From positions 64,001 to 128,000 of the forward strand of contig CAVUWD010000019.1 of NCBI GenBank assembly GCA_963745025.1: 64,000 bases of DNA, read 5' to 3'. The translations under genes were made by a program, and so were the position numbers. This stretch comes from an uncultured delta proteobacterium. Lineage in GTDB: Bacteria; Desulfobacterota; Binatia; JACPRU01. The notes under the pieces are model-generated. The model was not told the origin of the DNA. It saw only the letters and a program-made list of their open reading frames with translations, and ran no database searches. Below are positions 1-64,000 of this stretch, piece after piece; the first letter of the stretch is position 1; every line of letters starts with the position of its first letter.

Positions 1-1748
1 ACGGCAAGCTCGAAACCGGCTACGGCCGGCGGCAGATGATCCATCCCGAGGTCGAGGTGCTCGAGGGCACCGAGGACGAGCTCGGCCGGATCGTACCGAT
101 CTACGAGAAGCCGACCGAGATGTCGGTGGGCGCGATGCGGAAGATCGTGCACGCGGCGCGGACCGAGATCGGGGAGCGCCTGCCGAGCGTGCTGCCTGCC
201 GACGTCGCCGCGCGACGCCGGCTCGTCGACTTGGCGGCCGCCTTCGCCGACGTCCACGAGCCCGGCCGCGACGCAGACGTGGAGCCGCTCAATCGAGGGA
301 CGCTCCGTGGCGCACCGCTCGATCGTCTTCGACGAGCTCTTCTTCCTCGAGCTCGGCATGATGCTTCGCAAGCATTCGATCGCCGAGGAGCCGGGCATCG
401 CCTTCCGCCCGCGCGGCGAGCTCGGCGGCCGGCTCCGCGGGCGACTGCCCTTCCGCCTGACCGCGCGCGCAGGAGCGCGTGCTCGGCGAGATCGCCCGCG
501 ACATGGCGGAGCCCCATCCGATGAACCGCCTCGTGCAGGGCGACGTCGGCAGCGGCAAGACGATCGTCGCGGTCCTCGCCGCGCTCGACGCGATCGAGTG
601 CGGCTATCAGGTCGCGCTCATGGCGCCGACCGAGATCCTCGCCGAGCAGCACTACGCGACGGTCGGCGCTTGGCTCGAGCCGCTCGCGATCGAGCCCGTG
701 CTGCTCACCGGCAAGATCAAGGCCCGCGGCCCGCAGGCAGGTCTATGCGGCGCTCGCCTCGGGAGAAGCGCCGTTCGTGGTCGGGACGCACGCGATCATC
801 CAGGAGGGCGTCCGCTTCGCTCGTCTCGGTCTCGGCATCATCGACGAGCAGCACCGTTTCGGCGTGCTGCAACGAAAGGCGCTGAAGGGGCTCGGGCAAA
901 ATCCCGACATCCTGCTCATGACCGCGACGCCGATTCCGCGCACACTGGCGATGACGCTTTACGGAGACCTCGACCTGTCGTTCCTCGACGAGCTGCCGCC
1001 GGGCCGTCAGCCGATCGAGACGCGCGTCGTGCGCGAGCGCGATCGCGAGCGCGTGTACGCCCGTGTGCGCGCGGCGCTCGACCGCGGAGAGCAGGCGTAT
1101 CTGGTGTTTCCGCTGGTCGAAGAAAGCGAGGCGACGGACCTCCGCAGCGCCAAGGCGATGGCGCGCGACCTCGCGACGAGCGCGTTCCGCGGCTACCGCC
1201 TCGGCCTGCTGCACGGTCAGATGAAGAGCGACGAGAAGGACGCCGTGATGCGGCGATTTCAGGCCGGTGACTGTCAGCTGCTGGTTGCGACGACGGTCAT
1301 CGAGGTCGGCATCGACGTGCCGAACGCGACGCTCATGGTCGTCGATCACGCGGAACAGTTCGGCCTGGCCCAGCTCCACCAGCTGCGCGGCCGTGTCGGA
1401 CGCGGCGCGAAGCAGTCGCTCTGCGTGCTGGTCTCGACGGGGCGAGCCGGGCCTCAAGGCTACGAGCGGTTGAAGCTCCTCGAGCGCGAGACCCGCGGCT
1501 CGGCAATCGCCGAGGCGGATCTCGAGCACCGCGGCCCCGGCGAGCTTCTCGGCTTGCGCCAGTCGGGCTTGCCGGATTTTCGCGCCGCGAATCTGGTGCG
1601 CGACGTGCGGATCCTCGAAGAAGCGCGTCAAGAGGCGGAGGCCTGTCTGCGATCCGATCCGGTGCTTCGGGCGCCGGACTCCCATCGCCTGCGCCAGGTG
1701 CTGGAGCATCGCTGGCGCGGGCGGCTCGGGCTCGCGCAAGTGGGGTGA
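1..1748 (+). CDS. recG: ATP-dependent DNA helicase RecG (5'-truncated by window edge; about 3 apparent frameshifts)
   Basis: Pieces across ORFs 36, 307, 479 and 777 give PMNRLVQGDVGSGKT, MAPTEILAEQH, IIDEQHRFG, MTATPIPRTL and QLHQLRGRVGRG. Frame breaks near 300, 470 and 735. Confidence 0.93.
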
Positions 1749-1870
1749 CTCGAGAGCCTGGCGGCGGCTCGAAGCCGCCGGCGACTTCAGCGAGCGCGGG
1801 CTCGCGGTGATCGTGAAGACTTCTTGGGGTGTTTAGCCGATCGCCGAAAGCGGATAGCCGAAATCCGGTG

Positions 1871-2446
1871 ATGAACGCCATCTGCGTCTTCTGCGGCTCG
1901 TCGAGCCGCGTTGCCGAGCCGTACCGGCAAGCCGCCTCCCGGCTCGGCGAGGCAATCGGCGCGGCCGGGATGCGTCTCGTCTACGGCGGCGGACGGATCG
2001 GGCTGATGGGGCTTCTCGCCGATGCCGCGCTCGCCGCCGGCGGTCGGGTCGTGGGTGTCATCCCGGAATTTCTTCGCGGGCTCGAGGTGGCGCACACAGG
2101 TCTTACGGAGCTTCGCATCGTCCCCACGATGCACGATCGCAAGCGGGTGATGTTCGAACTCGCCGACGCCTTCGTGGTTCTCCCCGGCGGCTTCGGCACG
2201 CTCGACGAGACGATCGAGATCGTCACGTGGCGGCAGCTCGGCCTCCACGACAAGCCGGTCGTCGTGGTCGACGTCGGCGGTTTCTGGCAGCCGCTGCGTG
2301 CGCTGATCACGGCGATCGTCGGCGAAGGCTTTGCCCACCCCGAGCACGCGAAGCTCTTGACCATCGTTTCCTCGGCCGAGGACGTGCTCGCGGCGCTCCG
2401 CGATCAACCGCCGACCCGCTTCGACGCCGATGTAAAGTGGACATGA
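1871..2446 (+). CDS. LOG family nucleotide phosphoribohydrolase (TIGR00730-like)
   Basis: ICVFCGSS, LVYGGGRIGLMG, MHDRKRVM and PGGFGTLDE motifs. Confidence 0.92.
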   Translation: MNAICVFCGSSSRVAEPYRQAASRLGEAIGAAGMRLVYGGGRIGLMGLLADAALAAGGRVVGVIPEFLRGLEVAHTGLTELRIVPTMHDRKRVMFELADAFVVLPGGFGTLDETIEIVTWRQLGLHDKPVVVVDVGGFWQPLRALITAIVGEGFAHPEHAKLLTIVSSAEDVLAALRDQPPTRFDADVKWT

Positions 2447-2555
2447 GCGGGACGAAGCGCTAGGGGCAGTACTCTGCAGGACCGGAGCCGGGATCGCGAC
2501 CAACGGGAGCGATCCGTGACGCACGTTCCTAGAGAGAGCCGGAGGGGGACGCACC

Positions 2556-2906
2556 ATGAGCCGCGAAGTGGCAATGCGTTATTTCGAACGTCTGAAGAGC
2601 CGTCATGCGAAGACGGTCGCGGAGAGTTTCCATGCCGAGATCGTGTCGTGGGACCCCTTGGCCGGCGAGCTGCGTGGCAAGGAAGCCGTCACGGCGGCGT
2701 TCGCAGGACTCTTCCAACAGATGCCCGATGTCTCCTTCGAGCCCCAGAAGTACGTGATCGATGGCCAGAATGGAGCCGTCGAGTGGATCTGGACCGGCAG
2801 CGGGCCCCGCGGGAAGGTCGTCATCCCGGGCATGGATCTCATGGAGTTCGCGGCAGGAACGATTCGCTCGCTCAAGTTCTATTACGATCCAGCGCCGCTC
2901 AAGTAA
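2556..2906 (+). CDS. SnoaL/NTF2-like protein
   Basis: 116 aa; WDP...LRGKEAV...F, AVEWIWTG, GMDLMEF..G.I...KFYYD pattern; GGAGGG RBS. Confidence 0.8.
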   Translation: MSREVAMRYFERLKSRHAKTVAESFHAEIVSWDPLAGELRGKEAVTAAFAGLFQQMPDVSFEPQKYVIDGQNGAVEWIWTGSGPRGKVVIPGMDLMEFAAGTIRSLKFYYDPAPLK

Positions 2907-3055
2907 CGCCCCGCCGCGATCTCTTCGAGCTCGGGAGCCGCGATCCCGCAAAAGCGGGGCGTAAAGCCAGAAAAGCGCCAGCGCCGCGCAAAGAAGCGCG
3001 CCGAGCGCGACTGGCAGACGATCGAGTCTCATGGGCGTCCACTGGCGGCCTTCAA

Positions 3056-3085
3056 TTGACATTGCTCGGCGCGTCCTCAAGAATT
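3056..3085 (+). promoter_or_regulatory. Putative sigma70 promoter for the aminotransferase
   Basis: TTGACA at 3056-3061 and AT-rich AAGAAT 17 bp downstream, just before the ATG. Confidence 0.4.
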
Positions 3086-3095
3086 GTAGAAATAT

Positions 3096-4301
3096 ATGGA
3101 ATTTCCGCGGATCAAGCGCCTTCCCCCGTACGTTCTCGCCGAGGTCGTCGAGCTCAAGCACCGTGCTCGCGTCGCCGGCGAGGACATCATCGATCTCGGC
3201 ATGGGAAACCCCGACGGGGCGACCCCTCCGCACATCGTGCAGAAGCTCGTCGAGGCGGCGGCGAAGGGCCCGAACCACCGTTACTCGCTCTCCAAGGGGC
3301 TGCCGAAGCTCCGGCTCGCGGTGGCGAACTGGTATCGCCGCCGCTTCGGCGTCGAGATCGATCCGGAGAGCGAGGTCGTGGCGACGATCGGTGCGAAGGA
3401 AGGCCTGTCGCACATGGCGCTGGCCATCCTCGGCGGCGGCGACATGGTCGTCTGCCCGAGCCCCGCGTATGCGATTCATCCCTACTCGGCGACAATCGCC
3501 GGCGCCGACCTGCGGATGCCGCCGATGCTGCCGGTAGAGGAGCTGCTCGGCCGACTCGAGCAGACGATCCACGAGTGCTGGCCGAAGCCGAAGCTTCTCA
3601 TGCTGTCCTTCCCGAACAACCCGACGACGGCCGTCGTCGAGCGGCCGTTCTTCGAGCGCGTGGTGGAATTCGCGCGCGAGGTCGGCATGCTCGTGGTTCA
3701 CGACTTCGCCTACGCGGACCTCGCGTTCGACGGCTACGAGCCCCCGAGCTTCCTGCAGGTGAAGGGCGCGAAGGACCTCGGCGTTGAGTTCTTCTCGCTC
3801 TCGAAAAGCTATAACATGCCGGGATGGCGCGTCGGCTTCGCGGTCGGCAACCGCGAGATGATCGGCGCGCTCGCGCGCATCAAGAGCTACATGGACTACG
3901 GCATCTTCGCGCCGATCCAGATCGCTGCGATCCACGCGCTGAACGGCCCGCAGGAGTGCGTCGCCGAGATTCGCCGCACGTACCAGCGGCGGCGCGACGT
4001 GCTCTGCGACGGGCTCGTGCGCGCCGGCTGGCCGATCGAGCGGCCGAAGGCGACGATGTTCGTCTGGGCGCGGATCCCGGAGGAGGTTCGCGCCATGGGG
4101 TCGATCGAATTCTCGAAGCTCCTGCTTCGCGAGGCGAAGGTCGCGGTTTCGCCCGGCATCGGCTTCGGCGAATTCGGCGACGACTACGTGCGGTTCTCGT
4201 TGATCGAGAACGAGCACCGAACCCGCCAGGCAGTGCGCGGCATCCGTCGCGCCCTGGGCGGCGCGCGCGTCGGCGAGAGCAGGGTCGCGGTCGCGCGATG
4301 A
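3096..4301 (+). CDS. alaC: Class I/II PLP aminotransferase (AlaC/YfdZ-like)
   Basis: [27 protein letters not shown] and [14 protein letters not shown]; upstream of hom. Confidence 0.85.
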
Positions 4302-4409
4302 GCGGCGAAGAGACCCGGTCCGCCCAAGAGTTCGACTCGCTCTGACCGCACGCGCTCTTGCGCGATGGGCCGCGCAGCGCTAACCGACTCGCCCGAGGAA
4401 GCCACGCAC

Positions 4410-5447
4410 ATGGAGATCGACACCTCGATTCCGCTCGACGACTGGCGGGCCGTGCCGGAAGCGGCGCGCCGCGCCGAGGCGCTCGGCTTCGGCGGCGTGA
4501 TGGCGCCGGAGATCCAGAACGATCCGTTCATCCCGCTCGCGTTCGCGGCGACCGCGACGGAGCGTATTCGCCTCGGCACGGCGGTGGCGATCGCGTTCCC
4601 GCGGAGCCCCATGATCGTGGCGAACCTCGCCTACGACTTGCAGCGAAACTCGAAGGGACGATTCGTGCTCGGGCTCGGCACGCAGGTGAAGGGCCACAAC
4701 GAGCGCCGCTTCAGCGTGCGCTGGGAATCGCCCGGGCCGCGCCTCAAGGAATACGTCGAGGCGCTGCGGGCGATCTGGCGCTCGTGGGAGCAGAAGGAGC
4801 CGCTTCGCTACGAGGGCAAGTTCTATCAGTTCACGCTGATGACTCCGGAATTCGCGCCGCCACCGACCGGGCTGCCGCGGGTTCCGGTGACGATCGCGGC
4901 GGTGCAGCCGTACATGCTGCGGCTCTCGGGCGAGGCCTGCGACGGCGTCCGCCTGCACGGCTTTTGCACCAAGCGCTACCTTGAGGAAGTCGCATTGCCG
5001 GCGATCGAAGAAGGCTTGCGGCGCGCCGGCCGCGAGCGCAAGCGGTTCGAAGTCTGGGGTGGGGGATTCGTCGCCACCGGCAAAGACGCGGACGAGGTGC
5101 GCCGCTCGGTCGAGGAGACGCGCTACCGCATCGCGTTCTACGGGTCGACCCGCACGTACTCTGGAGTGCTCTCGCTACACGGATGGGACGCCGCCGCCGC
5201 GAAGCTCCACGAGCTCTCCAAGCGCGGGCAGTGGGCGGACATGGCGAAGGTCGTGAGCGACGAGATGGTCGAGGCCTTCACGGCGGTGGCGACGTACGAT
5301 CGCCTCGCGGCGACGCTCCGCGAGCGCTTCGGCGGCCTGTCGGACCGCATCGCGCTCGGCTTCCCCCGAGGCACGCCCGACGATCTCGTCCGCGAGCTCC
5401 TCGTCGACGTCGGCAAGATCCCGTCCGCGTTCGCCGGATGGAACTGA
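4410..5447 (+). CDS. LLM-class F420-dependent oxidoreductase (TIGR03617-like)
   Basis: AIAFPRSPM, GRFVLGLGTQVKGHNERRFS, FTLMTP and IAFYGSTRTY. Confidence 0.88.
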   Translation: MEIDTSIPLDDWRAVPEAARRAEALGFGGVMAPEIQNDPFIPLAFAATATERIRLGTAVAIAFPRSPMIVANLAYDLQRNSKGRFVLGLGTQVKGHNERRFSVRWESPGPRLKEYVEALRAIWRSWEQKEPLRYEGKFYQFTLMTPEFAPPPTGLPRVPVTIAAVQPYMLRLSGEACDGVRLHGFCTKRYLEEVALPAIEEGLRRAGRERKRFEVWGGGFVATGKDADEVRRSVEETRYRIAFYGSTRTYSGVLSLHGWDAAAAKLHELSKRGQWADMAKVVSDEMVEAFTAVATYDRLAATLRERFGGLSDRIALGFPRGTPDDLVRELLVDVGKIPSAFAGWN

Positions 5448-6763
5448 AGAAGACACGCGAGGACGTTTCGATCGGCCTGCTCGGGCTCGGCACGGTCGGT
5501 ACGGGCGTCGTCAAGCTCCTCGAGCGCAATCACGCCTCGATCCGCAAGCGGCTTGGACGAGGACTGCGGCTCGCCGCCGTGGCGGTACGCCATCCCGCAC
5601 GCAAGCGCGACGTCGCGCTCGATCGCGTGCGGATCGTCGGCGATCCGTGGCGACTCCTTGCCGATCCCGCAATCGACGTGATCGTCGAGCTGATCGGCGG
5701 CATCGAGCCGGCGAAGAGCCTCGTGCTCGGCGCGATCGCCGCGGGGAAGGACGTCGTCACCGCCAACAAGGCGCTGCTCGCCACGCACGGGCAGGACGTG
5801 TTCCAGGCCGCCGAGCGCGCCGGTGCGCGGCTCGGCTTCGAGGGCAGCGTCGCCGGCGGCGTCCCCATCATCCGTGTGCTTCGCCAGGCGCTCGCCGGAG
5901 ATCGAAACCGTGCCATCTACGGAATCGTCAACGGAACCTGCAACTCGATTCTGACCGCGATGACCGATCGCGGCGCGGAGTTCCACGAGGCGCTCGCCGA
6001 AGCCCAGGCGGCCGGGCTCGCCGAGGCGGACCCCTCGCTCGACGTCGACGGCATCGATGCTGCCCAAAAACTGTCGCTGCTCGTGATGCTGGCCTTCGGC
6101 GCGCGCTGTCCGCTGTCGTCGATCCACACCGAAGGCATTCGCCGCGTCAGCCAGCTCGACGTGGCGTTCGCGCGCGAGCTCGGCTACGTGATCAAGCTGC
6201 TGGCGATCGCCAAGGACGACGGCCGATCGATCGAAGCGCGAGTGCATCCAACGATGATTCCGCGCGCGAGCCTGCTCGCCGACGTGCGCGGCGCCTTCAA
6301 CGCGGTGCACGTTCAGGGCGATGCGCTGGGTCCGACGATGTACGTCGGAGAGGGCGCCGGCATGCTGCCCACCGCGACCTCCGTGCTCAGCGACATTCTG
6401 GAGGTGGCCGAGTCACGGGGCCGCCGCGATGCGCGGCCAGCACCGCCCCTCGGCATGCCCTGGCGCGAGCTTCGCCGCGCGCGCATCCGGGCGATCGGGG
6501 GCCTTGAGGCCGAGTACTATCTGCGGTTTCTGGTGCTCGACCGCCCGGGCGTGCTCGGCCGGATCGCCAGTATCCTCGGCCGCCACCAGATCTCGATCGC
6601 CTCGGTGATCCAGAAGGATCGCAAGCGCGGCACCTCGGTGCCGATCGTGATCCGCACCCACGATGCGCTCGAGCGCAATCTCGTGCGTGCGCTCGCGGAG
6701 ATCGGCCGGCTTGCGGTGGTCAGCGGCAAGCCGGTGTTCGTGCGGATCGAGGACCGGCTGTAG
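5438..6763 (+). CDS. hom: Homoserine dehydrogenase with C-terminal ACT domain
   Basis: GLLGLGTVG, VVTANKALLA, GIVNGTCN, AEADPSLDVDGIDAAQK and YLRFLVLDRPGVL. Confidence 0.95.
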   Translation: MELKKTREDVSIGLLGLGTVGTGVVKLLERNHASIRKRLGRGLRLAAVAVRHPARKRDVALDRVRIVGDPWRLLADPAIDVIVELIGGIEPAKSLVLGAIAAGKDVVTANKALLATHGQDVFQAAERAGARLGFEGSVAGGVPIIRVLRQALAGDRNRAIYGIVNGTCNSILTAMTDRGAEFHEALAEAQAAGLAEADPSLDVDGIDAAQKLSLLVMLAFGARCPLSSIHTEGIRRVSQLDVAFARELGYVIKLLAIAKDDGRSIEARVHPTMIPRASLLADVRGAFNAVHVQGDALGPTMYVGEGAGMLPTATSVLSDILEVAESRGRRDARPAPPLGMPWRELRRARIRAIGGLEAEYYLRFLVLDRPGVLGRIASILGRHQISIASVIQKDRKRGTSVPIVIRTHDALERNLVRALAEIGRLAVVSGKPVFVRIEDRL

Positions 6764-6767
6764 GAGA

Positions 6768-6826
6768 GGCTACGGGCTGCAGGCTACAGGCAAAGACTCC
6801 TGGGCCTTGGCCGTAGCCTGTAGCCT
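6768..6826. repeat. Heptamer-armed palindromic intergenic element
   Basis: GGCTACG GGCTGCA GGCTACA GGCAAAGACTCC...GTAGCCT GTAGCCT. Confidence 0.8.
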
Positions 6827-6838
6827 CGTTCACATTCC

Positions 6839-6892
6839 GTCCTCGCGAGTGTCCTCGCGAGTTGACAGTTCCGACCCGGTCGACTCTAAACT
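6839..6892 (+). promoter_or_regulatory. Putative glpX promoter preceded by a 12-bp tandem repeat
   Basis: GTCCTCGCGAGT x2 (6839-6862), TTGACA 6862-6867, TAAACT 6887-6892 (19-bp spacer). Confidence 0.4.
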
Positions 6893-6904
6893 GTCGCGTT
6901 AGTC

Positions 6905-7870
6905 ATGGACCGTAACCTGGCGCTCGAGGTGGTGCGAGTCACGGAAGCCGCGGCGCTCGCGGCCGCCCGGTTCGTCGGCCGGGGGGACGAGGTGGCGGCC
7001 GATCTCGAGGCGGCGCGCGCGATCGAGCGCGCCTTCCGCGCGATCCCGGTGGAGGGCTCGGTCGTCATCGGCGAGGGACAGGAAGAGGATGGCGTGCCGC
7101 TCTTCGAGGGCCAGCGCCTCGGCAGCGGGGACGGCGCGAAGCTCTCGATCGCCGTCGATGCGATCGACGGCGCCATCGCCTGCGCAACCGGCGCGGCGAA
7201 CGCGCTCTCGGTCATTGCCATCTCGGACGATCCGACCTGTGGATTCCAGCGCTGCCCGCGCACGTACATGGAGAAGATCGTCGCAGGCCTCGGCCCCGAC
7301 GGGCGCGACGTCGTCGATCTCGATCGCTCGCCGAGCGATAATCTGAAGGCGCTGGCCGACGCTCGAGGCGTATACGTCGAAGATCTCACGGTGGCGATCC
7401 TCGACCGGCCGCGACACGACAAGCTGATCGCTGAAGTGCGCAAGGCGGGTGCGCGCATCCGCCTCATTCCCGATGGCGAGGTCTCGGTGGCGCTGGCCAC
7501 CTCGCGTCCCGAGAGCGGGATCGATCTCCTGATAGGGGTCGGCACCTCCTCGGCAGGCCTGCTCGCCGCTGCCGGCCTCCTCTGCGCGGGCGGGACCCTC
7601 CAGGCGCGCTTCGTGCCGTCGAATGCCGAAGAGGCCAATCTTCTCACCGCGGCAGGTATCCGCGACCCGACGAAGAAGCTTCTCCTGACCGACATCGTTC
7701 AGGGCAGCGTGATGTTCGCGGCTACGGGCGTGACGACCGGAGACTTCCTCCAAGGCGTGCGATTCTTCCGCGGCGGCGCGACGACCAACTCGGTCGTGGT
7801 GCGCTCGAAGAGCCGAACGCTGCGCCGCATCGAGGCCACGCACCGCTTCGACTTCAAGCCGGAGTACTGA
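6905..7870 (+). CDS. glpX: Class II fructose-1,6-bisphosphatase
   Basis: MDRNLALEVVRVTEAAAL, VVIGEG, YMEKI, ILDRPRH and FAATGVTTGD. Confidence 0.93.
   Translation: MDRNLALEVVRVTEAAALAAARFVGRGDEVAADLEAARAIERAFRAIPVEGSVVIGEGQEEDGVPLFEGQRLGSGDGAKLSIAVDAIDGAIACATGAANALSVIAISDDPTCGFQRCPRTYMEKIVAGLGPDGRDVVDLDRSPSDNLKALADARGVYVEDLTVAILDRPRHDKLIAEVRKAGARIRLIPDGEVSVALATSRPESGIDLLIGVGTSSAGLLAAAGLLCAGGTLQARFVPSNAEEANLLTAAGIRDPTKKLLLTDIVQGSVMFAATGVTTGDFLQGVRFFRGGATTNSVVVRSKSRTLRRIEATHRFDFKPEY
7850..7868 (+). repeat. att core, left copy (GACTTCAAGCCGGAGTACT), within the last codons of glpX
   Basis: Exact match to 18486-18504. Confidence 0.9.
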
Positions 7871-7990
7871 GCCGAAGAACCTGTGCAGCAATTGTTTGCC
7901 CTGGTCGGGAATTACCAAACTTTTTAGGGATTTGGGTAAACGAATGCGGTTGGCTCACGTTGGCTGAGCTTGTCCTCAATAGCCCCGTTT

Positions 7991-8021
7991 CGGGCACAGA
8001 ACGGGCACAATTTCGGGCACA
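7991..8021 (+). repeat. Integrase arm-type binding repeats (CGGGCACA x3)
   Basis: Copies at 7991, 8002 and 8014; same motif at 18415 and a variant at 18403. Confidence 0.7.
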
Positions 8022-8473
8022 GCCAGCCATCGAAGAGCTAAGCGAAGGGTCATCAGGTCGCAGATTCATATCGCGGGCTCGATCGCGCCGGACTCGCGCT
8101 TCTTCGTGTCGGAGTATTTCCGCCGATTCACCAAGTCGGGGAAGACGATCTTCGAGGCGTTTGCGCGGTTCGCACGATCGAACGGCTTCTAAGCCGAGCG
8201 AGCTTCAAGGCGTCGATCGTCGTCGTCACCACGACGGGGATTGCCGAGAATCGATATCGGTCCTCTCCCTTCGACCATCGTTGTTGCTCGCTGGCTACCG
8301 AGTCCTGTGTTCAGGAGATTGTTCGCTGCCATTTGCATCGCTACCGACGATCCCCGTCTCGCAAAGTAAAAAGCTCTTGCTCCACGCGGAAACTGAACGG
8401 CGGGTGAACCTCGACCGGGTAGAGGGCGGGGGTGAATCCTTCCCGCTCCTGGGCTGCTGCCCGCAGCAGCGAA

Positions 8474-8881
8474 TCATTCAGCGCACGGTACCATCTCCCG
8501 CGGGATGTCTGAGTCAAAGACCCAACTCTTTGCGGACCCGCCCGTAGCGCTCGCCTCAAGCGTATAGTGTCGATCGGTAGCGTCCAAGATGGAGAGCGTT
8601 ACACCGTCCGAAGGATGGAATCCTTGCTCCTGGAGATCGGCAACCGTTGCTCCTCTATAGCTTTGACCGTTTGAGCCGTAGAAGGCTTCGATCGCGACGG
8701 CCGCGTTATGGAGATCTTGCCTCATTCGCTCGTCTGCGGGTGTAGTCCTCGTAGTTCGCGAATGTTGTGGAGTGATAGCTGCTGGTCTCTCGACGGTTGT
8801 TCTAGGAACGTATTCTTGGCGGCTGCTCGCTAAGAGAACTAGGGCTGGAAGCAGGTTGAGGAATCGGAGCGCGTAACGCAC
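8474..8881 (-). CDS. Exported protein with a type IV pilin-like C-terminal domain
   Basis: Hydrophobic N-terminus; MRQDLHNAAVAIEAFY..NGQSY...GFHPSDGVTL...YTLEAS resembles the body of delta-proteobacterial pilins. Confidence 0.55.
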   Translation of the reverse strand: MRYALRFLNLLPALVLLASSRQEYVPRTTVERPAAITPQHSRTTRTTPADERMRQDLHNAAVAIEAFYGSNGQSYRGATVADLQEQGFHPSDGVTLSILDATDRHYTLEASATGGSAKSWVFDSDIPREMVPCAE

Positions 8882-9008
8882 GATCTCTCCCTTCTATCTA
8901 CGAGACACGTACCCCGAGAGTCAAAGCCAAGCGCGTGAACGGCGCTACTTGCTCAAAGCCTGAATCTGCGACGGGTCGCTGACCACGATCTCGGCTTTCC
9001 CTCGGTCC

Positions 9009-9156
9009 TCGGCGGATACCCAAAACCAGCCATTAGTGGACGTCTGAAAACCGGCCAATAAGGTAAGCGCACGGGACGTTGACGCGGTCCTGGGGAGATG
9101 ACCCCCGGGGCCGGATGAGCAACGTCTTGAGCGAAGAGAAGAGACAGCAAGTCGAT
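9009..9156 (+). mobile_element. IS21-family left-end remnant with the first codons of the IstA transposase
   Basis: Subterminal repeats CAAAACCAGCCA / GAAAACCGGCCA followed by MSNVLSEEKRQQV, then truncated. Confidence 0.6.
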
Positions 9157-9160
9157 ACGA

Positions 9161-9390
9161 ATGAAGCTCCTCTCCTGGAACTTGAACGGCCGACGCCTCG
9201 TCGCGCGCGAGCAAGTTGCTGCCGTCGCACGTCGACGACCGGATGTCGTCGCCTTCCAGGAGGTGACGGAGGGCACGCTAGGCATCCTGCGAAGAGCGCT
9301 CATCGAGCGTGGACTTCCGTTCGCGGTGAACAGCTTCGAGCTTCAGGAATCGCGATCTCAACTCACCGGGCCGCGTCGCTACGGGGCGCC
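9161..9390 (+). pseudogene. Truncated endonuclease/exonuclease/phosphatase (EEP) family gene
   Basis: MKLLSWNLNG...PDVVAFQEV N-terminal motifs; C-terminal catalytic motifs (GDFN, SDH) not seen. Confidence 0.7.
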
Positions 9391-9696
9391 TGCGGCCCGC
9401 CGGGCGCCAGTCGCGGGCACGCGGGTAACCCGCTCACGGACAAGTACCGGCCGTGCGATGACGCCCGACCGATTCATCTTCTCGCTCGGGTCAACCCGTG
9501 ACAACCAGACTCGCGGGCGCTTGTTGGGGTTGAATGTCCTAGCCGTTGAAATCACACTTTTCTCCAAAGAACCGGGCGTGGTACAAAACTTGACAACGGC
9601 TGATCAGAGTGCGATGGCGGGGCAACGTTGTTCGCTCGGAGCAAGCCCGGCCCGGCGACTTCCAATCGCGCAGCATTACAACTGAAGGAGTGCGTC

Positions 9697-10611
9697 ATGC
9701 ATATTGACCCGCTTCGTCTCGATACCAAAGCAAATGCTTGGAACAGAAAGAACGAGTACTTCTATGCCCTCGCCCTTGGCGTTCTCTCCCTGTTGGGGGG
9801 ACCGGCATACGGTCAAACTTGCGTGCATAATACCGGCTGCCAGCCGACGTTCAATCTTAACGGTTACGACAGGGGCGCAAAAACAGAAATCAATACATGT
9901 ACGACGAATGGTTCTTCGAGTCCCTGTGCGTGGGCTGACGTAGCTGAAGGAATGGAGAACTTCCTTGCCTGCCGTCTGGCCGAAACGGGTCCTATTGCGC
10001 TTTGCTACTATTCCGGAGTGCCGGGGAGCCCGTTATTCACCCCGAGTTGCACCTTTTCACAGGCTAAGAATGCCGCCGAATGCGACTGTTACCAAATAAG
10101 TGCGGACCATCCCACGGGAGCGACTTACTCTTACGTCCTGATTACCAGCATTCTGAACAAAAACGTTTACGAGGAAACTGTCTCGGCATGCGGCCAGGAC
10201 GGCAGTGGGTGCCTGAATGCCACGAATCCCGCAGATCCCAGCAAGAACGAGGCACCAGTATGCGATGCGATCAGGAACAAGACATTATTCCCCGGCGCAG
10301 ATCTGATCTCCGACTTCAGTCCAATACTTTTCGGCGAAATAGGCATCACTAATTTCGAGTGTCCAGCGCAGGGGGATGCCAACCGCTACGCTGGGTGCAT
10401 GACGGCCCCGTGCAAGAGTACCGGGAAGACCGACGTAGCTACCGGCCTTCCGCTCGTCAAGTGCACCTGCCCAACCTACGACGGTCCCAACCAGGTAGGA
10501 AATCCCCAAATATCTGCCGGGGGCTATTCATGCAGTCCAACGCCCCATGTTTGGTCCTCCGCCTATTCGCCGTCTAGCGATCCAGAGTCCTTGCTACCGG
10601 ATGTACCCTGA
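9697..10611 (+). CDS. Secreted cysteine-rich protein of unknown function
   Basis: AAGGAG RBS, signal-like segment ending PAYG-Q, 18 Cys after it, lower GC than host. Confidence 0.8.
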   Translation: MHIDPLRLDTKANAWNRKNEYFYALALGVLSLLGGPAYGQTCVHNTGCQPTFNLNGYDRGAKTEINTCTTNGSSSPCAWADVAEGMENFLACRLAETGPIALCYYSGVPGSPLFTPSCTFSQAKNAAECDCYQISADHPTGATYSYVLITSILNKNVYEETVSACGQDGSGCLNATNPADPSKNEAPVCDAIRNKTLFPGADLISDFSPILFGEIGITNFECPAQGDANRYAGCMTAPCKSTGKTDVATGLPLVKCTCPTYDGPNQVGNPQISAGGYSCSPTPHVWSSAYSPSSDPESLLPDVP

Positions 10612-10749
10612 GGTGGAAACGCGCGTCGGAAAGCGTGGACCAGCGATCTCGGCGAACTCGGCACCGACAGGGCCCATGCGCGGAAGTTCAGAGGAATTTT
10701 ACCGTGGCTGACGATCGCACTCGGCCCGGTTGAGAACCCGCGCTTCTGC

Positions 10750-11223
10750 GTGATAGCGCCACTTGACGGTCAGTTTAGCGTCAAGCCCGCTGCGGTGGTC
10801 TCGTGCGCACGGTGCACCAAACAGCGCCAGACGCCGTACGGCGGCACTCGGACCGTGCCCTGAAGCGGTGAACGCCTTGGCCAGTATCTGGAGAGAAACG
10901 ATCCTGATGCGTGCCATCCTCCGGGCCGACCTTTCGGTGAGCTCCACGACCCTACGTCGGCGAAGAGCACGGTCACCTGCTTGCGGTAGCTCGAGGGCGG
11001 AGCGCGACGTGAGGATCTTCTCCGCAAGGTGCTTCGGCGTGTAGGAACGGGGATCTGGACCGACGGCCGAGCCAGTGGCTGTCCGCCGAATCGTAGAACC
11101 TGCGACCTGGGGGTTCGCAGTGCGCAGGACTCGGGCATGCCGGCCGCGCAAGGGGCGCGGCGCATTCGCCGCAGCCACTGACGCGCCGTCTGGATTGTCG
11201 CAGCCACAACTCGGGCACCTCAT
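10750..11223 (-). pseudogene. Second, truncated double-zinc-ribbon adenylate/guanylate cyclase gene
   Basis: MRCPSCGCDNPDGA, PRSYTPKHLAEKILTSRSALE, RKQVTVLFADV and ALFGAP across several frames. Confidence 0.75.
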
Positions 11224-11239
11224 TCTGGGCGTGCAAAGC

Positions 11240-13098
11240 CTCGAAAGCGCTCGAGCAACGTCTTCTGCTTCCTTCAGATGCCGCAGTGTCAACAGCCCTC
11301 GTGAACCAACCGTAGTCACGTGCCAGCATACGGCGAGCTTCCTCTTCAGTCCTGGTGGTGAAGGAGACGGGCGAGGCTCATCACCGCTCGAAGCTCCCAT
11401 GACTTCGCTTGCTGTCGGCGCGCAATGTCGATGGCGCGGCGAAAGCATTCCTCCGCTTCCGTTTGGCGATATGATGCGATCCGACGTGGAACGTCGGAGG
11501 ACTAGAGTCGCCCTTCATCGATGCAGTGCCGCTTCGCTGAGGCGCTCGGCCGTTGTTTCCATTATTGCGATTGCTTCTGCCACGGCAGTCGAATCCTTGC
11601 TCGAAGCGCCCCGCTGTCCCGTATGCCTTCGCCAGAAAATTGGTTCGGAATAAGCCTGCTCCGGTGCCCAACTGGGCTGCCAAACCCTGGCGCATCAGTC
11701 CATACCCCTTCCTCTATTTGTCCTTGCTCAGCCGTGCGTAGTCCTCGATGCAGAGTCGCCTGGGCGCGAATGTTCCCAAAACCTCGTCGGTGCAGACTCG
11801 CGCAAAAGCAGCCGCTTGATCGTGTCCAGCGTGCGGCGCTGCGAATCTGCGCGTCGATCTAGGCGAGGGGATCGATCCTTCGGCAATTCCGAGCGAGCGA
11901 ATAAGTGAGGGATGGCGTCTTCGAGGGAACGATCGAGCGTGAGAACTTTGCCGTTGACCTTCTCGCGCCGCGCGCGCGGATCGTCTTCGCCCGCGATCTG
12001 AAGTACGAGTGCAGCAAGTCGATGACCGGCAGGTACGCGGACGCCTTGCCGTGAGAGACCGAACAAGGTCTCTAGCACCATCCAGCCCGACTGCGAGACC
12101 GCCTTGAACTCGAAGAACAGCCGCGACTTGCCGACCGCCCGCCTCGGCCAGTTGCCGCGACGATCTGCCGCATGACCGGACTTGGCCTGTTCCGCAGCTG
12201 CCTCATCGCTCCATCTCGTCGACTGCGCCCGCGAACTTCGTGTACCCTCGACTGGCGGAGCGCTGCAGCCGCGTGCGCAGCGACCCCAGCCCGTCACCCG
12301 ATAGTCGACCGGCTCGCTCACCCCCTTCACGCGCGCCGCCCAGCGCCTTGAGCAGGAAGTATCCTTCCACCAGCTTTTGCGTCGCACTGGTGATCGCGAT
12401 CGATCCAATCGGCGCCAAAACCTGCATCCGCGCCGCCAGGCTGGTCGAGTGCCCCACCGGCACGTACTCCGCATGCTCGCCCGTGCTTACCGAGCGCATC
12501 ACCACCTCGCCGGTGTTTGCGCCCGCCCGCGCCTGAATCGGCTGGCGCCCATCGGCGCGCAAGCGGTCCGAATATCGCCTGATCTCCTCCTGCATCCGCA
12601 AGGCCGCGTAGAGCGCGCGCTGCGGATGGTCCTCATGGGCGATTGGGGCGCCGAACAGCGCGAAAATCCCGTCTCCTGTCGATTGCGCGACGTAGCCGTC
12701 GTAGCGATGGACCGCATCCATCATGATCTTCAACGCCGGATCGACGATCGCCCGCGCCGCTTCGGGGTCGAGGTCCTCGATCAACTCCATCGAGCCCTTG
12801 ATGTCCGCGAACAGGGCCGTGATTGTCTTGCGCTCGCCCTCCGCCGCGCTCCCCGCCTCCATCGCCGCCTGGTCGGCCAGGATGCGCTCAGCCAGACGGG
12901 GCGGCGTGTAGGAGTGAGGGTCCGGTGGCGCTCCTGGCTTCGCCACCTCCGCAAGCGGTTTCCCACCTCGCCGCAGAACCGCTCTCCCGGTTCCGATCTG
13001 GCGCCGCACGAGGGGCAGGCAAGCCCGAGACCGGCGCCGCAATGGACGCAGAATCTCCGGCCCGCGCGATTCTCGTGCCTGCAGGAAGGGCAGAGCAT
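11240..13098 (-). pseudogene. Double-zinc-ribbon adenylate/guanylate cyclase-AAA ATPase-TPR gene, frameshifted with a large internal gap
   Basis: MLCPSCRHENRAGRRFCVHCG, GERKTITALFADIKGSMELIEDLDPE, GDGIFALFGAPIAHEDH, VGKSRLFFEF and terminal YGWFT...DTA motif. Confidence 0.8.
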
Positions 13099-13361
13099 CT
13101 TGCCCCCTCCTTGGAGGCTAGCCCCTGATCACTGCCGATAGTCCTTTCGGATGCTTTCGTGCAAGGCGCGAGCCCTCAAGCGGCGCAAAACCACTAACCC
13201 CCTGACTCCTCAGCCCTTCCTCCAGACTTTAAGACTGAGAAGTCGAGGAACTTCGGACTAGAAGTCCATCGCGAACGCGTTTTGGCCCAGCCAAGAGGAT
13301 AAATCCGGTGATCACCGCCCGAGTTCCTATCGTCCGCGTCGTTTCGCTCCGGTTTCGGCTA

Positions 13362-13500
13362 TTACTTGGGCTCGCGCAGGCCTGCATCGTCACGCGCGCA
13401 CAGTGCAATCGCCGAAAAGTCCATGTCGCCGCGTCCCCTGGCAATGCTCGACACGAACCGCTCGCGGGCAAAGGCGGCGATCGGCATTGGTGCTCCTGCG
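13362..13500 (-). pseudogene. C-terminal fragment of a beta-hydroxyacid dehydrogenase family gene
   Basis: Manual translation GAPMPIAAFARERFVSSIARGRGDMDFSAIALCARDDAGLREPK*. Confidence 0.55.
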
Positions 13501-13596
13501 TGTCTTAAGAACCCGGTGCTGATATCGCAGGTTATGTCGACATCGGCCGCTAATGCCGCCTATCCTCCGTGAAATTCGCGCAACAATGACGGCGCA

Positions 13597-14244
13597 TTAC
13601 TTCAAATGCCCGGACTTCACCCACAGCAACGCATCTTCCACTGCATAAGGGGAGTGTGAACTGCCAGGCGGCTGCCGCAGCCAGGTACCGGCCGGATAAG
13701 TGCCAAACTCGTCCTTGATGACGCCCTTGACCACGTAGATCTCTTCGCCGCCGGGATGTGAATGCGGGATGCCGGGCGCGGCAACAGGCAGCTCCACCAG
13801 CACCACCTGTTCTTCCTTGTACTTGTGCAGCAACTGGTAACGAATACCGTTCTGCACATCGTGCCACTGGGCCTCGCGGGTCTGGATAGCCAGCCGCTTG
13901 TCGTCATCGCTTTGGAACTGGTGTAGCTTCACCAGGATCAAACAACCCTCGTTGCTGAACGGCGCATGGCGGAAGCCAAGCGGGTTGCGGAAGTACATGC
14001 CCGCGGTGAAGTCGCCGGTTTCGTCGGAGAAGGTGCCGTCCAGCACCAGGATTTCCTCGCCGCCCGGGTGGTTGTGGCCGATGAAGCTGGCGCCGGGGTC
14101 GTAGCGGACTATGGAGGTGGCGTGGCCGCGTTCTGCTTCTTCGCGGGCCAGCGGTTTGCGCCATACGCCGGCCTCGGGGCTAGGTTGCCAGGGTAGGGTG
14201 CTGGTGTCGATGAGGACGCGTTGGGTGAAGTCCATGTTCAACAT
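13597..14244 (-). CDS. ChrR-like double cupin protein
   Basis: GVWRKPLAREEAERGHATSIVRYDPG, HNHPGGEEILVLDG and HSHPGGEEIYV; AAGGAGG RBS. Confidence 0.9.
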   Translation of the reverse strand: MLNMDFTQRVLIDTSTLPWQPSPEAGVWRKPLAREEAERGHATSIVRYDPGASFIGHNHPGGEEILVLDGTFSDETGDFTAGMYFRNPLGFRHAPFSNEGCLILVKLHQFQSDDDKRLAIQTREAQWHDVQNGIRYQLLHKYKEEQVVLVELPVAAPGIPHSHPGGEEIYVVKGVIKDEFGTYPAGTWLRQPPGSSHSPYAVEDALLWVKSGHLK

Positions 14245-14324
14245 GGCGTTCCTCCTTCATTCGCCCCTACTTTGCCATATTTGCGTCCCGGAACCACCTG
14301 CTTGTGCTGGTGCAATGGAGAGTC

Positions 14325-14379
14325 TTCGTGCTTCGCCAGATTCTGTCCTGAGCTTTGTCGAAGGGCTTAGCACGAACGG
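14325..14379. repeat. REP-like element of the GTCCTGAGC(T)TTGTCGAAGG type
   Basis: TTCGTGCT...GTCCTGAGCTTTGTCGAAGGGCTTAGCACGAACGG with terminal inverted TTCGTGCT/AGCACGAA. Confidence 0.5.
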
Positions 14380-14552
14380 GTCTTGCTTTACGCACCTATC
14401 GTAGAAAACTGGGGGCACTTCGAGGAAGCAGTGTGGGCTTGCGCGTCTGAGAACGCCGGTTATATAGCTGTCCGGCCCTTGTAGCGGCTATCGCCGCCGT
14501 GGCGCCGCTTCGATCCTGACACGATGCTCTCCAACACCGAAGGATCGACCAC

Positions 14553-15194
14553 GTGTATTCGCCATCCCAATTCGAAGAGACGCGCATCGAAACGCTGCAT
14601 GCGCTGATCCGCGCGCATCCACTGGGTACGCTGATCACACTCGGGCGAGCGGGCCTGGAAGTGAACCACATTCCGTTCGAGGTGCATCCCGATCCGGCGC
14701 CCTTCGGCACGCTGCGCGCGCATGTCGCACGCGCAAATCCGGTATGGCGGGACTTTTCTGCCGACGTTGGTGCGATGGTCGTATTCCAGGGACCGAGCGC
14801 CTATATCACACCGTCGTGGTACGCGACCAAGCGCGAGACCGGGAAAGTGGTGCCGACGTATAACTACGCGGTCGTACACGCCTACGGCCCGATGCGAGCG
14901 ATCGAAGATCGGTCCTGGCTGCGCGCGCTGGTCGGGCGACTGACCGACCGGTTCGAATCAGCGCGTGCGCAGCCGTGGCGGGTGACCGATGCGCCTGCCG
15001 ACTTCGTCGACAATCTGCTCGGCGCGATCGTCGGACTGGAGATCCCGCTCAGCAGGCTCGTCGGCAAATGGAAGATGAGCCAGAACCGGCCTGCAGCCGA
15101 TCATCCCGGCATCGTCGAAGGCTTGCGCGAAACGCAGGCTCCGGATGCGGTCGAAGTCGCAAAGCTGGTGGAAGAGCGCAATCGGCGGAACTGA
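14553..15194 (+). CDS. FMN-binding PaiB-family protein
   Basis: MYSPSQFEE, HVARANP, YITPSWY...VPTYNYAVVHAYG and GKWKMSQNR. Confidence 0.92.
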   Translation: MYSPSQFEETRIETLHALIRAHPLGTLITLGRAGLEVNHIPFEVHPDPAPFGTLRAHVARANPVWRDFSADVGAMVVFQGPSAYITPSWYATKRETGKVVPTYNYAVVHAYGPMRAIEDRSWLRALVGRLTDRFESARAQPWRVTDAPADFVDNLLGAIVGLEIPLSRLVGKWKMSQNRPAADHPGIVEGLRETQAPDAVEVAKLVEERNRRN

Positions 15195-15448
15195 TCGCTA
15201 TCCACGTGTACGTGCTTCTCGCCGAAGCCGCCAAGCCTGAAGGTGGCTCTCGAGACGTCAGGGGGTCAGGCCCCGCGTGAGACAGGGGGTAGAGGCCGAC
15301 GTGAAGACGTCAGCTCCGGTTCGGGCCTGACGGATCAAAAACCCGAGGAACCCCCGTCAGACAAGGCCCCTGACGACCTGACGGATGCCCGACAGCCCTT
15401 CTCGACGGAGGGTCTCGACGATGGCGACGAACCGCCGAAGGAGGTCTT

Positions 15449-15850
15449 CTGACCGCCTCGCGGGCAGTCGCGGAAAGCATCCTGGATGACGCTCGCGAGC
15501 TCGACGTGAAGCTCAGCGCCGAGGACGGCCGGATCGTCGCCCAGGGGTGGCTCACCGATCCCTTCCGCCATCGTATCCGCGAGCACAAGGCAGAGCTTCT
15601 GGCGCTCCTTGAGAAGACCCGTGGGGTCACCAACCTGCCGGAGGAGCAAGACAAGGAGCTCGTCGCCGCCGCCGTGTGCGCGCCCGCAGCCTTGCCCAGG
15701 GCGAGGGTGGTGAGCGCCGAAAGCCTGCCGGATTTGCCTGAGGGAGCGACCGGAGCCGTCTTCTTCGAGTTCTCGGACGGTACTTTCGTTCGCGAACGTC
15801 TTTGGGGGGGTCGGTTGCCTGCCCGCGAGCCGATCAGGGGAGACCCAGAC
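15449..15850 (+). CDS. Phage/satellite-type hypothetical protein with a TubC_N-like motif (boundaries uncertain)
   Basis: ILDDARELDVKLSAEDGRIVAQGWLTDPFRHRIREHKAELLALL. Confidence 0.45.
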
Positions 15851-16297
15851 CATGATCCGCCGCGAACTGGAGACGGTTGCCCTAACTTCGGCCGATCGGC
15901 TTCGAACCGAGATCGGAGGTGCCCGGCTCGTGACGGTCGTCGCGGTTGGCGGGCACGTTCACGGTCGCCACCGTCGGCATGCCGAGCATCATGACCGCGC
16001 GCGGCCTCTCGGCGCGGGTCTTAGCAATCGTCCAAGCATTCGTGACCGCGTCGAGGGTGACCATATGGCCAGGACTGATCGTCCGACGTGAGCCAACTCG
16101 CCGCTTGATGAAAGCCGAGAAGAGAAGATTGCTGAACCTTCGGGACGCCGCCGAATACTCGGGCCGGTCGGTATGGGCGGTGCGCGAGTTGATCTGGAAG
16201 GGCCGGATCCCTGTCGTACGGAACGATCGGTAAGGCCTCAGTCTCCGTAGGGGGAGGAAGGCTTGCGTGTTACGTATGTCTTATGCATACGTAAGGC

Positions 16298-16615
16298 ATG
16301 GACGACGTTACCCGGTTCCTGGAGGAGATCAGGAAGCTTTGGCCGGTGGCGCGGGGCACCTTGGCCGAGGTTGCCAAGCCGTGCATTCGGCGGGGCTGTG
16401 CAGCCTGTGAACGCGGCGAGAAGCACGCGGCGTTCAACTTCACCTTTCGCAAGGGCACGAAGCGTCGCTGCCTGTACGTGCCCCGCGAGCTGGTACCGAC
16501 ACTGGAACGAGCACTCGAGAACGGGCGGCGCGTCGAAGAGCGAATGGTGGAGATCGCCGAGGGGCTGATCCTGGCGCACCGCCGCACGCGAAAGCGGCGA
16601 CCCCCGACACGATAG
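16298..16615 (+). CDS. IS accessory protein, DUF6788-like
   Basis: RGTL....PC....C..C.RGEKH...F...GTKRRCLYVP pattern. Confidence 0.7.
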   Translation: MDDVTRFLEEIRKLWPVARGTLAEVAKPCIRRGCAACERGEKHAAFNFTFRKGTKRRCLYVPRELVPTLERALENGRRVEERMVEIAEGLILAHRRTRKRRPPTR

Positions 16616-16634
16616 GCGCAGCGCGGGACGGGCG

Positions 16635-18041
16635 GTGGTGGGCGGCGAGGGATACTGCAGGGCATGCCTGGAGAAGCAGCGCGAGATCGATGGTCTGACG
16701 GAACAGATCAAGCTTCTTCGCGATCGACTTCGCTACCAGGAGCGCATCGCGCGCGCGGAAGGTCCCTTCGGCTCCTCGACCCCGTCGTCGAAGATCCCCC
16801 TCAAAGCCAACACCGAGCTCTCGCTCGAGGATCGACAAGCCCGTCGCGGCGGTGCCAAACCCGGGCACGTGGGACACGGACGGAGAACGGCGAAGGAGAG
16901 CGAGGCGGACGAGGTCGTAACTCTCGAAGTGGCCGAACAAACCTGCCCGCACTGCGGCGTGGAGCTCGAAGAGCGCCGCTTCGAGCCTCGCACCGTGATC
17001 GACATCCCACCGCCACGGACGCGCACGATCCTCTACCGACTCGGCGCCCGGCGCTGTCCTCGCTGTCGGCGCCACTTCCGCGCTCGCGCTCCGGAGGGGG
17101 TATTACCCCGCGCGCTTCTCGGCAACCAGCTGCTCGCCCATCTCGCCGTGCAGCATTACCTCTTCGGCGTTCCGCTCGGGCGCCTCGAAGCGCAGATTTC
17201 CATCGGCTACGGCACCCTCGTCGGGGCGCTCCATCGGCTCGCACGGCTATTCGCCGCTGTGCCCGAACGGCTCGTGCTGGAGTACCGAGCCTCGCCCGTC
17301 AAGCACGCTGACGAAACGGGTTGGAGAAACGATGGGCACAACGGCTACGCGTGGCTGTTCGCCACGGCTACGATCAGCATCTTCCGCTTCCGCTCTACGC
17401 GCTCAGCCTCCGTCGCACAGGAGGTCTTCGGCACCGGCCCGCTCCCCGGCGTCCTCGGCGTCGACCGCTACAACGGTTACAACAAGGCGCCCGTGGCTCT
17501 GCAGTATTGCTACGCGCACCTGCTGCGCGAGGTCCAGGACTGCGGCCGAGAGTTTGAAGACAACGCCGAGGTCCAGCTCTTCGTCGACACCTTCGCCCCC
17601 TTGCTCGCAACTGCCATGACACTACGACGCATCGCTATCAGCGACGACGATTTCCGCCGCCAGGCCGGTGCTCTGAAACAACAGATCCTCGATGCCGTCG
17701 GGGCACCCGCCCTCCACCCTGCCATCCACCGCCTCCAGGGCATCTTTCGCGATCACCCCGAGCGGCTCTACCACTGGGCTGCCGACCGCTCCGTGCCGGC
17801 TGACAACAACCTCGCCGAGCGCGAGCTGCGACCGCTGATCATCGCCCGCAAGGTGAGCTTCGGCTCGCAGTCCGATGCTGGCGCCCGCACCCGCGAGATC
17901 CTCATGACGACGCTCGTCACGCTACGCCGTCGCCACCCTGATGACTACGGGCAGCGATTCAAAGCTGCCCTCGATCGCCTCGCTCTCGATCCCTCCGCTG
18001 ACACCTACCGCCTCCTCTTCCGCAATCACTCGCCTCCGTGA
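16635..18041 (+). CDS. IS66-family DDE transposase
   Basis: SSTPSS, GAKPGHVGHGR, CPHCG zinc finger, HADETGW, QYCYAHLLR and DNNLAERELRP. Confidence 0.95.
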   Translation: MVGGEGYCRACLEKQREIDGLTEQIKLLRDRLRYQERIARAEGPFGSSTPSSKIPLKANTELSLEDRQARRGGAKPGHVGHGRRTAKESEADEVVTLEVAEQTCPHCGVELEERRFEPRTVIDIPPPRTRTILYRLGARRCPRCRRHFRARAPEGVLPRALLGNQLLAHLAVQHYLFGVPLGRLEAQISIGYGTLVGALHRLARLFAAVPERLVLEYRASPVKHADETGWRNDGHNGYAWLFATATISIFRFRSTRSASVAQEVFGTGPLPGVLGVDRYNGYNKAPVALQYCYAHLLREVQDCGREFEDNAEVQLFVDTFAPLLATAMTLRRIAISDDDFRRQAGALKQQILDAVGAPALHPAIHRLQGIFRDHPERLYHWAADRSVPADNNLAERELRPLIIARKVSFGSQSDAGARTREILMTTLVTLRRRHPDDYGQRFKAALDRLALDPSADTYRLLFRNHSPP

Positions 18042-18188
18042 TCGCGGCCTCCTCCCCATCCTCGCTGGTCGTGCCGGCCGCACGCCCCTACGACGGAGAC
18101 TGAGGCCTTACAACGATCGGCGGATTCAGCTTGACCTAAGGGACCTAGATGCGCTTATCGACGCGAGCAAGCTCAGAGAGCGCTAAAG

Positions 18189-18435
18189 ATGGGTTCGAAA
18201 CGCGGCACCGGCTCGGTCTATCTCCGAGGGAAAGTCTGGTGGATCAAGTATTCGAGAGACGGCCGACCCTTCCGTGAAAGCTCACGATCGTCGAAGCGTG
18301 AGGATGCTCTACAGCTTCTACGGGATCGGATGGGCCGGATTGCCCATGTACAACATCGTAAGCGATGATGATCTCCAAGAGGCAGCACGACGCCTTGAAG
18401 AACAGGCACGAATACGGGCACAGCGGCACCGATAG
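18189..18435 (+). pseudogene. Tyrosine integrase remnant (N- and C-termini only)
   Basis: MGSKRGTGSVYLRGKVWWIKYSRDGRPFRESSRSSKREDALQLL joined out of frame to YNIVSDDDLQEAARRL; core-binding and most of the catalytic domain absent. Confidence 0.8.
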
Positions 18436-18485
18436 AGTGAGAGAAAATGATGTGTTATCGGTTACATCGGGCGCGCTATCCCGCT

Positions 18486-18504
18486 GACTTCAAGCCGGAG
18501 TACT
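18486..18504 (+). repeat. att core, right copy (displaced glpX 3' end, followed by AG to give TAG)
   Basis: Exact match to 7850-7868. Confidence 0.9.
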
Positions 18505-18510
18505 AGCCTT

Positions 18511-18590
18511 CAGGTTACACGGGCTACAGACTTCGGCAAAAGACTCCGCGGTGCCTTTCCTGTAGGCCGGAGCCCGAAGCCCTGAGCCCA
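18511..18590. repeat. Heptamer-armed palindromic intergenic element
   Basis: GGCTACA GACTTCG GCAAAGACTCC...GGAGCCC GAAGCCC. Confidence 0.7.
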
Positions 18591-18600
18591 AGGAGACGTC

Positions 18601-19383
18601 ATGGCCTACGACAACATCCGCTTCGAAGCCGCCGACGCCGTCGGTACGCTCACGATCGATCGGCCGAAGTCGCTGAACGCGCTCAATCCGGACACGCTGC
18701 GGGAGATCTTGCGCTGCCTGCGCGACGTTCGTCGAGAGGGGAGACTCCGTGCGCTCATCGTCACCGGCGCGGGCGAAAGGGCCTTCGTCGCGGGTGCCGA
18801 CATCGCGGCGATGCGTACGATGAGCGTGATCGAGGCGAAGGAGATGGCGCGGCTCGGTCAGCGCGTGACCTCCGCCCTCGAAGACCTCGCGTTCCCCGTG
18901 GTCGCCGCGGTCAATGGCTTCGCGCTCGGTGGCGGCATGGAGCTCGCGATGGCCTGTGATCTCGTCGTCGCGTCCGATAAGGCACGCTTCGGGCAACCGG
19001 AGATCAACCTCGGGATCATCCCCGGTTTCGGCGGTACCCAGCGGCTGGCGCGTCGCATCGGTGCGCCGCGCGCCCGGGAGATGATCTACGGCGGCGAGAT
19101 GATCGATGCCGAGACCGCCCGGCAGTGGGGGCTCGTCAATCGCGTGGTGAAGCCCGAGGCGCTTCTCCCCGAGGCGCTGAAGCTCGCCGCCGCGCTCGCC
19201 GCCAAGCCGCCGGTCGCGCTCGCACAGGCGAAGCTCGCGATCGGGCACGGGCTCGACGTGGATCTCGAGAACGGGCTCCGCCTCGAAGCCGAAGCCTTCG
19301 CGGTCACGTTCTCGACCGAGGATCGCTCCGAGGGAATGGCCGCGTTCCTGGAAAAGCGTCCGGCGAAATTCAGCGGCCGATAG
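18601..19383 (+). CDS. Enoyl-CoA hydratase / crotonase
   Basis: AFVAGADI, AVNGFALGGGMELAMACD and PEINLGIIPGFGGTQRL. Confidence 0.93.
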   Translation: MAYDNIRFEAADAVGTLTIDRPKSLNALNPDTLREILRCLRDVRREGRLRALIVTGAGERAFVAGADIAAMRTMSVIEAKEMARLGQRVTSALEDLAFPVVAAVNGFALGGGMELAMACDLVVASDKARFGQPEINLGIIPGFGGTQRLARRIGAPRAREMIYGGEMIDAETARQWGLVNRVVKPEALLPEALKLAAALAAKPPVALAQAKLAIGHGLDVDLENGLRLEAEAFAVTFSTEDRSEGMAAFLEKRPAKFSGR

Positions 19384-19513
19384 CCGGGAACCGGCGCGTA
19401 CCCTTTTCCCCGCGCGGATCTACCCCGGAAGATCGGGAAGATCGCGCAAGACGCTTTCCAAATTCGCTGGTTCCAGCTAATTTTCCGTGGGTAGTGTCGC
19501 CGATGGGTGCACA

Positions 19514-21136
<1,623 letters not shown>

Positions 21137-21140
21137 AGAT

Positions 21141-21222
21141 GGGCTACAGGCTACGGACCACGGGCTACAGGAACGGTACATCTGAGTCTTTACCTGTAGC
21201 TTGTAGCCCGTAGCCCGTACCC
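21141..21222. repeat. Heptamer-armed palindromic intergenic element
   Basis: GGCTACA GGCTACG GACCACG GGCTACA...GTAGCTT GTAGCCC GTAGCCC GTACCCC. Confidence 0.85.
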
Positions 21223-21233
21223 CGGAGTCACGG

Positions 21234-21644
21234 ATGTCCGAGCGAACCCTTCGCATACTCGTCGCCAAGCCGGGCCTCGACGGTCACGACCGCGGCGCGA
21301 AGATCATCGCCAGGGCGCTTCGCGATGCGGGGTTCGAGGTCATTTACACGGGACTCCACCAAACACCCGAGATGATCGTCGAATCAGCTCTGCAGGAGGA
21401 TGTCGACGCGATCGGCTTGTCCATCCTCTCGGGCGCGCACATGACGCTCTTTCCCGCGATCCTCGAGCGGATGAAGGCCCGGGGGCTCGGTGAGATCGTG
21501 ATCTTCGGCGGCGGCATCATTCCCGAGGAGGACATCCCGAAGCTCGCAGCGCTCGGCGTCCGCGGCATCTTTCGCCCCGGCGCGACGACCGAGGACATCG
21601 TCAAGTGGGTGCGCGAGAACGTGCACGTGCGAACGAGCGGATGA
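21234..21644 (+). CDS. Cobalamin-binding small subunit of acyl-CoA mutase
   Basis: [20 protein letters not shown] and GGGIIP. Confidence 0.95.
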
Positions 21645-21648
21645 GGAG

Positions 21649-21731
21649 GGTTACGGGCTACAGGCTACAGGCTACAGGCAAAGATTCTCCACGGCGTCTT
21701 TCCCGTAGCTCGTAGCCTGTAGCCTGTAACC
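21649..21731. repeat. Heptamer-armed palindromic intergenic element (best-preserved copy)
   Basis: GGTTACG (GGCTACA)x3 GGCAAAGA...TCTTTCCC GTAGCTC (GTAGCCT)x2 GTAACC. Confidence 0.9.
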
Positions 21732-21738
21732 AGATTTT

Positions 21739-22905
21739 TTGCCCTTCGATTCCCCCGATGTCCTGATCGTCGGCGCCGGGCCAGCGGGAACGGCGCTCGC
21801 GCTTCATTTGTCGCGGATCGCGCCCGCTCTGGCTGCGCGCACGTGGATCGTCGAGAAGCAGATGCACCCGCGCCACAAAGTGTGCGCGGGCGGGCTGATC
21901 CCGCATACGCTCGACTGTCTACGTGAGCTTGGAATCGAGCTCACGGTACCCCACGCACTCGTGCACCGAGCGACCGTGCGCATCCCCCGAGGCGAGGTGC
22001 AATACAGCGACCACGATCTCTGCGCCGTGGTGCGCCGCAGCGAGTTCGATGCGCTCCTCGCGCGGCACGCGCGGCGCGGCGGAGTGGAGCTTCGCGAAAA
22101 CCAGAAGGTGCTCGAGGTCCGACGCGACGGCGGGACGATCCGCGTCTTCACCGATCGCGGAGAGATTCGACCGCGGGTGCTCGTCGGGGCCGACGGCTCG
22201 GGCAGCATCGTGCACCGCCAGTTCTTCGCCGCCGGGCGGGGAGCGATCGGCCGCGCGGTAATGTGCGATCTTCGCGCCGCCGACATCGGCGGCTTCGACG
22301 CCGAGCGTTACATCTTCGACTTCACTGCCGTGCCACAGGGGCTCAAGGGCTACCTCTGGGAATTCCCCTGCTCGATCCGCGGCGAGCTCCACGTCAACCT
22401 AGGCGCCTATGCGCTCGACCGCGGCGGCGCGGTCTCGCTGCCCTCGCTGGTTCGCGGGCGGGCGCGAGAAATGGGCGTCGAGTCACCTCGTCTGGAGGCG
22501 TTCCCGATCCGCTGGTACGAGCGGCGGAGCGCGATCGGCGCGCCCGGGGTGCTGCTCGTCGGCGATGCCGCGGGCTGCGATCCCCTCATGGGCGAGGGAA
22601 TCTCCTACGCCTTCGAGTACGCGCGTCTGGCGGCCGGCGAAATCACGCGGGCCTTCGCCACCGGGAACTTCGATCTCACGCCGTACGGCGCCGCCGTCGC
22701 GCGCTGCTGGTTCGGGCGAAAGCTTCGCCGCCTCGGCGCGGTGGCGGGACTCTTCTACGGACCGGGGGCGCGGCTGGGATTCGCGCTCGCCGCGCGCTCG
22801 CGCCGGCTTCAGGAGGTCGGCATCCGCTGGTACAACGGCGTCGATGATTGGGACCGCATCAGCGGCTGGTCCGCGCTCGCCCGGCTGTTTTCGAGAGCCG
22901 CATGA
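21739..22905 (+). CDS. FAD-dependent oxidoreductase, geranylgeranyl reductase-like
   Basis: IVGAGPAG, PRHKVCAGG, RSEFDALL, VGADG and LVGDAAG.DPLMGEGI. Confidence 0.85.
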   Translation: MPFDSPDVLIVGAGPAGTALALHLSRIAPALAARTWIVEKQMHPRHKVCAGGLIPHTLDCLRELGIELTVPHALVHRATVRIPRGEVQYSDHDLCAVVRRSEFDALLARHARRGGVELRENQKVLEVRRDGGTIRVFTDRGEIRPRVLVGADGSGSIVHRQFFAAGRGAIGRAVMCDLRAADIGGFDAERYIFDFTAVPQGLKGYLWEFPCSIRGELHVNLGAYALDRGGAVSLPSLVRGRAREMGVESPRLEAFPIRWYERRSAIGAPGVLLVGDAAGCDPLMGEGISYAFEYARLAAGEITRAFATGNFDLTPYGAAVARCWFGRKLRRLGAVAGLFYGPGARLGFALAARSRRLQEVGIRWYNGVDDWDRISGWSALARLFSRAA

Positions 22906-23138
22906 GTCGGCGGAGGCGAAAGTCTTCAAGATCACGCCCATGGCTGTGGATCCTCGGCGCCGCGGTCGGCGCGGCTGCTGTCTATCTCGCGTACCGTCGC
23001 CAAGCATCGACCCTGATCCCGATTCCCGGGCAGAGCCTGCAGCCGCTCGTCAAGTCGCCGACTCCGAGCGAGCAAATCGACGCCGCCGATCGCGAGAATC
23101 TCGAGCGGGTCTTGCGTGAGCGCGCGCATCGCCGCTGA
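22902..23138 (+). CDS. Small single-pass membrane protein
   Basis: Basic N-terminus, one TM segment, ATGA overlap with the upstream stop. Confidence 0.6.
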   Translation: MSRRRRKSSRSRPWLWILGAAVGAAAVYLAYRRQASTLIPIPGQSLQPLVKSPTPSEQIDAADRENLERVLRERAHRR

Positions 23139-23673
23139 ACGGTTGAGGATCGCGGCGCTCGCGACCGGCGTCGTGGTGGCCGGCTGCCAGCGCACCGCGC
23201 CGTTCGATCCCGCGGCGCAGGCGCAGACGCTCCTCTCGGAGTGCGGCGCCGATTCGAGCTGCGTGCGCGAGCGCTGGCGGCGAGATCCGCGTGGCTGGAA
23301 CGTGGGACTGCGGGCCGAGGTGGCGGCACGAAGGCCGCAGGCGCCCGTCGTGGTCGAGACGACGCGTGAGATCGTGACCCCTGAACTCGCCACGGCCGCC
23401 TGCCTCGGCGACGTCACCGAGCGCCCGGTTCTGTACTACCGGACTCGGGTCGCGGCGAAGGACTCGGACGAGTTTCCCGCGATCTTCTTTCACTGGAAGA
23501 GCTTCGATCAGGCGGCGCTCGGGCACCGCAAAGTGGTGGCCGCCGTCGCCGACGCTCGCGGCGACGCCGTGCGGCTCTGGCGCGCGATCGAGAGCGAGGC
23601 TTCGCTCGACGAGGCGTGTCTCCGCTTCCGCGACAAGCGCGATCGCTGTCAGCTCGAGCCGACCGCGGACTGA
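23116..23673 (+). CDS. Hypothetical lipoprotein
   Basis: Lipobox VAGC after a hydrophobic stretch; host-like codon use. Confidence 0.65.
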   Translation: MSARIAAERLRIAALATGVVVAGCQRTAPFDPAAQAQTLLSECGADSSCVRERWRRDPRGWNVGLRAEVAARRPQAPVVVETTREIVTPELATAACLGDVTERPVLYYRTRVAAKDSDEFPAIFFHWKSFDQAALGHRKVVAAVADARGDAVRLWRAIESEASLDEACLRFRDKRDRCQLEPTAD

Positions 23674-24554
23674 GGCATCAAGGCCGAGACGTTCTTCCGC
23701 AAGTGCGCGAAGATCTCCTCCGCCGCGCGCGACTGGTTCAGCGTGTAGAGGTGGATCCCGGGCGCACCGCGTCGGAGTAGGTCTTCGCATTGCGCTATCG
23801 CCCAATCGATGCCGATCCCCTCGGAGCGAGGGCGGTCGTCCCCCGCCGCTTCGAGGTCTCTTGCCAGGGCGGGCGGAATGCTCGCGCCACAAAGTTTCGC
23901 CATGCGCTGGATCTGCGGCCAGGACAGCGCGGGCATCACGCCGGGGACGATGCGGCAGCGGATGCCGATCTGCCGCGCTCGCTCGACGAAGGCGAAGTAG
24001 TCCTGATTGACGAAGAAGAGCTGTGTGACCACGAAATCCGCGCCGCTCTCGACCTTGAGCTTGAGGTGCTCGAGGTCGCGCGTCTTGTCCGCGCACTCCT
24101 GATGGCCCTCGGGATAACCCGCTACGCCGATCGAGAAGTCACCGACCGCCCGGGCCAGCCGCACGAGCTCGTACGCGTTGCGGAAGCCGTCCGGCGCGGG
24201 GACGAATGTCGGCTGATCGCGCGGAGGGTCGCCGCGCAGCAGCATGAGGTTCTCGATGCCTCGCGCGGCGAGCTCCCCGAGGATCTCGCGAAGCTCTGCT
24301 CGACTGTGTCCAACGCAGGTGAGATGGGCGGCGGCGGTGATACCGAGCTCGTGCTGGAGCCGCGTCACCACGTCGATCGTGTTGCGGCGCGTCGAGCCGC
24401 CGGCCCCGTAGGTGACGGAGACGAAGGTCGGTGCGAGGCCGCGCAGGCGCTCGGCCGTCTCGAAGAGGCGGATCACGGCGTCCGGCGTGCGCGGAGGCGA
24501 GAACTCGAAGGAGAACGTGCGTGGCTCAGCCGCGAACTTGTCGCGAATTTTCAT
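23649..24554 (-). CDS. metF: 5,10-methylenetetrahydrofolate reductase
   Basis: SFEFSPP, FVSVTYGAGGS, AHLTCV, LRGDPP, AGYPEGH and TQLFF. Confidence 0.95.
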   Translation of the reverse strand: MKIRDKFAAEPRTFSFEFSPPRTPDAVIRLFETAERLRGLAPTFVSVTYGAGGSTRRNTIDVVTRLQHELGITAAAHLTCVGHSRAELREILGELAARGIENLMLLRGDPPRDQPTFVPAPDGFRNAYELVRLARAVGDFSIGVAGYPEGHQECADKTRDLEHLKLKVESGADFVVTQLFFVNQDYFAFVERARQIGIRCRIVPGVMPALSWPQIQRMAKLCGASIPPALARDLEAAGDDRPRSEGIGIDWAIAQCEDLLRRGAPGIHLYTLNQSRAAEEIFAHLRKNVSALMPQSAVGSS

Positions 24555-24648
24555 GGAAATTCGAACCGATAGAGGGTCTCCCCCCCAGAGTCAACCGACG
24601 CGAGGTTTGCGGTTTCCCCAAGACCCGGACACGACTACAATCGCCGAG

Positions 24649-25098
24649 ATGAAAAAACCACTCCTCCCGTTTCTGGCTCTGATCGGGCTCGTCGCGCTCC
24701 CGCCGGCATTCGCCGGCACCGCGTGGCTCGAATGGGCCCGCAATTCCACGCTGCAGCTCGTCGGTCGTTGCGACTCGCGCTCGAGCCGATGGGAAGGTCA
24801 CGCGATCTACAGCTACTGCGAAGTCTCGGTGTTGCGGATCGTGCACGGCGCGCCGGAGCCGGGCCTGGTGGTTCGCCAGCGCGGCGGAGAGGTGGATGGC
24901 ATCGCGCAACGGGTCTCCCACGTTACGCCGATGGAGCCCGGTGGGGTCTACCTCCTCTTCCTGGCTCGCGACTCGTCGGGAGTGTGGTCGCCGACGTCGA
25001 AGGGGATGAATCGCGTGGTGGAGTCGAGCGACCTTGGTGACACCGTGGGAGGCGAACCGCTCGACGAGGTGATCCGGCAGCTGGGAGGTGGAAATTGA
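24649..25098 (+). CDS. Secreted beta-rich protein coupled to the metalloprotease
   Basis: Signal peptide MKKPLLPFLALIGLVALPPAFA; VRQRGGEVDG and YLLFL motifs; stop overlaps the next start. Confidence 0.7.
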   Translation: MKKPLLPFLALIGLVALPPAFAGTAWLEWARNSTLQLVGRCDSRSSRWEGHAIYSYCEVSVLRIVHGAPEPGLVVRQRGGEVDGIAQRVSHVTPMEPGGVYLLFLARDSSGVWSPTSKGMNRVVESSDLGDTVGGEPLDEVIRQLGGGN

Positions 25099-25940
25099 AG
25101 AGCGCGCCCGGAGCGATCGTCTTCGCGGCTTGTCTGGCAGTCGCTCAACCGCTGAATGCCTTCCAGCGCGAGACGACCAACGACCCGGACTGTACCGAAG
25201 CTCCGGGAGTCGACTGCCCGCACCTCGGCACGCCGCTCTCCTGGAACGTTTTCCCGGTCCACTTCTTCGTCAATGCGGACGGCTCCGGGCTGAGCTTCGA
25301 TGCGGCGCGCGACGCCATCTCCGCCGCGCTCTCCACCTGGCAGAGCGGCAGCCGCGACGGCATCGTTTTCGAGTTCGGTGGCCAGTCGCAGAAGGGCTCG
25401 GACGGCCACGATGGCTGCAACGTGGTGTCGTGGCAGAATCTCGGTCAGAGCGCCGCGGACATCTTCTCACAGGCTATCATCACCTTCGGCCGAAACAGCG
25501 GCGAGATCTTCGACGTGGACGTCGAGATGAACAGCGACGATCAGTTCGCAGTGCTGCCAACCGGCGAGGACAATCCCTTCGACGAGCGTGTCGACCTACA
25601 AGCCGTCGCCACGCACGAGGCGGGTCACTTGCTCGGCCTCGATCACGAGAATCGGTTCGGCCCCGATGTCGTGATGTTCTTCAGCGACACGAACGGCAAC
25701 ACCACGCATCGCACACTCACCTCCGACGATCGTAGCGGTGTGCTCGCGGCTTACCCGGAACCGGCGAGCCTCGGCGCGGGAACGACGACCGCCGGATGCA
25801 CCGGGAGCGGAGGAGGGGGTGGGGATGGGGGTGGCGGGGGCTGCACGCTGTCGCCGTCACGGCAAGCCACGGATCTTTGGCCGGTCGCCGCCGTGTTCGC
25901 ATACTTGGCGGCGAGGCAGCGGCGACGCCGCAAGGCGTAA
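25095..25940 (+). CDS. Matrixin-family zinc metalloprotease with a C-terminal Gly-Cys sorting signal
   Basis: HEAGHLLGLDH plus Met-turn (DVVMF); tail GGGGGCTL-hydrophobic-RQRRRRK. Confidence 0.88.
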   Translation: MKSAPGAIVFAACLAVAQPLNAFQRETTNDPDCTEAPGVDCPHLGTPLSWNVFPVHFFVNADGSGLSFDAARDAISAALSTWQSGSRDGIVFEFGGQSQKGSDGHDGCNVVSWQNLGQSAADIFSQAIITFGRNSGEIFDVDVEMNSDDQFAVLPTGEDNPFDERVDLQAVATHEAGHLLGLDHENRFGPDVVMFFSDTNGNTTHRTLTSDDRSGVLAAYPEPASLGAGTTTAGCTGSGGGGGDGGGGGCTLSPSRQATDLWPVAAVFAYLAARQRRRRKA

Positions 25941-26004
25941 GCAGCCTGTCCGACCAATCGTTTCCCGGACGCCCCCTGTCGCCCCTCGGTGATCAACATG
26001 AGCA

Positions 26005-26409
26005 TTAGCCGTGGTCGCGGGGAGCGCCGCGCGCTTTCCAAAGGCTCTCGGCCCGCTCTCGCAGGATGTGTCGAACGCGATCGACCAGGGCTTCGTTCCG
26101 CTGAACGCGCAGCTCGAGTTCGCGGAATTTGGCGAGCGGGATGTGTTCTCGATCGACGGCCTCGTCGATCGAGAGCGAGAGATCGGCCTGCATGCCCTCG
26201 AGCACGCGCAGGTAGGTCGCTAACTCCGACTCCGTCACGCCGTCAGGCTCATGGTCCTTGACGGCGGAGCCCGTCGCCCGGTCGGTCTCGGAGCCGAACA
26301 GATACTGGAAGACCGGCGGTGCTCCGAGGCGGTAATGGACCCACTCGGTCACGAGGAATGTCGTCGACACCAGGATCAACGCAGGCAGGAGGCCGTCGAG
26401 GCGCCTCAT
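26005..26409 (-). CDS. Hypothetical membrane-anchored protein
   Basis: N-terminal TM helix, helical remainder, host-like codon use. Confidence 0.6.
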   Translation of the reverse strand: MRRLDGLLPALILVSTTFLVTEWVHYRLGAPPVFQYLFGSETDRATGSAVKDHEPDGVTESELATYLRVLEGMQADLSLSIDEAVDREHIPLAKFRELELRVQRNEALVDRVRHILRERAESLWKARGAPRDHG

Positions 26410-26569
26410 GTGCGAGCTTCCAAGGTCATCGACAGTCCTGAATAGCAGACCCCGAAGGGCAATCCGTCAAGATGCTTCCGACTTCGGGGAGAAGAGGAGG
26501 CAAACGCGTTTGGTGAGAGGCCGCTCGGAGCCGGCGCGCGGCGGCCAGCCCCAGAGGGTGCTCGGAGTA

Positions 26570-26911
26570 TTACCAGCGCCGGCCGCCGCCACCGCCGCCG
26601 CGTCCGCCGCCGCCACCGCCACCGAAGCCGCCCCGACCGCCGCCGCCGCCCTCGCGTCGGCCGCCTTCGGGACGCGGCCGCGCTTCGTTGACGTTCAAGC
26701 GCCGGCCTTGCAGATCGGTCCCGTTCAGGGCGGCGATCGCTGCTTCGGCTTCTTCTTTGCTCGTCATTTCGACGAAGCCGAAGCCCTTGGACTGTCCGCT
26801 GAACTTGTCTTTGATGATCGTCGCCGAATCGACCTGTCCGTGCGCCGCGAACACCTCGCGGAGCTGGTCTTCGGTGACCTGGTAGGACAGGTTCCCCACG
26901 TAGATCTTCAT
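26570..26911 (-). CDS. RRM RNA-binding protein with Gly-rich tail
   Basis: KIYVGNLSY (RNP2), KGFGFVEM (RNP1) and VNEARP. Confidence 0.95.
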   Translation of the reverse strand: MKIYVGNLSYQVTEDQLREVFAAHGQVDSATIIKDKFSGQSKGFGFVEMTSKEEAEAAIAALNGTDLQGRRLNVNEARPRPEGGRREGGGGGRGGFGGGGGGGRGGGGGGRRW

Positions 26912-27306
26912 GCTCTCTCCCTTTCCTGAGCCCGCGACAATCAAGCGGCGGGCTGGCGAACCAGCGATGTGCCGATCCGCGGTAGCGGGGCGGGGGCCGC
27001 GCACGAGGTCCGGCGGCGCGCGGACGACTCCAGGCGCCGAGCACCGGGTTTTTTTGCGATGTGGATCCTCGTAACCCCGACCTTGATGATCGAATTTCTA
27101 CCACAGCGCTTCACGCGCTGCCAGACGGATCGAACGCGGCCGCTTCGCAGGCCGAAGCGCGGGGAGCCGGCGCCGCGTCCGTCGAGCTCGGGCGCGAAAG
27201 CGGCGCCGATGCGGATTGCGCGCACGTACATCCAGCCTTGGGCCGCCGTTCGGCAGGCGAGGTCTTCTCAGGAATCGCTTCCTGGCTCGCGGAACGATCG
27301 CGGGCG

Positions 27307-27585
27307 TTAGCGTTGCGGCGGCTTCTGTTCTTGAGAGTCGTCCGGCGTGACGCTCTTGCCGATCGCCCGACCCGTGTCCTTTCCTGCTTCACCGAAGTCT
27401 CGACCGACCTGCTTCCACTCCTCCCCGCGATTGGTGGCGTCGGGATTGACCGACTCACCGAGGGCGCGCGCCGTCTGCTTGCCGCTTTCGCCCCAGGAGT
27501 GGCCGCTCTTGCGCCAGGCCTGCCTCTGGCTCGACGTGCAGGCGATGAGCCCGACGACCGAGAAGATCCAGATAGTCTTTCTCAT
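27307..27585 (-). CDS. Small lipoprotein with an internal duplication
   Basis: Lipobox LIAC; two W...G..(W/F)GE.GK.T.RA.G.SV.PD repeats. Confidence 0.7.
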   Translation of the reverse strand: MRKTIWIFSVVGLIACTSSQRQAWRKSGHSWGESGKQTARALGESVNPDATNRGEEWKQVGRDFGEAGKDTGRAIGKSVTPDDSQEQKPPQR

Positions 27586-27690
27586 GGGTGACAGCCTAGC
27601 GTCGTCCTTCGTTGGCTGGAAGAGCCGAAAGCCGCTCGGTTGCTTGATCGACAAAGTTGTCGCTTTGCTTTACTTACAATCAAGCGCCCG

Positions 27691-28440
27691 ATGATTTTGG
27701 TCTCGAATGACGACGGCATCCATTCCGAAGGGTTGCGGGCGCTCCGGGATGCTCTGGCTTCGCTCGACGAGGTGGTGGTGGTGGCGCCGGATCGCGAGCG
27801 GAGCGCTGTCAGCCACTCGCTGACGCTCCACCGGCCGCTCCGCGTCGAAGAGCTCCGCCCGGGCTGGCATGCCGTCAATGGAACGCCCACGGACTGCGTG
27901 CTGCTCGGCGTGAACGCCCTTTTGCCGGTGCGGCCGCGACTGATCGTCTCGGGTATCAACCGCGGCGCGAACCTCGGCGACGATCTTCACTACTCCGGGA
28001 CGGTATCCGCAGCCATGGAAGGGATGCTGCTCGGCATCCCCTCCATCGCCGTCTCGCTCGCGGCGCGAAAGGATTTCCGCTACGGTCCCGCCGCTCACTT
28101 CGCCGAGCGGCTCGCGGCCTACGTGCTCGCCAAGGGCCTGCCGGAAAACACCCTGCTGAACGTCAACGTGCCGGAGACGGAAGAGGGTCAATCGCCGCGC
28201 GGGTTTCTCCTCGCTCGCCATGGAAGACGCCGCTACAGCGACACGATCGCCGAGAAGGTCGATCCCCGAGGACGCAAGTACTATTGGATCGGCGGTGACG
28301 AGGTCGAAAGTCCAGCCGACGAAGGTACCGATTTCGCGGCGATCGCGGCCGGCATGATCTCCGTCACGCCGATCCATCTCGATCTCACCAACCACGCCTG
28401 CTGGGAGCAGCTTTCGGAAATGGAGCTGGAGTGGCCCTGA
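27691..28440 (+). CDS. surE: 5'/3'-nucleotidase SurE
   Basis: [14 protein letters not shown] and [15 protein letters not shown]. Confidence 0.96.
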
Positions 28441-29078
28441 ATTACGAAGGCGCGCGGCAGAAGATGCTCGAGTCGCAAATTCGTGCGCGAGACGTGCGCG
28501 ACCCGAGGGTGCTCGAGGCCATCCGCAAGGTGCCGCGCCACCTGTTCGTCGAGGAGGCGCTGCGCGACCGCGCTTATTTCGACAAGGCGCTGCCGATCGG
28601 CGAAAAACAGACGATCTCGCAACCCTACATGGTCGCGGCGATGAGCGAGGCGCTCGAGCTCCAGGGTCGCGATCGGGTGCTCGAGATTGGCACCGGCTCG
28701 GGTTACCAAACCGCGGTGCTCGCCGAGCTCGCCGAGAGCGTGTTTTCGGTCGAGCGCATCGCCAGCTTCGTTCCTCTCGCGCGACGGCGGCTCGAATCGC
28801 TCGGTTACTACAACGTGCTGATCAAGATCGGAGATGGAACGATTGGATGGTCCGAGCATGCGCCGTATGATGCGATCCTGGTGACCGCCGCCGCGCCTCA
28901 AGTGCCGCGGCCGCTGCTAGATCAGCTGAAGCTCGGCGGGCGTCTGGTGGTGCCCTTGGGTCCCGAGGACGCCCAGATGCTGGTGCGCATTCGCAGCGAC
29001 GAGGAGGGCTTTCACGAAGAGGCGCTCGGCGAGTGTCGCTTCGTGAAGCTAATCGGCCGGCATGGCTGGGCGGGGTGA
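28431..29078 (+). CDS. pcm: Protein-L-isoaspartate O-methyltransferase
   Basis: VPRHLFV, QTISQPY and [11 protein letters not shown]. Confidence 0.96.
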
Positions 29079-29796
29079 GGGCGGCGGTGACGTCGGAACT
29101 CTTCGAGCCGTTCTCGCCGTTTCGCTCGCGTTCGGCATCGCCGCCTGCGCCACGGTCGGCCGTGGGCGCGGCCTCTACCACGTCGTCGGCCGCGGCGAGA
29201 ACCTCTTTCGCATCGGCAAGGCCTACGGCCTCGACTACCGCGAGCTCGCCCGCGAGAACGGCATCGATGATCCTGCGCAGATCGAGGTCGGTCAGAGGAT
29301 CTTCGTCCCCGGTGCCACGCGGCGGCTGCCCGTCGAGATCATCGCGCCGCTTTCCGCCTCGGAACGACCGCTCGAGGCGCACGAGATCCCTACGGGGAAG
29401 CGGCGCTTCCTGTGGCCGATGCGCGTCGGCACGCTCACGTCCGGTTTCGGTCCCCGGAGTGGCAGCTTCCACGACGGCCTCGACATCGCTGCACCCGAAG
29501 GTACGCCCGTCTATGCCGCTCGTGACGGGCACGTCATTTACAGCGATCAGATCCCTGGATATGGAAACATCGTGATCGTGGGGCATGCTGACGGATTGTC
29601 GACCGTCTACGCGCACAATTCGCGGAACGAAGTTACGCAAGGCGACTTCGTGCGCCAGGGCGAGGAAGTATCGCAAGTGGGGCGGACCGGGCGCACAACC
29701 GCCCCGAATCTCCACTTCGAGATCCGCAGTCAGAATATCGCGCGAAACCCCCTTTTCTACTTGCCGCCCTGGCCCGGCTCGCAGGAGGGCCCTTGA
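29062..29796 (+). CDS. nlpD: LysM/M23 lipoprotein (NlpD-like)
   Basis: Lipobox IAAC, LysM domain, HDGLD and LHFEIR; surE-pcm-nlpD order. Confidence 0.85.
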
Positions 29797-30305
29797 GAGA
29801 CCTTAAAGCGGTCATCCGCGACATCCCCGACTTCCCGAAGCCGGGAATCCTATTCCGTGACATCACGCCGCTCTTGCTCGACGCGGCGGTCTTTCGTGAG
29901 ACGGTGGAGCAGATCTGCCTTCCGTTCCTGAATCGGGTCGACGTCGTCGTGGGCGTCGAGTCGCGAGGCTTCATCGTCGGCGCGGCCGTGGCCTACCATC
30001 TGGGAACGGGCCTCGCCCTCGTGCGCAAGCCGGGCAAGCTGCCGGCCGCTACGTTCGAAGCTCGCTACGACCTCGAATACGGTAGCGACGGCCTGCAGAT
30101 TCACCAAGACGCGTTTCACCATGGAAGTCGCGTGCTGATCGTCGACGACCTGCTGGCGACGGGGGGAACGGCGTGCGCCACGGTCGAGCTGGTGCGGCGG
30201 ACCGGCGGCGAGGTGGTCGGCTGCGCCTTCGTCATCGAGCTCGCCGAGCTCGGCGGTCGCAAGCGCCTGGGACCGATGGAGATACATTCGTTGGCGAAAT
30301 ACTAA
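29793..30305 (+). CDS. apt: Adenine phosphoribosyltransferase
   Basis: [21 protein letters not shown] and [10 protein letters not shown]. Confidence 0.96.
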
Positions 30306-30307
30306 GA

Positions 30308-30386
30308 GGCTTCCGGCTTCCCGCTACCGGCAAAGACATCGATCTCTCTTGCGGTAGCCGGTAGCCGGAAGCTGGTAGCCGGAAGG
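30308..30386. repeat. Heptamer-armed palindromic intergenic element
   Basis: GGCTTCC GGCTTCC CGCTACC GGCAAAGAC...GGTAGCC GGTAGCC GGAAGCT GGTAGCC. Confidence 0.85.
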
Positions 30387-30394
30387 AGCCTTTC

Positions 30395-31789
30395 ATGTCC
30401 AACTTCCGTATCGAACGCGACAGCATGGGCGAGATGCAAGTTCCGGCGGACGCGTATTACGCGGCGCAAACGGCGCGCGCCGTGGAGAATTTTCCGATCT
30501 CGAAGCTCCGCTTTGGCCGCCCGTTCATTCGTGCGCTGGCGCTGATCAAGCTCGCCGCGGCGAAGGCGAACGCGGAGCTCGGTCTGCTCCCCGACACCAA
30601 GGCGAAGGCGATCCTCGCGGCCGCGCAGGAGGTGGCCGACGGAAAGTTCGACGACCAGTTCGTGGTCGACGTTTTCCAGACGGGATCGGGCACCTCGACG
30701 AACATGAACATGAACGAGGTGATCGCCACACGCGCGATCGAGATCCTCGGCGGCAAGCGCGGGGACAAGTCGGTACATCCGAACGACGACGTCAACATGG
30801 GGCAGTCCACCAACGACGTCTTCCCGACCGCGATTCACGTCGCCGCGCTAGAGGCGGTCGAACGGCAACTCTTACCAGCCCTGCGAGCGCTCGCGGAAGC
30901 GTTCGAGAGCAAAGCAAGCGAGTTCGCCGACGTCGTCAAGGCGGGTCGCACCCATCTGCAGGACGCCGTTCCCATCACGCTCGGCCAGGAGTTCTCGGGC
31001 TATGCGAGCGTCGTTCGCCACGGCGTTCGCCGGGTGGAGAATTGCCGGCCGCACCTCGCCGAGCTGCCGCTCGGTGGCACCGCGCTCGGCACAGGCATCA
31101 ACGCCGACCCGCGGTTTGCGCCGCACGCGATCCAGGAGCTCAATCGTTTGACGCATCTCGACTTCCGGCGCGCGGAGAACGCCTTCGAGGCGATGCAGAA
31201 CCGCGATGCGGCGGTCGAGCTTTCCGGCGCCCTACGAACGATCGCGGTCGGACTCATGAAGATCGCCAACGACCTTCGCTTGCTGACGTCTGGCTCGCGC
31301 ACGGGTCTCAACGAGATCGAGTTGCCGGCGACCCAGCCGGGCTCGAGCATCATGCCGGGAAAGGTCAATCCGGTGATTGCCGAGGCCGTCAACATGGTGG
31401 CGGCTCAGATCATCGGCTACGATGCAGCGATTGCCGTCGCGGCCATGAACGGGAACCTGGATCTCAACGTGATGATGCCGGTGATCGCCCACGACCTCCT
31501 CGAATCAATCGAGCTCGCTGGCTCGGCTTGCCGCGTGTTCGCCGAAAAATGCGTGCGTGGGATCAAGGCCAACGTAGAGCGCTGCGGGGAATACGCCGAG
31601 CTCACCGGTCAACTGGTGACCGCGGTGGCTCCGATCATCGGCTACGACAAGGCGGCCGCCGTCTACAAGAAAGCCGTCGCCCGCAATACGTCGATCCGCC
31701 AGGTGATCCTCGAGGAGAAGCTGATATCGCCCGAGAAGCTCGACGAGATCCTGAACTTGAAGAAGCTCACTCAGGGCGGCCGGGCCTGA
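30395..31789 (+). CDS. fumC: Class II fumarate hydratase
   Basis: [27 protein letters not shown] and [11 protein letters not shown]. Confidence 0.95.
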
Positions 31790-31815
31790 AACCCGCCGGG
31801 GTGCAATAGAGCTTG

Positions 31816-32088
31816 ATGCCCAGTCTGCTTTCCCGCAAGTTCGGAGCCCATCGGACTCGTGTTCGGAATGGTGGGTCGGGCTTCCACCACGGTCTGTTCC
31901 TTCTGAAGATGCGGATTCACCGCAAGCCACACAGCACGCCGGTCGTCGAGGAAGAAAAGCCCCCAACCGCGCCTGCCCCAGCCGCGGCGCCTGAGAGTAG
32001 TGCGCCGATCTCGAAGCTGCCCTCGGTCAGTGCGCCAGCAGCTCCGCGCGCCGAGGCGCCGCAAGCGCCTGCGTCACCTGCGCAATGA
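31816..32088 (+). CDS. Small hypothetical protein with Pro/Ala-rich tail
   Basis: Fills the gap and overlaps the next start (ATGA). Confidence 0.45.
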   Translation: MPSLLSRKFGAHRTRVRNGGSGFHHGLFLLKMRIHRKPHSTPVVEEEKPPTAPAPAAAPESSAPISKLPSVSAPAAPRAEAPQAPASPAQ

Positions 32089-32456
32089 TCCACTGGCAGA
32101 AGAAGCTCGAGTCGCTGAAGGAGCGGAGCACGTGCCGGATCACGACCCGCGGTCGGCGGACGGGCCGCGAACACACGGTCACCATCTGGTTCGTTGTCGG
32201 AGACAACGGCAGGATCCATCTCGGGACCCTGAAGATGGGGCGCGATTGGCCCAGGAACCTCGCCGCCAACCCAGACGTCATTCTCGAGATCGGCGACCTA
32301 CGGCTGAGCGGCCGAGCGGAGCAGGTGAGCGAGGAGAGCGGGCGCGCCCGAATCGAGTCTCTCATTGTCGGCAAGTATTGGGGGGCCTGGATCGGCTCCT
32401 GGTTCGGCCTCAAGCCGCAAGGCGTGTTCGAAGTCCGGGTGGTCGGAGAGGCATAG
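32085..32456 (+). CDS. Deazaflavin (F420)-dependent nitroreductase-family protein
   Basis: ITTRGRRTGREH..IWF and DWPRNLAANP. Confidence 0.8.
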   Translation: MIHWQKKLESLKERSTCRITTRGRRTGREHTVTIWFVVGDNGRIHLGTLKMGRDWPRNLAANPDVILEIGDLRLSGRAEQVSEESGRARIESLIVGKYWGAWIGSWFGLKPQGVFEVRVVGEA

Positions 32457-32534
32457 CAGCATGACGGAGACATCTGTAAAGGCGCAATGAGCCTTTTGTC
32501 TCCCGCGGTAACCCGAAGCGGGTGGGCCTGAATC

Positions 32535-32999
32535 CTACTTGTAGTACCGGTACACCGCTTCGGCCACGCAGCCGGGCTTCGACTCACCCTCGACCTCGAA
32601 GCTCATGCCGATCGTGACCTGTGCACCGGCGCCGTTGGCGATATCCTCGAGATCGGCGAGCGTCGCCTTCAGACGAACCCGTTTGCCGATCCGCACCGGG
32701 CCCGGATAGCGGAGCTTGTTCAGCCCGTAGTTGATCCCCATCCGGATGCCCTTCACCGCCACGATCTGCTCCATGAGGTAGGGCGCGAGCGACAGCGTGT
32801 AGTAACCGTGCGCGATCGGCCCACCGAACGGCGATTCCTTCTTCGCCCGCTCCGGATCCACGTGGATCCACTGGTGGTCATGGGTCGCCTCGGCAAACTT
32901 ATTGATCTCCTCCTGCCCCACGAGGTGCCAGTCGGAAGTGCCGATCTCCTGGCCCTTCATGGCTTTCAGTTCGTCGATCGTCAGCGTACGTGCCGCCAT
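32535..32999 (-). CDS. MaoC-family dehydratase
   Basis: FAEATHDHQWIHVDPERA, PIAHGYYTLSL and NYGLNKLR. Confidence 0.92.
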   Translation of the reverse strand: MAARTLTIDELKAMKGQEIGTSDWHLVGQEEINKFAEATHDHQWIHVDPERAKKESPFGGPIAHGYYTLSLAPYLMEQIVAVKGIRMGINYGLNKLRYPGPVRIGKRVRLKATLADLEDIANGAGAQVTIGMSFEVEGESKPGCVAEAVYRYYK

Positions 33000-33158
33000 G
33001 GATCCCCCCCTCGAAGCTCGATTATCGCGACTGGTGTTCAATTTGACCCCTCAGCGCACCCTGCAAGAGGAGCATGAGTCGAGCCGACGTCGCAAGTGTT
33101 GGCTATGAGTGCTGGCCCGTGATGAGTGGCCGATCGATACGCTACGGAAGTGGAACAC

Positions 33159-33341
33159 CTAATGCTTGTGCTCGACCTTCTTTCCGTAACTCACTTCACC
33201 CTTATCCACGCGCAGCGAGAAGCCGCACTCGGGGTTCGTGCAGACCCACGCCTTGAAGAGCACCGAGGAACCCTCCTGCCCGTAGTCCGAAAGAGGTATC
33301 AGAGTTCCGTTGTTGCATTTCTGACACTTCGGAAGGTCCAT
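33159..33341 (-). CDS. Small zinc-ribbon protein
   Basis: CQKC...PLSDYG...KAWVCTNPECG; GGAGGGG RBS. Confidence 0.75.
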   Translation of the reverse strand: MDLPKCQKCNNGTLIPLSDYGQEGSSVLFKAWVCTNPECGFSLRVDKGEVSYGKKVEHKH

Positions 33342-33548
33342 CTTCCCCCTCCTTTCCCGGCAGATCGAGGCTGCCGCCCAGCACCAACCGCGAGTGTAGT
33401 GGTGGGTCAGTTTGAACGCAAGGAGGAGAAGGCGACGGGACGGCGAGGAAACGACGTCTCGCCGCAGTTGAGCCGAGCGGCTGGATATCTGGTGCGAGAA
33501 ACCCTTACGACGGATCCTTCGGATCCCGTGGAAGCGCTCTACCTAGAA

Positions 33549-33620
33549 TGCCCCCGCCAAGAATCGAACTTGGACCTGCAGCTCCGGAGGCTGCCGTGAT
33601 ATCCATTTCACCACGGGGGC
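33549..33620 (-). tRNA. tRNA-Arg(CCG)
   Basis: Cloverleaf GCCCCCG...CGGGGGCA; anticodon arm GCAGC-CTCCGGA-GCTGC; T-loop GTTCGAT; CCA not encoded. Confidence 0.93.
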
Positions 33621-33754
33621 AGAAACTCAGCTCCCGGCCTTCCGCCTTGGGCTTTCCGCAAAGAATTCACCCCGTGCTTTGCCGATAGCCGTCGACCGAG
33701 CGCCGAGGGCCGATCCCTACTACATCGGCCGCCGCTCGTCGACGGTTTGACGTA

Positions 33755-34531
33755 TCAGAGAAGCGGCCCGATCAACTCGAGCATCTCTTCGTGAATCCAT
33801 CCGTTCGAGGCGAGCGTCTGCTCGCCGAACGCGTCGAATCGCCCACCGCGGAAATCGCTCACCCTCCCGCCCGCCTCCTCGACGAGCAGCGCTCCAGCGG
33901 CAGTGTCCCAAGGCTTGAGCTTCCACTCCCAGAACCCGTCGACGCGTCCCGCAGCGACCCAGCAGAGATCGAGCGCCGCCGATCCGGCGCGGCGAATACC
34001 TTGCGTGCGCAGCATGAACGCCTTGAAGAAGGAGAGGTAAAACACAGCATGCTCGCGTCGGTCGTAGGGAAAGCCGCTCGCCAGCAAGGATGAGGCCAGG
34101 CTCGCGGTCGACGAGACCCGTAGCGGCCGGTCGTTGAGAAATGCGCCGCCGCCGCGACGGGCGACGAAGAGCTCCTCCCGGATCGGGTCGTAAACCACTC
34201 CGAGAACGGTTTGCAGGCCGCGTCGGAGAGCGACCGAGATCGCGACTTGAGGATACCCGTGCGCGAAGTTCGTGGTGCCGTCGAGCGGATCGACGAGCCA
34301 GAGGAATTCGTGCTCACCCCGCGCTCCCGACTCCTCGGCCAGCACCGCGTGGTCCGGGAACGTCGAGCAGATCACGTCGAGGATCGCCGCCTCGCAGGCC
34401 CGGTCCACGTCGGTCACCAAATCGATTGCGCTCGATTTGACGTCGACACGCCCATGCTCGTGCCAGCGACGCTTCAAGATGCTGCCCGCACGATCGGCAG
34501 CGAGCCTCGCCGCCGATTCGAACGCTTCCAC
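33755..34531 (-). CDS. suhB: Inositol monophosphatase family protein
   Basis: DLVTDVD, WLVDPLDGTTNF, RRAGSAALD and WDTAAG. Confidence 0.92.
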   Translation of the reverse strand: MEAFESAARLAADRAGSILKRRWHEHGRVDVKSSAIDLVTDVDRACEAAILDVICSTFPDHAVLAEESGARGEHEFLWLVDPLDGTTNFAHGYPQVAISVALRRGLQTVLGVVYDPIREELFVARRGGGAFLNDRPLRVSSTASLASSLLASGFPYDRREHAVFYLSFFKAFMLRTQGIRRAGSAALDLCWVAAGRVDGFWEWKLKPWDTAAGALLVEEAGGRVSDFRGGRFDAFGEQTLASNGWIHEEMLELIGPLL

Positions 34532-34719
34532 GGGCTGGTTCTGCCACGGCGAACTCCCCAAGTCCACGCGTCGTTGACAGCCTATCGGGGCGCGGATACG
34601 ATGCATCGTTTCGCGTTGATCGGTCGATGGTTTGAAGGGGGACGGGAGTCAAAATCGAGCGGATTGGCGACGGAAAGCCGTTTCTCGACAGCCTGCTAGA
34701 GTCCAACCAACCCGAGCGG

Positions 34720-34790
34720 TGGGCGGTCGCCAAGTGGTAAGGCACCGGTCTTTGGAACCGGTATCGAAGGTTCGAATCCTTCCCGCCCAG
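34720..34790 (+). tRNA. tRNA-Gln(TTG)
   Basis: TGGGCGG TCGCCAAGTGGTAAGGC, anticodon arm CCGGT-CTTTGGA-ACCGG, GGTTCGAATCC; upstream of prs. Confidence 0.95.
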
Positions 34791-34809
34791 TCATTTCGGA
34801 TATGCCTCG

Positions 34810-35769
34810 ATGAACGAGCGAGCCAAGGACGAGCTGATCCTCTTCACCGGCAACTCGAACCGTGTGCTCGCCACCTCGGTGGCGCACGACCTCGGCGTGC
34901 CTCTCGGCGCCGCCACCGTTCGCACGTTCAGCGATGGCGAGATCCTGGTCGAGATCGATGAGAACGTCCGTGGCGGCGACGTCTTCGTGCTTCAGTCGAT
35001 CTGCACGCCGGGGAACGATCACCTCATGGAGCTGCTGCTGATGCTCGACGCGCTGAAGCGCGCATCGGCCAAACGGATCACCGCGGTGATCCCGTACTAC
35101 GGGTACGCGCGTCAGGACCGCAAGGTGGCTCCGCGCGTGCCGATCAGCGCCAAGTTGATCGCAGATCTCGTCACCACTGCGGGCGCTTCCCGCATGCTGA
35201 CCATGGACCTCCATGCCGGCCAGATCCAGGGCTTCTTCAACATTCCGGTCGACAACCTCTACGCGACACCGGTGCTGCTGCCGTACATGCTCGAGCGAGC
35301 TGCCGGGGAAGAGGTCGCGGTGGTGAGCCCAGACGCGGGAGGCGTAGAGCGCGCCCGCGCCATCGCCAAGCGGCTTGATGCGGGATTGGCGATCATCGAC
35401 AAGCGCCGCCCGGGTCCAAACGAAGTCGCCGAGATGCGCATCATCGGCGACGTCGAGGGCCGCTGCGCGATTCTCGTCGACGACATCGTCGACACGGCCG
35501 GTACCATCGTCACCGCCGCCGCCGCGCTGCGTGAAGCCGGAGCGCGCAAGGTGATCGGTTGCTGCACGCACGGCGTGCTTTCGGGTCCGGCCATCGAACG
35601 GTTGATGGCGTCCGACATCGAAGAGCTGGTCGTGACCGATACGATTCCGCTCCGCCCCGACGCCAAGAAGAGCGGCCGGGTGAGCGTTCGCTCGGTTGCG
35701 CACTTGCTTGCCGAGGCAATCCGCCGCACCCACGACGAGGAATCGATCAGCTCGCTGTTCCTGTCGTAG
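34810..35769 (+). CDS. prs: Ribose-phosphate pyrophosphokinase
   Basis: [26 protein letters not shown] and VSPDAGG. Confidence 0.97.
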
Positions 35770-35785
35770 CTCGAGGAGAGAAGAG

Positions 35786-36469
35786 ATGGAAATCGTTTCC
35801 GTGAGCGTTGAAAAGCGCGCGACTGTCGGCAAAGGGCCGGCTCGTCGTGTGCGCGCCGCGGGCAAGGTCCTGGGCGTCTTCTATGGACCGAACCAGAGAG
35901 ACGCGATCACCCTGCAGCTCGACGAGAAGGAGTTCTCGAAGAAGATCGCGGTGCTCGAAGGCTCGGCACTGATTCAGTTCGACTCGGTGGCTCCCGAGTT
36001 GAAGAGCCGCATGGTGCTGCTGCGCGAGGTGCAGAGCCACCCGGTGAGCGGAGCGGTGCTGCACGCCGACTTCTACGAGGTCGACCTCACGAAGAAGCTC
36101 GAGGTCACGGTGGCGCTGCACTTCACCGGCAAGGCCGTCGGCGTCGAGGCCGGGGGCATCCTCCAGCCGATCGTGCGCGAGATCACCGTGATGTGCCTGC
36201 CGACGGAGATTCCCGCCTTCATCGACGTCGACGTCGGAGCGCTCGGCATCCACGACTCGATCCACGTCGAGGAGCTGAGGCTCCCCCAGGGAGTCGAGCC
36301 CGTGTTCGACACCAACTTCACGGTCGTGACCGTATCGCCGCCCACCGTGGAGGAAGTGAAGGTCGAGGCGCCGGTCGAAGGCGTTCCTGTCGAGGGCGCT
36401 CCGGCGCCTGTGGCGGAAGGCGAGGCGCCGGCGGAGGGTGGTGCCGAGGGTGGCAAGAAGGGCGAATAG
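35786..36469 (+). CDS. rplY: 50S ribosomal protein L25/Ctc
   Basis: GKGPARRVR, EVQSHPV..LHADF and CLPTEIP. Confidence 0.95.
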   Translation: MEIVSVSVEKRATVGKGPARRVRAAGKVLGVFYGPNQRDAITLQLDEKEFSKKIAVLEGSALIQFDSVAPELKSRMVLLREVQSHPVSGAVLHADFYEVDLTKKLEVTVALHFTGKAVGVEAGGILQPIVREITVMCLPTEIPAFIDVDVGALGIHDSIHVEELRLPQGVEPVFDTNFTVVTVSPPTVEEVKVEAPVEGVPVEGAPAPVAEGEAPAEGGAEGGKKGE

Positions 36470-36484
36470 CCTGGGCGCGAGCAC

Positions 36485-37072
36485 TTGCGGACGAACGTCG
36501 TCGTCGGTCTCGGCAACCCGGGCTCATCTTACGGGCGCAGCCGTCACAACGTCGGGTTCCGGGTCGTCGAGGCGCTCGCGGAGCGGCACGGTATGCGCTT
36601 CTCCAGGCGCGAGTACAAGTCGCAGGTTGCCGAAGGACGGATGGACGGCATGGACGTTCTGTTGATGAAGCCGCAAACTTATATGAATCTGTGCGGCGAA
36701 GCCGTTGGGCGGGCACGACGAGCTCTCGGCCTCGACCCGGAGCAGTTCATCGTCGTATACGACGACCTCGATCTCGCGGTCGGTCGTGTTCGCGTGCGGG
36801 AGGGCGGCAGCGCGGGCGGCCACCACGGAGTCGAGTCGATCATCGAGGCGCTCGGCAGCAAGGCGTTTCCCCGCGTCCGCATCGGGATCGGCCGGCCGGC
36901 GAGCAAGAGCGGCAACGTCGATTATCTGCTCGACGCAATGACGAGCGAAGAAGCCGAAACCCTCGCGGATTCGGTCACACGCGGAGCGGACGCGGTCCAA
37001 ACGATGCTCGCCGAGGGAATTCTCGCAGCCATGAATCGATTCAACGGCAAGCCGAAGGCCGAAGGCCGATAG
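36485..37072 (+). CDS. pth: Peptidyl-tRNA hydrolase
   Basis: VGLGNPG, RHNVGF, KPQTYMN and GSAGGHHG. Confidence 0.95.
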   Translation: MRTNVVVGLGNPGSSYGRSRHNVGFRVVEALAERHGMRFSRREYKSQVAEGRMDGMDVLLMKPQTYMNLCGEAVGRARRALGLDPEQFIVVYDDLDLAVGRVRVREGGSAGGHHGVESIIEALGSKAFPRVRIGIGRPASKSGNVDYLLDAMTSEEAETLADSVTRGADAVQTMLAEGILAAMNRFNGKPKAEGR

Positions 37073-37083
37073 CCGATCTCAAC

Positions 37084-37138
37084 CCAACTCCTTGCTCTCG
37101 TCCGTTACCTTGGCGGGGGCCAAAGACCAGAGGGAGGT
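37084..37138 (+). promoter_or_regulatory. Putative S6:S18 ribosomal leader of rpsF
   Basis: CTCCTTGCTC...GGGGCCAAAGACC...GGGAGG: anti-SD can pair with the SD, as in known rpsF leaders. Confidence 0.55.
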
Positions 37139-37141
37139 TCG

Positions 37142-37510
37142 ATGTACGATTACGAAACACTGACGGTCCTGCACCCCGATCTCGGGGAGGTCGGCGCCAA
37201 GGACATGGTCCAAAAGGTGCGCGGCATACTCGAGGGGGGGCGCGCGGAGATCAAGAAAGTGGACGAATGGGGCGTGCGGGAGCTCGCCTACCCCATCCGG
37301 AAGCAACGCCGTGGCATCTACGTGCTCGTCGAGTACAAAGCGGAGCCGCAAACCGTATGGGAGCTCGAGCGCCAGCTCAAGCTGAACGACCAGGTGCTAC
37401 GGTTCGTCTCGGTGCGCCAGATCCACAAGAAAGCGTTGCCGCCACGCCGTCCGCGTCCCGATCGCGACGAGCAGGCGGGCGATCTCGAGTCCGTCGAGGA
37501 GATGGGCTGA
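37142..37510 (+). CDS. rpsF: 30S ribosomal protein S6
   Basis: YETLTVLHPD, WGVRELAYPI and VLRF. Confidence 0.95.
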   Translation: MYDYETLTVLHPDLGEVGAKDMVQKVRGILEGGRAEIKKVDEWGVRELAYPIRKQRRGIYVLVEYKAEPQTVWELERQLKLNDQVLRFVSVRQIHKKALPPRRPRPDRDEQAGDLESVEEMG

Positions 37511-37815
37511 ACGCCCGGAAGAACCGGGTCGAGCTTGCCGGAACTATCGTCTCGGTGCCCGAGCGAAGGCGCACTCCAGCGGGTACGCCGGTTACGCTTT
37601 TTCGGCTGCGCGTGCCGCCAAGCCCGGACGAACCCGCCCTATCGGGGTGCGTGATGCCGGTGGTCGTGTTTGGCGAGCACACGGTGGGTGCGGAGGTCAA
37701 GGAAGGACGCGAAGTCGAGGTCGAGGGTGCGCTGACGGAGCGACGCTGGCGGGGGGCGGGCGGAAGTCGCCAAAGCCGCTTCGAGATACTGGCCCGCACC
37801 GTCCGAGTATTGTAA
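37507..37815 (+). CDS. priB: PriB/short SSB-like OB-fold protein (probable CTG start)
   Basis: NRVELAG, RRTPAGTPV and VEVEGAL; between rpsF and rpsR; no acidic SSB tail. Confidence 0.7.
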   Translation: MNARKNRVELAGTIVSVPERRRTPAGTPVTLFRLRVPPSPDEPALSGCVMPVVVFGEHTVGAEVKEGREVEVEGALTERRWRGAGGSRQSRFEILARTVRVL

Positions 37816-37848
37816 AAACAATGGTTTAGCAGCAAAGGGGAGGAGCTC

Positions 37849-38145
37849 ATGGAATCGGGAAGAGGACGCGCCGGAGGCGGCGCGAAGCGTCGGGGAAGAC
37901 CTGGCGATGACAAGATGCCATATCGCCGTCGCATGCAGCGGCGGAAGATCTGCCGCTTTTGCGCCGAGCGAATGCCGATCGATTACAAGGACGTTCGCCT
38001 CCTCGGCAGCTTCATCAGCGAGCGCGGCAAAATGATTCCCAGCCGGATCACCGGCAACTGCGCACGACATCAGCGCGAGCTGACCACCGCGATCAAACGC
38101 GCCCGGAACGTGGCGCTGCTGCCGTTCACCTCGGCCACGGTTTGA
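37849..38145 (+). CDS. rpsR: 30S ribosomal protein S18
   Basis: [25 protein letters not shown] and AIKRAR. Confidence 0.96.
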
Positions 38146-38153
38146 ACCGCATC

Positions 38154-39113
38154 ATGGTCGAGCAACGAACGACCGCAGAAGCAGCCGTAGGCTGGATCGG
38201 CGTGGCGCGTGCGTCCGTTGCCACGGCGGTGCTCTTCCTCGGGGGGCTACTGTTGCCGATCGGTGGGCCGCTGCTGATGGCGCTCACGCCGCAGCCGGGG
38301 CTGCGGCTGTCGCAGGCCGGCCACGGACGCGCCTTGACCTTCGTCGTCGCGCTCGCTGCTGCCGGGGTGGGTCTCGCTGGCGGCGCGGCACCGGCGGTGT
38401 TCTACCTCGTGAGCTTCGGGCTTCTGACCATCGCCCTGCCAGCGCTTCTCCGGCGCGCCTGGTCGATCGAGGTGACGATCGGGCTGGCCACGGCGGGGGT
38501 TGCGGTGGCGATTCTCGGCGTGGCTCTGTGCATCTCCGCTCCGACCGAGCTTTGGATCGCGATCCGAGCGGGTCTCGAGCAAATGCGCGAGGAGGCCGTC
38601 GGCGTCTACGCCCGCGCCGGTCTCGCTCCAGACATGATCCACGACCTCGAGGACGGAAGCGCCCGCGTGATCGATGTCGTACTGCGTCTCGCCCCGGCCC
38701 TGTTCCTGGTGTCCATCGCCACGGTCGTGCTGATCAACGTCCAGCTCTTGCGCCGCAGCCAACGCGTTCGCGGGCTCGTGCCCGTCTTTGGCGATCTCAC
38801 GCGCTGGGAGTGTCCTCCCGAGCTCGTGTGGATCCTCATCGCCAGCGGCTACGGCTCGTTCGTCGCGAGCGGAGTGCTCGAAGCGGTCGCGACGAACGTC
38901 CTCGCGGTGCTGCTCGTGGTGTATTTCTGCCAGGGGTTGGTGATCGCGCAATTCTACATGGGTCGCTGGCGCTCGCCCCTCTGGCTGATCGGCCTCGTCT
39001 ACCTGTTCATCGTCGTAGAATGGCTGCTGGCGACCGGGGTCACGCTGCTCGGCGTGTTCGACCTGTGGGCGGACTTTCGCCGTTTGAATCCACGCCCCGT
39101 GGAAGAAGATTGA
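38154..39113 (+). CDS. DUF2232/YybS-family membrane protein
   Basis: Multi-TM; YFCQG and LGVFDLWADFRR; between rpsR and rplI. Confidence 0.85.
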   Translation: MVEQRTTAEAAVGWIGVARASVATAVLFLGGLLLPIGGPLLMALTPQPGLRLSQAGHGRALTFVVALAAAGVGLAGGAAPAVFYLVSFGLLTIALPALLRRAWSIEVTIGLATAGVAVAILGVALCISAPTELWIAIRAGLEQMREEAVGVYARAGLAPDMIHDLEDGSARVIDVVLRLAPALFLVSIATVVLINVQLLRRSQRVRGLVPVFGDLTRWECPPELVWILIASGYGSFVASGVLEAVATNVLAVLLVVYFCQGLVIAQFYMGRWRSPLWLIGLVYLFIVVEWLLATGVTLLGVFDLWADFRRLNPRPVEED

Positions 39114-39131
39114 AGCGAGGAGAACCGAGAG

Positions 39132-39593
39132 ATGGAAGTCATCCTGCAGCAAGACGTAGAGAACCTCGGCACCATCGGCGACGTGGTGAAGGTGAAGCCG
39201 GGCTACGCTCGCAATTATCTTCTGCCGCGCGGGCTCGCGCTCGAGGCCGACGCAAGGAACCTCGCCATGCTCGAGCATCGCAAGCGCGCCCTGGCGGCAA
39301 AGCGTGCGAAGGTGCAAAAGGCGAACGAGGCAGAGGCGAGTCGGCTCGCGGCGCTGTCGGTCGTCATTTCGGCGCGGGCCGGCGAAGAGGAAAAGCTCTT
39401 CGGCTCCGTCACGAACCTCGACATCCAGCGGGCGCTCGCCGCACAGGGCTTCGAGATCGACCGCAAGAGGATCCTTCTGCAGGGCCCGATCAAGGTGCTC
39501 GGGGAGCATTCCGTCACGGTCGATTTCGGCGCGGGCGTGCGTACGGCGCTCAAGGTTGCCGTAGTGAGGCAGGAAGAAACCGAGGCGGAATAG
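39132..39593 (+). CDS. rplI: 50S ribosomal protein L9
   Basis: MEVIL, VKPGYARNYLLP and KLFGSVT. Confidence 0.97.
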   Translation: MEVILQQDVENLGTIGDVVKVKPGYARNYLLPRGLALEADARNLAMLEHRKRALAAKRAKVQKANEAEASRLAALSVVISARAGEEEKLFGSVTNLDIQRALAAQGFEIDRKRILLQGPIKVLGEHSVTVDFGAGVRTALKVAVVRQEETEAE

Positions 39594-39608
39594 GCGAGCG
39601 GCGCCGCT

Positions 39609-41267
39609 TCAGCGCGGCGCGAGCAGTCGGCGTCGGAGCGCGCCGGCCAGTCGATCGAGATCGGAGAGCCCGAGCGCACGGCCCGCAAGATAGAAGGTGG
39701 CCGCGCCGAGTGGCACCGTGGTCGCGACCTGCACGAAGTCGCGGGCGAATCCCCGCTGCCCGCGATCCATCCACGCGATCCACGGCCAGCAAGCGAGCCC
39801 CATGACGGCGGTCGCGCCGAGGATTCGCCGGAGATCGCCCGCAAGACCAAGCGACGTGCCGCCGATTCGCTTGCGCAGCAGCACGAACAGCCACGCCGAA
39901 TTCCACAGCGCGACGAGCGACGTAGACAAGGCGAGACCGCCATGGCCGAGCCTGAGCAGCCGCATCGCCGTCCAGTTGCAACCGAGATTGAGGATCACCG
40001 AGAGCGCGCTGACCCGCATCGGCGTCCGTGCGTCGCCGAGCGCGTAGAAGGCGGGTCCCAAGATCTTGATCGCCGCGTAACCCGTCAGTCCGACCGAGTA
40101 GGCGACGAGCGCGATCGCCGCCGCCCGGGTGTCGGCCGCGCCGAAGCGGCCGTGCTGATAGATGAGGGCGATGATCGGCTCGGCGAGAAGCGCTAGACCC
40201 GCGGCGGCCGGCACGCAGAGCAGGCAGAGCAGACGGAGCCCCTCGCGAAGCCTCACGCGGAACGTCTCCATGTCGCTGCGTGCAACCGATCGGGCCAACG
40301 CGGGCAGTGTTACCGTGCCGAGCGCGACGCCGAACATGCCGATCGGCAGGTACATGAGACGAAACGCAACGCTCAGCCAGGAGACCGGGCCGTTACCGAG
40401 CTCGGAGGCGAAGTAGGTGTTGACCACCACGTTGATTTGCACCGCCGCGATGCCGAGCGTCGCCGGCCCCATCAAACGGAGCACCTGACGGACTCCGGGG
40501 TCGCGGAATCCGCCGATTACGCGGTAGTGAAATCCGACCCGTCGCAGGCTCGGGAGTTGCACGAAGAACTGCAATGCGCCGCCGAGCAGGGTACCGAGCG
40601 CCATTCCGATCAGGGCGGGAACGACCTCGTGTGGGGTGGCAGGCGCGGCACCGTGAAGGTGAGCCCACGTCCAGCGGAGGTAGCCCGGGGCGAGCCAGGC
40701 GACGAAGAAGAGACCACCGAAGATCGAGCCGAGATTGAAGAACGACGAGGCCGAGGCCGGCACCAAGAACACCGAGCGCGCGTTGAGCACTCCCATCGCC
40801 ACCGCGGCGAGCGCGACGAGCAAGAGAAACGGAAAGAGAATGCGCGTGAGGATGATCGTCAACTCGATCTTTCCCGGCTCGTCGCGAAAGCCGGGGGCGA
40901 TCCAGTCCACGATCCACGGTGAGCCGATGATGCCGGCGATCACGAGGACTCCGACCACGAAGAGGATGTCGTTCAGCACGCGATTGGCGAGCTCCCACGC
41001 GGGCGCCTCTCCCTCACGCTCGAGCTTTTGCGAGAAGGTCGAGACGAAGGCGGCCGACAAGGCTCCTTCGGCGAAGAGATCCCGCAGCAGGTTTGGGATG
41101 CGAAACGCGGCGATGAACGCGTCGAGCTCGCGGCTCGCACCGAAGAGGCTCGTGAATACCACCTCACGGACGAGGCCGAGAATCCGGCTCACGAGCACGG
41201 CGAGGCTGACGCCGCCCGCGGCTCGCGACAGGCTCGCCGCCGGCTTCGGTGCCGGGTTTGCGGGCAT
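39609..41267 (-). CDS. murJ: Lipid II flippase MurJ
   Basis: SRILGLVRE, AFRIPNLLRDLFAEGALSAAF and FYALGDARTP. Confidence 0.95.
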   Translation of the reverse strand: MPANPAPKPAASLSRAAGGVSLAVLVSRILGLVREVVFTSLFGASRELDAFIAAFRIPNLLRDLFAEGALSAAFVSTFSQKLEREGEAPAWELANRVLNDILFVVGVLVIAGIIGSPWIVDWIAPGFRDEPGKIELTIILTRILFPFLLLVALAAVAMGVLNARSVFLVPASASSFFNLGSIFGGLFFVAWLAPGYLRWTWAHLHGAAPATPHEVVPALIGMALGTLLGGALQFFVQLPSLRRVGFHYRVIGGFRDPGVRQVLRLMGPATLGIAAVQINVVVNTYFASELGNGPVSWLSVAFRLMYLPIGMFGVALGTVTLPALARSVARSDMETFRVRLREGLRLLCLLCVPAAAGLALLAEPIIALIYQHGRFGAADTRAAAIALVAYSVGLTGYAAIKILGPAFYALGDARTPMRVSALSVILNLGCNWTAMRLLRLGHGGLALSTSLVALWNSAWLFVLLRKRIGGTSLGLAGDLRRILGATAVMGLACWPWIAWMDRGQRGFARDFVQVATTVPLGAATFYLAGRALGLSDLDRLAGALRRRLLAPR

Positions 41268-41307
41268 CAGGCTTCCGCCACCGGGGCGGGAAGCCGGCTC
41301 CCCGGCA

Positions 41308-41766
41308 TCAGTAGACGCCACCGAGCTTCGAATGATCCCAGCTCGCGATGCGCTTCGGGCGAACGCGAATGGCCACTCGCTTGGTTGCCTGACGCCGAAG
41401 GATGTCGCGAGCCGACGCGGCGTTTGACCCGGAGTGCCGCGAGTGGATGTCCGCGAGGATATCCGTGCAGAGGTCGACGTCCTCGACGATGTCCGCTTGT
41501 CCGCGAATCATCAGGCCGCGAAGCTCCGCGTAGTGAGTTCCCGATTCGGCGAGCAGCGAGACCCTGGGATTGCGTCGGAGGTTGAGGATCTTTTGCGATT
41601 TGCGGAACGTTGTCATGTGCACGATGCCGTCGATCAGCGAAAACCACATGGCGACCGAATGTGGGTAGCCGCTGGAATCGACGGAGCTCAGGATCAAGGT
41701 CTTCGTGCCCGCGAGAAACGTCGCCTGCTCCTCGGGAGTCATGGCGATCTGTGCTCTGCGGTTCAT
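41308..41766 (-). CDS. Pyridoxamine 5'-phosphate oxidase-like (PPOX-class, probably F420-dependent) protein
   Basis: NRRAQIAMT, GYPHSVAMWF, KSQKILNLRRNP and SWDHSKLGGVY. Confidence 0.85.
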   Translation of the reverse strand: MNRRAQIAMTPEEQATFLAGTKTLILSSVDSSGYPHSVAMWFSLIDGIVHMTTFRKSQKILNLRRNPRVSLLAESGTHYAELRGLMIRGQADIVEDVDLCTDILADIHSRHSGSNAASARDILRRQATKRVAIRVRPKRIASWDHSKLGGVY

Positions 41767-41775
41767 TGGGGGGAA

Positions 41776-41838
41776 GGCTTCAGGCTTTAGGAAAGACACC
41801 ACGAAGCGCTTCTACTGAGCTCGTAGCCTGAAGCCTGA
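41776..41838. repeat. Heptamer-armed palindromic intergenic element
   Basis: GGCTTCA GGCTTTA GGAAAGAC...GTAGCCT GAAGCCT. Confidence 0.75.
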
Positions 41839-41841
41839 GTC

Positions 41842-42003
41842 CTACTTCTTCTCGTGTCCCGCAGCGAAGTGACTGGTCTGGCCGACGGCCCACTCTCGCC
41901 ACTGGAGCGTGTAGCGCCGGAACGATTGCAGATTGTCGCCGTAGTTGACGTAGAGATAGACGACCAATGCGCCGAACGCCAGCCCCCAGAGAAATTGCCG
42001 CAT
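41842..42003 (-). CDS. Small membrane protein (53 aa, not in the ORF track)
   Basis: MRQFLWGLAFGALVVYLYVNYGDNLQSFRRYTLQWREWAVGQTSHFAAGHEKK*; GGGAGG RBS. Confidence 0.7.
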   Translation of the reverse strand: MRQFLWGLAFGALVVYLYVNYGDNLQSFRRYTLQWREWAVGQTSHFAAGHEKK

Positions 42004-42350
42004 AGTGAACCTCCCGCGTCCCTAAGCTATCGGAAGCCCCCGTATACCCTCAAGCACCCCAATGCCGTTGGCCTCGCCTGCGTCACTTGCTAGGGTCACG
42101 ATCCGCATGAGCTCCCGCGTCGCCAACTGGAAAGAAGTCCTCACCACCACCAACCTCTCGTGTGAGGTGGGCGGCGTACCTTCAGCGCGCCGCGCACGCC
42201 CGGAGGCGCCGCTCCGTGCGCGGTGGTGCGATCAGGGTTCCTCTCGTCCCGAGCACGCGTCGAGACGACCCCTCATCGCGCGACCCGCGCAGGGAGGTCT
42301 TCGCTCGCTGGTGTACGGCGGTTGTGGTAGCAAGAGCCGAGGAGTCCATC

Positions 42351-43100
42351 ATGTCCGGTCATTCCAAGTGGTCGTCGATCAAGCACAAGAAGGCGGCGAA
42401 GGACGCAAAGCGCGGCAAGCTCTTCACCAAGCTGATCAAGGAGATCACCGTCGCCGCGCGCAACGGCGGGGATGTGAACGCGAATCCTCGCTTGCGAACG
42501 GCCGTGCTCACCGCCCGCGCGGCGAGCCTGCCGAACGACACGATCGAGCGTGCGATCAAGAAGGGTAGCGGACAGCTCGAGGGGCAGACGCTGGAGGAAA
42601 TCGACTACGAGGGTTACGGACCGGGCGGGGTCGCCGTCATGGCTCGCGTGCTCACCGACAATCGCAATCGCACGGTGAGCGATCTTCGCTTCCTCTTCAG
42701 CAAGCACGGCGGGAACCTCGGCGAAGCGAACAGCGTTGCCTGGATGTTCCAGAAGCGGGGCGTGGTCCACGTGGACAAGGGAGGCGTCGACGAGGATCGG
42801 GTGATGGAGCTGGCGCTCGAGGCCGGTGCTGACGACGTCTCGGACGCGGGCGAGAGCTTCGAAGTCGTCTGCTCGCCGGAAAATCTCGAGGCGGTGCGCA
42901 GCGGAATCGAGGGGGGCGGACTCAAGCTCACGAGCGCGGAAGTGACGATGATTCCGAAGAGCACCGTTCATTTGACCGGACCGCCGGCGGCGTCGGCCCT
43001 GAAGCTCCTCGAGGCCCTCGAGGATCACGACGACGTGCAGAACGTCTCGGCGAACCTCGACGTCGACCCGGCCGAACTCGAGAAGCTGTCCGCCGCATAA
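42351..43100 (+). CDS. yebC: YebC/PmpR family protein
   Basis: MSGHSKWSSIKHKK, YEGYGPGG, TDNRNRT and LEDHDDVQNV. Confidence 0.96.
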   Translation: MSGHSKWSSIKHKKAAKDAKRGKLFTKLIKEITVAARNGGDVNANPRLRTAVLTARAASLPNDTIERAIKKGSGQLEGQTLEEIDYEGYGPGGVAVMARVLTDNRNRTVSDLRFLFSKHGGNLGEANSVAWMFQKRGVVHVDKGGVDEDRVMELALEAGADDVSDAGESFEVVCSPENLEAVRSGIEGGGLKLTSAEVTMIPKSTVHLTGPPAASALKLLEALEDHDDVQNVSANLDVDPAELEKLSAA

Positions 43101-43110
43101 GCATAGACGA

Positions 43111-43642
43111 GTGAATCAAGAGAGGGTGAGGGTGCTCGGAATCGACCCGGGCACCTCGGTGACAGGGTGGGGGGTGGTGGAGCCCGCGGGGCGGCGTTTC
43201 GCCACGTCGCGAGCGGCACCGTGGGGCTATCCGCCCGGTTGCCTCTCGGCGAGCGGCTGCGCCGAATCCGCGCTGCGGTCGAAGATCTCTGCCGAGCGCA
43301 CGCACCGATCGCGGTCGCACTCGAAAAGGCGTTCGTCGCGCACAACGTGCAGAGCGCCTTCCGCCTCGGCGAGGCCCGCGGCGCCGTGCTCATCGCGGCC
43401 GCCGAGGCCGGACTGCCGGTCTTCGAGTACGCTCCCGCGCAAGTGAAGCTGACGGTCGTCGGCTACGGACGCGCCGACAAGCAACAGATGGTGCGCGGCA
43501 TCGCGCTGCGCCTCGGCGTTCCGCCGGCCGAGCAAGCGATGAGGCGGACGCGCTGGCGCTCGCGCTCTGTCACCTGATCGGCGCGCGGCTGCGCGTACCC
43601 GAGCGCGCGCCTGCGCGACGCCGTGGCGGGGCGGCGCTGTGA
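43111..43642 (+). CDS. ruvC: Holliday junction resolvase RuvC (apparent frameshifts)
   Basis: [37 protein letters not shown] and DALALALCH across three frames. Confidence 0.9.
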
Positions 43643-44230
43643 TCGCGCGCCTACGAGGACGGCTTTGTGACCGGACGGCGGAGGAGGTGGTCGTCGACGT
43701 CGCCGGCGTCGGTTATCAGGTCTACGCGTCCGCGCAGACGCTGGCGGCGCTTCCCGGCGAGGGCAGCGAGGTCGATTTGCTGATCGTCACCCACCTGCGC
43801 GACGACGCGCTCCAGCTCTTCGGCTTCGCCGACGCAGCCGAACGGACGCTCTTCCAGCTTCTCCACTCGGTATCCGGAATCGGCCCTCGCCTGGCCTTGA
43901 ACATCCTCTCGGGAATGCCGGTCGCCGAGCTTCGCGAGGCGATCCGCCGCCGCGATCTCGTTCGCCTGCACGCGCATCCCCGGCGTCGGCAAGAAGACCG
44001 CCGAACGCCTGTCGGTCGAGCTCGCCGACAAGCTCGCCGCGCTTCCCGAGGAGCGTCCCGTGCGACGCGACGGAACGGCGCACGGCGTCGCGGAGCAGGC
44101 CGTTTCGGCGCTCGTCAATCTCGGCTTCCGACCGGCCGAGGCCGAGCACGCCGTCGAAGCCGCGATGGGGGCCGGTCTCATGGCGTTCGAGGAAGTGGTT
44201 CGCGAAGCGCTGCGGAGCACCCGGCGATGA
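43639..44230 (+). CDS. ruvA: RuvA (apparent frameshift near 43970)
   Basis: [36 protein letters not shown] and SALVNLGF. Confidence 0.92.
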
Positions 44231-45261
44231 CGCGCATCCGCGCGCGTTCGGGAGCGCTCGGCCCCGCCGCGCTCGACGACGACCGGGTCGTCGACCAATC
44301 GCTCCGTCCACTGCGCTTCGACGAGTACGTCGGCCAGGAGCGCGTGAAGGAGAACCTTCAGCTGATGGTGACTGCGGCACGCAGCCGTGGCGAGGTGCTC
44401 GACCATCTGCTCTTCCACGGCCCTCCGGGGCTCGGCAAGACCTCGCTCGCGCATCTGATCGCGCGCGAGATGGGGGTCAACATTCGCACCACCTCGGGAC
44501 CGATGATCGAGCGTGCCGGTGACCTGGCAGCGATCCTCACGAGCCTGGAGCCGCACGACGTGTTCTTCATCGACGAAGTCCATCGACTGAACCGGCTGAT
44601 CGAGGAAGTCCTCTATCCGGCGATGGAGGACTTCAAGCTCGACCTCGTGATCGGGCACGGTCCGGGCGCGAGCATGTCGAAGATTCCTCTGCAGCCCTTC
44701 ACCTGATCGCCGCGACCACTCGCGCGGGCCTGCTCTCGGCGCCGCTACGCAATCGGTTCGGCAATGATTTCCGGCTCGATTTCTACACGCAGGCGGAGCT
44801 CGAACGAATCCTCGCACGCTCGGCGCGCATCCTGTCGCGTGCGACTCGAAGCGGACGGCGCCGCGGAGATCGCCCGCCGCTCGCGCGGTACGCCGCGCAT
44901 CGCCAATCGGCTGCTCCGGCGGGTTCGTGACTTCGCGGAGGTGCGCGCGGACGGCGTCATCCGCTTGTCGGTCGCCCGGGACGCGCTGAAGCTTCTCGAC
45001 GTCGACGACATCGGCTTCGACCCGATGGACCGAACGCTGCTGCTCACGATCATCGACAAGTTCGACGGCGGGCCGGTCGGCATCGATACGCTGGCCGCCT
45101 CGATCGGAGAGGAGCGCGACACGCTCGAGGACGTCTACGAGCCGTACCTGTTGCAGATCGGATTCCTGCAGAGGACTCCGAAGGGCCGAGTTGCAACGTC
45201 GAGCGCGCGGCGGCATCTTGGCAGAGAACCCCGCAAGGGACCGCAGGGAGGCCTGTTTTGA
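44227..45261 (+). CDS. ruvB: RuvB (apparent frameshifts 44700-44840)
   Basis: [40 protein letters not shown] and EPYLLQIG. Confidence 0.94.
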
Positions 45262-45265
45262 GGAA

Positions 45266-45332
45266 GGCCACGGGCTTCAGGCCACGGAAAGAATGCGTGA
45301 CGTCTTGGCCTGTAGCCCGTAGCTCGTAGCCC
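45266..45332. repeat. Heptamer-armed palindromic intergenic element
   Basis: GGCCACG GGCTTCA GGCCACG GAAAGA...GTAGCCC GTAGCTC GTAGCCC directly before the ATG. Confidence 0.85.
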
Positions 45333-45545
45333 ATGATGGATCTAGGCAAGACGCTCATTCTGCTTGGCGCGGTGATCATCGCCGCGGGCGTGGTGTTTCT
45401 GCTCCTCGGCCGCGTCCCCTGGATCGGTCGGCTGCCGGGTGACATCGTGATTCGGCGGGATGACTTCGTCTTCGTCTTTCCGCTGACGAGCTGTCTCCTG
45501 GTGAGCGCGCTACTCAGCCTCGTTCTCTATTTGCTTCGTCGTTGA
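45333..45545 (+). CDS. DUF2905 family small membrane protein
   Basis: GRLPGDI...FPLTSCLLVS. Confidence 0.9.
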   Translation: MMDLGKTLILLGAVIIAAGVVFLLLGRVPWIGRLPGDIVIRRDDFVFVFPLTSCLLVSALLSLVLYLLRR

Positions 45546-45563
45546 GCTTCGAGGAACGCGCGA

Positions 45564-47790
45564 GTGACGACGTTGAACACCAACGAAACCAACCCGATCG
45601 AGGCCGAGGGCATCGCCGATGCGCGCGTCCGCCGTCGCGATGCCTGGCTGATCGCCATCGTCGCGATCGGCGTGTTTCTCTTCGCCGTCTTCGAGGCGCG
45701 ACTGCCGCAATTTTCGAGCGCGCAGTCGTTGATGAATCACCTCACGTTCTTCCTGCTCATCAACCTGAACGTGCTGCTGCTCGTCGTCTTCGCCTTCCTG
45801 GTGGTGCGGAATCTCGTCAAGCTCATGTTCGAGCGCCGCCAGCAGATTCTCGGCTCGCACCTTCGCACGCGCCTGGTGGTCGCCTTCGTCGGGCTTTCAC
45901 TTTCTCCCGCGGTGCTGCTGTTCATCGCGTCGACGAACTTCATGGACAACTCGATCGAGAAGTGGTTCGACGTACAAGTCGAGCAATCGCTCGAGGGCTC
46001 GCACGACGTGGTGCAGGCCTTCTACAAAGGGACCGCGGAGTCGATGCAGGCCCGCTCACGCGAGATCGCGGATACGCTCGCCACCCGAGGGCTGATCGCG
46101 CCCGAGCGACGCGCGGAGCTCCATCGCTTGCTCGAAGCGCGCCGGGCCCAGGCGGGGGTCAGTGCGGTGCAGATCTTTTCGCCAGCCCGAGAGCTCCTGA
46201 GCGTCGCGTTCTCGCCGTCCGCCGTGGGCGGCATCACTGTGGCGCCCGATAGCGAAGCATTCGAGCATCTGCTCGCGGGAGAGAGCCTGATGCGCGTCGA
46301 GCCCCTCGGAGATGGCGACGTTGTGCGCGGAGCCTCTCCCGTTCTCGATCATGGCCGCGTGATCGCCGCGGTGGCCATGGACCAATACATCCCGGTCAGC
46401 CTCTCGCATCGCGCCGAGGACATCGAACGCTCGTTCCGGGAATACCGCGAGCTGAAGATTCTCAAGCAACCGATCAAGAACACCTATCTGCTGACGCTCA
46501 CGCTGATCACGCTCGTCGTGGTGTTCGCCGCCACCTGGTACGGATTGTCGCTCGCCAAGAGCATCACCGTGCCCATCCAGCAGCTCGCCGAGGGCACGCG
46601 GGAGGTCGCGCACGGGAACTGGGACGTTCACATCGAGGGCGCGGGTGGGGACGAGATCGGCACCCTAGTGTCCGCGTTCAATCAGATGACCGGCGACCTC
46701 AAGAAGTTCAATACCGAGATCGAGGAGAGGCGCCGCCACATGGAGACGATTCTCGCCAACATCCGCGCCGGCGTCGTCTCGGTGTCTCCGGACGGTACCA
46801 TCACCACGTGGAACGCCGCGGCCGAGCACCTGTTCGGCATCTCGGCGCGCCAGGCGCGTGGCCGGCGGGCGGTCGAGGTGCTCACCGGTACCACGCTGGC
46901 ACCCGTGCGGGAGATGCTCGACCAGCTGCTCGCGACCGGTGCGACCCAGGGTGAACGCCAGGTCGAGGTGGTGCACGCCGAGGAGGCATTCACGCTGCTC
47001 GCAGCGGCTGCGCCGCTGCGGGATCCCGGCTCGCCGATCGACGGACCCCATGGCGCGGTGCTCTTCTTCGAGGACATCACGCAGATCCTCCAGGTGCAGC
47101 GAATGGAGGCCTGGCGCGAGGTCGCGCGGCGCATCGCGCACGAGATCAAGAATCCGCTCACGCCGATCCAGCTCTCGGCCCAGCGCCTGCAGAAGCGCTA
47201 CGCCCAGCTCCTCCGCGACGACGTGTTCGACGAGTGTACGCAGGACGATCATCAAGCAGGTCGATGACCTGAAGGCCCTGGTGAACGAGTTCTCGAGCTT
47301 CGCGCGCATGCCCACCGGGCACCATCGCCCCGAGGATCTGAACGGTCTCGTCGAGGAGGCCGTCGTCCTCTTCCGCGAGGGGCACCGGAAGATCCGCTTC
47401 GACGTGCGCACGGACCCGAGCCTGCCGCCTCTGATGCTCGACCGCGAGGGCGTCAAGCGAGCACTCATCAACATGCTCGACAACGCCGTCGCGGCTTGTG
47501 CCAACGGCCACGCGCAGGGGGGGCGGATCGAGATCACGACGTCGTATCTGCAGTCGCTCGGCCTGGTTCGCCTCGAGCTCGCCGACAACGGCTCGGGAAT
47601 GACGCCCGAGGTGAAGGCGCGGCTTTTCGAGCCCTACTTCTCGACGAAGAAGGACGGTACGGGTCTCGGCCTGGCGATCGTTTCGGCGATCTTCTCCGAT
47701 CACCGCGCCTTCATCCGCGTGCGCGACAACGAACCGAAGGGGAGTCGATTCATCGTCGAATTTCCGGTAAAAGAGCCGGTTGATGGCTGA
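45564..47790 (+). CDS. ntrY: NtrY-like sensor histidine kinase (TM-HAMP-PAS-HisKA-HATPase; one apparent frameshift near 47240)
   Basis: GSHLRTRLV, AWREVARRIAHEIKNPLTPIQLSAQRL, LVNEFSSFARMP, DNGSG and GTGLGL. Confidence 0.9.
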
Positions 47791-49050
47791 GACGATCCTG
47801 ATCGTCGACGACGAGGAGCAGATCCGCGCCAGCGTACGCGGGGTGCTCGCGGACGAGGGCTTCCGTGTGCTCGAGGCGGACAACGGGCGAACCGCGCTCG
47901 CGGTGATCGCCGCGGAGCACCCGCGGCTCGTCCTCGTCGACATCTGGATGCCCGAGGTCGATGGCGTCGAGATTCTGCGCGAGATCCAGAAGCGTCATCC
48001 TGGAACCCGAGTCGTCGTCATCTCCGGGCACGGAAACATCGAGACGGCCGTGCGCGCCACCCAACTCGGAGCGATCGACTTCATCGAGAAGCCATTTTCG
48101 ATCGAGCGCCTGCTGCAGCGGATCGAGCGCGCGCTCGGGTCACCGGCCGCCCGACTGCTGGAAGACGAGGCGGTCGCGACGGCGTCTCCACTGCGCGCGC
48201 CGGCGACTCCCGTCGGCCGCACCTCGCGCGCCGCACGCTCGCGCGCAGCGTGGTGGTCAACGGCCAGGGGCTCCACTCCGGCATCCGCACCGGCCTCATT
48301 CTCCATCCGGCGCCTCCGGGAACGGCAGTCGTCTTCGAGACCATCTCGGCCGACGTCGAGATCCCCGCGCTCGTCTACTACGTCGAGTCGACGGGCTACG
48401 CGACGACTCTCTTCCGCGACGGCGTGGTCGCCCAGACGGTCGAGCATCTAATGGCGACGCTGCACGCGTTCGGCATCGCGAACCTGCGGATCCGAATGCA
48501 AGGGGAGATTCCCATCCTCGACGGCTCTGCCATAGAATTCTGCGACCTCGTCGAATCGGGGGGCATCGAGCCCCAGGAGGAGGAGATCGAGGAGCTCGTC
48601 GTCGACCGCCGGGTAGCGATCGGCGATCCGGAAACCGGAAAGTACATCGCGCTCGAGCCCTGCGACGGATTCGAGGTGGACTACACGCTCGAGTATCCTC
48701 CACCGGTCGGGCGTGAGCACGTCGTCTACAAGCACGGCGGTGCCGACACGTTCCGCACCGAGATCGCTCCGGCGCGCACGTTCGGGTTCGTGAAGGACAT
48801 CGCTGCGCTCGAGCAAATGGGCCTCGCGGGCGGCGGACGCTTGCACAACTGCATCCTGATCGGCGACGACGGCGTCGTCAACACCCGCCTTCGACTCGAT
48901 TGTGAGTTCGTGCGGCACAAGATTCTCGACATCATGGGAGATTTTTTCTTGCTCGGCCGCCCCATTCGCGGTCGCGTCGTCGCGCGGATGACGGGTCACG
49001 GCGACAACATCGCGCTTCTCAAGCAAATCGATCAGCAGCTGGCGGACTAG
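47783..49050 (+). CDS. lpxC: NtrX-type receiver domain apparently fused to UDP-3-O-acyl-GlcNAc deacetylase (one-base frame break near 48230)
   Basis: Receiver: ILIVDDE, DIWMP, SGHGNIETAV, EKPF. LpxC: RTLARSVVVNGQGLHSG, TVEHL, EIPILDGSA, ARTFGF, RHKILDIMGD, GHGDN. The confidence applies to the domains; the fusion is inferred. Confidence 0.85.
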
Positions 49051-49250
49051 ACTCGATCGAGATTTCCGTCGACGCCAGGCGCGGCGCTCGGAAAGCCCTC
49101 AGTTTTCGCCACACGCGCTGGAAATTCGTGAAGCGCTGGATCTTCCGGTTGGCCCGTACTCGGGTCGACCGGAAGAGCCAGCCACCGCGCGCAAGCGCGG
49201 AGAGTAATAGACCAGCTCGTGGGTTATTGTCTTCCGCGCTCCGCGCGGTT

Positions 49251-49298
49251 GCGGTCGGTTGTGATCGGTCCGAGTACGGGTCGATCACAACCGACCGC
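49251..49298. repeat. Perfect 17-bp inverted repeat
   Basis: GCGGTCGGTTGTGATCG ... CGATCACAACCGACCGC with a pairable 14-nt centre. Confidence 0.85.
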
Positions 49299-49454
49299 GC
49301 TCTTCGTCGTCCCGGAGCATTCGAGGCGAAGACTGAGGCGTTACGGCGCTCGGAAGAAATCGCTTGTGTGTTCGACCTAGGGTGGTAGACTGCCCGTCTA
49401 CAACTCAAGGGTCAGGGAGATTCGTTGGAACGTCGGGGAACGCCGAGGGTATCC

Positions 49455-49766
49455 ATGAGCGAGGCACAGGAACGTCGAGGAGCCGAGCGACGGCACGCGG
49501 ATGCCGGGGGGACGATCTCGTTCGGGCAAGAGGCGTTGGGTTGCCGAGTCATCGATCTCTCCGAGACGGGCGCTCAGGTGCGGATCGACGGCAAGCGCGC
49601 CAGTCGAAATCTCGTCGGCAAGCGGGCGTCGTTGACGTTGGAAGGCTCCAAGCCGAGGCTGGTCGAGGGACGGGTCGTGTGGGCACGCCCCGCGGTGAAC
49701 GGCGTCTATCTCGGGATCGCCGTCGAAAACAGCGAGCCGAAGCCCGTCGAAAACGCCTCGCAGTGA
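49455..49766 (+). CDS. PilZ domain protein
   Basis: ERRGAERR (RxxxR) and DLSETG (DxSxxG), GRVVW. Confidence 0.85.
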   Translation: MSEAQERRGAERRHADAGGTISFGQEALGCRVIDLSETGAQVRIDGKRASRNLVGKRASLTLEGSKPRLVEGRVVWARPAVNGVYLGIAVENSEPKPVENASQ

Positions 49767-49769
49767 TTC

Positions 49770-50666
49770 TCAGCGGACGCGCAACGCGTTCAACGGCCCG
49801 TAGAGCGTGAACGAATAGGATCCGCTCGCCGCCTTCTGGTTGTGATTCAGCAGGGTCAGCAGCGGCTCGAACCCCGCGGGCGCTCCCGGAATCGGTTTCA
49901 CGTTGAGTACGGCATTGACGACCGGCATCTGGTTCGCGCTCAGCAGGAAGAGCTGACCATGTAGCTCGGCGTCTACCTCGGAGCCGGAGAGCTTGAGTGA
50001 GCGAACGTCCAGCCTCCCTGCCTTCAACTCGAATTCGGCCTCGCCGTTGGCGAAATGAAGATCGGGAATGGTGAATCCCTGCGCCTTGGCTTGCGTGAGG
50101 GACGCGCTCTTCAAGCCGAGCTTGCCGCGGCCCTCGAGATTCTTGAGCTCGCCGCGGCCGCTGAAGTGAATGTCTCCCGAGAGTGTTCCCTCCCAGTTGC
50201 CCTCGAGCAGCGCCGTGAGTCGCGGATACTGGGAAAGCCGGACCTCGTTCCAGGAGAGCCCGAGTGCTCCGGATGGATCGACGGAGCCGGTGAAGTCACC
50301 ACCGTATGCCCGACCCGAAAAATAGAAGGGGAAGCCATCACGGCCGAGCGATGGCCGGAAGGCGACTTCCGCGGCGGCGAACCACGGGTCGGTATCCTTT
50401 CCCGGCGCGATCAGGCGCGGCTGCGACAAGTGGTAGCCGTTCCACGGGCGCAACCACACTTCATCATAGTGGATTCGCCAGCCGGATTGGGCGGCGATCT
50501 CGTCGGTCCAGCGCCGGACGATGAGGTCGTGCGGGAACGTCAGCGCGAAGAACAGAACGAACCAGCCGACCGTCCACGCGGCGTAGCCGAGGGACGACCG
50601 GCCGGGGTATCGCCGGGGAAAGAAGCGGCCGAACCTGCCGGCGAAGCTCGCGATCGAGGAGCTCAT
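49770..50666 (-). CDS. gspN: Type II secretion protein GspN
   Basis: N-terminal TM followed by LTFPHD, beta-rich; last gene of the gsp operon. Confidence 0.8.
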   Translation of the reverse strand: MSSSIASFAGRFGRFFPRRYPGRSSLGYAAWTVGWFVLFFALTFPHDLIVRRWTDEIAAQSGWRIHYDEVWLRPWNGYHLSQPRLIAPGKDTDPWFAAAEVAFRPSLGRDGFPFYFSGRAYGGDFTGSVDPSGALGLSWNEVRLSQYPRLTALLEGNWEGTLSGDIHFSGRGELKNLEGRGKLGLKSASLTQAKAQGFTIPDLHFANGEAEFELKAGRLDVRSLKLSGSEVDAELHGQLFLLSANQMPVVNAVLNVKPIPGAPAGFEPLLTLLNHNQKAASGSYSFTLYGPLNALRVR

Positions 50667-50671
50667 GCGTG

Positions 50672-51232
50672 TCAGCTCGCTGCCTTGATGCTGACGCGGG
50701 ACACCGCGAAGGTGACGTCGAACTGAGAGGGATCGGCGCCCCGCTTCTTCATCTGCAAGCGCGACACGTGAAGGGCGGCCGGCGACCGCTCGAGCTCATG
50801 GAGCAGCTCGACCGTCTGCTGCAGCGTGATTCCGACGAGCTGGACGTTGACGGCTTCTTCGACGTATTGATCCCCGATCGTCTTCGGGGAAGACGGCGCC
50901 ATCGACGCGACCCTGTCGCGGCTGACCTTCTTGGTGACGATACCATCGAGCGTGGAGTAGAGCCCGTTCGCCCCAGCGTCCTTGCTCGTGAGCGCGTCGG
51001 TCTGGCGTTTCAGGTCAAGGAAGACCCCGCGGAACGACTCCACCTGCTCCAACTGATGCTGCTTGGCGACGATTCGAGTTCGCAGCGCGCTCTTCACCGC
51101 TTGGGCCTTGTAGACGATCAGGAATACGAGGAAGCTCGCGAAAACCGCGCCGCCGATTGCGACGAACAGACGCTCCCGGGGTGCCAGCCGCGCGAAGGCA
51201 TGCTGGAGGTTGGCGAGCGAGAGCCACCTCAT
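50672..51232 (-). CDS. gspM: Type II secretion protein GspM
   Basis: LAPRER-TM-coiled coil; operon position. Confidence 0.82.
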   Translation of the reverse strand: MRWLSLANLQHAFARLAPRERLFVAIGGAVFASFLVFLIVYKAQAVKSALRTRIVAKQHQLEQVESFRGVFLDLKRQTDALTSKDAGANGLYSTLDGIVTKKVSRDRVASMAPSSPKTIGDQYVEEAVNVQLVGITLQQTVELLHELERSPAALHVSRLQMKKRGADPSQFDVTFAVSRVSIKAAS

Positions 51233-52668
51233 CCCTCGGATCCTTTCCCCAAGAGCAAATTCATCCGGAATTCGACCTTGCCGTCCGCAGTCGTGCGCGG
51301 CTCCTTGACCTGCACCTCGCCGAAGAGCGGTGATTCGGCGATCTTCTTCCGGATGGTCTCCACGGCCTCGAACGACGAGGTCTTGGCCCGCAAGTGGACG
51401 CCGTCGACATCGATCGCCAGCTCGTCGACGTTCATGCGGGGCTCGGTGGGGGCGTGCTCGGAGATCTGCCGCAAGATCTCGAGCGGTGAAACCGGACCCG
51501 TCGGGCCGAAACCCAGTTGTTGCTGCTGCTTCTGGAGCCTCTTGATCTCCTGCTGGAGTTGCTCCGCTTCGTCGACGACTGGGGTGTTTGGCAACGCTTC
51601 GTGAAACGCCTGGCGGACGATGTCGCGAAGCTCGTCGTACTGACGGGATAGCTGATAATAGGAGACACCCTGCCAGAGAGCGAACGACACGAGGACGACG
51701 GCGGAGAGCACCGCGAGGCGCGTCACCGTTCCCTGCATCTGCTCTTGGCCGCGCCGATACGAGAACGACTCGCGGCGGAAATTCAGACCGAGCGTCGGCG
51801 CGTCGGCGATCCCCCGCAGCGCGAGGCCGAGCGCCGGAGCATAGGTCCCTTGGCGGCCGTGTAGCGCCGCTGGAACCTGACGGAGCGGAAGGTCTTCGAG
51901 TCGCTGGACGGTGAGGCCGACTTGGCTGCGTAGCAACTCGAGCAGCTCTGGTCCCGACGAGCCTCCGACCAGCAACGCCCGAAGCTCGACGTCATGCCCG
52001 CTCGGGGGCCCGCCGTTGAGGCTCTTGAGGCTCCAGACGATCTCACGGAGGAACGCAGGCACCGGCGGCTCACCCGCCACGTCGATCACTCTCAGGTGCT
52101 CGAGCTGACCGCTGCGGTAGATCGCGAACGTGCCGCGTGCGCCGCTCACGTGAAGGAAGGCGTAGCGCTCCGGTCGATCGCCCTCGAACAGTTGGAGCAC
52201 GTTCAGGGTGGTGAGCGGCGCGAAGTCGACCACCGCGGGATCGAGTCCCGCCTCGGCAAGAATCTTCAGGTGATCGTCGATCCGAGATTTCGGTGCCAGC
52301 GCGGCGAACACCCGCGTGCCGTCAGCCGTCTTATTGAGAACCTGGAAATCGACGATCGCCTCATCGACGGCGAACGGGACCTGGCTCTCGAGCTCGAAGG
52401 GGACGGTTTGCTGAAGCTTCCGCCAGTCGCGGAACGGCAGCTCGAGAAACCGGTAGACGGCAGCGTCTCCGGGGAGGGCCGACAGCACCGTGTCCGCGGT
52501 CATGGGATGGCGGGATACGAAGTTCCTCAGTTGCTCACCCAATTGCACGGTGGGGTCCCGAGGCTCGGAGAAGTACCCGACGATCTGATAGCTGCGGAAG
52601 CTCGTCTCGACGACCACCGCGACCAGCTGGGAGCCATGCGGGTCGAGTGCCAGGATCCGATTCGGCAT
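51229..52668 (-). CDS. gspL: Type II secretion protein GspL
   Basis: RILALD, LELPF, VPFELESQVPF and LNFRR; actin-like plus periplasmic domains. Confidence 0.85.
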   Translation of the reverse strand: MPNRILALDPHGSQLVAVVVETSFRSYQIVGYFSEPRDPTVQLGEQLRNFVSRHPMTADTVLSALPGDAAVYRFLELPFRDWRKLQQTVPFELESQVPFAVDEAIVDFQVLNKTADGTRVFAALAPKSRIDDHLKILAEAGLDPAVVDFAPLTTLNVLQLFEGDRPERYAFLHVSGARGTFAIYRSGQLEHLRVIDVAGEPPVPAFLREIVWSLKSLNGGPPSGHDVELRALLVGGSSGPELLELLRSQVGLTVQRLEDLPLRQVPAALHGRQGTYAPALGLALRGIADAPTLGLNFRRESFSYRRGQEQMQGTVTRLAVLSAVVLVSFALWQGVSYYQLSRQYDELRDIVRQAFHEALPNTPVVDEAEQLQQEIKRLQKQQQQLGFGPTGPVSPLEILRQISEHAPTEPRMNVDELAIDVDGVHLRAKTSSFEAVETIRKKIAESPLFGEVQVKEPRTTADGKVEFRMNLLLGKGSEG

Positions 52669-52670
52669 GA

Positions 52671-53714
52671 TCAGCGGTTCATCGACGGCAAGAGATTAAT
52701 TGCATCGGATGCTGGCGGGGTTGTCAAGGAAACGGTCCCCGGCTCTTCGCGCCAGTCGAGCACTTCGAGCCGTTGACCGTTTCGCCGCTCCAGGACCGCC
52801 AGACCGCGCGTGACCTCGGCGGCGATCCCGGCGGCATGGATCGTGAAATAGGCGCTTCGCATCGTGAAGAACGAGCGGAACTGGGGCGGCAGCTGGCTCC
52901 ATCCGGGGATTTCGTTGAGCTCCTGCCCGCCCTGAAACGGGTGATCTTGTCGCTGCGCGACGATCGCCTTGGCCGCCGCGGGATTGTCGACGGACCCGAG
53001 CAGGGTCGTCAGCAGCAGCTCCGAGGCCGTGTTGACGTTGATCTGCAGCTCTTCGTTTGGCAGCGCCGTCACCATCGCGCGGAGAGCGGCCCACTGCTCG
53101 CGAGTGAGCTCGCCGAAGCCGCGCACGAGCTGCAGCTCGTCGAGATTCAACAACCGGCCGTTGCGGGGATCGTAGGGGGGGGTGAGGCCCTCGTAGTACT
53201 CTCGTTCCGCGCCGCTCTGCGAAGTCACGTCGTCATCGGGATCCAGCCAATCGAGCAGCGGGAAGAGCAGATTGATGTCGAGACCGAGCACGGCGAGGAC
53301 GCCCTGGAAGAGGGTCTTCCGAGTTTCGAGCACCATCGGACTGACTCCCGGCCGAAGCGCCAGCGAATTGACGTTGAACCGCGCGGACTCGTCGTCGATG
53401 CGGAACGCAGCGTCGCCGACGCCTTCGCCGATCGGGCTTGGCGGAAACGGCTGCGCCCAAGGGTCGGCGAGCGTATCCACGTTCGGGCGCACGTTCTTGG
53501 CTTTCTCCGCGGCGTCGACCTTCAGCAGCATCTCGGCGAGCACGAGCCCGGCCCTCGCGAGATAGCGCGCCTGCATGGAGGACAGCGCGTTGCGCGTCAG
53601 GTGCGCCTCGACCTCTGTCGAATACGTGAACTCCACCACCAGGATCGTGAGCAGCGACACGACCAGCAGCGTGATCAGCAAGGCAATGCCCGCTGGCTCT
53701 TTCTTGCGAGTCAT
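52671..53714 (-). CDS. gspK: Minor pseudopilin GspK
   Basis: GIALLITL, DESARFNVN, DWLDPDD, GAEREYY and INVNTA. Confidence 0.92.
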   Translation of the reverse strand: MTRKKEPAGIALLITLLVVSLLTILVVEFTYSTEVEAHLTRNALSSMQARYLARAGLVLAEMLLKVDAAEKAKNVRPNVDTLADPWAQPFPPSPIGEGVGDAAFRIDDESARFNVNSLALRPGVSPMVLETRKTLFQGVLAVLGLDINLLFPLLDWLDPDDDVTSQSGAEREYYEGLTPPYDPRNGRLLNLDELQLVRGFGELTREQWAALRAMVTALPNEELQINVNTASELLLTTLLGSVDNPAAAKAIVAQRQDHPFQGGQELNEIPGWSQLPPQFRSFFTMRSAYFTIHAAGIAAEVTRGLAVLERRNGQRLEVLDWREEPGTVSLTTPPASDAINLLPSMNR

Positions 53715-54571
53715 TGACGGGGAGCCGGCCGCCCGGCGACTTGCGGATTACGAATGTTCCGGATCATCGGCAGGTCGACGGCGGTCTCGTAACGTTCCGA
53801 CTCGCCGGCGTCGTTCGTCACGGTGAGCGTGATCTCCACCGCCTCCGGCGCCGCGGTGAAGTTGCGGGAGTCGCTCGAATCCCAATCCTCGCCCCAGTTC
53901 TTGCCGTCGAAGAAGCGATAATCGAGTCCGCTGACGCCGGGCAGGATGAGCACCGAACCCGCGGGATTCGCCTTGTCGGGATCGAATCCGTCGCCCGTGA
54001 GCGAGAAGATCGTTTCCCGATAGAGACCGAGGTTCGCCGACTGCGGACTCTCCGGGGCGACGAAGTAATGCACGATCCCGAGATCCACGCCCGCGAACGT
54101 CGCCGCCGCCGGACGGCGCACGATGGTCGTGAACGCCACGTCGTCGACGGCAACGCCGGCATCGGTGCGCACGCGCCCGAGAAAGAGCGCGCGACCGGGA
54201 GGAAACTTCGCCGACCCGCCCGCGCGTGGCGTCGGCGCGACTCCCGGCGCCGGTGCTTGTGACTGCGCGGGCGCCGCGGAGAGCGTGGCCCGAGCGTTCT
54301 GAAGGTCCTGGGTCATGCGCGTGAGCGCCGCGCGCACACCGGCGGCCTCGTCTGCGCGCCTTTCGGCGAACTCCTTGGCGGCGATCGTCTGTGAGAACAC
54401 GCCGTAGATGATGGTCAGCACCACGCCGAGGATCGCCAGCGTGATCGTGATCTCGAGCAGGGTGAACCCGGAGTAGGGCTTGCAGCTTCTGGCTTCGGGC
54501 TTCAGCAAAGGGACTCCCCGAATTCTCTGGCGTAGCCCGTGGCCCGCAGCCTGTGGCCGCTCTTTCGTCAT
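53711..54571 (-). CDS. gspJ: Minor pseudopilin GspJ
   Basis: G-FTLLE prepilin motif; FFDGKNW..DWDS...PEAVEI. Confidence 0.88.
   Translation of the reverse strand: MTKERPQAAGHGLRQRIRGVPLLKPEARSCKPYSGFTLLEITITLAILGVVLTIIYGVFSQTIAAKEFAERRADEAAGVRAALTRMTQDLQNARATLSAAPAQSQAPAPGVAPTPRAGGSAKFPPGRALFLGRVRTDAGVAVDDVAFTTIVRRPAAATFAGVDLGIVHYFVAPESPQSANLGLYRETIFSLTGDGFDPDKANPAGSVLILPGVSGLDYRFFDGKNWGEDWDSSDSRNFTAAPEAVEITLTVTNDAGESERYETAVDLPMIRNIRNPQVAGRPAPRQ
54476..54558. repeat. Heptamer-armed palindromic element inside the gspJ leader
   Basis: Coding strand GGCCACA GGCTGCG GGCCACG GGCTACG...TGAAGCC CGAAGCC AGAAGCT GCAAGCC. Confidence 0.8.
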
Positions 54572-54954
54572 TGTTCCGGCTTCCTGACCATCGTCACGAG
54601 CCGTACCGCATCGGGATCGTCGACGTCCCAGAACACGCGGACGTGAATCTCCCGGATCTCGTCCTCGAGCTCCCGCGTCGGGCCACGTAGAATCTCGAGC
54701 TCCCAGTGGTAGTCCGGGTCGTTGGCGAAGTCGCCGGTTGATCGGGTCGGGTCGGGAAAGCTATCCGCGACAATCGAGCGCGTCATCAAATCCTGCGCGA
54801 GCAGCGTGGCGCGGTTCAGCCTCTGGTCGTAGGCGATGATCTGGATGTTTCTGCCGTGCAGCGAGAGCAGGCTGACCAGGGCCGTGGCGATGACCGCCAC
54901 GGCGACGAGGACTTCGAGCAGCGTGAATCCGCCCGACTGCCTAGGAGCCTGCAA
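54568..54954 (-). CDS. gspI: Minor pseudopilin GspI (TTG start assumed)
   Basis: G-FTLLEVLVAVAVIA; operon position. Confidence 0.85.
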   Translation of the reverse strand: MQAPRQSGGFTLLEVLVAVAVIATALVSLLSLHGRNIQIIAYDQRLNRATLLAQDLMTRSIVADSFPDPTRSTGDFANDPDYHWELEILRGPTRELEDEIREIHVRVFWDVDDPDAVRLVTMVRKPEQ

Positions 54955-54958
54955 GATC

Positions 54959-55519
54959 CTAGTGTCCCTCGGAGATTTCCGCTCGGCCACGGATGGGGTC
55001 GATGCGCAGCGTATACGCGTGGCCTTCGTCATCGACGAGACCGACTACGGAAGCGTCGGCGTAGCCCTCGGGATAGAAGCGTGTCGGCACCAATCCCTGT
55101 GCGAACTTGCCGACGCCGGGAACGAACACGTCGGTGATGCGCACGTCCGGAGACAGGACGACCCGGCGAGCCAGCAGGTCGGTGTCTTCGACGAGGGTAC
55201 TCGTCCCCTCCTCCGCGTGCGCCACCCAATACTCCTGCCGGTCGAGATCGAAGTACAGCACCAAGACCGTGCCCCGCAGGGCGGCCTCCTCGTAGAGATA
55301 GCGGGTGGCATTGGCGAGTCGTCGCGTGGTGGCGATCAGCTCGGCACCGGTCACGCTGCGAATCCGTGGGATCGCGATTCGCGCGACGATGGCGATGATC
55401 AGTACGACGATCGACAGCTCGATGAGAGTGAAGCCGGTCTCTCTCTTCCGGCATCGGATTTCCGCAGAAGACTTCCCGCGCCGCAGGCGTAAAGCCTGGG
55501 GCCCGAAGCCATTGTTCAT
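54959..55519 (-). CDS. gspH: Minor pseudopilin GspH
   Basis: G-FTLIEL and RFYPEG; follows gspG. Confidence 0.85.
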   Translation of the reverse strand: MNNGFGPQALRLRRGKSSAEIRCRKRETGFTLIELSIVVLIIAIVARIAIPRIRSVTGAELIATTRRLANATRYLYEEAALRGTVLVLYFDLDRQEYWVAHAEEGTSTLVEDTDLLARRVVLSPDVRITDVFVPGVGKFAQGLVPTRFYPEGYADASVVGLVDDEGHAYTLRIDPIRGRAEISEGH

Positions 55520-55523
55520 GCCT

Positions 55524-55943
55524 TCATCCGAGGTCTCTGCTGTCGATGTCGGCGTTCTTTCCTTCGCCTCCTTGCTCACTGTCGCCGCCGAGGCACTTGA
55601 GCACGAAGCTCTGCCCGTCGCTCAGATACACGTAGGGATTTCCCCAGGGATCTTCCGGAATCTTCTGGATGTAACCCTCGGGATTGTACCTCCGCGGCTG
55701 CGGGCCGCCGGACGGCTTTCGCACGAGCGCCGCGATACCCTGCTCTGTGGTCGGATAGATCGCGTTGTCGAGCTTGTACAGATGGAGGCCTTGCTCGATC
55801 TGCTTGAGATCGGCCTTGGCCTTGGTGATGCGGGCGTTGTCGGTCTGGCCGATCACGTTGACCGAGACGATCGTCGCGAGCAGGCCGATGATGAAGACCA
55901 CGACCAGGATCTCGATCAGCGTGAAGCCGGCAGTTCGGCGCAT
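55524..55943 (-). CDS. gspG: Major pseudopilin GspG
   Basis: GFTLIEI, LYKLDN.YPTTEQG, DPWGNPY and NADI. Confidence 0.96.
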   Translation of the reverse strand: MRRTAGFTLIEILVVVFIIGLLATIVSVNVIGQTDNARITKAKADLKQIEQGLHLYKLDNAIYPTTEQGIAALVRKPSGGPQPRRYNPEGYIQKIPEDPWGNPYVYLSDGQSFVLKCLGGDSEQGGEGKNADIDSRDLG

Positions 55944-56050
55944 CCTATCTCCAAACGTTTCGACGTCAGGCGGTGCTTAGAAATTCGCGCGTTGGTAGGG
56001 TTAGGATACCAGCGGGGCTCCGAACGGGCAAACCATGATCGGCGGCTTGC

Positions 56051-57274
56051 TCACCGAACCAGTTGGCTCATCTGGAAGATCGGCAGCAGGATCGACAGGA
56101 CGATGAAAGTGACCATACCCCCCATGAAAACGATCATCACGGGCTCGAGGAGCGTCGTCAGCGTGGCGATCGTACTGTCGACCTCCCCCTCGTAGGTCTC
56201 GGCCGTCTTGAAGAGCATCTCCTCGAGCCGCCCGCTCTTTTCGCCGACGGCGATCATGTGGATCATCAGCGGCGGAAAGATGCCGCTCTTCTTGAGCGGG
56301 GGAGCGATTGACTGGCCTTCGCGAATGGCATCGCGGGCCGCCTCGGTGGCATCGTAGAGCACGCGGTTGTCGACGATGTTCTTGACGATGTCGAGCGACG
56401 GGAGGAGCCCGATCCCGCTCTGCAGCAGCGTCGACAGGGTGCGGGAAAAGCGCGCGACGGCGATCTTCTGCATGAGCTTTCCGAAGACCGGCACGCGCAG
56501 CACCCATCGGTCGTAGCGCTGCCGGCCCGCCTCGGTGCGCACGTAATAGCGGAAGGCGAGCGCCACGACCGCGAGCAGGACGACGACGAGCGGCCACCAG
56601 GTCGACAGCATGCCCGAAAGCGCCATGAGGATCCGCGTCGGCAACGGAAGGACCTGCTTCGACTCGGTGAAGATGCGCGTGATCTTCGGCACGACGTAGG
56701 AGAGGAGGAAGAAGAGGATCGTGGCTCCGATGATCAGCATGACCGCAGGGTAGGTGAGCGCCGAGCGGAGCTTGCTGCGGAGGCGCGCGGTCGACTCCGT
56801 GTAGTCGGCGAGTCGGAGCAGCACGACGTCGAGCGCGCCGCTGGCCTCGCCCGCGCGCACCATGTTGACGTAGAGATCGCTGTAGACTCTGGGATGCTCC
56901 GCCAGCGCGTCGGCGAGTGAGGTGCCTTCGTTCACGCGCTCGCGCGTCTGCGTGAGCATGCGCTTCAAGCGCTCGGAGTCGACCTGATCGATGAGCGCCG
57001 AGAGGCAGTCGACGAGCGGCAGGCCCGCGGAAACGAGCGTCGAGAGTTGCCGTGTCATGACCGCCAGCTCCTGCGCGCCCACCCGCTCGAAGAGGCGCGA
57101 AAGCGAGCGGGAGGCCCGGGGTGTGGACTCCGCTTCGCGGCTCTCCGCTAGCGAGGTCGGAAAGACGCCCGAGCGGCGGAGCTTCAGGCGTGCCGCGCGC
57201 GGGTTGTCAGCGTCGATGACCCCGGTGACGTTCTTGCCGTCGGGACTCAGGCCGACGTACGAATAAACTGGCAT
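56051..57274 (-). CDS. gspF: Type II secretion platform protein GspF
   Basis: TRQLSTLVSAGLPL, MVRAGEASGAL, ALTYP and LLEP. Confidence 0.96.
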   Translation of the reverse strand: MPVYSYVGLSPDGKNVTGVIDADNPRAARLKLRRSGVFPTSLAESREAESTPRASRSLSRLFERVGAQELAVMTRQLSTLVSAGLPLVDCLSALIDQVDSERLKRMLTQTRERVNEGTSLADALAEHPRVYSDLYVNMVRAGEASGALDVVLLRLADYTESTARLRSKLRSALTYPAVMLIIGATILFFLLSYVVPKITRIFTESKQVLPLPTRILMALSGMLSTWWPLVVVLLAVVALAFRYYVRTEAGRQRYDRWVLRVPVFGKLMQKIAVARFSRTLSTLLQSGIGLLPSLDIVKNIVDNRVLYDATEAARDAIREGQSIAPPLKKSGIFPPLMIHMIAVGEKSGRLEEMLFKTAETYEGEVDSTIATLTTLLEPVMIVFMGGMVTFIVLSILLPIFQMSQLVR

Positions 57275-57282
57275 GATCGAAC

Positions 57283-57333
57283 TTCAGGCTGCGGGCTTCA
57301 ACAAGAGTCTCCCCGCAATCCAGCTGGAAGCCT
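57283..57333. repeat. Degenerate heptamer-armed palindromic element
   Basis: TCAGGCTGCG GGCTTCA ACAAGAGTCTCC...GGAAGCCTGA. Confidence 0.55.
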
Positions 57334-57354
57334 GACGTCTCCGGCCCGAAGTCG

Positions 57355-59059
57355 TCATTCGACTAAGATGTCTTCCTGCGTCACGCGCATGACTTCTTCG
57401 ATCGTGGTCAGGCCTTCGAGCACCTTCCGCGTGCCGTCGTCGCGGAGCGTCGGCATGCCGCGCGAGGTGGCATCGCGGCGAATCGTTGCCGCGTCGGCGT
57501 TCTTCATGATGAGCGCCCGAATGTCGTCGTCCACGACCAAGAGCTCGTGGATGCCGATCCGTCCGCGGTAGCCCGTCTGTTTGCAATCGGGGCAGCCCGT
57601 TCCGGCGTGAAAAACGGTGCCGGTGGCAGCCTGAGCGGGCGAGATGCCGATCTCGCGGAGCTGCTCGGACGTGGGTTGGATCAGCGTGCGGCACTTCGCG
57701 CAGACCCGGCGGAGTAGGCGCTGGGCCATTACGGCGATCACGGACGACGACACGAGGAAGGGCTCGATGCCCATGTCGACCAGCCGCGTGACCGCGCCGA
57801 ACGAGTCGTTGGTGTGGAGCGTCGAGAAGACGAGGTGGCCGGTGAGCGCCGCCTGAATGGCGATCTCGGCCGTCTCCATGTCGCGGATCTCGCCCACCAT
57901 GATGACGTCGGGATCCTGGCGCAGGATCGAACGCAGACCGTTGGCGAACGTGAGCTCGATCTTCGGATTCACCTGCATCTGACCGACGCCCGCGAGCTGG
58001 TACTCGATCGGGTCCTCGATCGTGATGATGTTCTTCTCGTTGGAATTGATCTTCTGCAGCGCCGCGTAGAGCGTCGTCGTCTTGCCGCTGCCGGTCGGGC
58101 CGGTGACGAGGATGATGCCGTGGCTCTGATGGATCAGGCGCTGGACGGTCTTCAGGTTCTGCCCGGCGAGTCCGAGGTCGTCGAGCGGGAGCAGGGTCGC
58201 CGAGCGGTCGAGAAGTCGCATGCACGATGCGCTCGCCAAAGGCCGTCGGGATGACCGAGACGCGGATGTCGACGTCCTTGCCGGCGATCTTGGTGCGAAT
58301 TCGGCCGTCTTGGGGCAGGCGCTTTTCGGCGATGTTGAGACCCGCCATGATCTTCACGCGTGAGAGGATGACGGGCTGGAAGCGCTTCGGCGGCTTGACG
58401 ATGTCGTAGAGAATCCCGTCGATGCGGAAGCGCACGACGAGCTGCCGTTCGAAGGGCTCGATATGGATGTCCGAGGTGCGGTCTTTGACCGCTTGGAAAA
58501 TGAGTTGGTTGACGAGGCGGATGATCGGCGCCTCGTCGCTCGCGTCGAGCAGATCCTCCGGCTCTTCGAGCTCGGTGGCCATGAGGTCGAGGCGCTCCAC
58601 GTCGAGCCCGGAGACGAGCTCCGCGGTCGATCCCGAGGCGCGGTCGTAAACGCTGTTGATCGCATCGGCGATGAGCGGTGCGGGTGCAACCACGGCGCGC
58701 ACCGCCTTGCCGAACAGCAGACGAAGATCGTCGATGGGGCCGATCAGCGACGGGTTGGCGGTCGCCACGATGACGGCATCGCCGTCGACCCTGATGGGCA
58801 GGAGGTTATGCCGCTTGGCGAACTGGATGGGTAAGCGCGTCACCAGGTCGAGGGGGACCGAGTCCGTAGGCAGCGTATCGATGAACGGCAAGCCGTAATA
58901 CTGTGCGACGATCTCTCCCCAGCGATCCGCCGTCAGCGCCCCCATCTCGAGCAGCACGTCGCCGATGTCCTTGCCGTCTCGCAGCCGCTCGCGGGCGCGA
59001 TCGAGAACCTCGGGAGAGATGCCCGCCTGCTGGACGAGATTGGCTTCGAGCCCGTTCAT
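57355..59059 (-). CDS. gspE: Type II secretion ATPase GspE (apparent frameshift near 58222)
   Basis: [37 protein letters not shown] and [15 protein letters not shown]. Confidence 0.95.
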
Positions 59060-59104
59060 CGGGAGACGATTCTATCGAGAAGCACGCCCGCGTGCCAGAA
59101 CGGT

Positions 59105-59173
59105 CACCGGCTACCGACTTGCGCCGGCGCCTTCGCGAAAATCACTTGCGGTAACCGGAAGTCGGTGGCCGGC
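59105..59173. repeat. Degenerate heptamer-armed palindromic element
   Basis: CACCGGCTACCGACTT...GGTAACC GGAAGTC GGTGGCC GG. Confidence 0.6.
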
Positions 59174-59182
59174 AGTTGCGTT

Positions 59183-61987
59183 TCAGCGCGCGCGTTTCCA
59201 GGGCGAGGCGCCGGCAACCATCGCGCGCATCTGCTCGGCCGAGATCGGTCGCCACCGCACCACTGCGCCGGCCCAGCGTTCGAGCGGCTGGCCCTCAGGA
59301 TAGACGGACAGCGCGGTAGCGGCGTCGGGGAAGACCTCGAGGCAGCTATATCGCGCCTCGTAGGTCGACGACTTGTATTCGTAGGCGCCACCCTTGACGA
59401 AGAACTCACCGGCATCGATCGGCGTGTAGACGGTCGCGAAGCCGTTCGTGGTCTGCAGCTCCGGCGGCGCGTCGCCCTTCTCGAAGAGCGTCAGCAAGAT
59501 GGCGAAACGGTGGCCGGTGGTCGGGATGCCGAGGGCGCTCGGCGAGCTAGGCACGATCGGCGGTGACGGCGCTGGCGGCGCCACCGGTCGCGGCGCGATC
59601 GCCGCCTGCTCCTGGGGTGTCGGCACGCGTAAGGGCTCGGTCTGGATCGCAGGCGTAGGAGGAGGAGCATGGAACGCGCCGGCGTCTCCAGGAACGAGGT
59701 TGGAGGGTGCGCCGCCGGCCGGGGGGGTCGCCGAGGCGGCATTCCACGAAGGGGTGTTGAGCTGCTCGTAATGGCGAGGCCCGAGCTTCTCCTGGCGCAG
59801 GTAACGCTTGAACTGCTCGCGCTGATCGATCGAGATCTCTTCCAGATCGGCGTCGTCGTGCACGACATGCGGCGTCAGAAAGATCAGCAGGTTGATCTTT
59901 TCGCGGCGATCGTTGTTCTGCTTGAACAGGTTTCCGAGCACCGGGAGGTCGCCGATGAAGGGGAGCTTGCCCTGCGTCGAGACGGCGTCGTCCGAGATCA
60001 AGCCGCCGATCACGACCGTGTGACCGGTGCGCGCGACGACCGTCGTCGAGGCCGAGCGAACGGTCGTCGTCGGGCCGGCGAGGTTCGCGTCGACGAGCGG
60101 GTTCGGAACCAGAGCCGACACTTCTTCGTAGAGATCGAGTCGCACCACGTCCCCCTGAGAGATCTGCGGCGTCAGGCGAAGCGTGATGCCGACGTCCTGG
60201 CGGTCGACGGTGGCGAAGGTGTTCGACAGGTTGGTCTGGTCGGTCGCACGGCTGGCGAGGAACGGGACGTTCTGCCCGACCAGGATCTCCGCTTCCTGAT
60301 TGTCCGAGGTGAGGATGTTCGGCGCGGAAAGGACGTTGACGTCTCGGTCGTTCTGAAGGGCGTTGAATAGCGCCACCTGGGCTGGCACCGTCGTGCCGTC
60401 GGGAAGCGTGATCGTCTGGTTGCTGACGGCCGCCATCACCAGACCCTGAATCGTCTGCGGCGTGGTGAGCGCCTGGTTCAGGCTGGTGAAGTTCAAGCGC
60501 GCGAGGCCCAAGGCATCGTTGCCGAGCGCGGTGCCGCCTTGGTACTCGAAGCCGAGCGCGAGCGACTTCTGGAGCGAGATCTCGAAGATGATCGCCTCGA
60601 CGTAGACCTGCTTGCGCGGGATGTCGATCTCGCCGATCACGCGCTTCAACACGTCGTAGTCCTGCGGGCTGGCGCTGATGATCACCGAATTGGTGAACGG
60701 GTCGGCGGTGATGCGGACCTCGCCGACGAACTCACCTCCGCCTCCGACTGCGCTGGTCGGGCCCCCTTGCCCCGGGGCGCCGCCGGTTCCACCGGCGGTG
60801 CCGCCGAGCAGCCCCGTCGTGCCGCGGCCGGGGGTTCGGGATATGAACGATTGTTGTTGTTGCTGCTGCTGCTGCTGACGCGTCGTGCGTCGGGCGTTGG
60901 CGCTGCCCGCCGCGCCGCCGGCGCCGCGCTGTCCGCCGCCCCCGCCGCCCCCACCGCCCCCACCGACTAGATCCGACAGCACCTGCACGATCTCCGTCGC
61001 GTTGGCGTACTTCAGCGCATAGACGTGAATCTTCGAGACGCCCTCGAGGTGCTTGTCGAGATCCTTGATGAGCTTTCGGATCATACGCATCTGCGACGGG
61101 CTGGCGAGCGCGATGATCGAGTTGGTGCGCTCGTCCGAGATCACCTTGAAGGCGGCCGTGCCCGGCGCTCCCCCGGGGGCGGCGGGCTGTCCCGGCCTTG
61201 GGGCCGGCGCGGGCGCTCCTCCGCCCTTGGCCCCGGCGCGCTCGCCTTGCGCCTCGAGAACCTCCTGGAGCGTCTTGGCGACGGTCTCCGCGTAGGCATT
61301 CTCGAGATGGACCATCTCGATCCCGCGTGCGGGCATCTCGATGTCAAGCTCGGAGATGATGCTGAGCAATCGCTCGATGTTGGATGCGGTGTCGATGATG
61401 ACGAGCGTGTTGGCCGCGTCGTATGCGCTGATGAGGCCGTCCTTGGACACCATCGGCTGCAGCACCGGTAACAGGGTGCTCGGCTCGACGAAGCTGAGCG
61501 GCACCAGCTGGGTGATGAACTGATCGCCCGTCGCTGCCTTTGGCGCGAGCGGTGCACCGGAATCCTTGGCGTCGCGAACCGGGACGATCTTGATCACGGG
61601 GCCGGCCGGCAGCGTCGTGAAGCCTTTGACCTCGAGGATCGACTGGAAAACGCGATAGGCCTCGTCGATCGAGATTTTGGTCGGCGAGATCACGGTGACC
61701 TTGCCGCGCACCTTCTCGTCGAGGATGAAATTCTTGCCGGTGATCTCGCTGATGAACTTGACCAGCACGCCGATCTCGACGTCCTGGAAGTCCATGGTGA
61801 TGAGCTGCTTCTCGGGAACTTTCTCCGCCGCGGCACCGGGCGCGACCCGAATTGTTTCGGGCGCTGCGGCGGCAGCCGGGGGCCGAGCAGCGGGAGGAGC
61901 GGGGGACTTGCGCGCCTGCGCTCTTGCGGCGACCGCCCACAGGACCAAGATTCCCGCGAGCCCGAGGACGATCGTGCGCAGTCTCAC
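59183..61987 (-). CDS. gspD: Type II secretion secretin GspD with a long C-terminal extension
   Basis: ISEITGKNFI, LKYANA, QVYVEAII, DNQEAEILVGQNVP, GGLISD and LIFLTP. Confidence 0.95.
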   Translation of the reverse strand: MRLRTIVLGLAGILVLWAVAARAQARKSPAPPAARPPAAAAAPETIRVAPGAAAEKVPEKQLITMDFQDVEIGVLVKFISEITGKNFILDEKVRGKVTVISPTKISIDEAYRVFQSILEVKGFTTLPAGPVIKIVPVRDAKDSGAPLAPKAATGDQFITQLVPLSFVEPSTLLPVLQPMVSKDGLISAYDAANTLVIIDTASNIERLLSIISELDIEMPARGIEMVHLENAYAETVAKTLQEVLEAQGERAGAKGGGAPAPAPRPGQPAAPGGAPGTAAFKVISDERTNSIIALASPSQMRMIRKLIKDLDKHLEGVSKIHVYALKYANATEIVQVLSDLVGGGGGGGGGGGQRGAGGAAGSANARRTTRQQQQQQQQQSFISRTPGRGTTGLLGGTAGGTGGAPGQGGPTSAVGGGGEFVGEVRITADPFTNSVIISASPQDYDVLKRVIGEIDIPRKQVYVEAIIFEISLQKSLALGFEYQGGTALGNDALGLARLNFTSLNQALTTPQTIQGLVMAAVSNQTITLPDGTTVPAQVALFNALQNDRDVNVLSAPNILTSDNQEAEILVGQNVPFLASRATDQTNLSNTFATVDRQDVGITLRLTPQISQGDVVRLDLYEEVSALVPNPLVDANLAGPTTTVRSASTTVVARTGHTVVIGGLISDDAVSTQGKLPFIGDLPVLGNLFKQNNDRREKINLLIFLTPHVVHDDADLEEISIDQREQFKRYLRQEKLGPRHYEQLNTPSWNAASATPPAGGAPSNLVPGDAGAFHAPPPTPAIQTEPLRVPTPQEQAAIAPRPVAPPAPSPPIVPSSPSALGIPTTGHRFAILLTLFEKGDAPPELQTTNGFATVYTPIDAGEFFVKGGAYEYKSSTYEARYSCLEVFPDAATALSVYPEGQPLERWAGAVVRWRPISAEQMRAMVAGASPWKRAR

Positions 61988-62823
61988 CGGATCTCGTAGT
62001 TGAGAGTCGCCGGTTGCCGGTTCCGGTTCACGTCAACCGTGACGCGGCCCTCGTTGCGCAGCTCTTGGATGAGCGCCATTGCGCGAGCCGGATCCGTGAG
62101 CTCGTTTCCGTTGATCCGCGTGATGATGTCCCCGTTCTTCAAGCCGATCTTTTCGAAGACCGAATCCTGCTTGATGGCGAACAGCCGAAACCCGGCCGCC
62201 TTCCCGTCTTGGAAATGCGGCACCGCACGGATCTGGGTGAAGAGCTGATTCATGTTCTCCATCGCCTTGTCGACCTCGGCACGATCGATGACGAAGTCGC
62301 TGTCGCCACGTTGCTGGACGGAACCGCTGCCCGCCTCAGGCGCGGCGGGCGCGGTGCCAGCCTTGCCGCCGGGCTCGACGATCTTGAGGATCTCCTCTCC
62401 CTGGCCGCTTTCCAGCACCACTTGGCCCCATTCGACCCCGATGAGCGTGCGGTTCTGCAGCTTGTCCCCGACGCGGTAGAGCTGGTCCGTTTTGTTTGTC
62501 TCGTCGTGGATGATCGCGAAGGAATCGATGCCTTCGCCGGGTGCGGTGCCCAAGAGCTTGGCGTTGAGCGGGACGGTCTGCACCTGCTGTTCCGGCCCGG
62601 CGGCGCGCGGCGGATTGAAGACGTCCTTCGTCGTGATCGGAGCATAGTAGGCGAGCGGATGCTTGGTTGCCGGGGCGGCTTCCGCCGGCTGGCTCGCGGA
62701 TAGCGTCGGACGGCTACGGAAGCGACCGGCGATCCAGGCGTTGACCGTGCTCGCCGAAAAGAGAGCCGCGAGCCCAAGAAGCGCCAGTTGGCCCGTGGTG
62801 AGCAGAGTACGTGGCGAGATCAT
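61984..62823 (-). CDS. gspC: Type II secretion protein GspC with PDZ domain
   Basis: TM, KLLGT..FAII HR domain, QIRAVP and GLKNGDII..ING. Confidence 0.92.
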   Translation of the reverse strand: MISPRTLLTTGQLALLGLAALFSASTVNAWIAGRFRSRPTLSASQPAEAAPATKHPLAYYAPITTKDVFNPPRAAGPEQQVQTVPLNAKLLGTAPGEGIDSFAIIHDETNKTDQLYRVGDKLQNRTLIGVEWGQVVLESGQGEEILKIVEPGGKAGTAPAAPEAGSGSVQQRGDSDFVIDRAEVDKAMENMNQLFTQIRAVPHFQDGKAAGFRLFAIKQDSVFEKIGLKNGDIITRINGNELTDPARAMALIQELRNEGRVTVDVNRNRQPATLNYEIR

Positions 62824-63069
62824 TCAACCTACGCAGGCGAAGTAGGACATTCAAATAGAAGAATCGTCCGTGGGTTGCAAGTAAAAGTGTACGCGGATCG
62901 ACGACGCTCAAGGACGCTTCTCGGTCTGTGCGGTCTTCCGCGAAGACCGGACTCGCTGGAATCAGTCGCTGCGTCGGAGACTGCTCAGACCGTGAAGCCT
63001 TCCCGTCGCGTTGCAGGCGTGGTTCGTGCGGTGTAGAATAAGAAAATTGTACTCCGGAGGTAGACATCG

Positions 63070-64000
63070 ATGTCCTTCCTGAAGCCGCGGCGGCGTCTTC
63101 TCGCTAGCGTCACGTTGATCGCCGCGCTCTGGCTCGCCAGCGGGGGAGTCAAAACCGTCGGAGCGGTCGCGCACGAGAGTTACGAGAACATCGAGGTCTT
63201 CACCAACATTCTGGCGATCGTGCAGAAGAACTACGTTGACGCGGTTACGACGAAGCAGCTCATCGAGGGCGCGATCAACGGCATGTTGACGTCGCTAGAT
63301 CCTCATAGCGCGTATCTCACCCCCGACCTCTATCGCGAGTTGCAGGTCGACACGCAGGGTAGCTTCGGAGGGCTCGGCATCGAGATCACGGTGAAGAACG
63401 GTATCCTCACGGTGGTTTCGCCGATCGAAGACACGCCGGCCTTCCGAGCGGGAATCAAGCCGGGCGATCAGATCCTGAAGATCGAGGGCGAGTTCACCAA
63501 GGACATGAGCTTGGTGGAAGCGGTCAAGAAGATGCGCGGGCCGAAGGGCACCAAGGTCAAGCTCACGTTACGGCGCGAGGGCGCCGCCGACCTCTTCGAC
63601 GTGCAGGTCACGCGCGAGAACATTCAGATTCAGAGCGTCAAGTCGCGGTCGCTCGAAAAGGGGTACGGCTACGTGCGCCTCACGCAATTTCAGGAGCGCA
63701 CGGACGAGGATCTCGAGAAGGCGATCGAAACGCTCGGCAAGCAGAGCGGGGGCAAGCTCGAAGGTTTGGTGCTCGATCTCCGTAACAATCCGGGCGGGCT
63801 TCTCACTCAGGCCGTGCGCGTGTCCGATCTGTTCCTGGATTCGGGTATGATCGTCTACACGGACGGTCGCCTCGAGAGCCAGAAGCAGCGTTACTACGCG
63901 CACAAGCGGAAGAACCACGTCGAGTCCCCGATGGTGGTGCTGGTGAACGGCGGGAGCGCCAGCGCGGCGGAGATCGTCGCGGGTGCCCTGCAGGACCATC
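63070..64000 (+). CDS. S41 carboxyl-terminal processing peptidase (runs off the window)
   Basis: Manual translation: LDPHSAY, FGGLGIEI, PIEDTPA, LDLRNNPGGLL and NGGSASAAEIVAGALQDH; GGAGG RBS. Confidence 0.93.
   Translation, partial: MSFLKPRRRLLASVTLIAALWLASGGVKTVGAVAHESYENIEVFTNILAIVQKNYVDAVTTKQLIEGAINGMLTSLDPHSAYLTPDLYRELQVDTQGSFGGLGIEITVKNGILTVVSPIEDTPAFRAGIKPGDQILKIEGEFTKDMSLVEAVKKMRGPKGTKVKLTLRREGAADLFDVQVTRENIQIQSVKSRSLEKGYGYVRLTQFQERTDEDLEKAIETLGKQSGGKLEGLVLDLRNNPGGLLTQAVRVSDLFLDSGMIVYTDGRLESQKQRYYAHKRKNHVESPMVVLVNGGSASAAEIVAGALQDH

Follow-up and report, generated by a model that had tools for sequence, protein, structure and literature searches.

A sensor kinase gene in the genome of an uncultured delta proteobacterium of the class Binatia is followed by a receiver domain and then, in a frame one base apart from that of the receiver, by LpxC, the enzyme for the committed step in making lipid A. 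The locus raises the question of whether receiver and enzyme are one protein and, if so, whether a two-component signal could act on lipid A synthesis through the enzyme itself. An initial annotation of the 64,000-nt stretch of DNA analyzed here (the window) had proposed both. We conclude that the receiver and LpxC are almost certainly one real fused gene, and that the region is probably a two-gene operon, with a membrane-bound NtrY-like kinase followed by a translationally coupled receiver-linker-LpxC polypeptide of ∼420 residues. The parts of the locus are listed in Table 1.

Table 1. Features of the kinase and receiver-LpxC locus, in window coordinates.
Feature	Coordinates	Strand	Remarks
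NtrY-like sensor histidine kinase	45564..47790	+	Transmembrane N-terminal region, HAMP, PAS, HisKA, HATPase_c; two frames
Kinase-frame indel	47241	+	Near-identical strains one base shorter here (one contig each, runs X2 and X3)
NtrX-type receiver (REC) domain	47783..48130	+	Pfam Response_reg, residues 6-116, E 4.2e-33
Ala/Pro/Arg-rich linker, ∼30 residues	48131..48228	+	Length and sequence vary among relatives
One-base deficit splitting the receiver and LpxC frames	48230..48231	+	CC, against CCC in relatives and near-identical strains
Complete LpxC (UDP-3-O-acyl-GlcNAc deacetylase) domain, including stop codon	48229..49050	+	Pfam LpxC, E 3.8e-77

The gene at 47780/47783-48451 gave a single Pfam match, to Response_reg (114.3 bits against a cut-off of 30.2, profile positions 1 to 111 of 111), and the same search found neither an AAA+ nor an HTH domain in it. 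Its ATG at 47783 lies inside the end of the kinase gene and overlaps the kinase stop codon (47788-47790) by 8 nt, in agreement with the description of a receiver without AAA+ or HTH overlapping the ntrY stop. The receiver of the orthologue L005 found its best NCBIfam response-regulator match in NtrX, at 135 bits, the next model scoring 104; together with the end-to-end match of longer sister forms to NtrX, described below, this bears out the assignment of the domain as NtrX type. Residues D9, D10, D53, and K103 (L005 numbering) are invariant in 39 fusions. The linker that follows is unconserved (alignment A1, columns ∼155 to 190) and has a pLDDT of <50 at residues 121 to 138 of the AF2 model of the orthologue; the predicted disorder would fit a loose tether as well as a defined inhibitory docking.

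The C-terminal part matched the Pfam LpxC profile (PF03331) with 259.8 bits (cut-off, 27) over positions 1 to 266 of 268. The match begins at base 48229, residue 44 when the frame is read from 48100, and this frame offers no start codon before a GTG at 48250, seven codons past the domain start; the LpxC N terminus does therefore lie upstream of any start of its own. The zinc and catalytic motifs, initially read as intact, are seen in the window as TVEHL, RHKILD..GD, and TGHGDN. Residues E216, H217, H374, K375, D378, D382, and H401 do not vary among 39 fusions, and the window has all of them; we take the catalytic residues of the fusion to be equivalent to E. coli E78 and H265, from a figure legend in PMC13333357 and from general knowledge. 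The 417-aa orthologue L005 scored 238.7 bits with TIGR00325 (cut-off, 187.25), and its AF2 model has a pLDDT of 88.6 and a pTM of 0.88. A search of the PDB with the C-terminal domain of this model identified the LpxC structures of Pseudomonas aeruginosa and Aquifex aeolicus (E ∼1e-32, target TM 0.85 to 0.94), and superposition on solved LpxC structures gave an rmsd of 1.6 to 2.2 Å for most. With phospho-site and LpxC residues invariant, and a model that matches LpxC crystal structures, both halves of the fusion look competent. Complex prediction between the receiver (residues 1 to 122) and the LpxC domain (residues 143 to 417), using alignment A2, gave 0.02 against a mark of 0.32 in a run without controls, and speaks neither for nor against docking. 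The check for a second, stand-alone lpxC was negative: the genome (5.65 Mb, 92.65% completeness) contains a single LpxC match, and each of 40 relatives has one LpxC locus.

In relatives, the receiver and LpxC form a single ORF of 415 to 454 amino acids at 28 of 29 loci, which represent 14 of the class's families; this is the opposite of the arrangement that would have spoken against a fusion, a separate receiver beside an LpxC with its own start. It is this, together with near-identical strains that lack the frame break, that establishes the fusion as real. The suggested search for proteins combining Response_reg and LpxC gave the same picture, as the best 120 database proteins all contain both PF00072 and PF03331, the closest being labeled Candidatus Binatia. 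A receiver-motif search of the genome contigs returned, among the matches listed, the full-length fusion L032 and the long form L033. In a quick tree with SH-aLRT support, a branch with strong support has all the fused LpxCs to the same side.

The kinase that precedes the fusion is NtrY-like, as first proposed. Its homology to the kinase encoded upstream of NtrX in alphaproteobacteria extends from end to end, and two intact orthologues, L130 and L033, contain NtrY_N above its 23.2-bit cut-off (29.1 and 29.4 bits) along with all other domains. In the window's own broken kinase ORF, sCache_3_2, HAMP, PAS, HisKA, and HATPase_c are present, and NtrY_N is not among the Pfam matches at E ≤ 0.001. 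No other kinase in the genome is NtrY-like at E ≤ 1e-30. The synteny proposed with ntrY extends throughout the window's class, where the kinase lies directly upstream of the fusion at 30 of 30 loci; the kinase stop and the receiver start are −44 to +122 nt apart at 28 loci, and −8 nt apart at the closest three. Homologues of the window kinase are also found directly upstream of the regulator at most loci that encode a regulator only (L059-L110), including the alphaproteobacterial ones. Outside the class, an adjacent kinase was present at 5 of 21 fused loci checked (L112, L113, L114, L128, and L130), and the neighboring genes of several kinase-less fused loci are unrelated. Since most fused loci checked outside the class have no adjacent kinase, the operon linkage of kinase and fusion is not universal.

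Sister lineages carry a longer form, receiver-AAA+-HTH-LpxC, whose best match is NtrX. These long fused forms align end to end with the NCBIfam NtrX equivalog model NF051870 (positions 3 to 452) at 251 to 258 bits, and the short form matches on the receiver only, at 135 bits; both lie under the model's whole-protein cut-off of 600 bits, set for a receiver with an HTH domain and an AAA+ domain that lacks GAFTGA. The GAFTGA motif is absent from all eight long forms and from all seven alphaproteobacterial NtrX proteins, and is present in all six other NtrC-family regulators of the window's own genome. On the basis of the NF051870 scores and the GAFTGA pattern, the protein is NtrX derived but not an NtrX. 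A search of the same genome for the NtrX family gave 26 generic NtrC-family regulators, none above the cut-off, and speaks neither for nor against a separate NtrX. Among 29 loci with an unfused lpxC, 4 have lpxC, an ntrY-like gene, and an ntrX-like gene in a row.

How could such a protein work? In the mechanism we favor, the kinase would sense an envelope or redox cue and pass phosphate to the invariant D53 of the receiver, and the phosphorylated receiver would alter the catalytic output of the attached LpxC, whether by steric hindrance released or imposed, as in CheB, or by dimerization; lipid A flux would then be set directly, without a transcription step. The phosphotransfer is suggested by the operon linkage. 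Taken together with the invariant phospho-site residues, this linkage makes it reasonably probable that the phosphorylation state of the receiver controls LpxC activity. In CheB (REC-methylesterase) and other receiver-enzyme response regulators, such as REC-GGDEF and REC-HD-GYP proteins, a flexible linker joins the receiver at the N terminus to an enzyme at the C terminus. The same order of domains in the receiver-LpxC protein offers, by analogy, a working model in which phosphorylation relieves or imposes inhibition of the catalytic domain, although the output here is a zinc deacetylase from a biosynthetic pathway that is essential rather than a signaling enzyme.

Phosphorylation of the receiver might instead govern the amount of LpxC, through proteolysis or membrane recruitment, rather than its catalytic speed. 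Such a system would put the FtsH/LapB logic known from E. coli, or that of receiver-type adaptors like RssB, into two-component form; we regard it as possible, though clearly the less probable of the two. In the best-studied species LpxC is indeed regulated through its level, according to two reviews (PMC12444477, PMC13333357). The long linker, predicted to be disordered, could serve as a protease initiation site, and the genome contains a weakly LapB-like ORF with TPR and zinc-ribbon regions; its 38 bits, however, are far under the cut-off of 363, and we identified no degron or adaptor. Receiver-enzyme fusions characterized so far, moreover, mostly act on catalysis. A LapB search with PF18073 was also tried; its top match in the genome was rejected, being the zinc ribbon of RadA, its second match is the weakly LapB-like ORF, and the search is unspecific because the model also matches Gram-positive controls.

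It is unlikely that the receiver is a phosphorylation-independent module, serving dimerization, folding, or scaffolding, with the kinase signaling to other regulators and the fusion having no signaling role. The many fused genes outside the class that lack an adjacent kinase would fit such a module, but in the window's class the fusion always has the kinase next to it, often with an overlap, and this is the genome's only NtrY-like kinase. Domain decay has occurred in the lineage, in that the long forms lack GAFTGA and, by eye in eight sequences, show no Walker B Glu at its place, a residue kept in all seven alphaproteobacterial NtrX proteins. Within the receiver itself, the conserved Ser/Thr (S81 in L005), kept in at least 90% of the fusions, is replaced by Cys in three members of one family (L023, L025, and L031). 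Against this, the acidic pair, the phospho-acceptor Asp, and the Lys, which pseudo-receivers usually lose, are unchanged in 39 of 39 fusions from distant lineages.

Control of LpxC by receiver phosphorylation, the reading we retain, has several relatives among known systems. One is NtrY/NtrX of the alphaproteobacteria, in which the kinase is homologous at full length and has the NtrY_N-HAMP-PAS-HisKA-HATPase_c layout seen in the intact orthologues of the window kinase, kinase and regulator are tightly linked in the same order, and NtrX is the best family match of the receiver. NtrX, however, is a DNA-binding REC-AAA+-HTH protein that acts on many genes, and its effect on lpxC is transcriptional and, in Rhodobacter sphaeroides, indirect, whereas the window protein has no AAA+ or HTH domain and its receiver is covalently joined to the enzyme. 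Published work connects NtrYX with lpxC expression and with the amount of LPS in R. sphaeroides and Caulobacter crescentus (PMC7240162, PMC12444477); when R. sphaeroides loses NtrYX, lpxC mRNA rises 8.8-fold and LPS increases (PMC7240162).

The DVU2931-DVU2934 system of Desulfovibrio vulgaris, compared by its published description (PMC3333781), is an NtrC-family two-component system with lpxC as its only mapped target, the single target of the regulator DVU2934; in Syntrophobacter fumaroxidans, lpxC adjoins an operon orthologous to DVU2931-DVU2934. The row of lpxC, kinase, and regulator recurs in the four unfused loci mentioned above, but control in D. vulgaris is exerted through DNA binding upstream of lpxC. 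The NtrYX-lpxC link, the DVU2934-lpxC link, and the rows of lpxC, ntrY, and ntrX are independent functional links of this signaling family to lpxC.

The other known natural LpxC fusion, LpxC-FabZ (NCBIfam PRK13188), also couples the making of lipid A with a second function, as described in 10.1101/2025.10.16.682753; its partner is a C-terminal dehydratase, not an N-terminal signaling domain, and the PRK13188 model gave 206 bits on the LpxC part, under its cut-off of 465. FtsH/LapB/YejM in E. coli and the activation of LpxC by MurA in P. aeruginosa differ in working through proteolysis or a protein partner, without phosphorylation.

To our knowledge, the control of LpxC activity has been described for just a few Proteobacteria: by FtsH/LapB proteolysis, possibly by Lon, and by MurA binding. 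A receiver built into the only LpxC and preceded by its own membrane kinase would add a fourth mode, a very direct one, in which an envelope signal acts on the enzyme itself. The locus had been put forward as the best candidate for an undescribed system. As to publication this holds for the literature searched, which yielded no paper describing a receiver-LpxC fusion, and in two recent reviews of how LpxC is controlled the terms "response regulator," "receiver," and "fusion" do not occur; the proteins themselves are far from new to the public databases, which hold thousands of them, annotated simply as LpxC with the receiver ignored. Fusion of the sole committed-step enzyme of lipid A synthesis to a receiver, beside its own kinase, points to an undescribed way to switch outer-membrane lipid synthesis. 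The fusion is conserved throughout a class of bacteria that are abundant in soil and sediment, with the full NtrX-LpxC form in related lineages; it would offer a physical basis for the puzzling connection of NtrYX to LPS levels in alphaproteobacteria. A bolder extension, which we consider doubtful, is that direct posttranslational control of LpxC is the ancestral and still general task of NtrY/NtrX, with the fusions as a "Rosetta stone." Phosphorylated NtrX would then bind LpxC and adjust lipid A synthesis even if the two are encoded by separate genes, which is the case in alphaproteobacteria, in some Acidobacteriota, and in delta-proteobacterial metagenome-assembled genomes with lpxC-ntrY-ntrX rows, and the "indirect" rise of LPS in ntrYX mutants would be explained.

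The frame break between receiver and LpxC in the window's own copy is a one-base deletion, most probably an assembly error. In an alignment with four relatives, the window alone has a single-column gap, where all four have an extra base. The contigs that bridge 48230 come from runs X2 and X3 (of X1 to X4), that is, from samples other than the source assembly, and belong to strains ∼97% identical; in both metagenomes (X2 record 12, X3 record 24) an extra C follows 48230. The base that the initial annotation would have added near 48230 is thus exactly the difference found in near-identical strains and in the four relatives. One contig of 1,992 nt from a near-identical strain covers 47130-49058 and has no more than two gaps. 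Within 5 kb upstream, the frame changes inside both ruvA and ruvB, and the ruvC profile match is cut at its start; with flanking housekeeping genes broken about once per kb, the pattern is that of uncorrected indel errors. A programmed frameshift was considered and rejected, because the frame is simply kept in near-identical strains and in all 28 other relatives, so that no programmed shift is conserved. It is very improbable that the gene is truly split or dead in this strain, as a stand-alone receiver plus an LpxC truncated to the GTG at 48250, a ribosomal frameshift, or a pseudogene: the break is present in the assembly as given, the fusion gene of the same-genus genome G001 is also broken (at places other than the window's), and the in-frame contigs are not from the source sample, but the gene encodes the only LpxC of the genome, a start at 48250 would lose the first seven residues of the Pfam profile, and both the in-frame relatives and strains and the density of breaks in the flanking genes argue for an error.

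The kinase gene has a frame break of its own, absent from the initial annotation, as its Pfam domains are spread over two frames: HAMP, PAS, sCache_3_2, and the start of HisKA are encoded in 45564-47267, and HATPase_c is encoded in 46858-47790 in the other frame. The contigs of near-identical strains are without this break at 47241.

Open reading frames, translation and Pfam domains bear out the initial annotation in every point of its gene description. Response_reg is the sole Pfam match in the receiver gene (residues 6 to 116, E = 4.2e-33), which agrees with the description of a regulator free of AAA+ and HTH domains, and the gene overlaps the kinase stop as described. The LpxC motif does begin upstream of the earliest start codon in its frame, GTG 48250, which lies 7 residues within the LpxC profile. 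The same data add that the kinase is itself frame-broken. The region downstream, convergent on the minus strand at 49770-52668, contains a type II secretion or pilus-like cluster with weak T2SSM, PilM_2, T2SSL, and GspL_C matches and a 298-aa ORF without a family.

Features of the kinase/receiver-LpxC locus (window positions) and loci encoding the long form
Feature	Position or locus	Strand	Content
Kinase, N-terminal piece	45564-47267	+	sCache_3_2, HAMP, PAS, start of HisKA (Pfam)
Kinase, C-terminal piece	46858-47790	+	HATPase_c (Pfam); different frame from N-terminal piece
Receiver gene start	ATG 47783	+	8-nt overlap with kinase stop
Linker	behind receiver	+	~30 residues, Ala/Pro/Arg-rich; receiver frame then turns to nonsense
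LpxC domain	48229 to stop 49048-49050	+	neighbouring frame; profile 1-266 of 268, E = 3.8e-77, complete
Long-form loci	L111-L117, L033 (other lineages)		receiver, NtrX-like AAA+, HTH, and LpxC in one protein, 685-742 aa

To judge from homologous loci, fusion is the normal state of this gene. Every genome searched (40 relatives from 14 families of the same class) has one LpxC locus, the multiple matches in two relatives being pieces of a single locus; a second, stand-alone lpxC was sought in the source genome, which is 92.65% complete and gave one match. By tblastn, receiver and LpxC share a frame in 28 of 30 fetched loci, a count that ignores kinship and is not of independent cases, so the relatives encode a fusion and not a separate receiver and LpxC; the exceptions are the window and the same-genus genome. 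All 28 have a single open frame of 415-454 aa that opens immediately ahead of the receiver, at a start codon, and one of them (L018) carries a double frame slip inside LpxC. A search for the Response_reg plus LpxC architecture was also positive: out of 5.8 billion database proteins, the best 120 matches without exception combine PF03331 with PF00072 (357-438 aa) and, where named, are called 'UDP-3-O-acyl-N-acetylglucosamine deacetylase [Candidatus Binatia bacterium]', which places the lineage in Binatia. Annotation of the closest database proteins leaves the receiver unmentioned. In the ESM Atlas, 17 clusters with 50 or more members show this architecture; they are labelled Binatota, Thermodesulfobacteriota, Nitrospinota (long form), and Acidobacteriota, which are MAG labels and set no firm taxonomic range. 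Within the titles and abstracts listed from the searchable literature, which leaves subscription-only papers such as output-domain censuses outside, neither a receiver-LpxC or NtrX-LpxC fusion nor a paper on LpxC in Binatota was found, and term searches for 'response regulator', 'receiver', and 'fusion' gave nothing in the searchable text of two recent reviews of LpxC control (PMC12444477, PMC13333357). The architecture is already visible in databases; it is an unstudied variation on a known kind of protein and no new kind.

The initial annotation had proposed that one base added near 48230 would join the two frames. We compared contigs of near-identical sequence from four metagenome runs (X1 to X4) over 47000-49100 and found two length differences only. 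The first is an additional C behind 48230, present in X2 record 12 (covering 47910-48700) and X3 record 24 (a 1992-nt contig covering 47130-49058, ~97% identical, with 59 substitutions and 2 gaps); the second is one letter fewer at 47241 in one contig each of X2 and X3. X1 and X4 supplied no contigs bridging either site. Precisely these two differences restore the frame at the receiver/LpxC break and at the kinase break, and the proposed base is thus found in near-identical strains. When the window's DNA is aligned with that of the same-genus genome and of three genomes from the same family, a one-column gap appears in the window only, at GCGCGC-CGCACG. Upstream, ruvC, ruvA, and ruvB stand in a row at 43111-45261 and look frameshift-broken: RuvA_N and RuvA_C occupy different frames, as do RuvB_N and the RuvB lid and C-terminal domains, and the profile match of the RuvC ORF begins only at profile position 19. 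Housekeeping genes of this 5-kb stretch have about one frame break per kb, and the broken ruv genes suggest an indel-rich assembly. The fusion gene of the same-genus genome is also broken, at other places. The break in the window is an indel, most likely introduced by assembly error; a true mutation confined to this strain, formally conceivable because the contigs compared derive from samples other than the source of the assembly, is very improbable. Summed contig depth is very high in all four runs at 47071-47212, the kinase H-box region, with values up to 6742; it holds no copy-number signal, because this conserved stretch draws in contigs from many other organisms.

Synteny with ntrY holds throughout the window's class, the C-terminal part of the kinase lying directly upstream in 30 of 30 loci (cut by a contig end in L004). 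Kinase stop and receiver start are separated by -44 to +122 nt in 28 loci, of which the three closest share the window's value of -8. The assignment of the kinase as NtrY-like gains support from intact orthologues in L130 and L033, where Pfam NtrY_N scores above its cut-off together with HAMP, PAS, HisKA, and HATPase_c. At E <= 1e-30, no other such kinase is encoded in the source genome. Most regulator-only loci, found via the receiver, have a full-length homologue of the window's kinase directly upstream, alphaproteobacterial Mesorhizobium, Bradyrhizobium, and Methylocapsa records among them. In one record titled Candidatus Binatia (L065), an NtrY-like kinase is accompanied by an NtrX-like receiver gene, and the next 6 kb downstream lack LpxC, so some members may keep a separate kinase/receiver pair. 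Beyond the class, an NtrY-like kinase adjoins the fusion in 5 of 21 loci checked (L112, L113, L114, L128, L130), and several kinase-less loci have unrelated neighbours. Among the kinase-less lineages, L119, L126, and L032 have a convergent Asp/Glu racemase family gene, possibly murI (peptidoglycan), behind the fusion, and L119 and L032 have HSP20 and RpoD-like sigma factor genes on the upstream side.

Both halves of the protein look functional. Across 39 short fusions (receiver-linker-LpxC; numbering of the 417-aa orthologue L005), the acidic pair D9 and D10, the phospho-acceptor D53, and K103 are invariant, as are E216, H217, H374, K375, D378, D382, and H401 of LpxC. The receiver Ser persists in at least 90% of them; one family has Cys for Ser/Thr in each of its three members (L023, L025, L031), so that SGHG reads CGHA. 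AlphaFold2, run on the 39-fusion alignment, gave a model with pLDDT 88.6 and pTM 0.88, in which pLDDT drops below 50 only at residues 121-138, the linker, and 345-347, a short loop; its C-domain superposes on solved LpxC structures (E ~1e-32, target TM up to 0.94). For a chain of two domains, such a pTM is a hint that the receiver may pack on the enzyme in a defined way.

Fused-type LpxC occurs in 48 of 201 genomes sampled across the phylum, the source genome included: 24 relatives have one in-frame match spanning both domains, and in 23 more, LpxC of this type (48-56% identity, E <= 4e-77) sits in an open frame 450-837 aa long. In the other genomes, LpxC was either ordinary, with a frame of ~280-390 aa, or gave no match at E <= 1e-40. 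Inspection of 12 of the 23 revealed six short fusions with long linkers and six long forms with Response_reg, Sigma54_activat, AAA_lid_14, and LpxC; in an additional long form, L033, HTH_8 is present and an NtrY-like kinase overlaps the start. By domain content, the long form is a transcription factor-like regulator joined to the LpxC enzyme. Its Atlas cluster has 381 members, most commonly labelled Nitrospinota.

NtrX is the best NCBIfam match of the long forms (positions 3-452 of 452; 251-258 bits, under the 600-bit equivalog cut-off) and of the short-form receiver (135 bits versus 104 for the next model), in keeping with its original description as NtrX-type. GAFTGA is absent from 8 of 8 long forms and likewise from 7 of 7 alphaproteobacterial NtrX proteins; the six best NtrC-family regulators of the source genome have it. 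The Walker B Glu, kept by all seven NtrX proteins, was not seen by eye at the equivalent place in the eight long-form sequences, which makes their AAA+ domain look decayed.

In a quick, unrooted tree of 93 LpxC domains, from which L018 was left out for its frame slips, L003 as broken, and L121 as truncated at a contig end, all 48 fused and 45 stand-alone entries fall on opposite sides of a long branch (length 0.78, SH-aLRT 99). Of the fused entries, 28 (window included) belong to the Binatia-like class, 12 are other short forms, and 8 are long forms; the Binatia-like class clusters together (support 96), and the fused side of the tree shows long and short forms interleaved. We infer a single origin of the fusion, probably as NtrX-LpxC, with AAA+ and HTH lost afterwards, perhaps more than once. 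Two genomes, G074 (contigs C11, C33) and G234 (C52, C232), have both fused and stand-alone LpxC, which may be true redundancy or bin contamination (1% and 5% reported). At 4 of 29 stand-alone loci (~6 kb flank), an unfused lpxC heads a row of three genes on one strand, ahead of an NtrY-like kinase and then an NtrX-like regulator (L036, L045, L058, L080; two MAGs of Acidobacteriota and two labelled 'delta proteobacterium').

The cell's only LpxC is thus made as one polypeptide with a receiver that looks phosphorylatable, in translational coupling with an NtrY-like membrane kinase. The kinase would phosphorylate D53, and this would alter LpxC catalysis, by CheB-like inhibition relieved or imposed or by dimerisation; the main rival is that D53 phosphorylation would alter LpxC stability or localisation. 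Passages of PMC7240162 report that loss of NtrYX in R. sphaeroides raises lpxC mRNA 8.8-fold and increases LPS, and describe lpxC there as without an NtrX site; lpxC is repressed by NtrYX in C. crescentus as well, according to a section of PMC12444477, and is given as the only target of the D. vulgaris regulator DVU2934 in part of PMC3333781. Phospho-control of the fused LpxC gains weight because the same signalling family is tied to lpxC in these organisms. The source genome also encodes a TPR protein of 345 aa whose C-terminus bears a zinc ribbon (L152:1420-2457, minus strand, contig C2), possibly a distant LapB by its weak profile match (38 bits; cut-offs 363-430).
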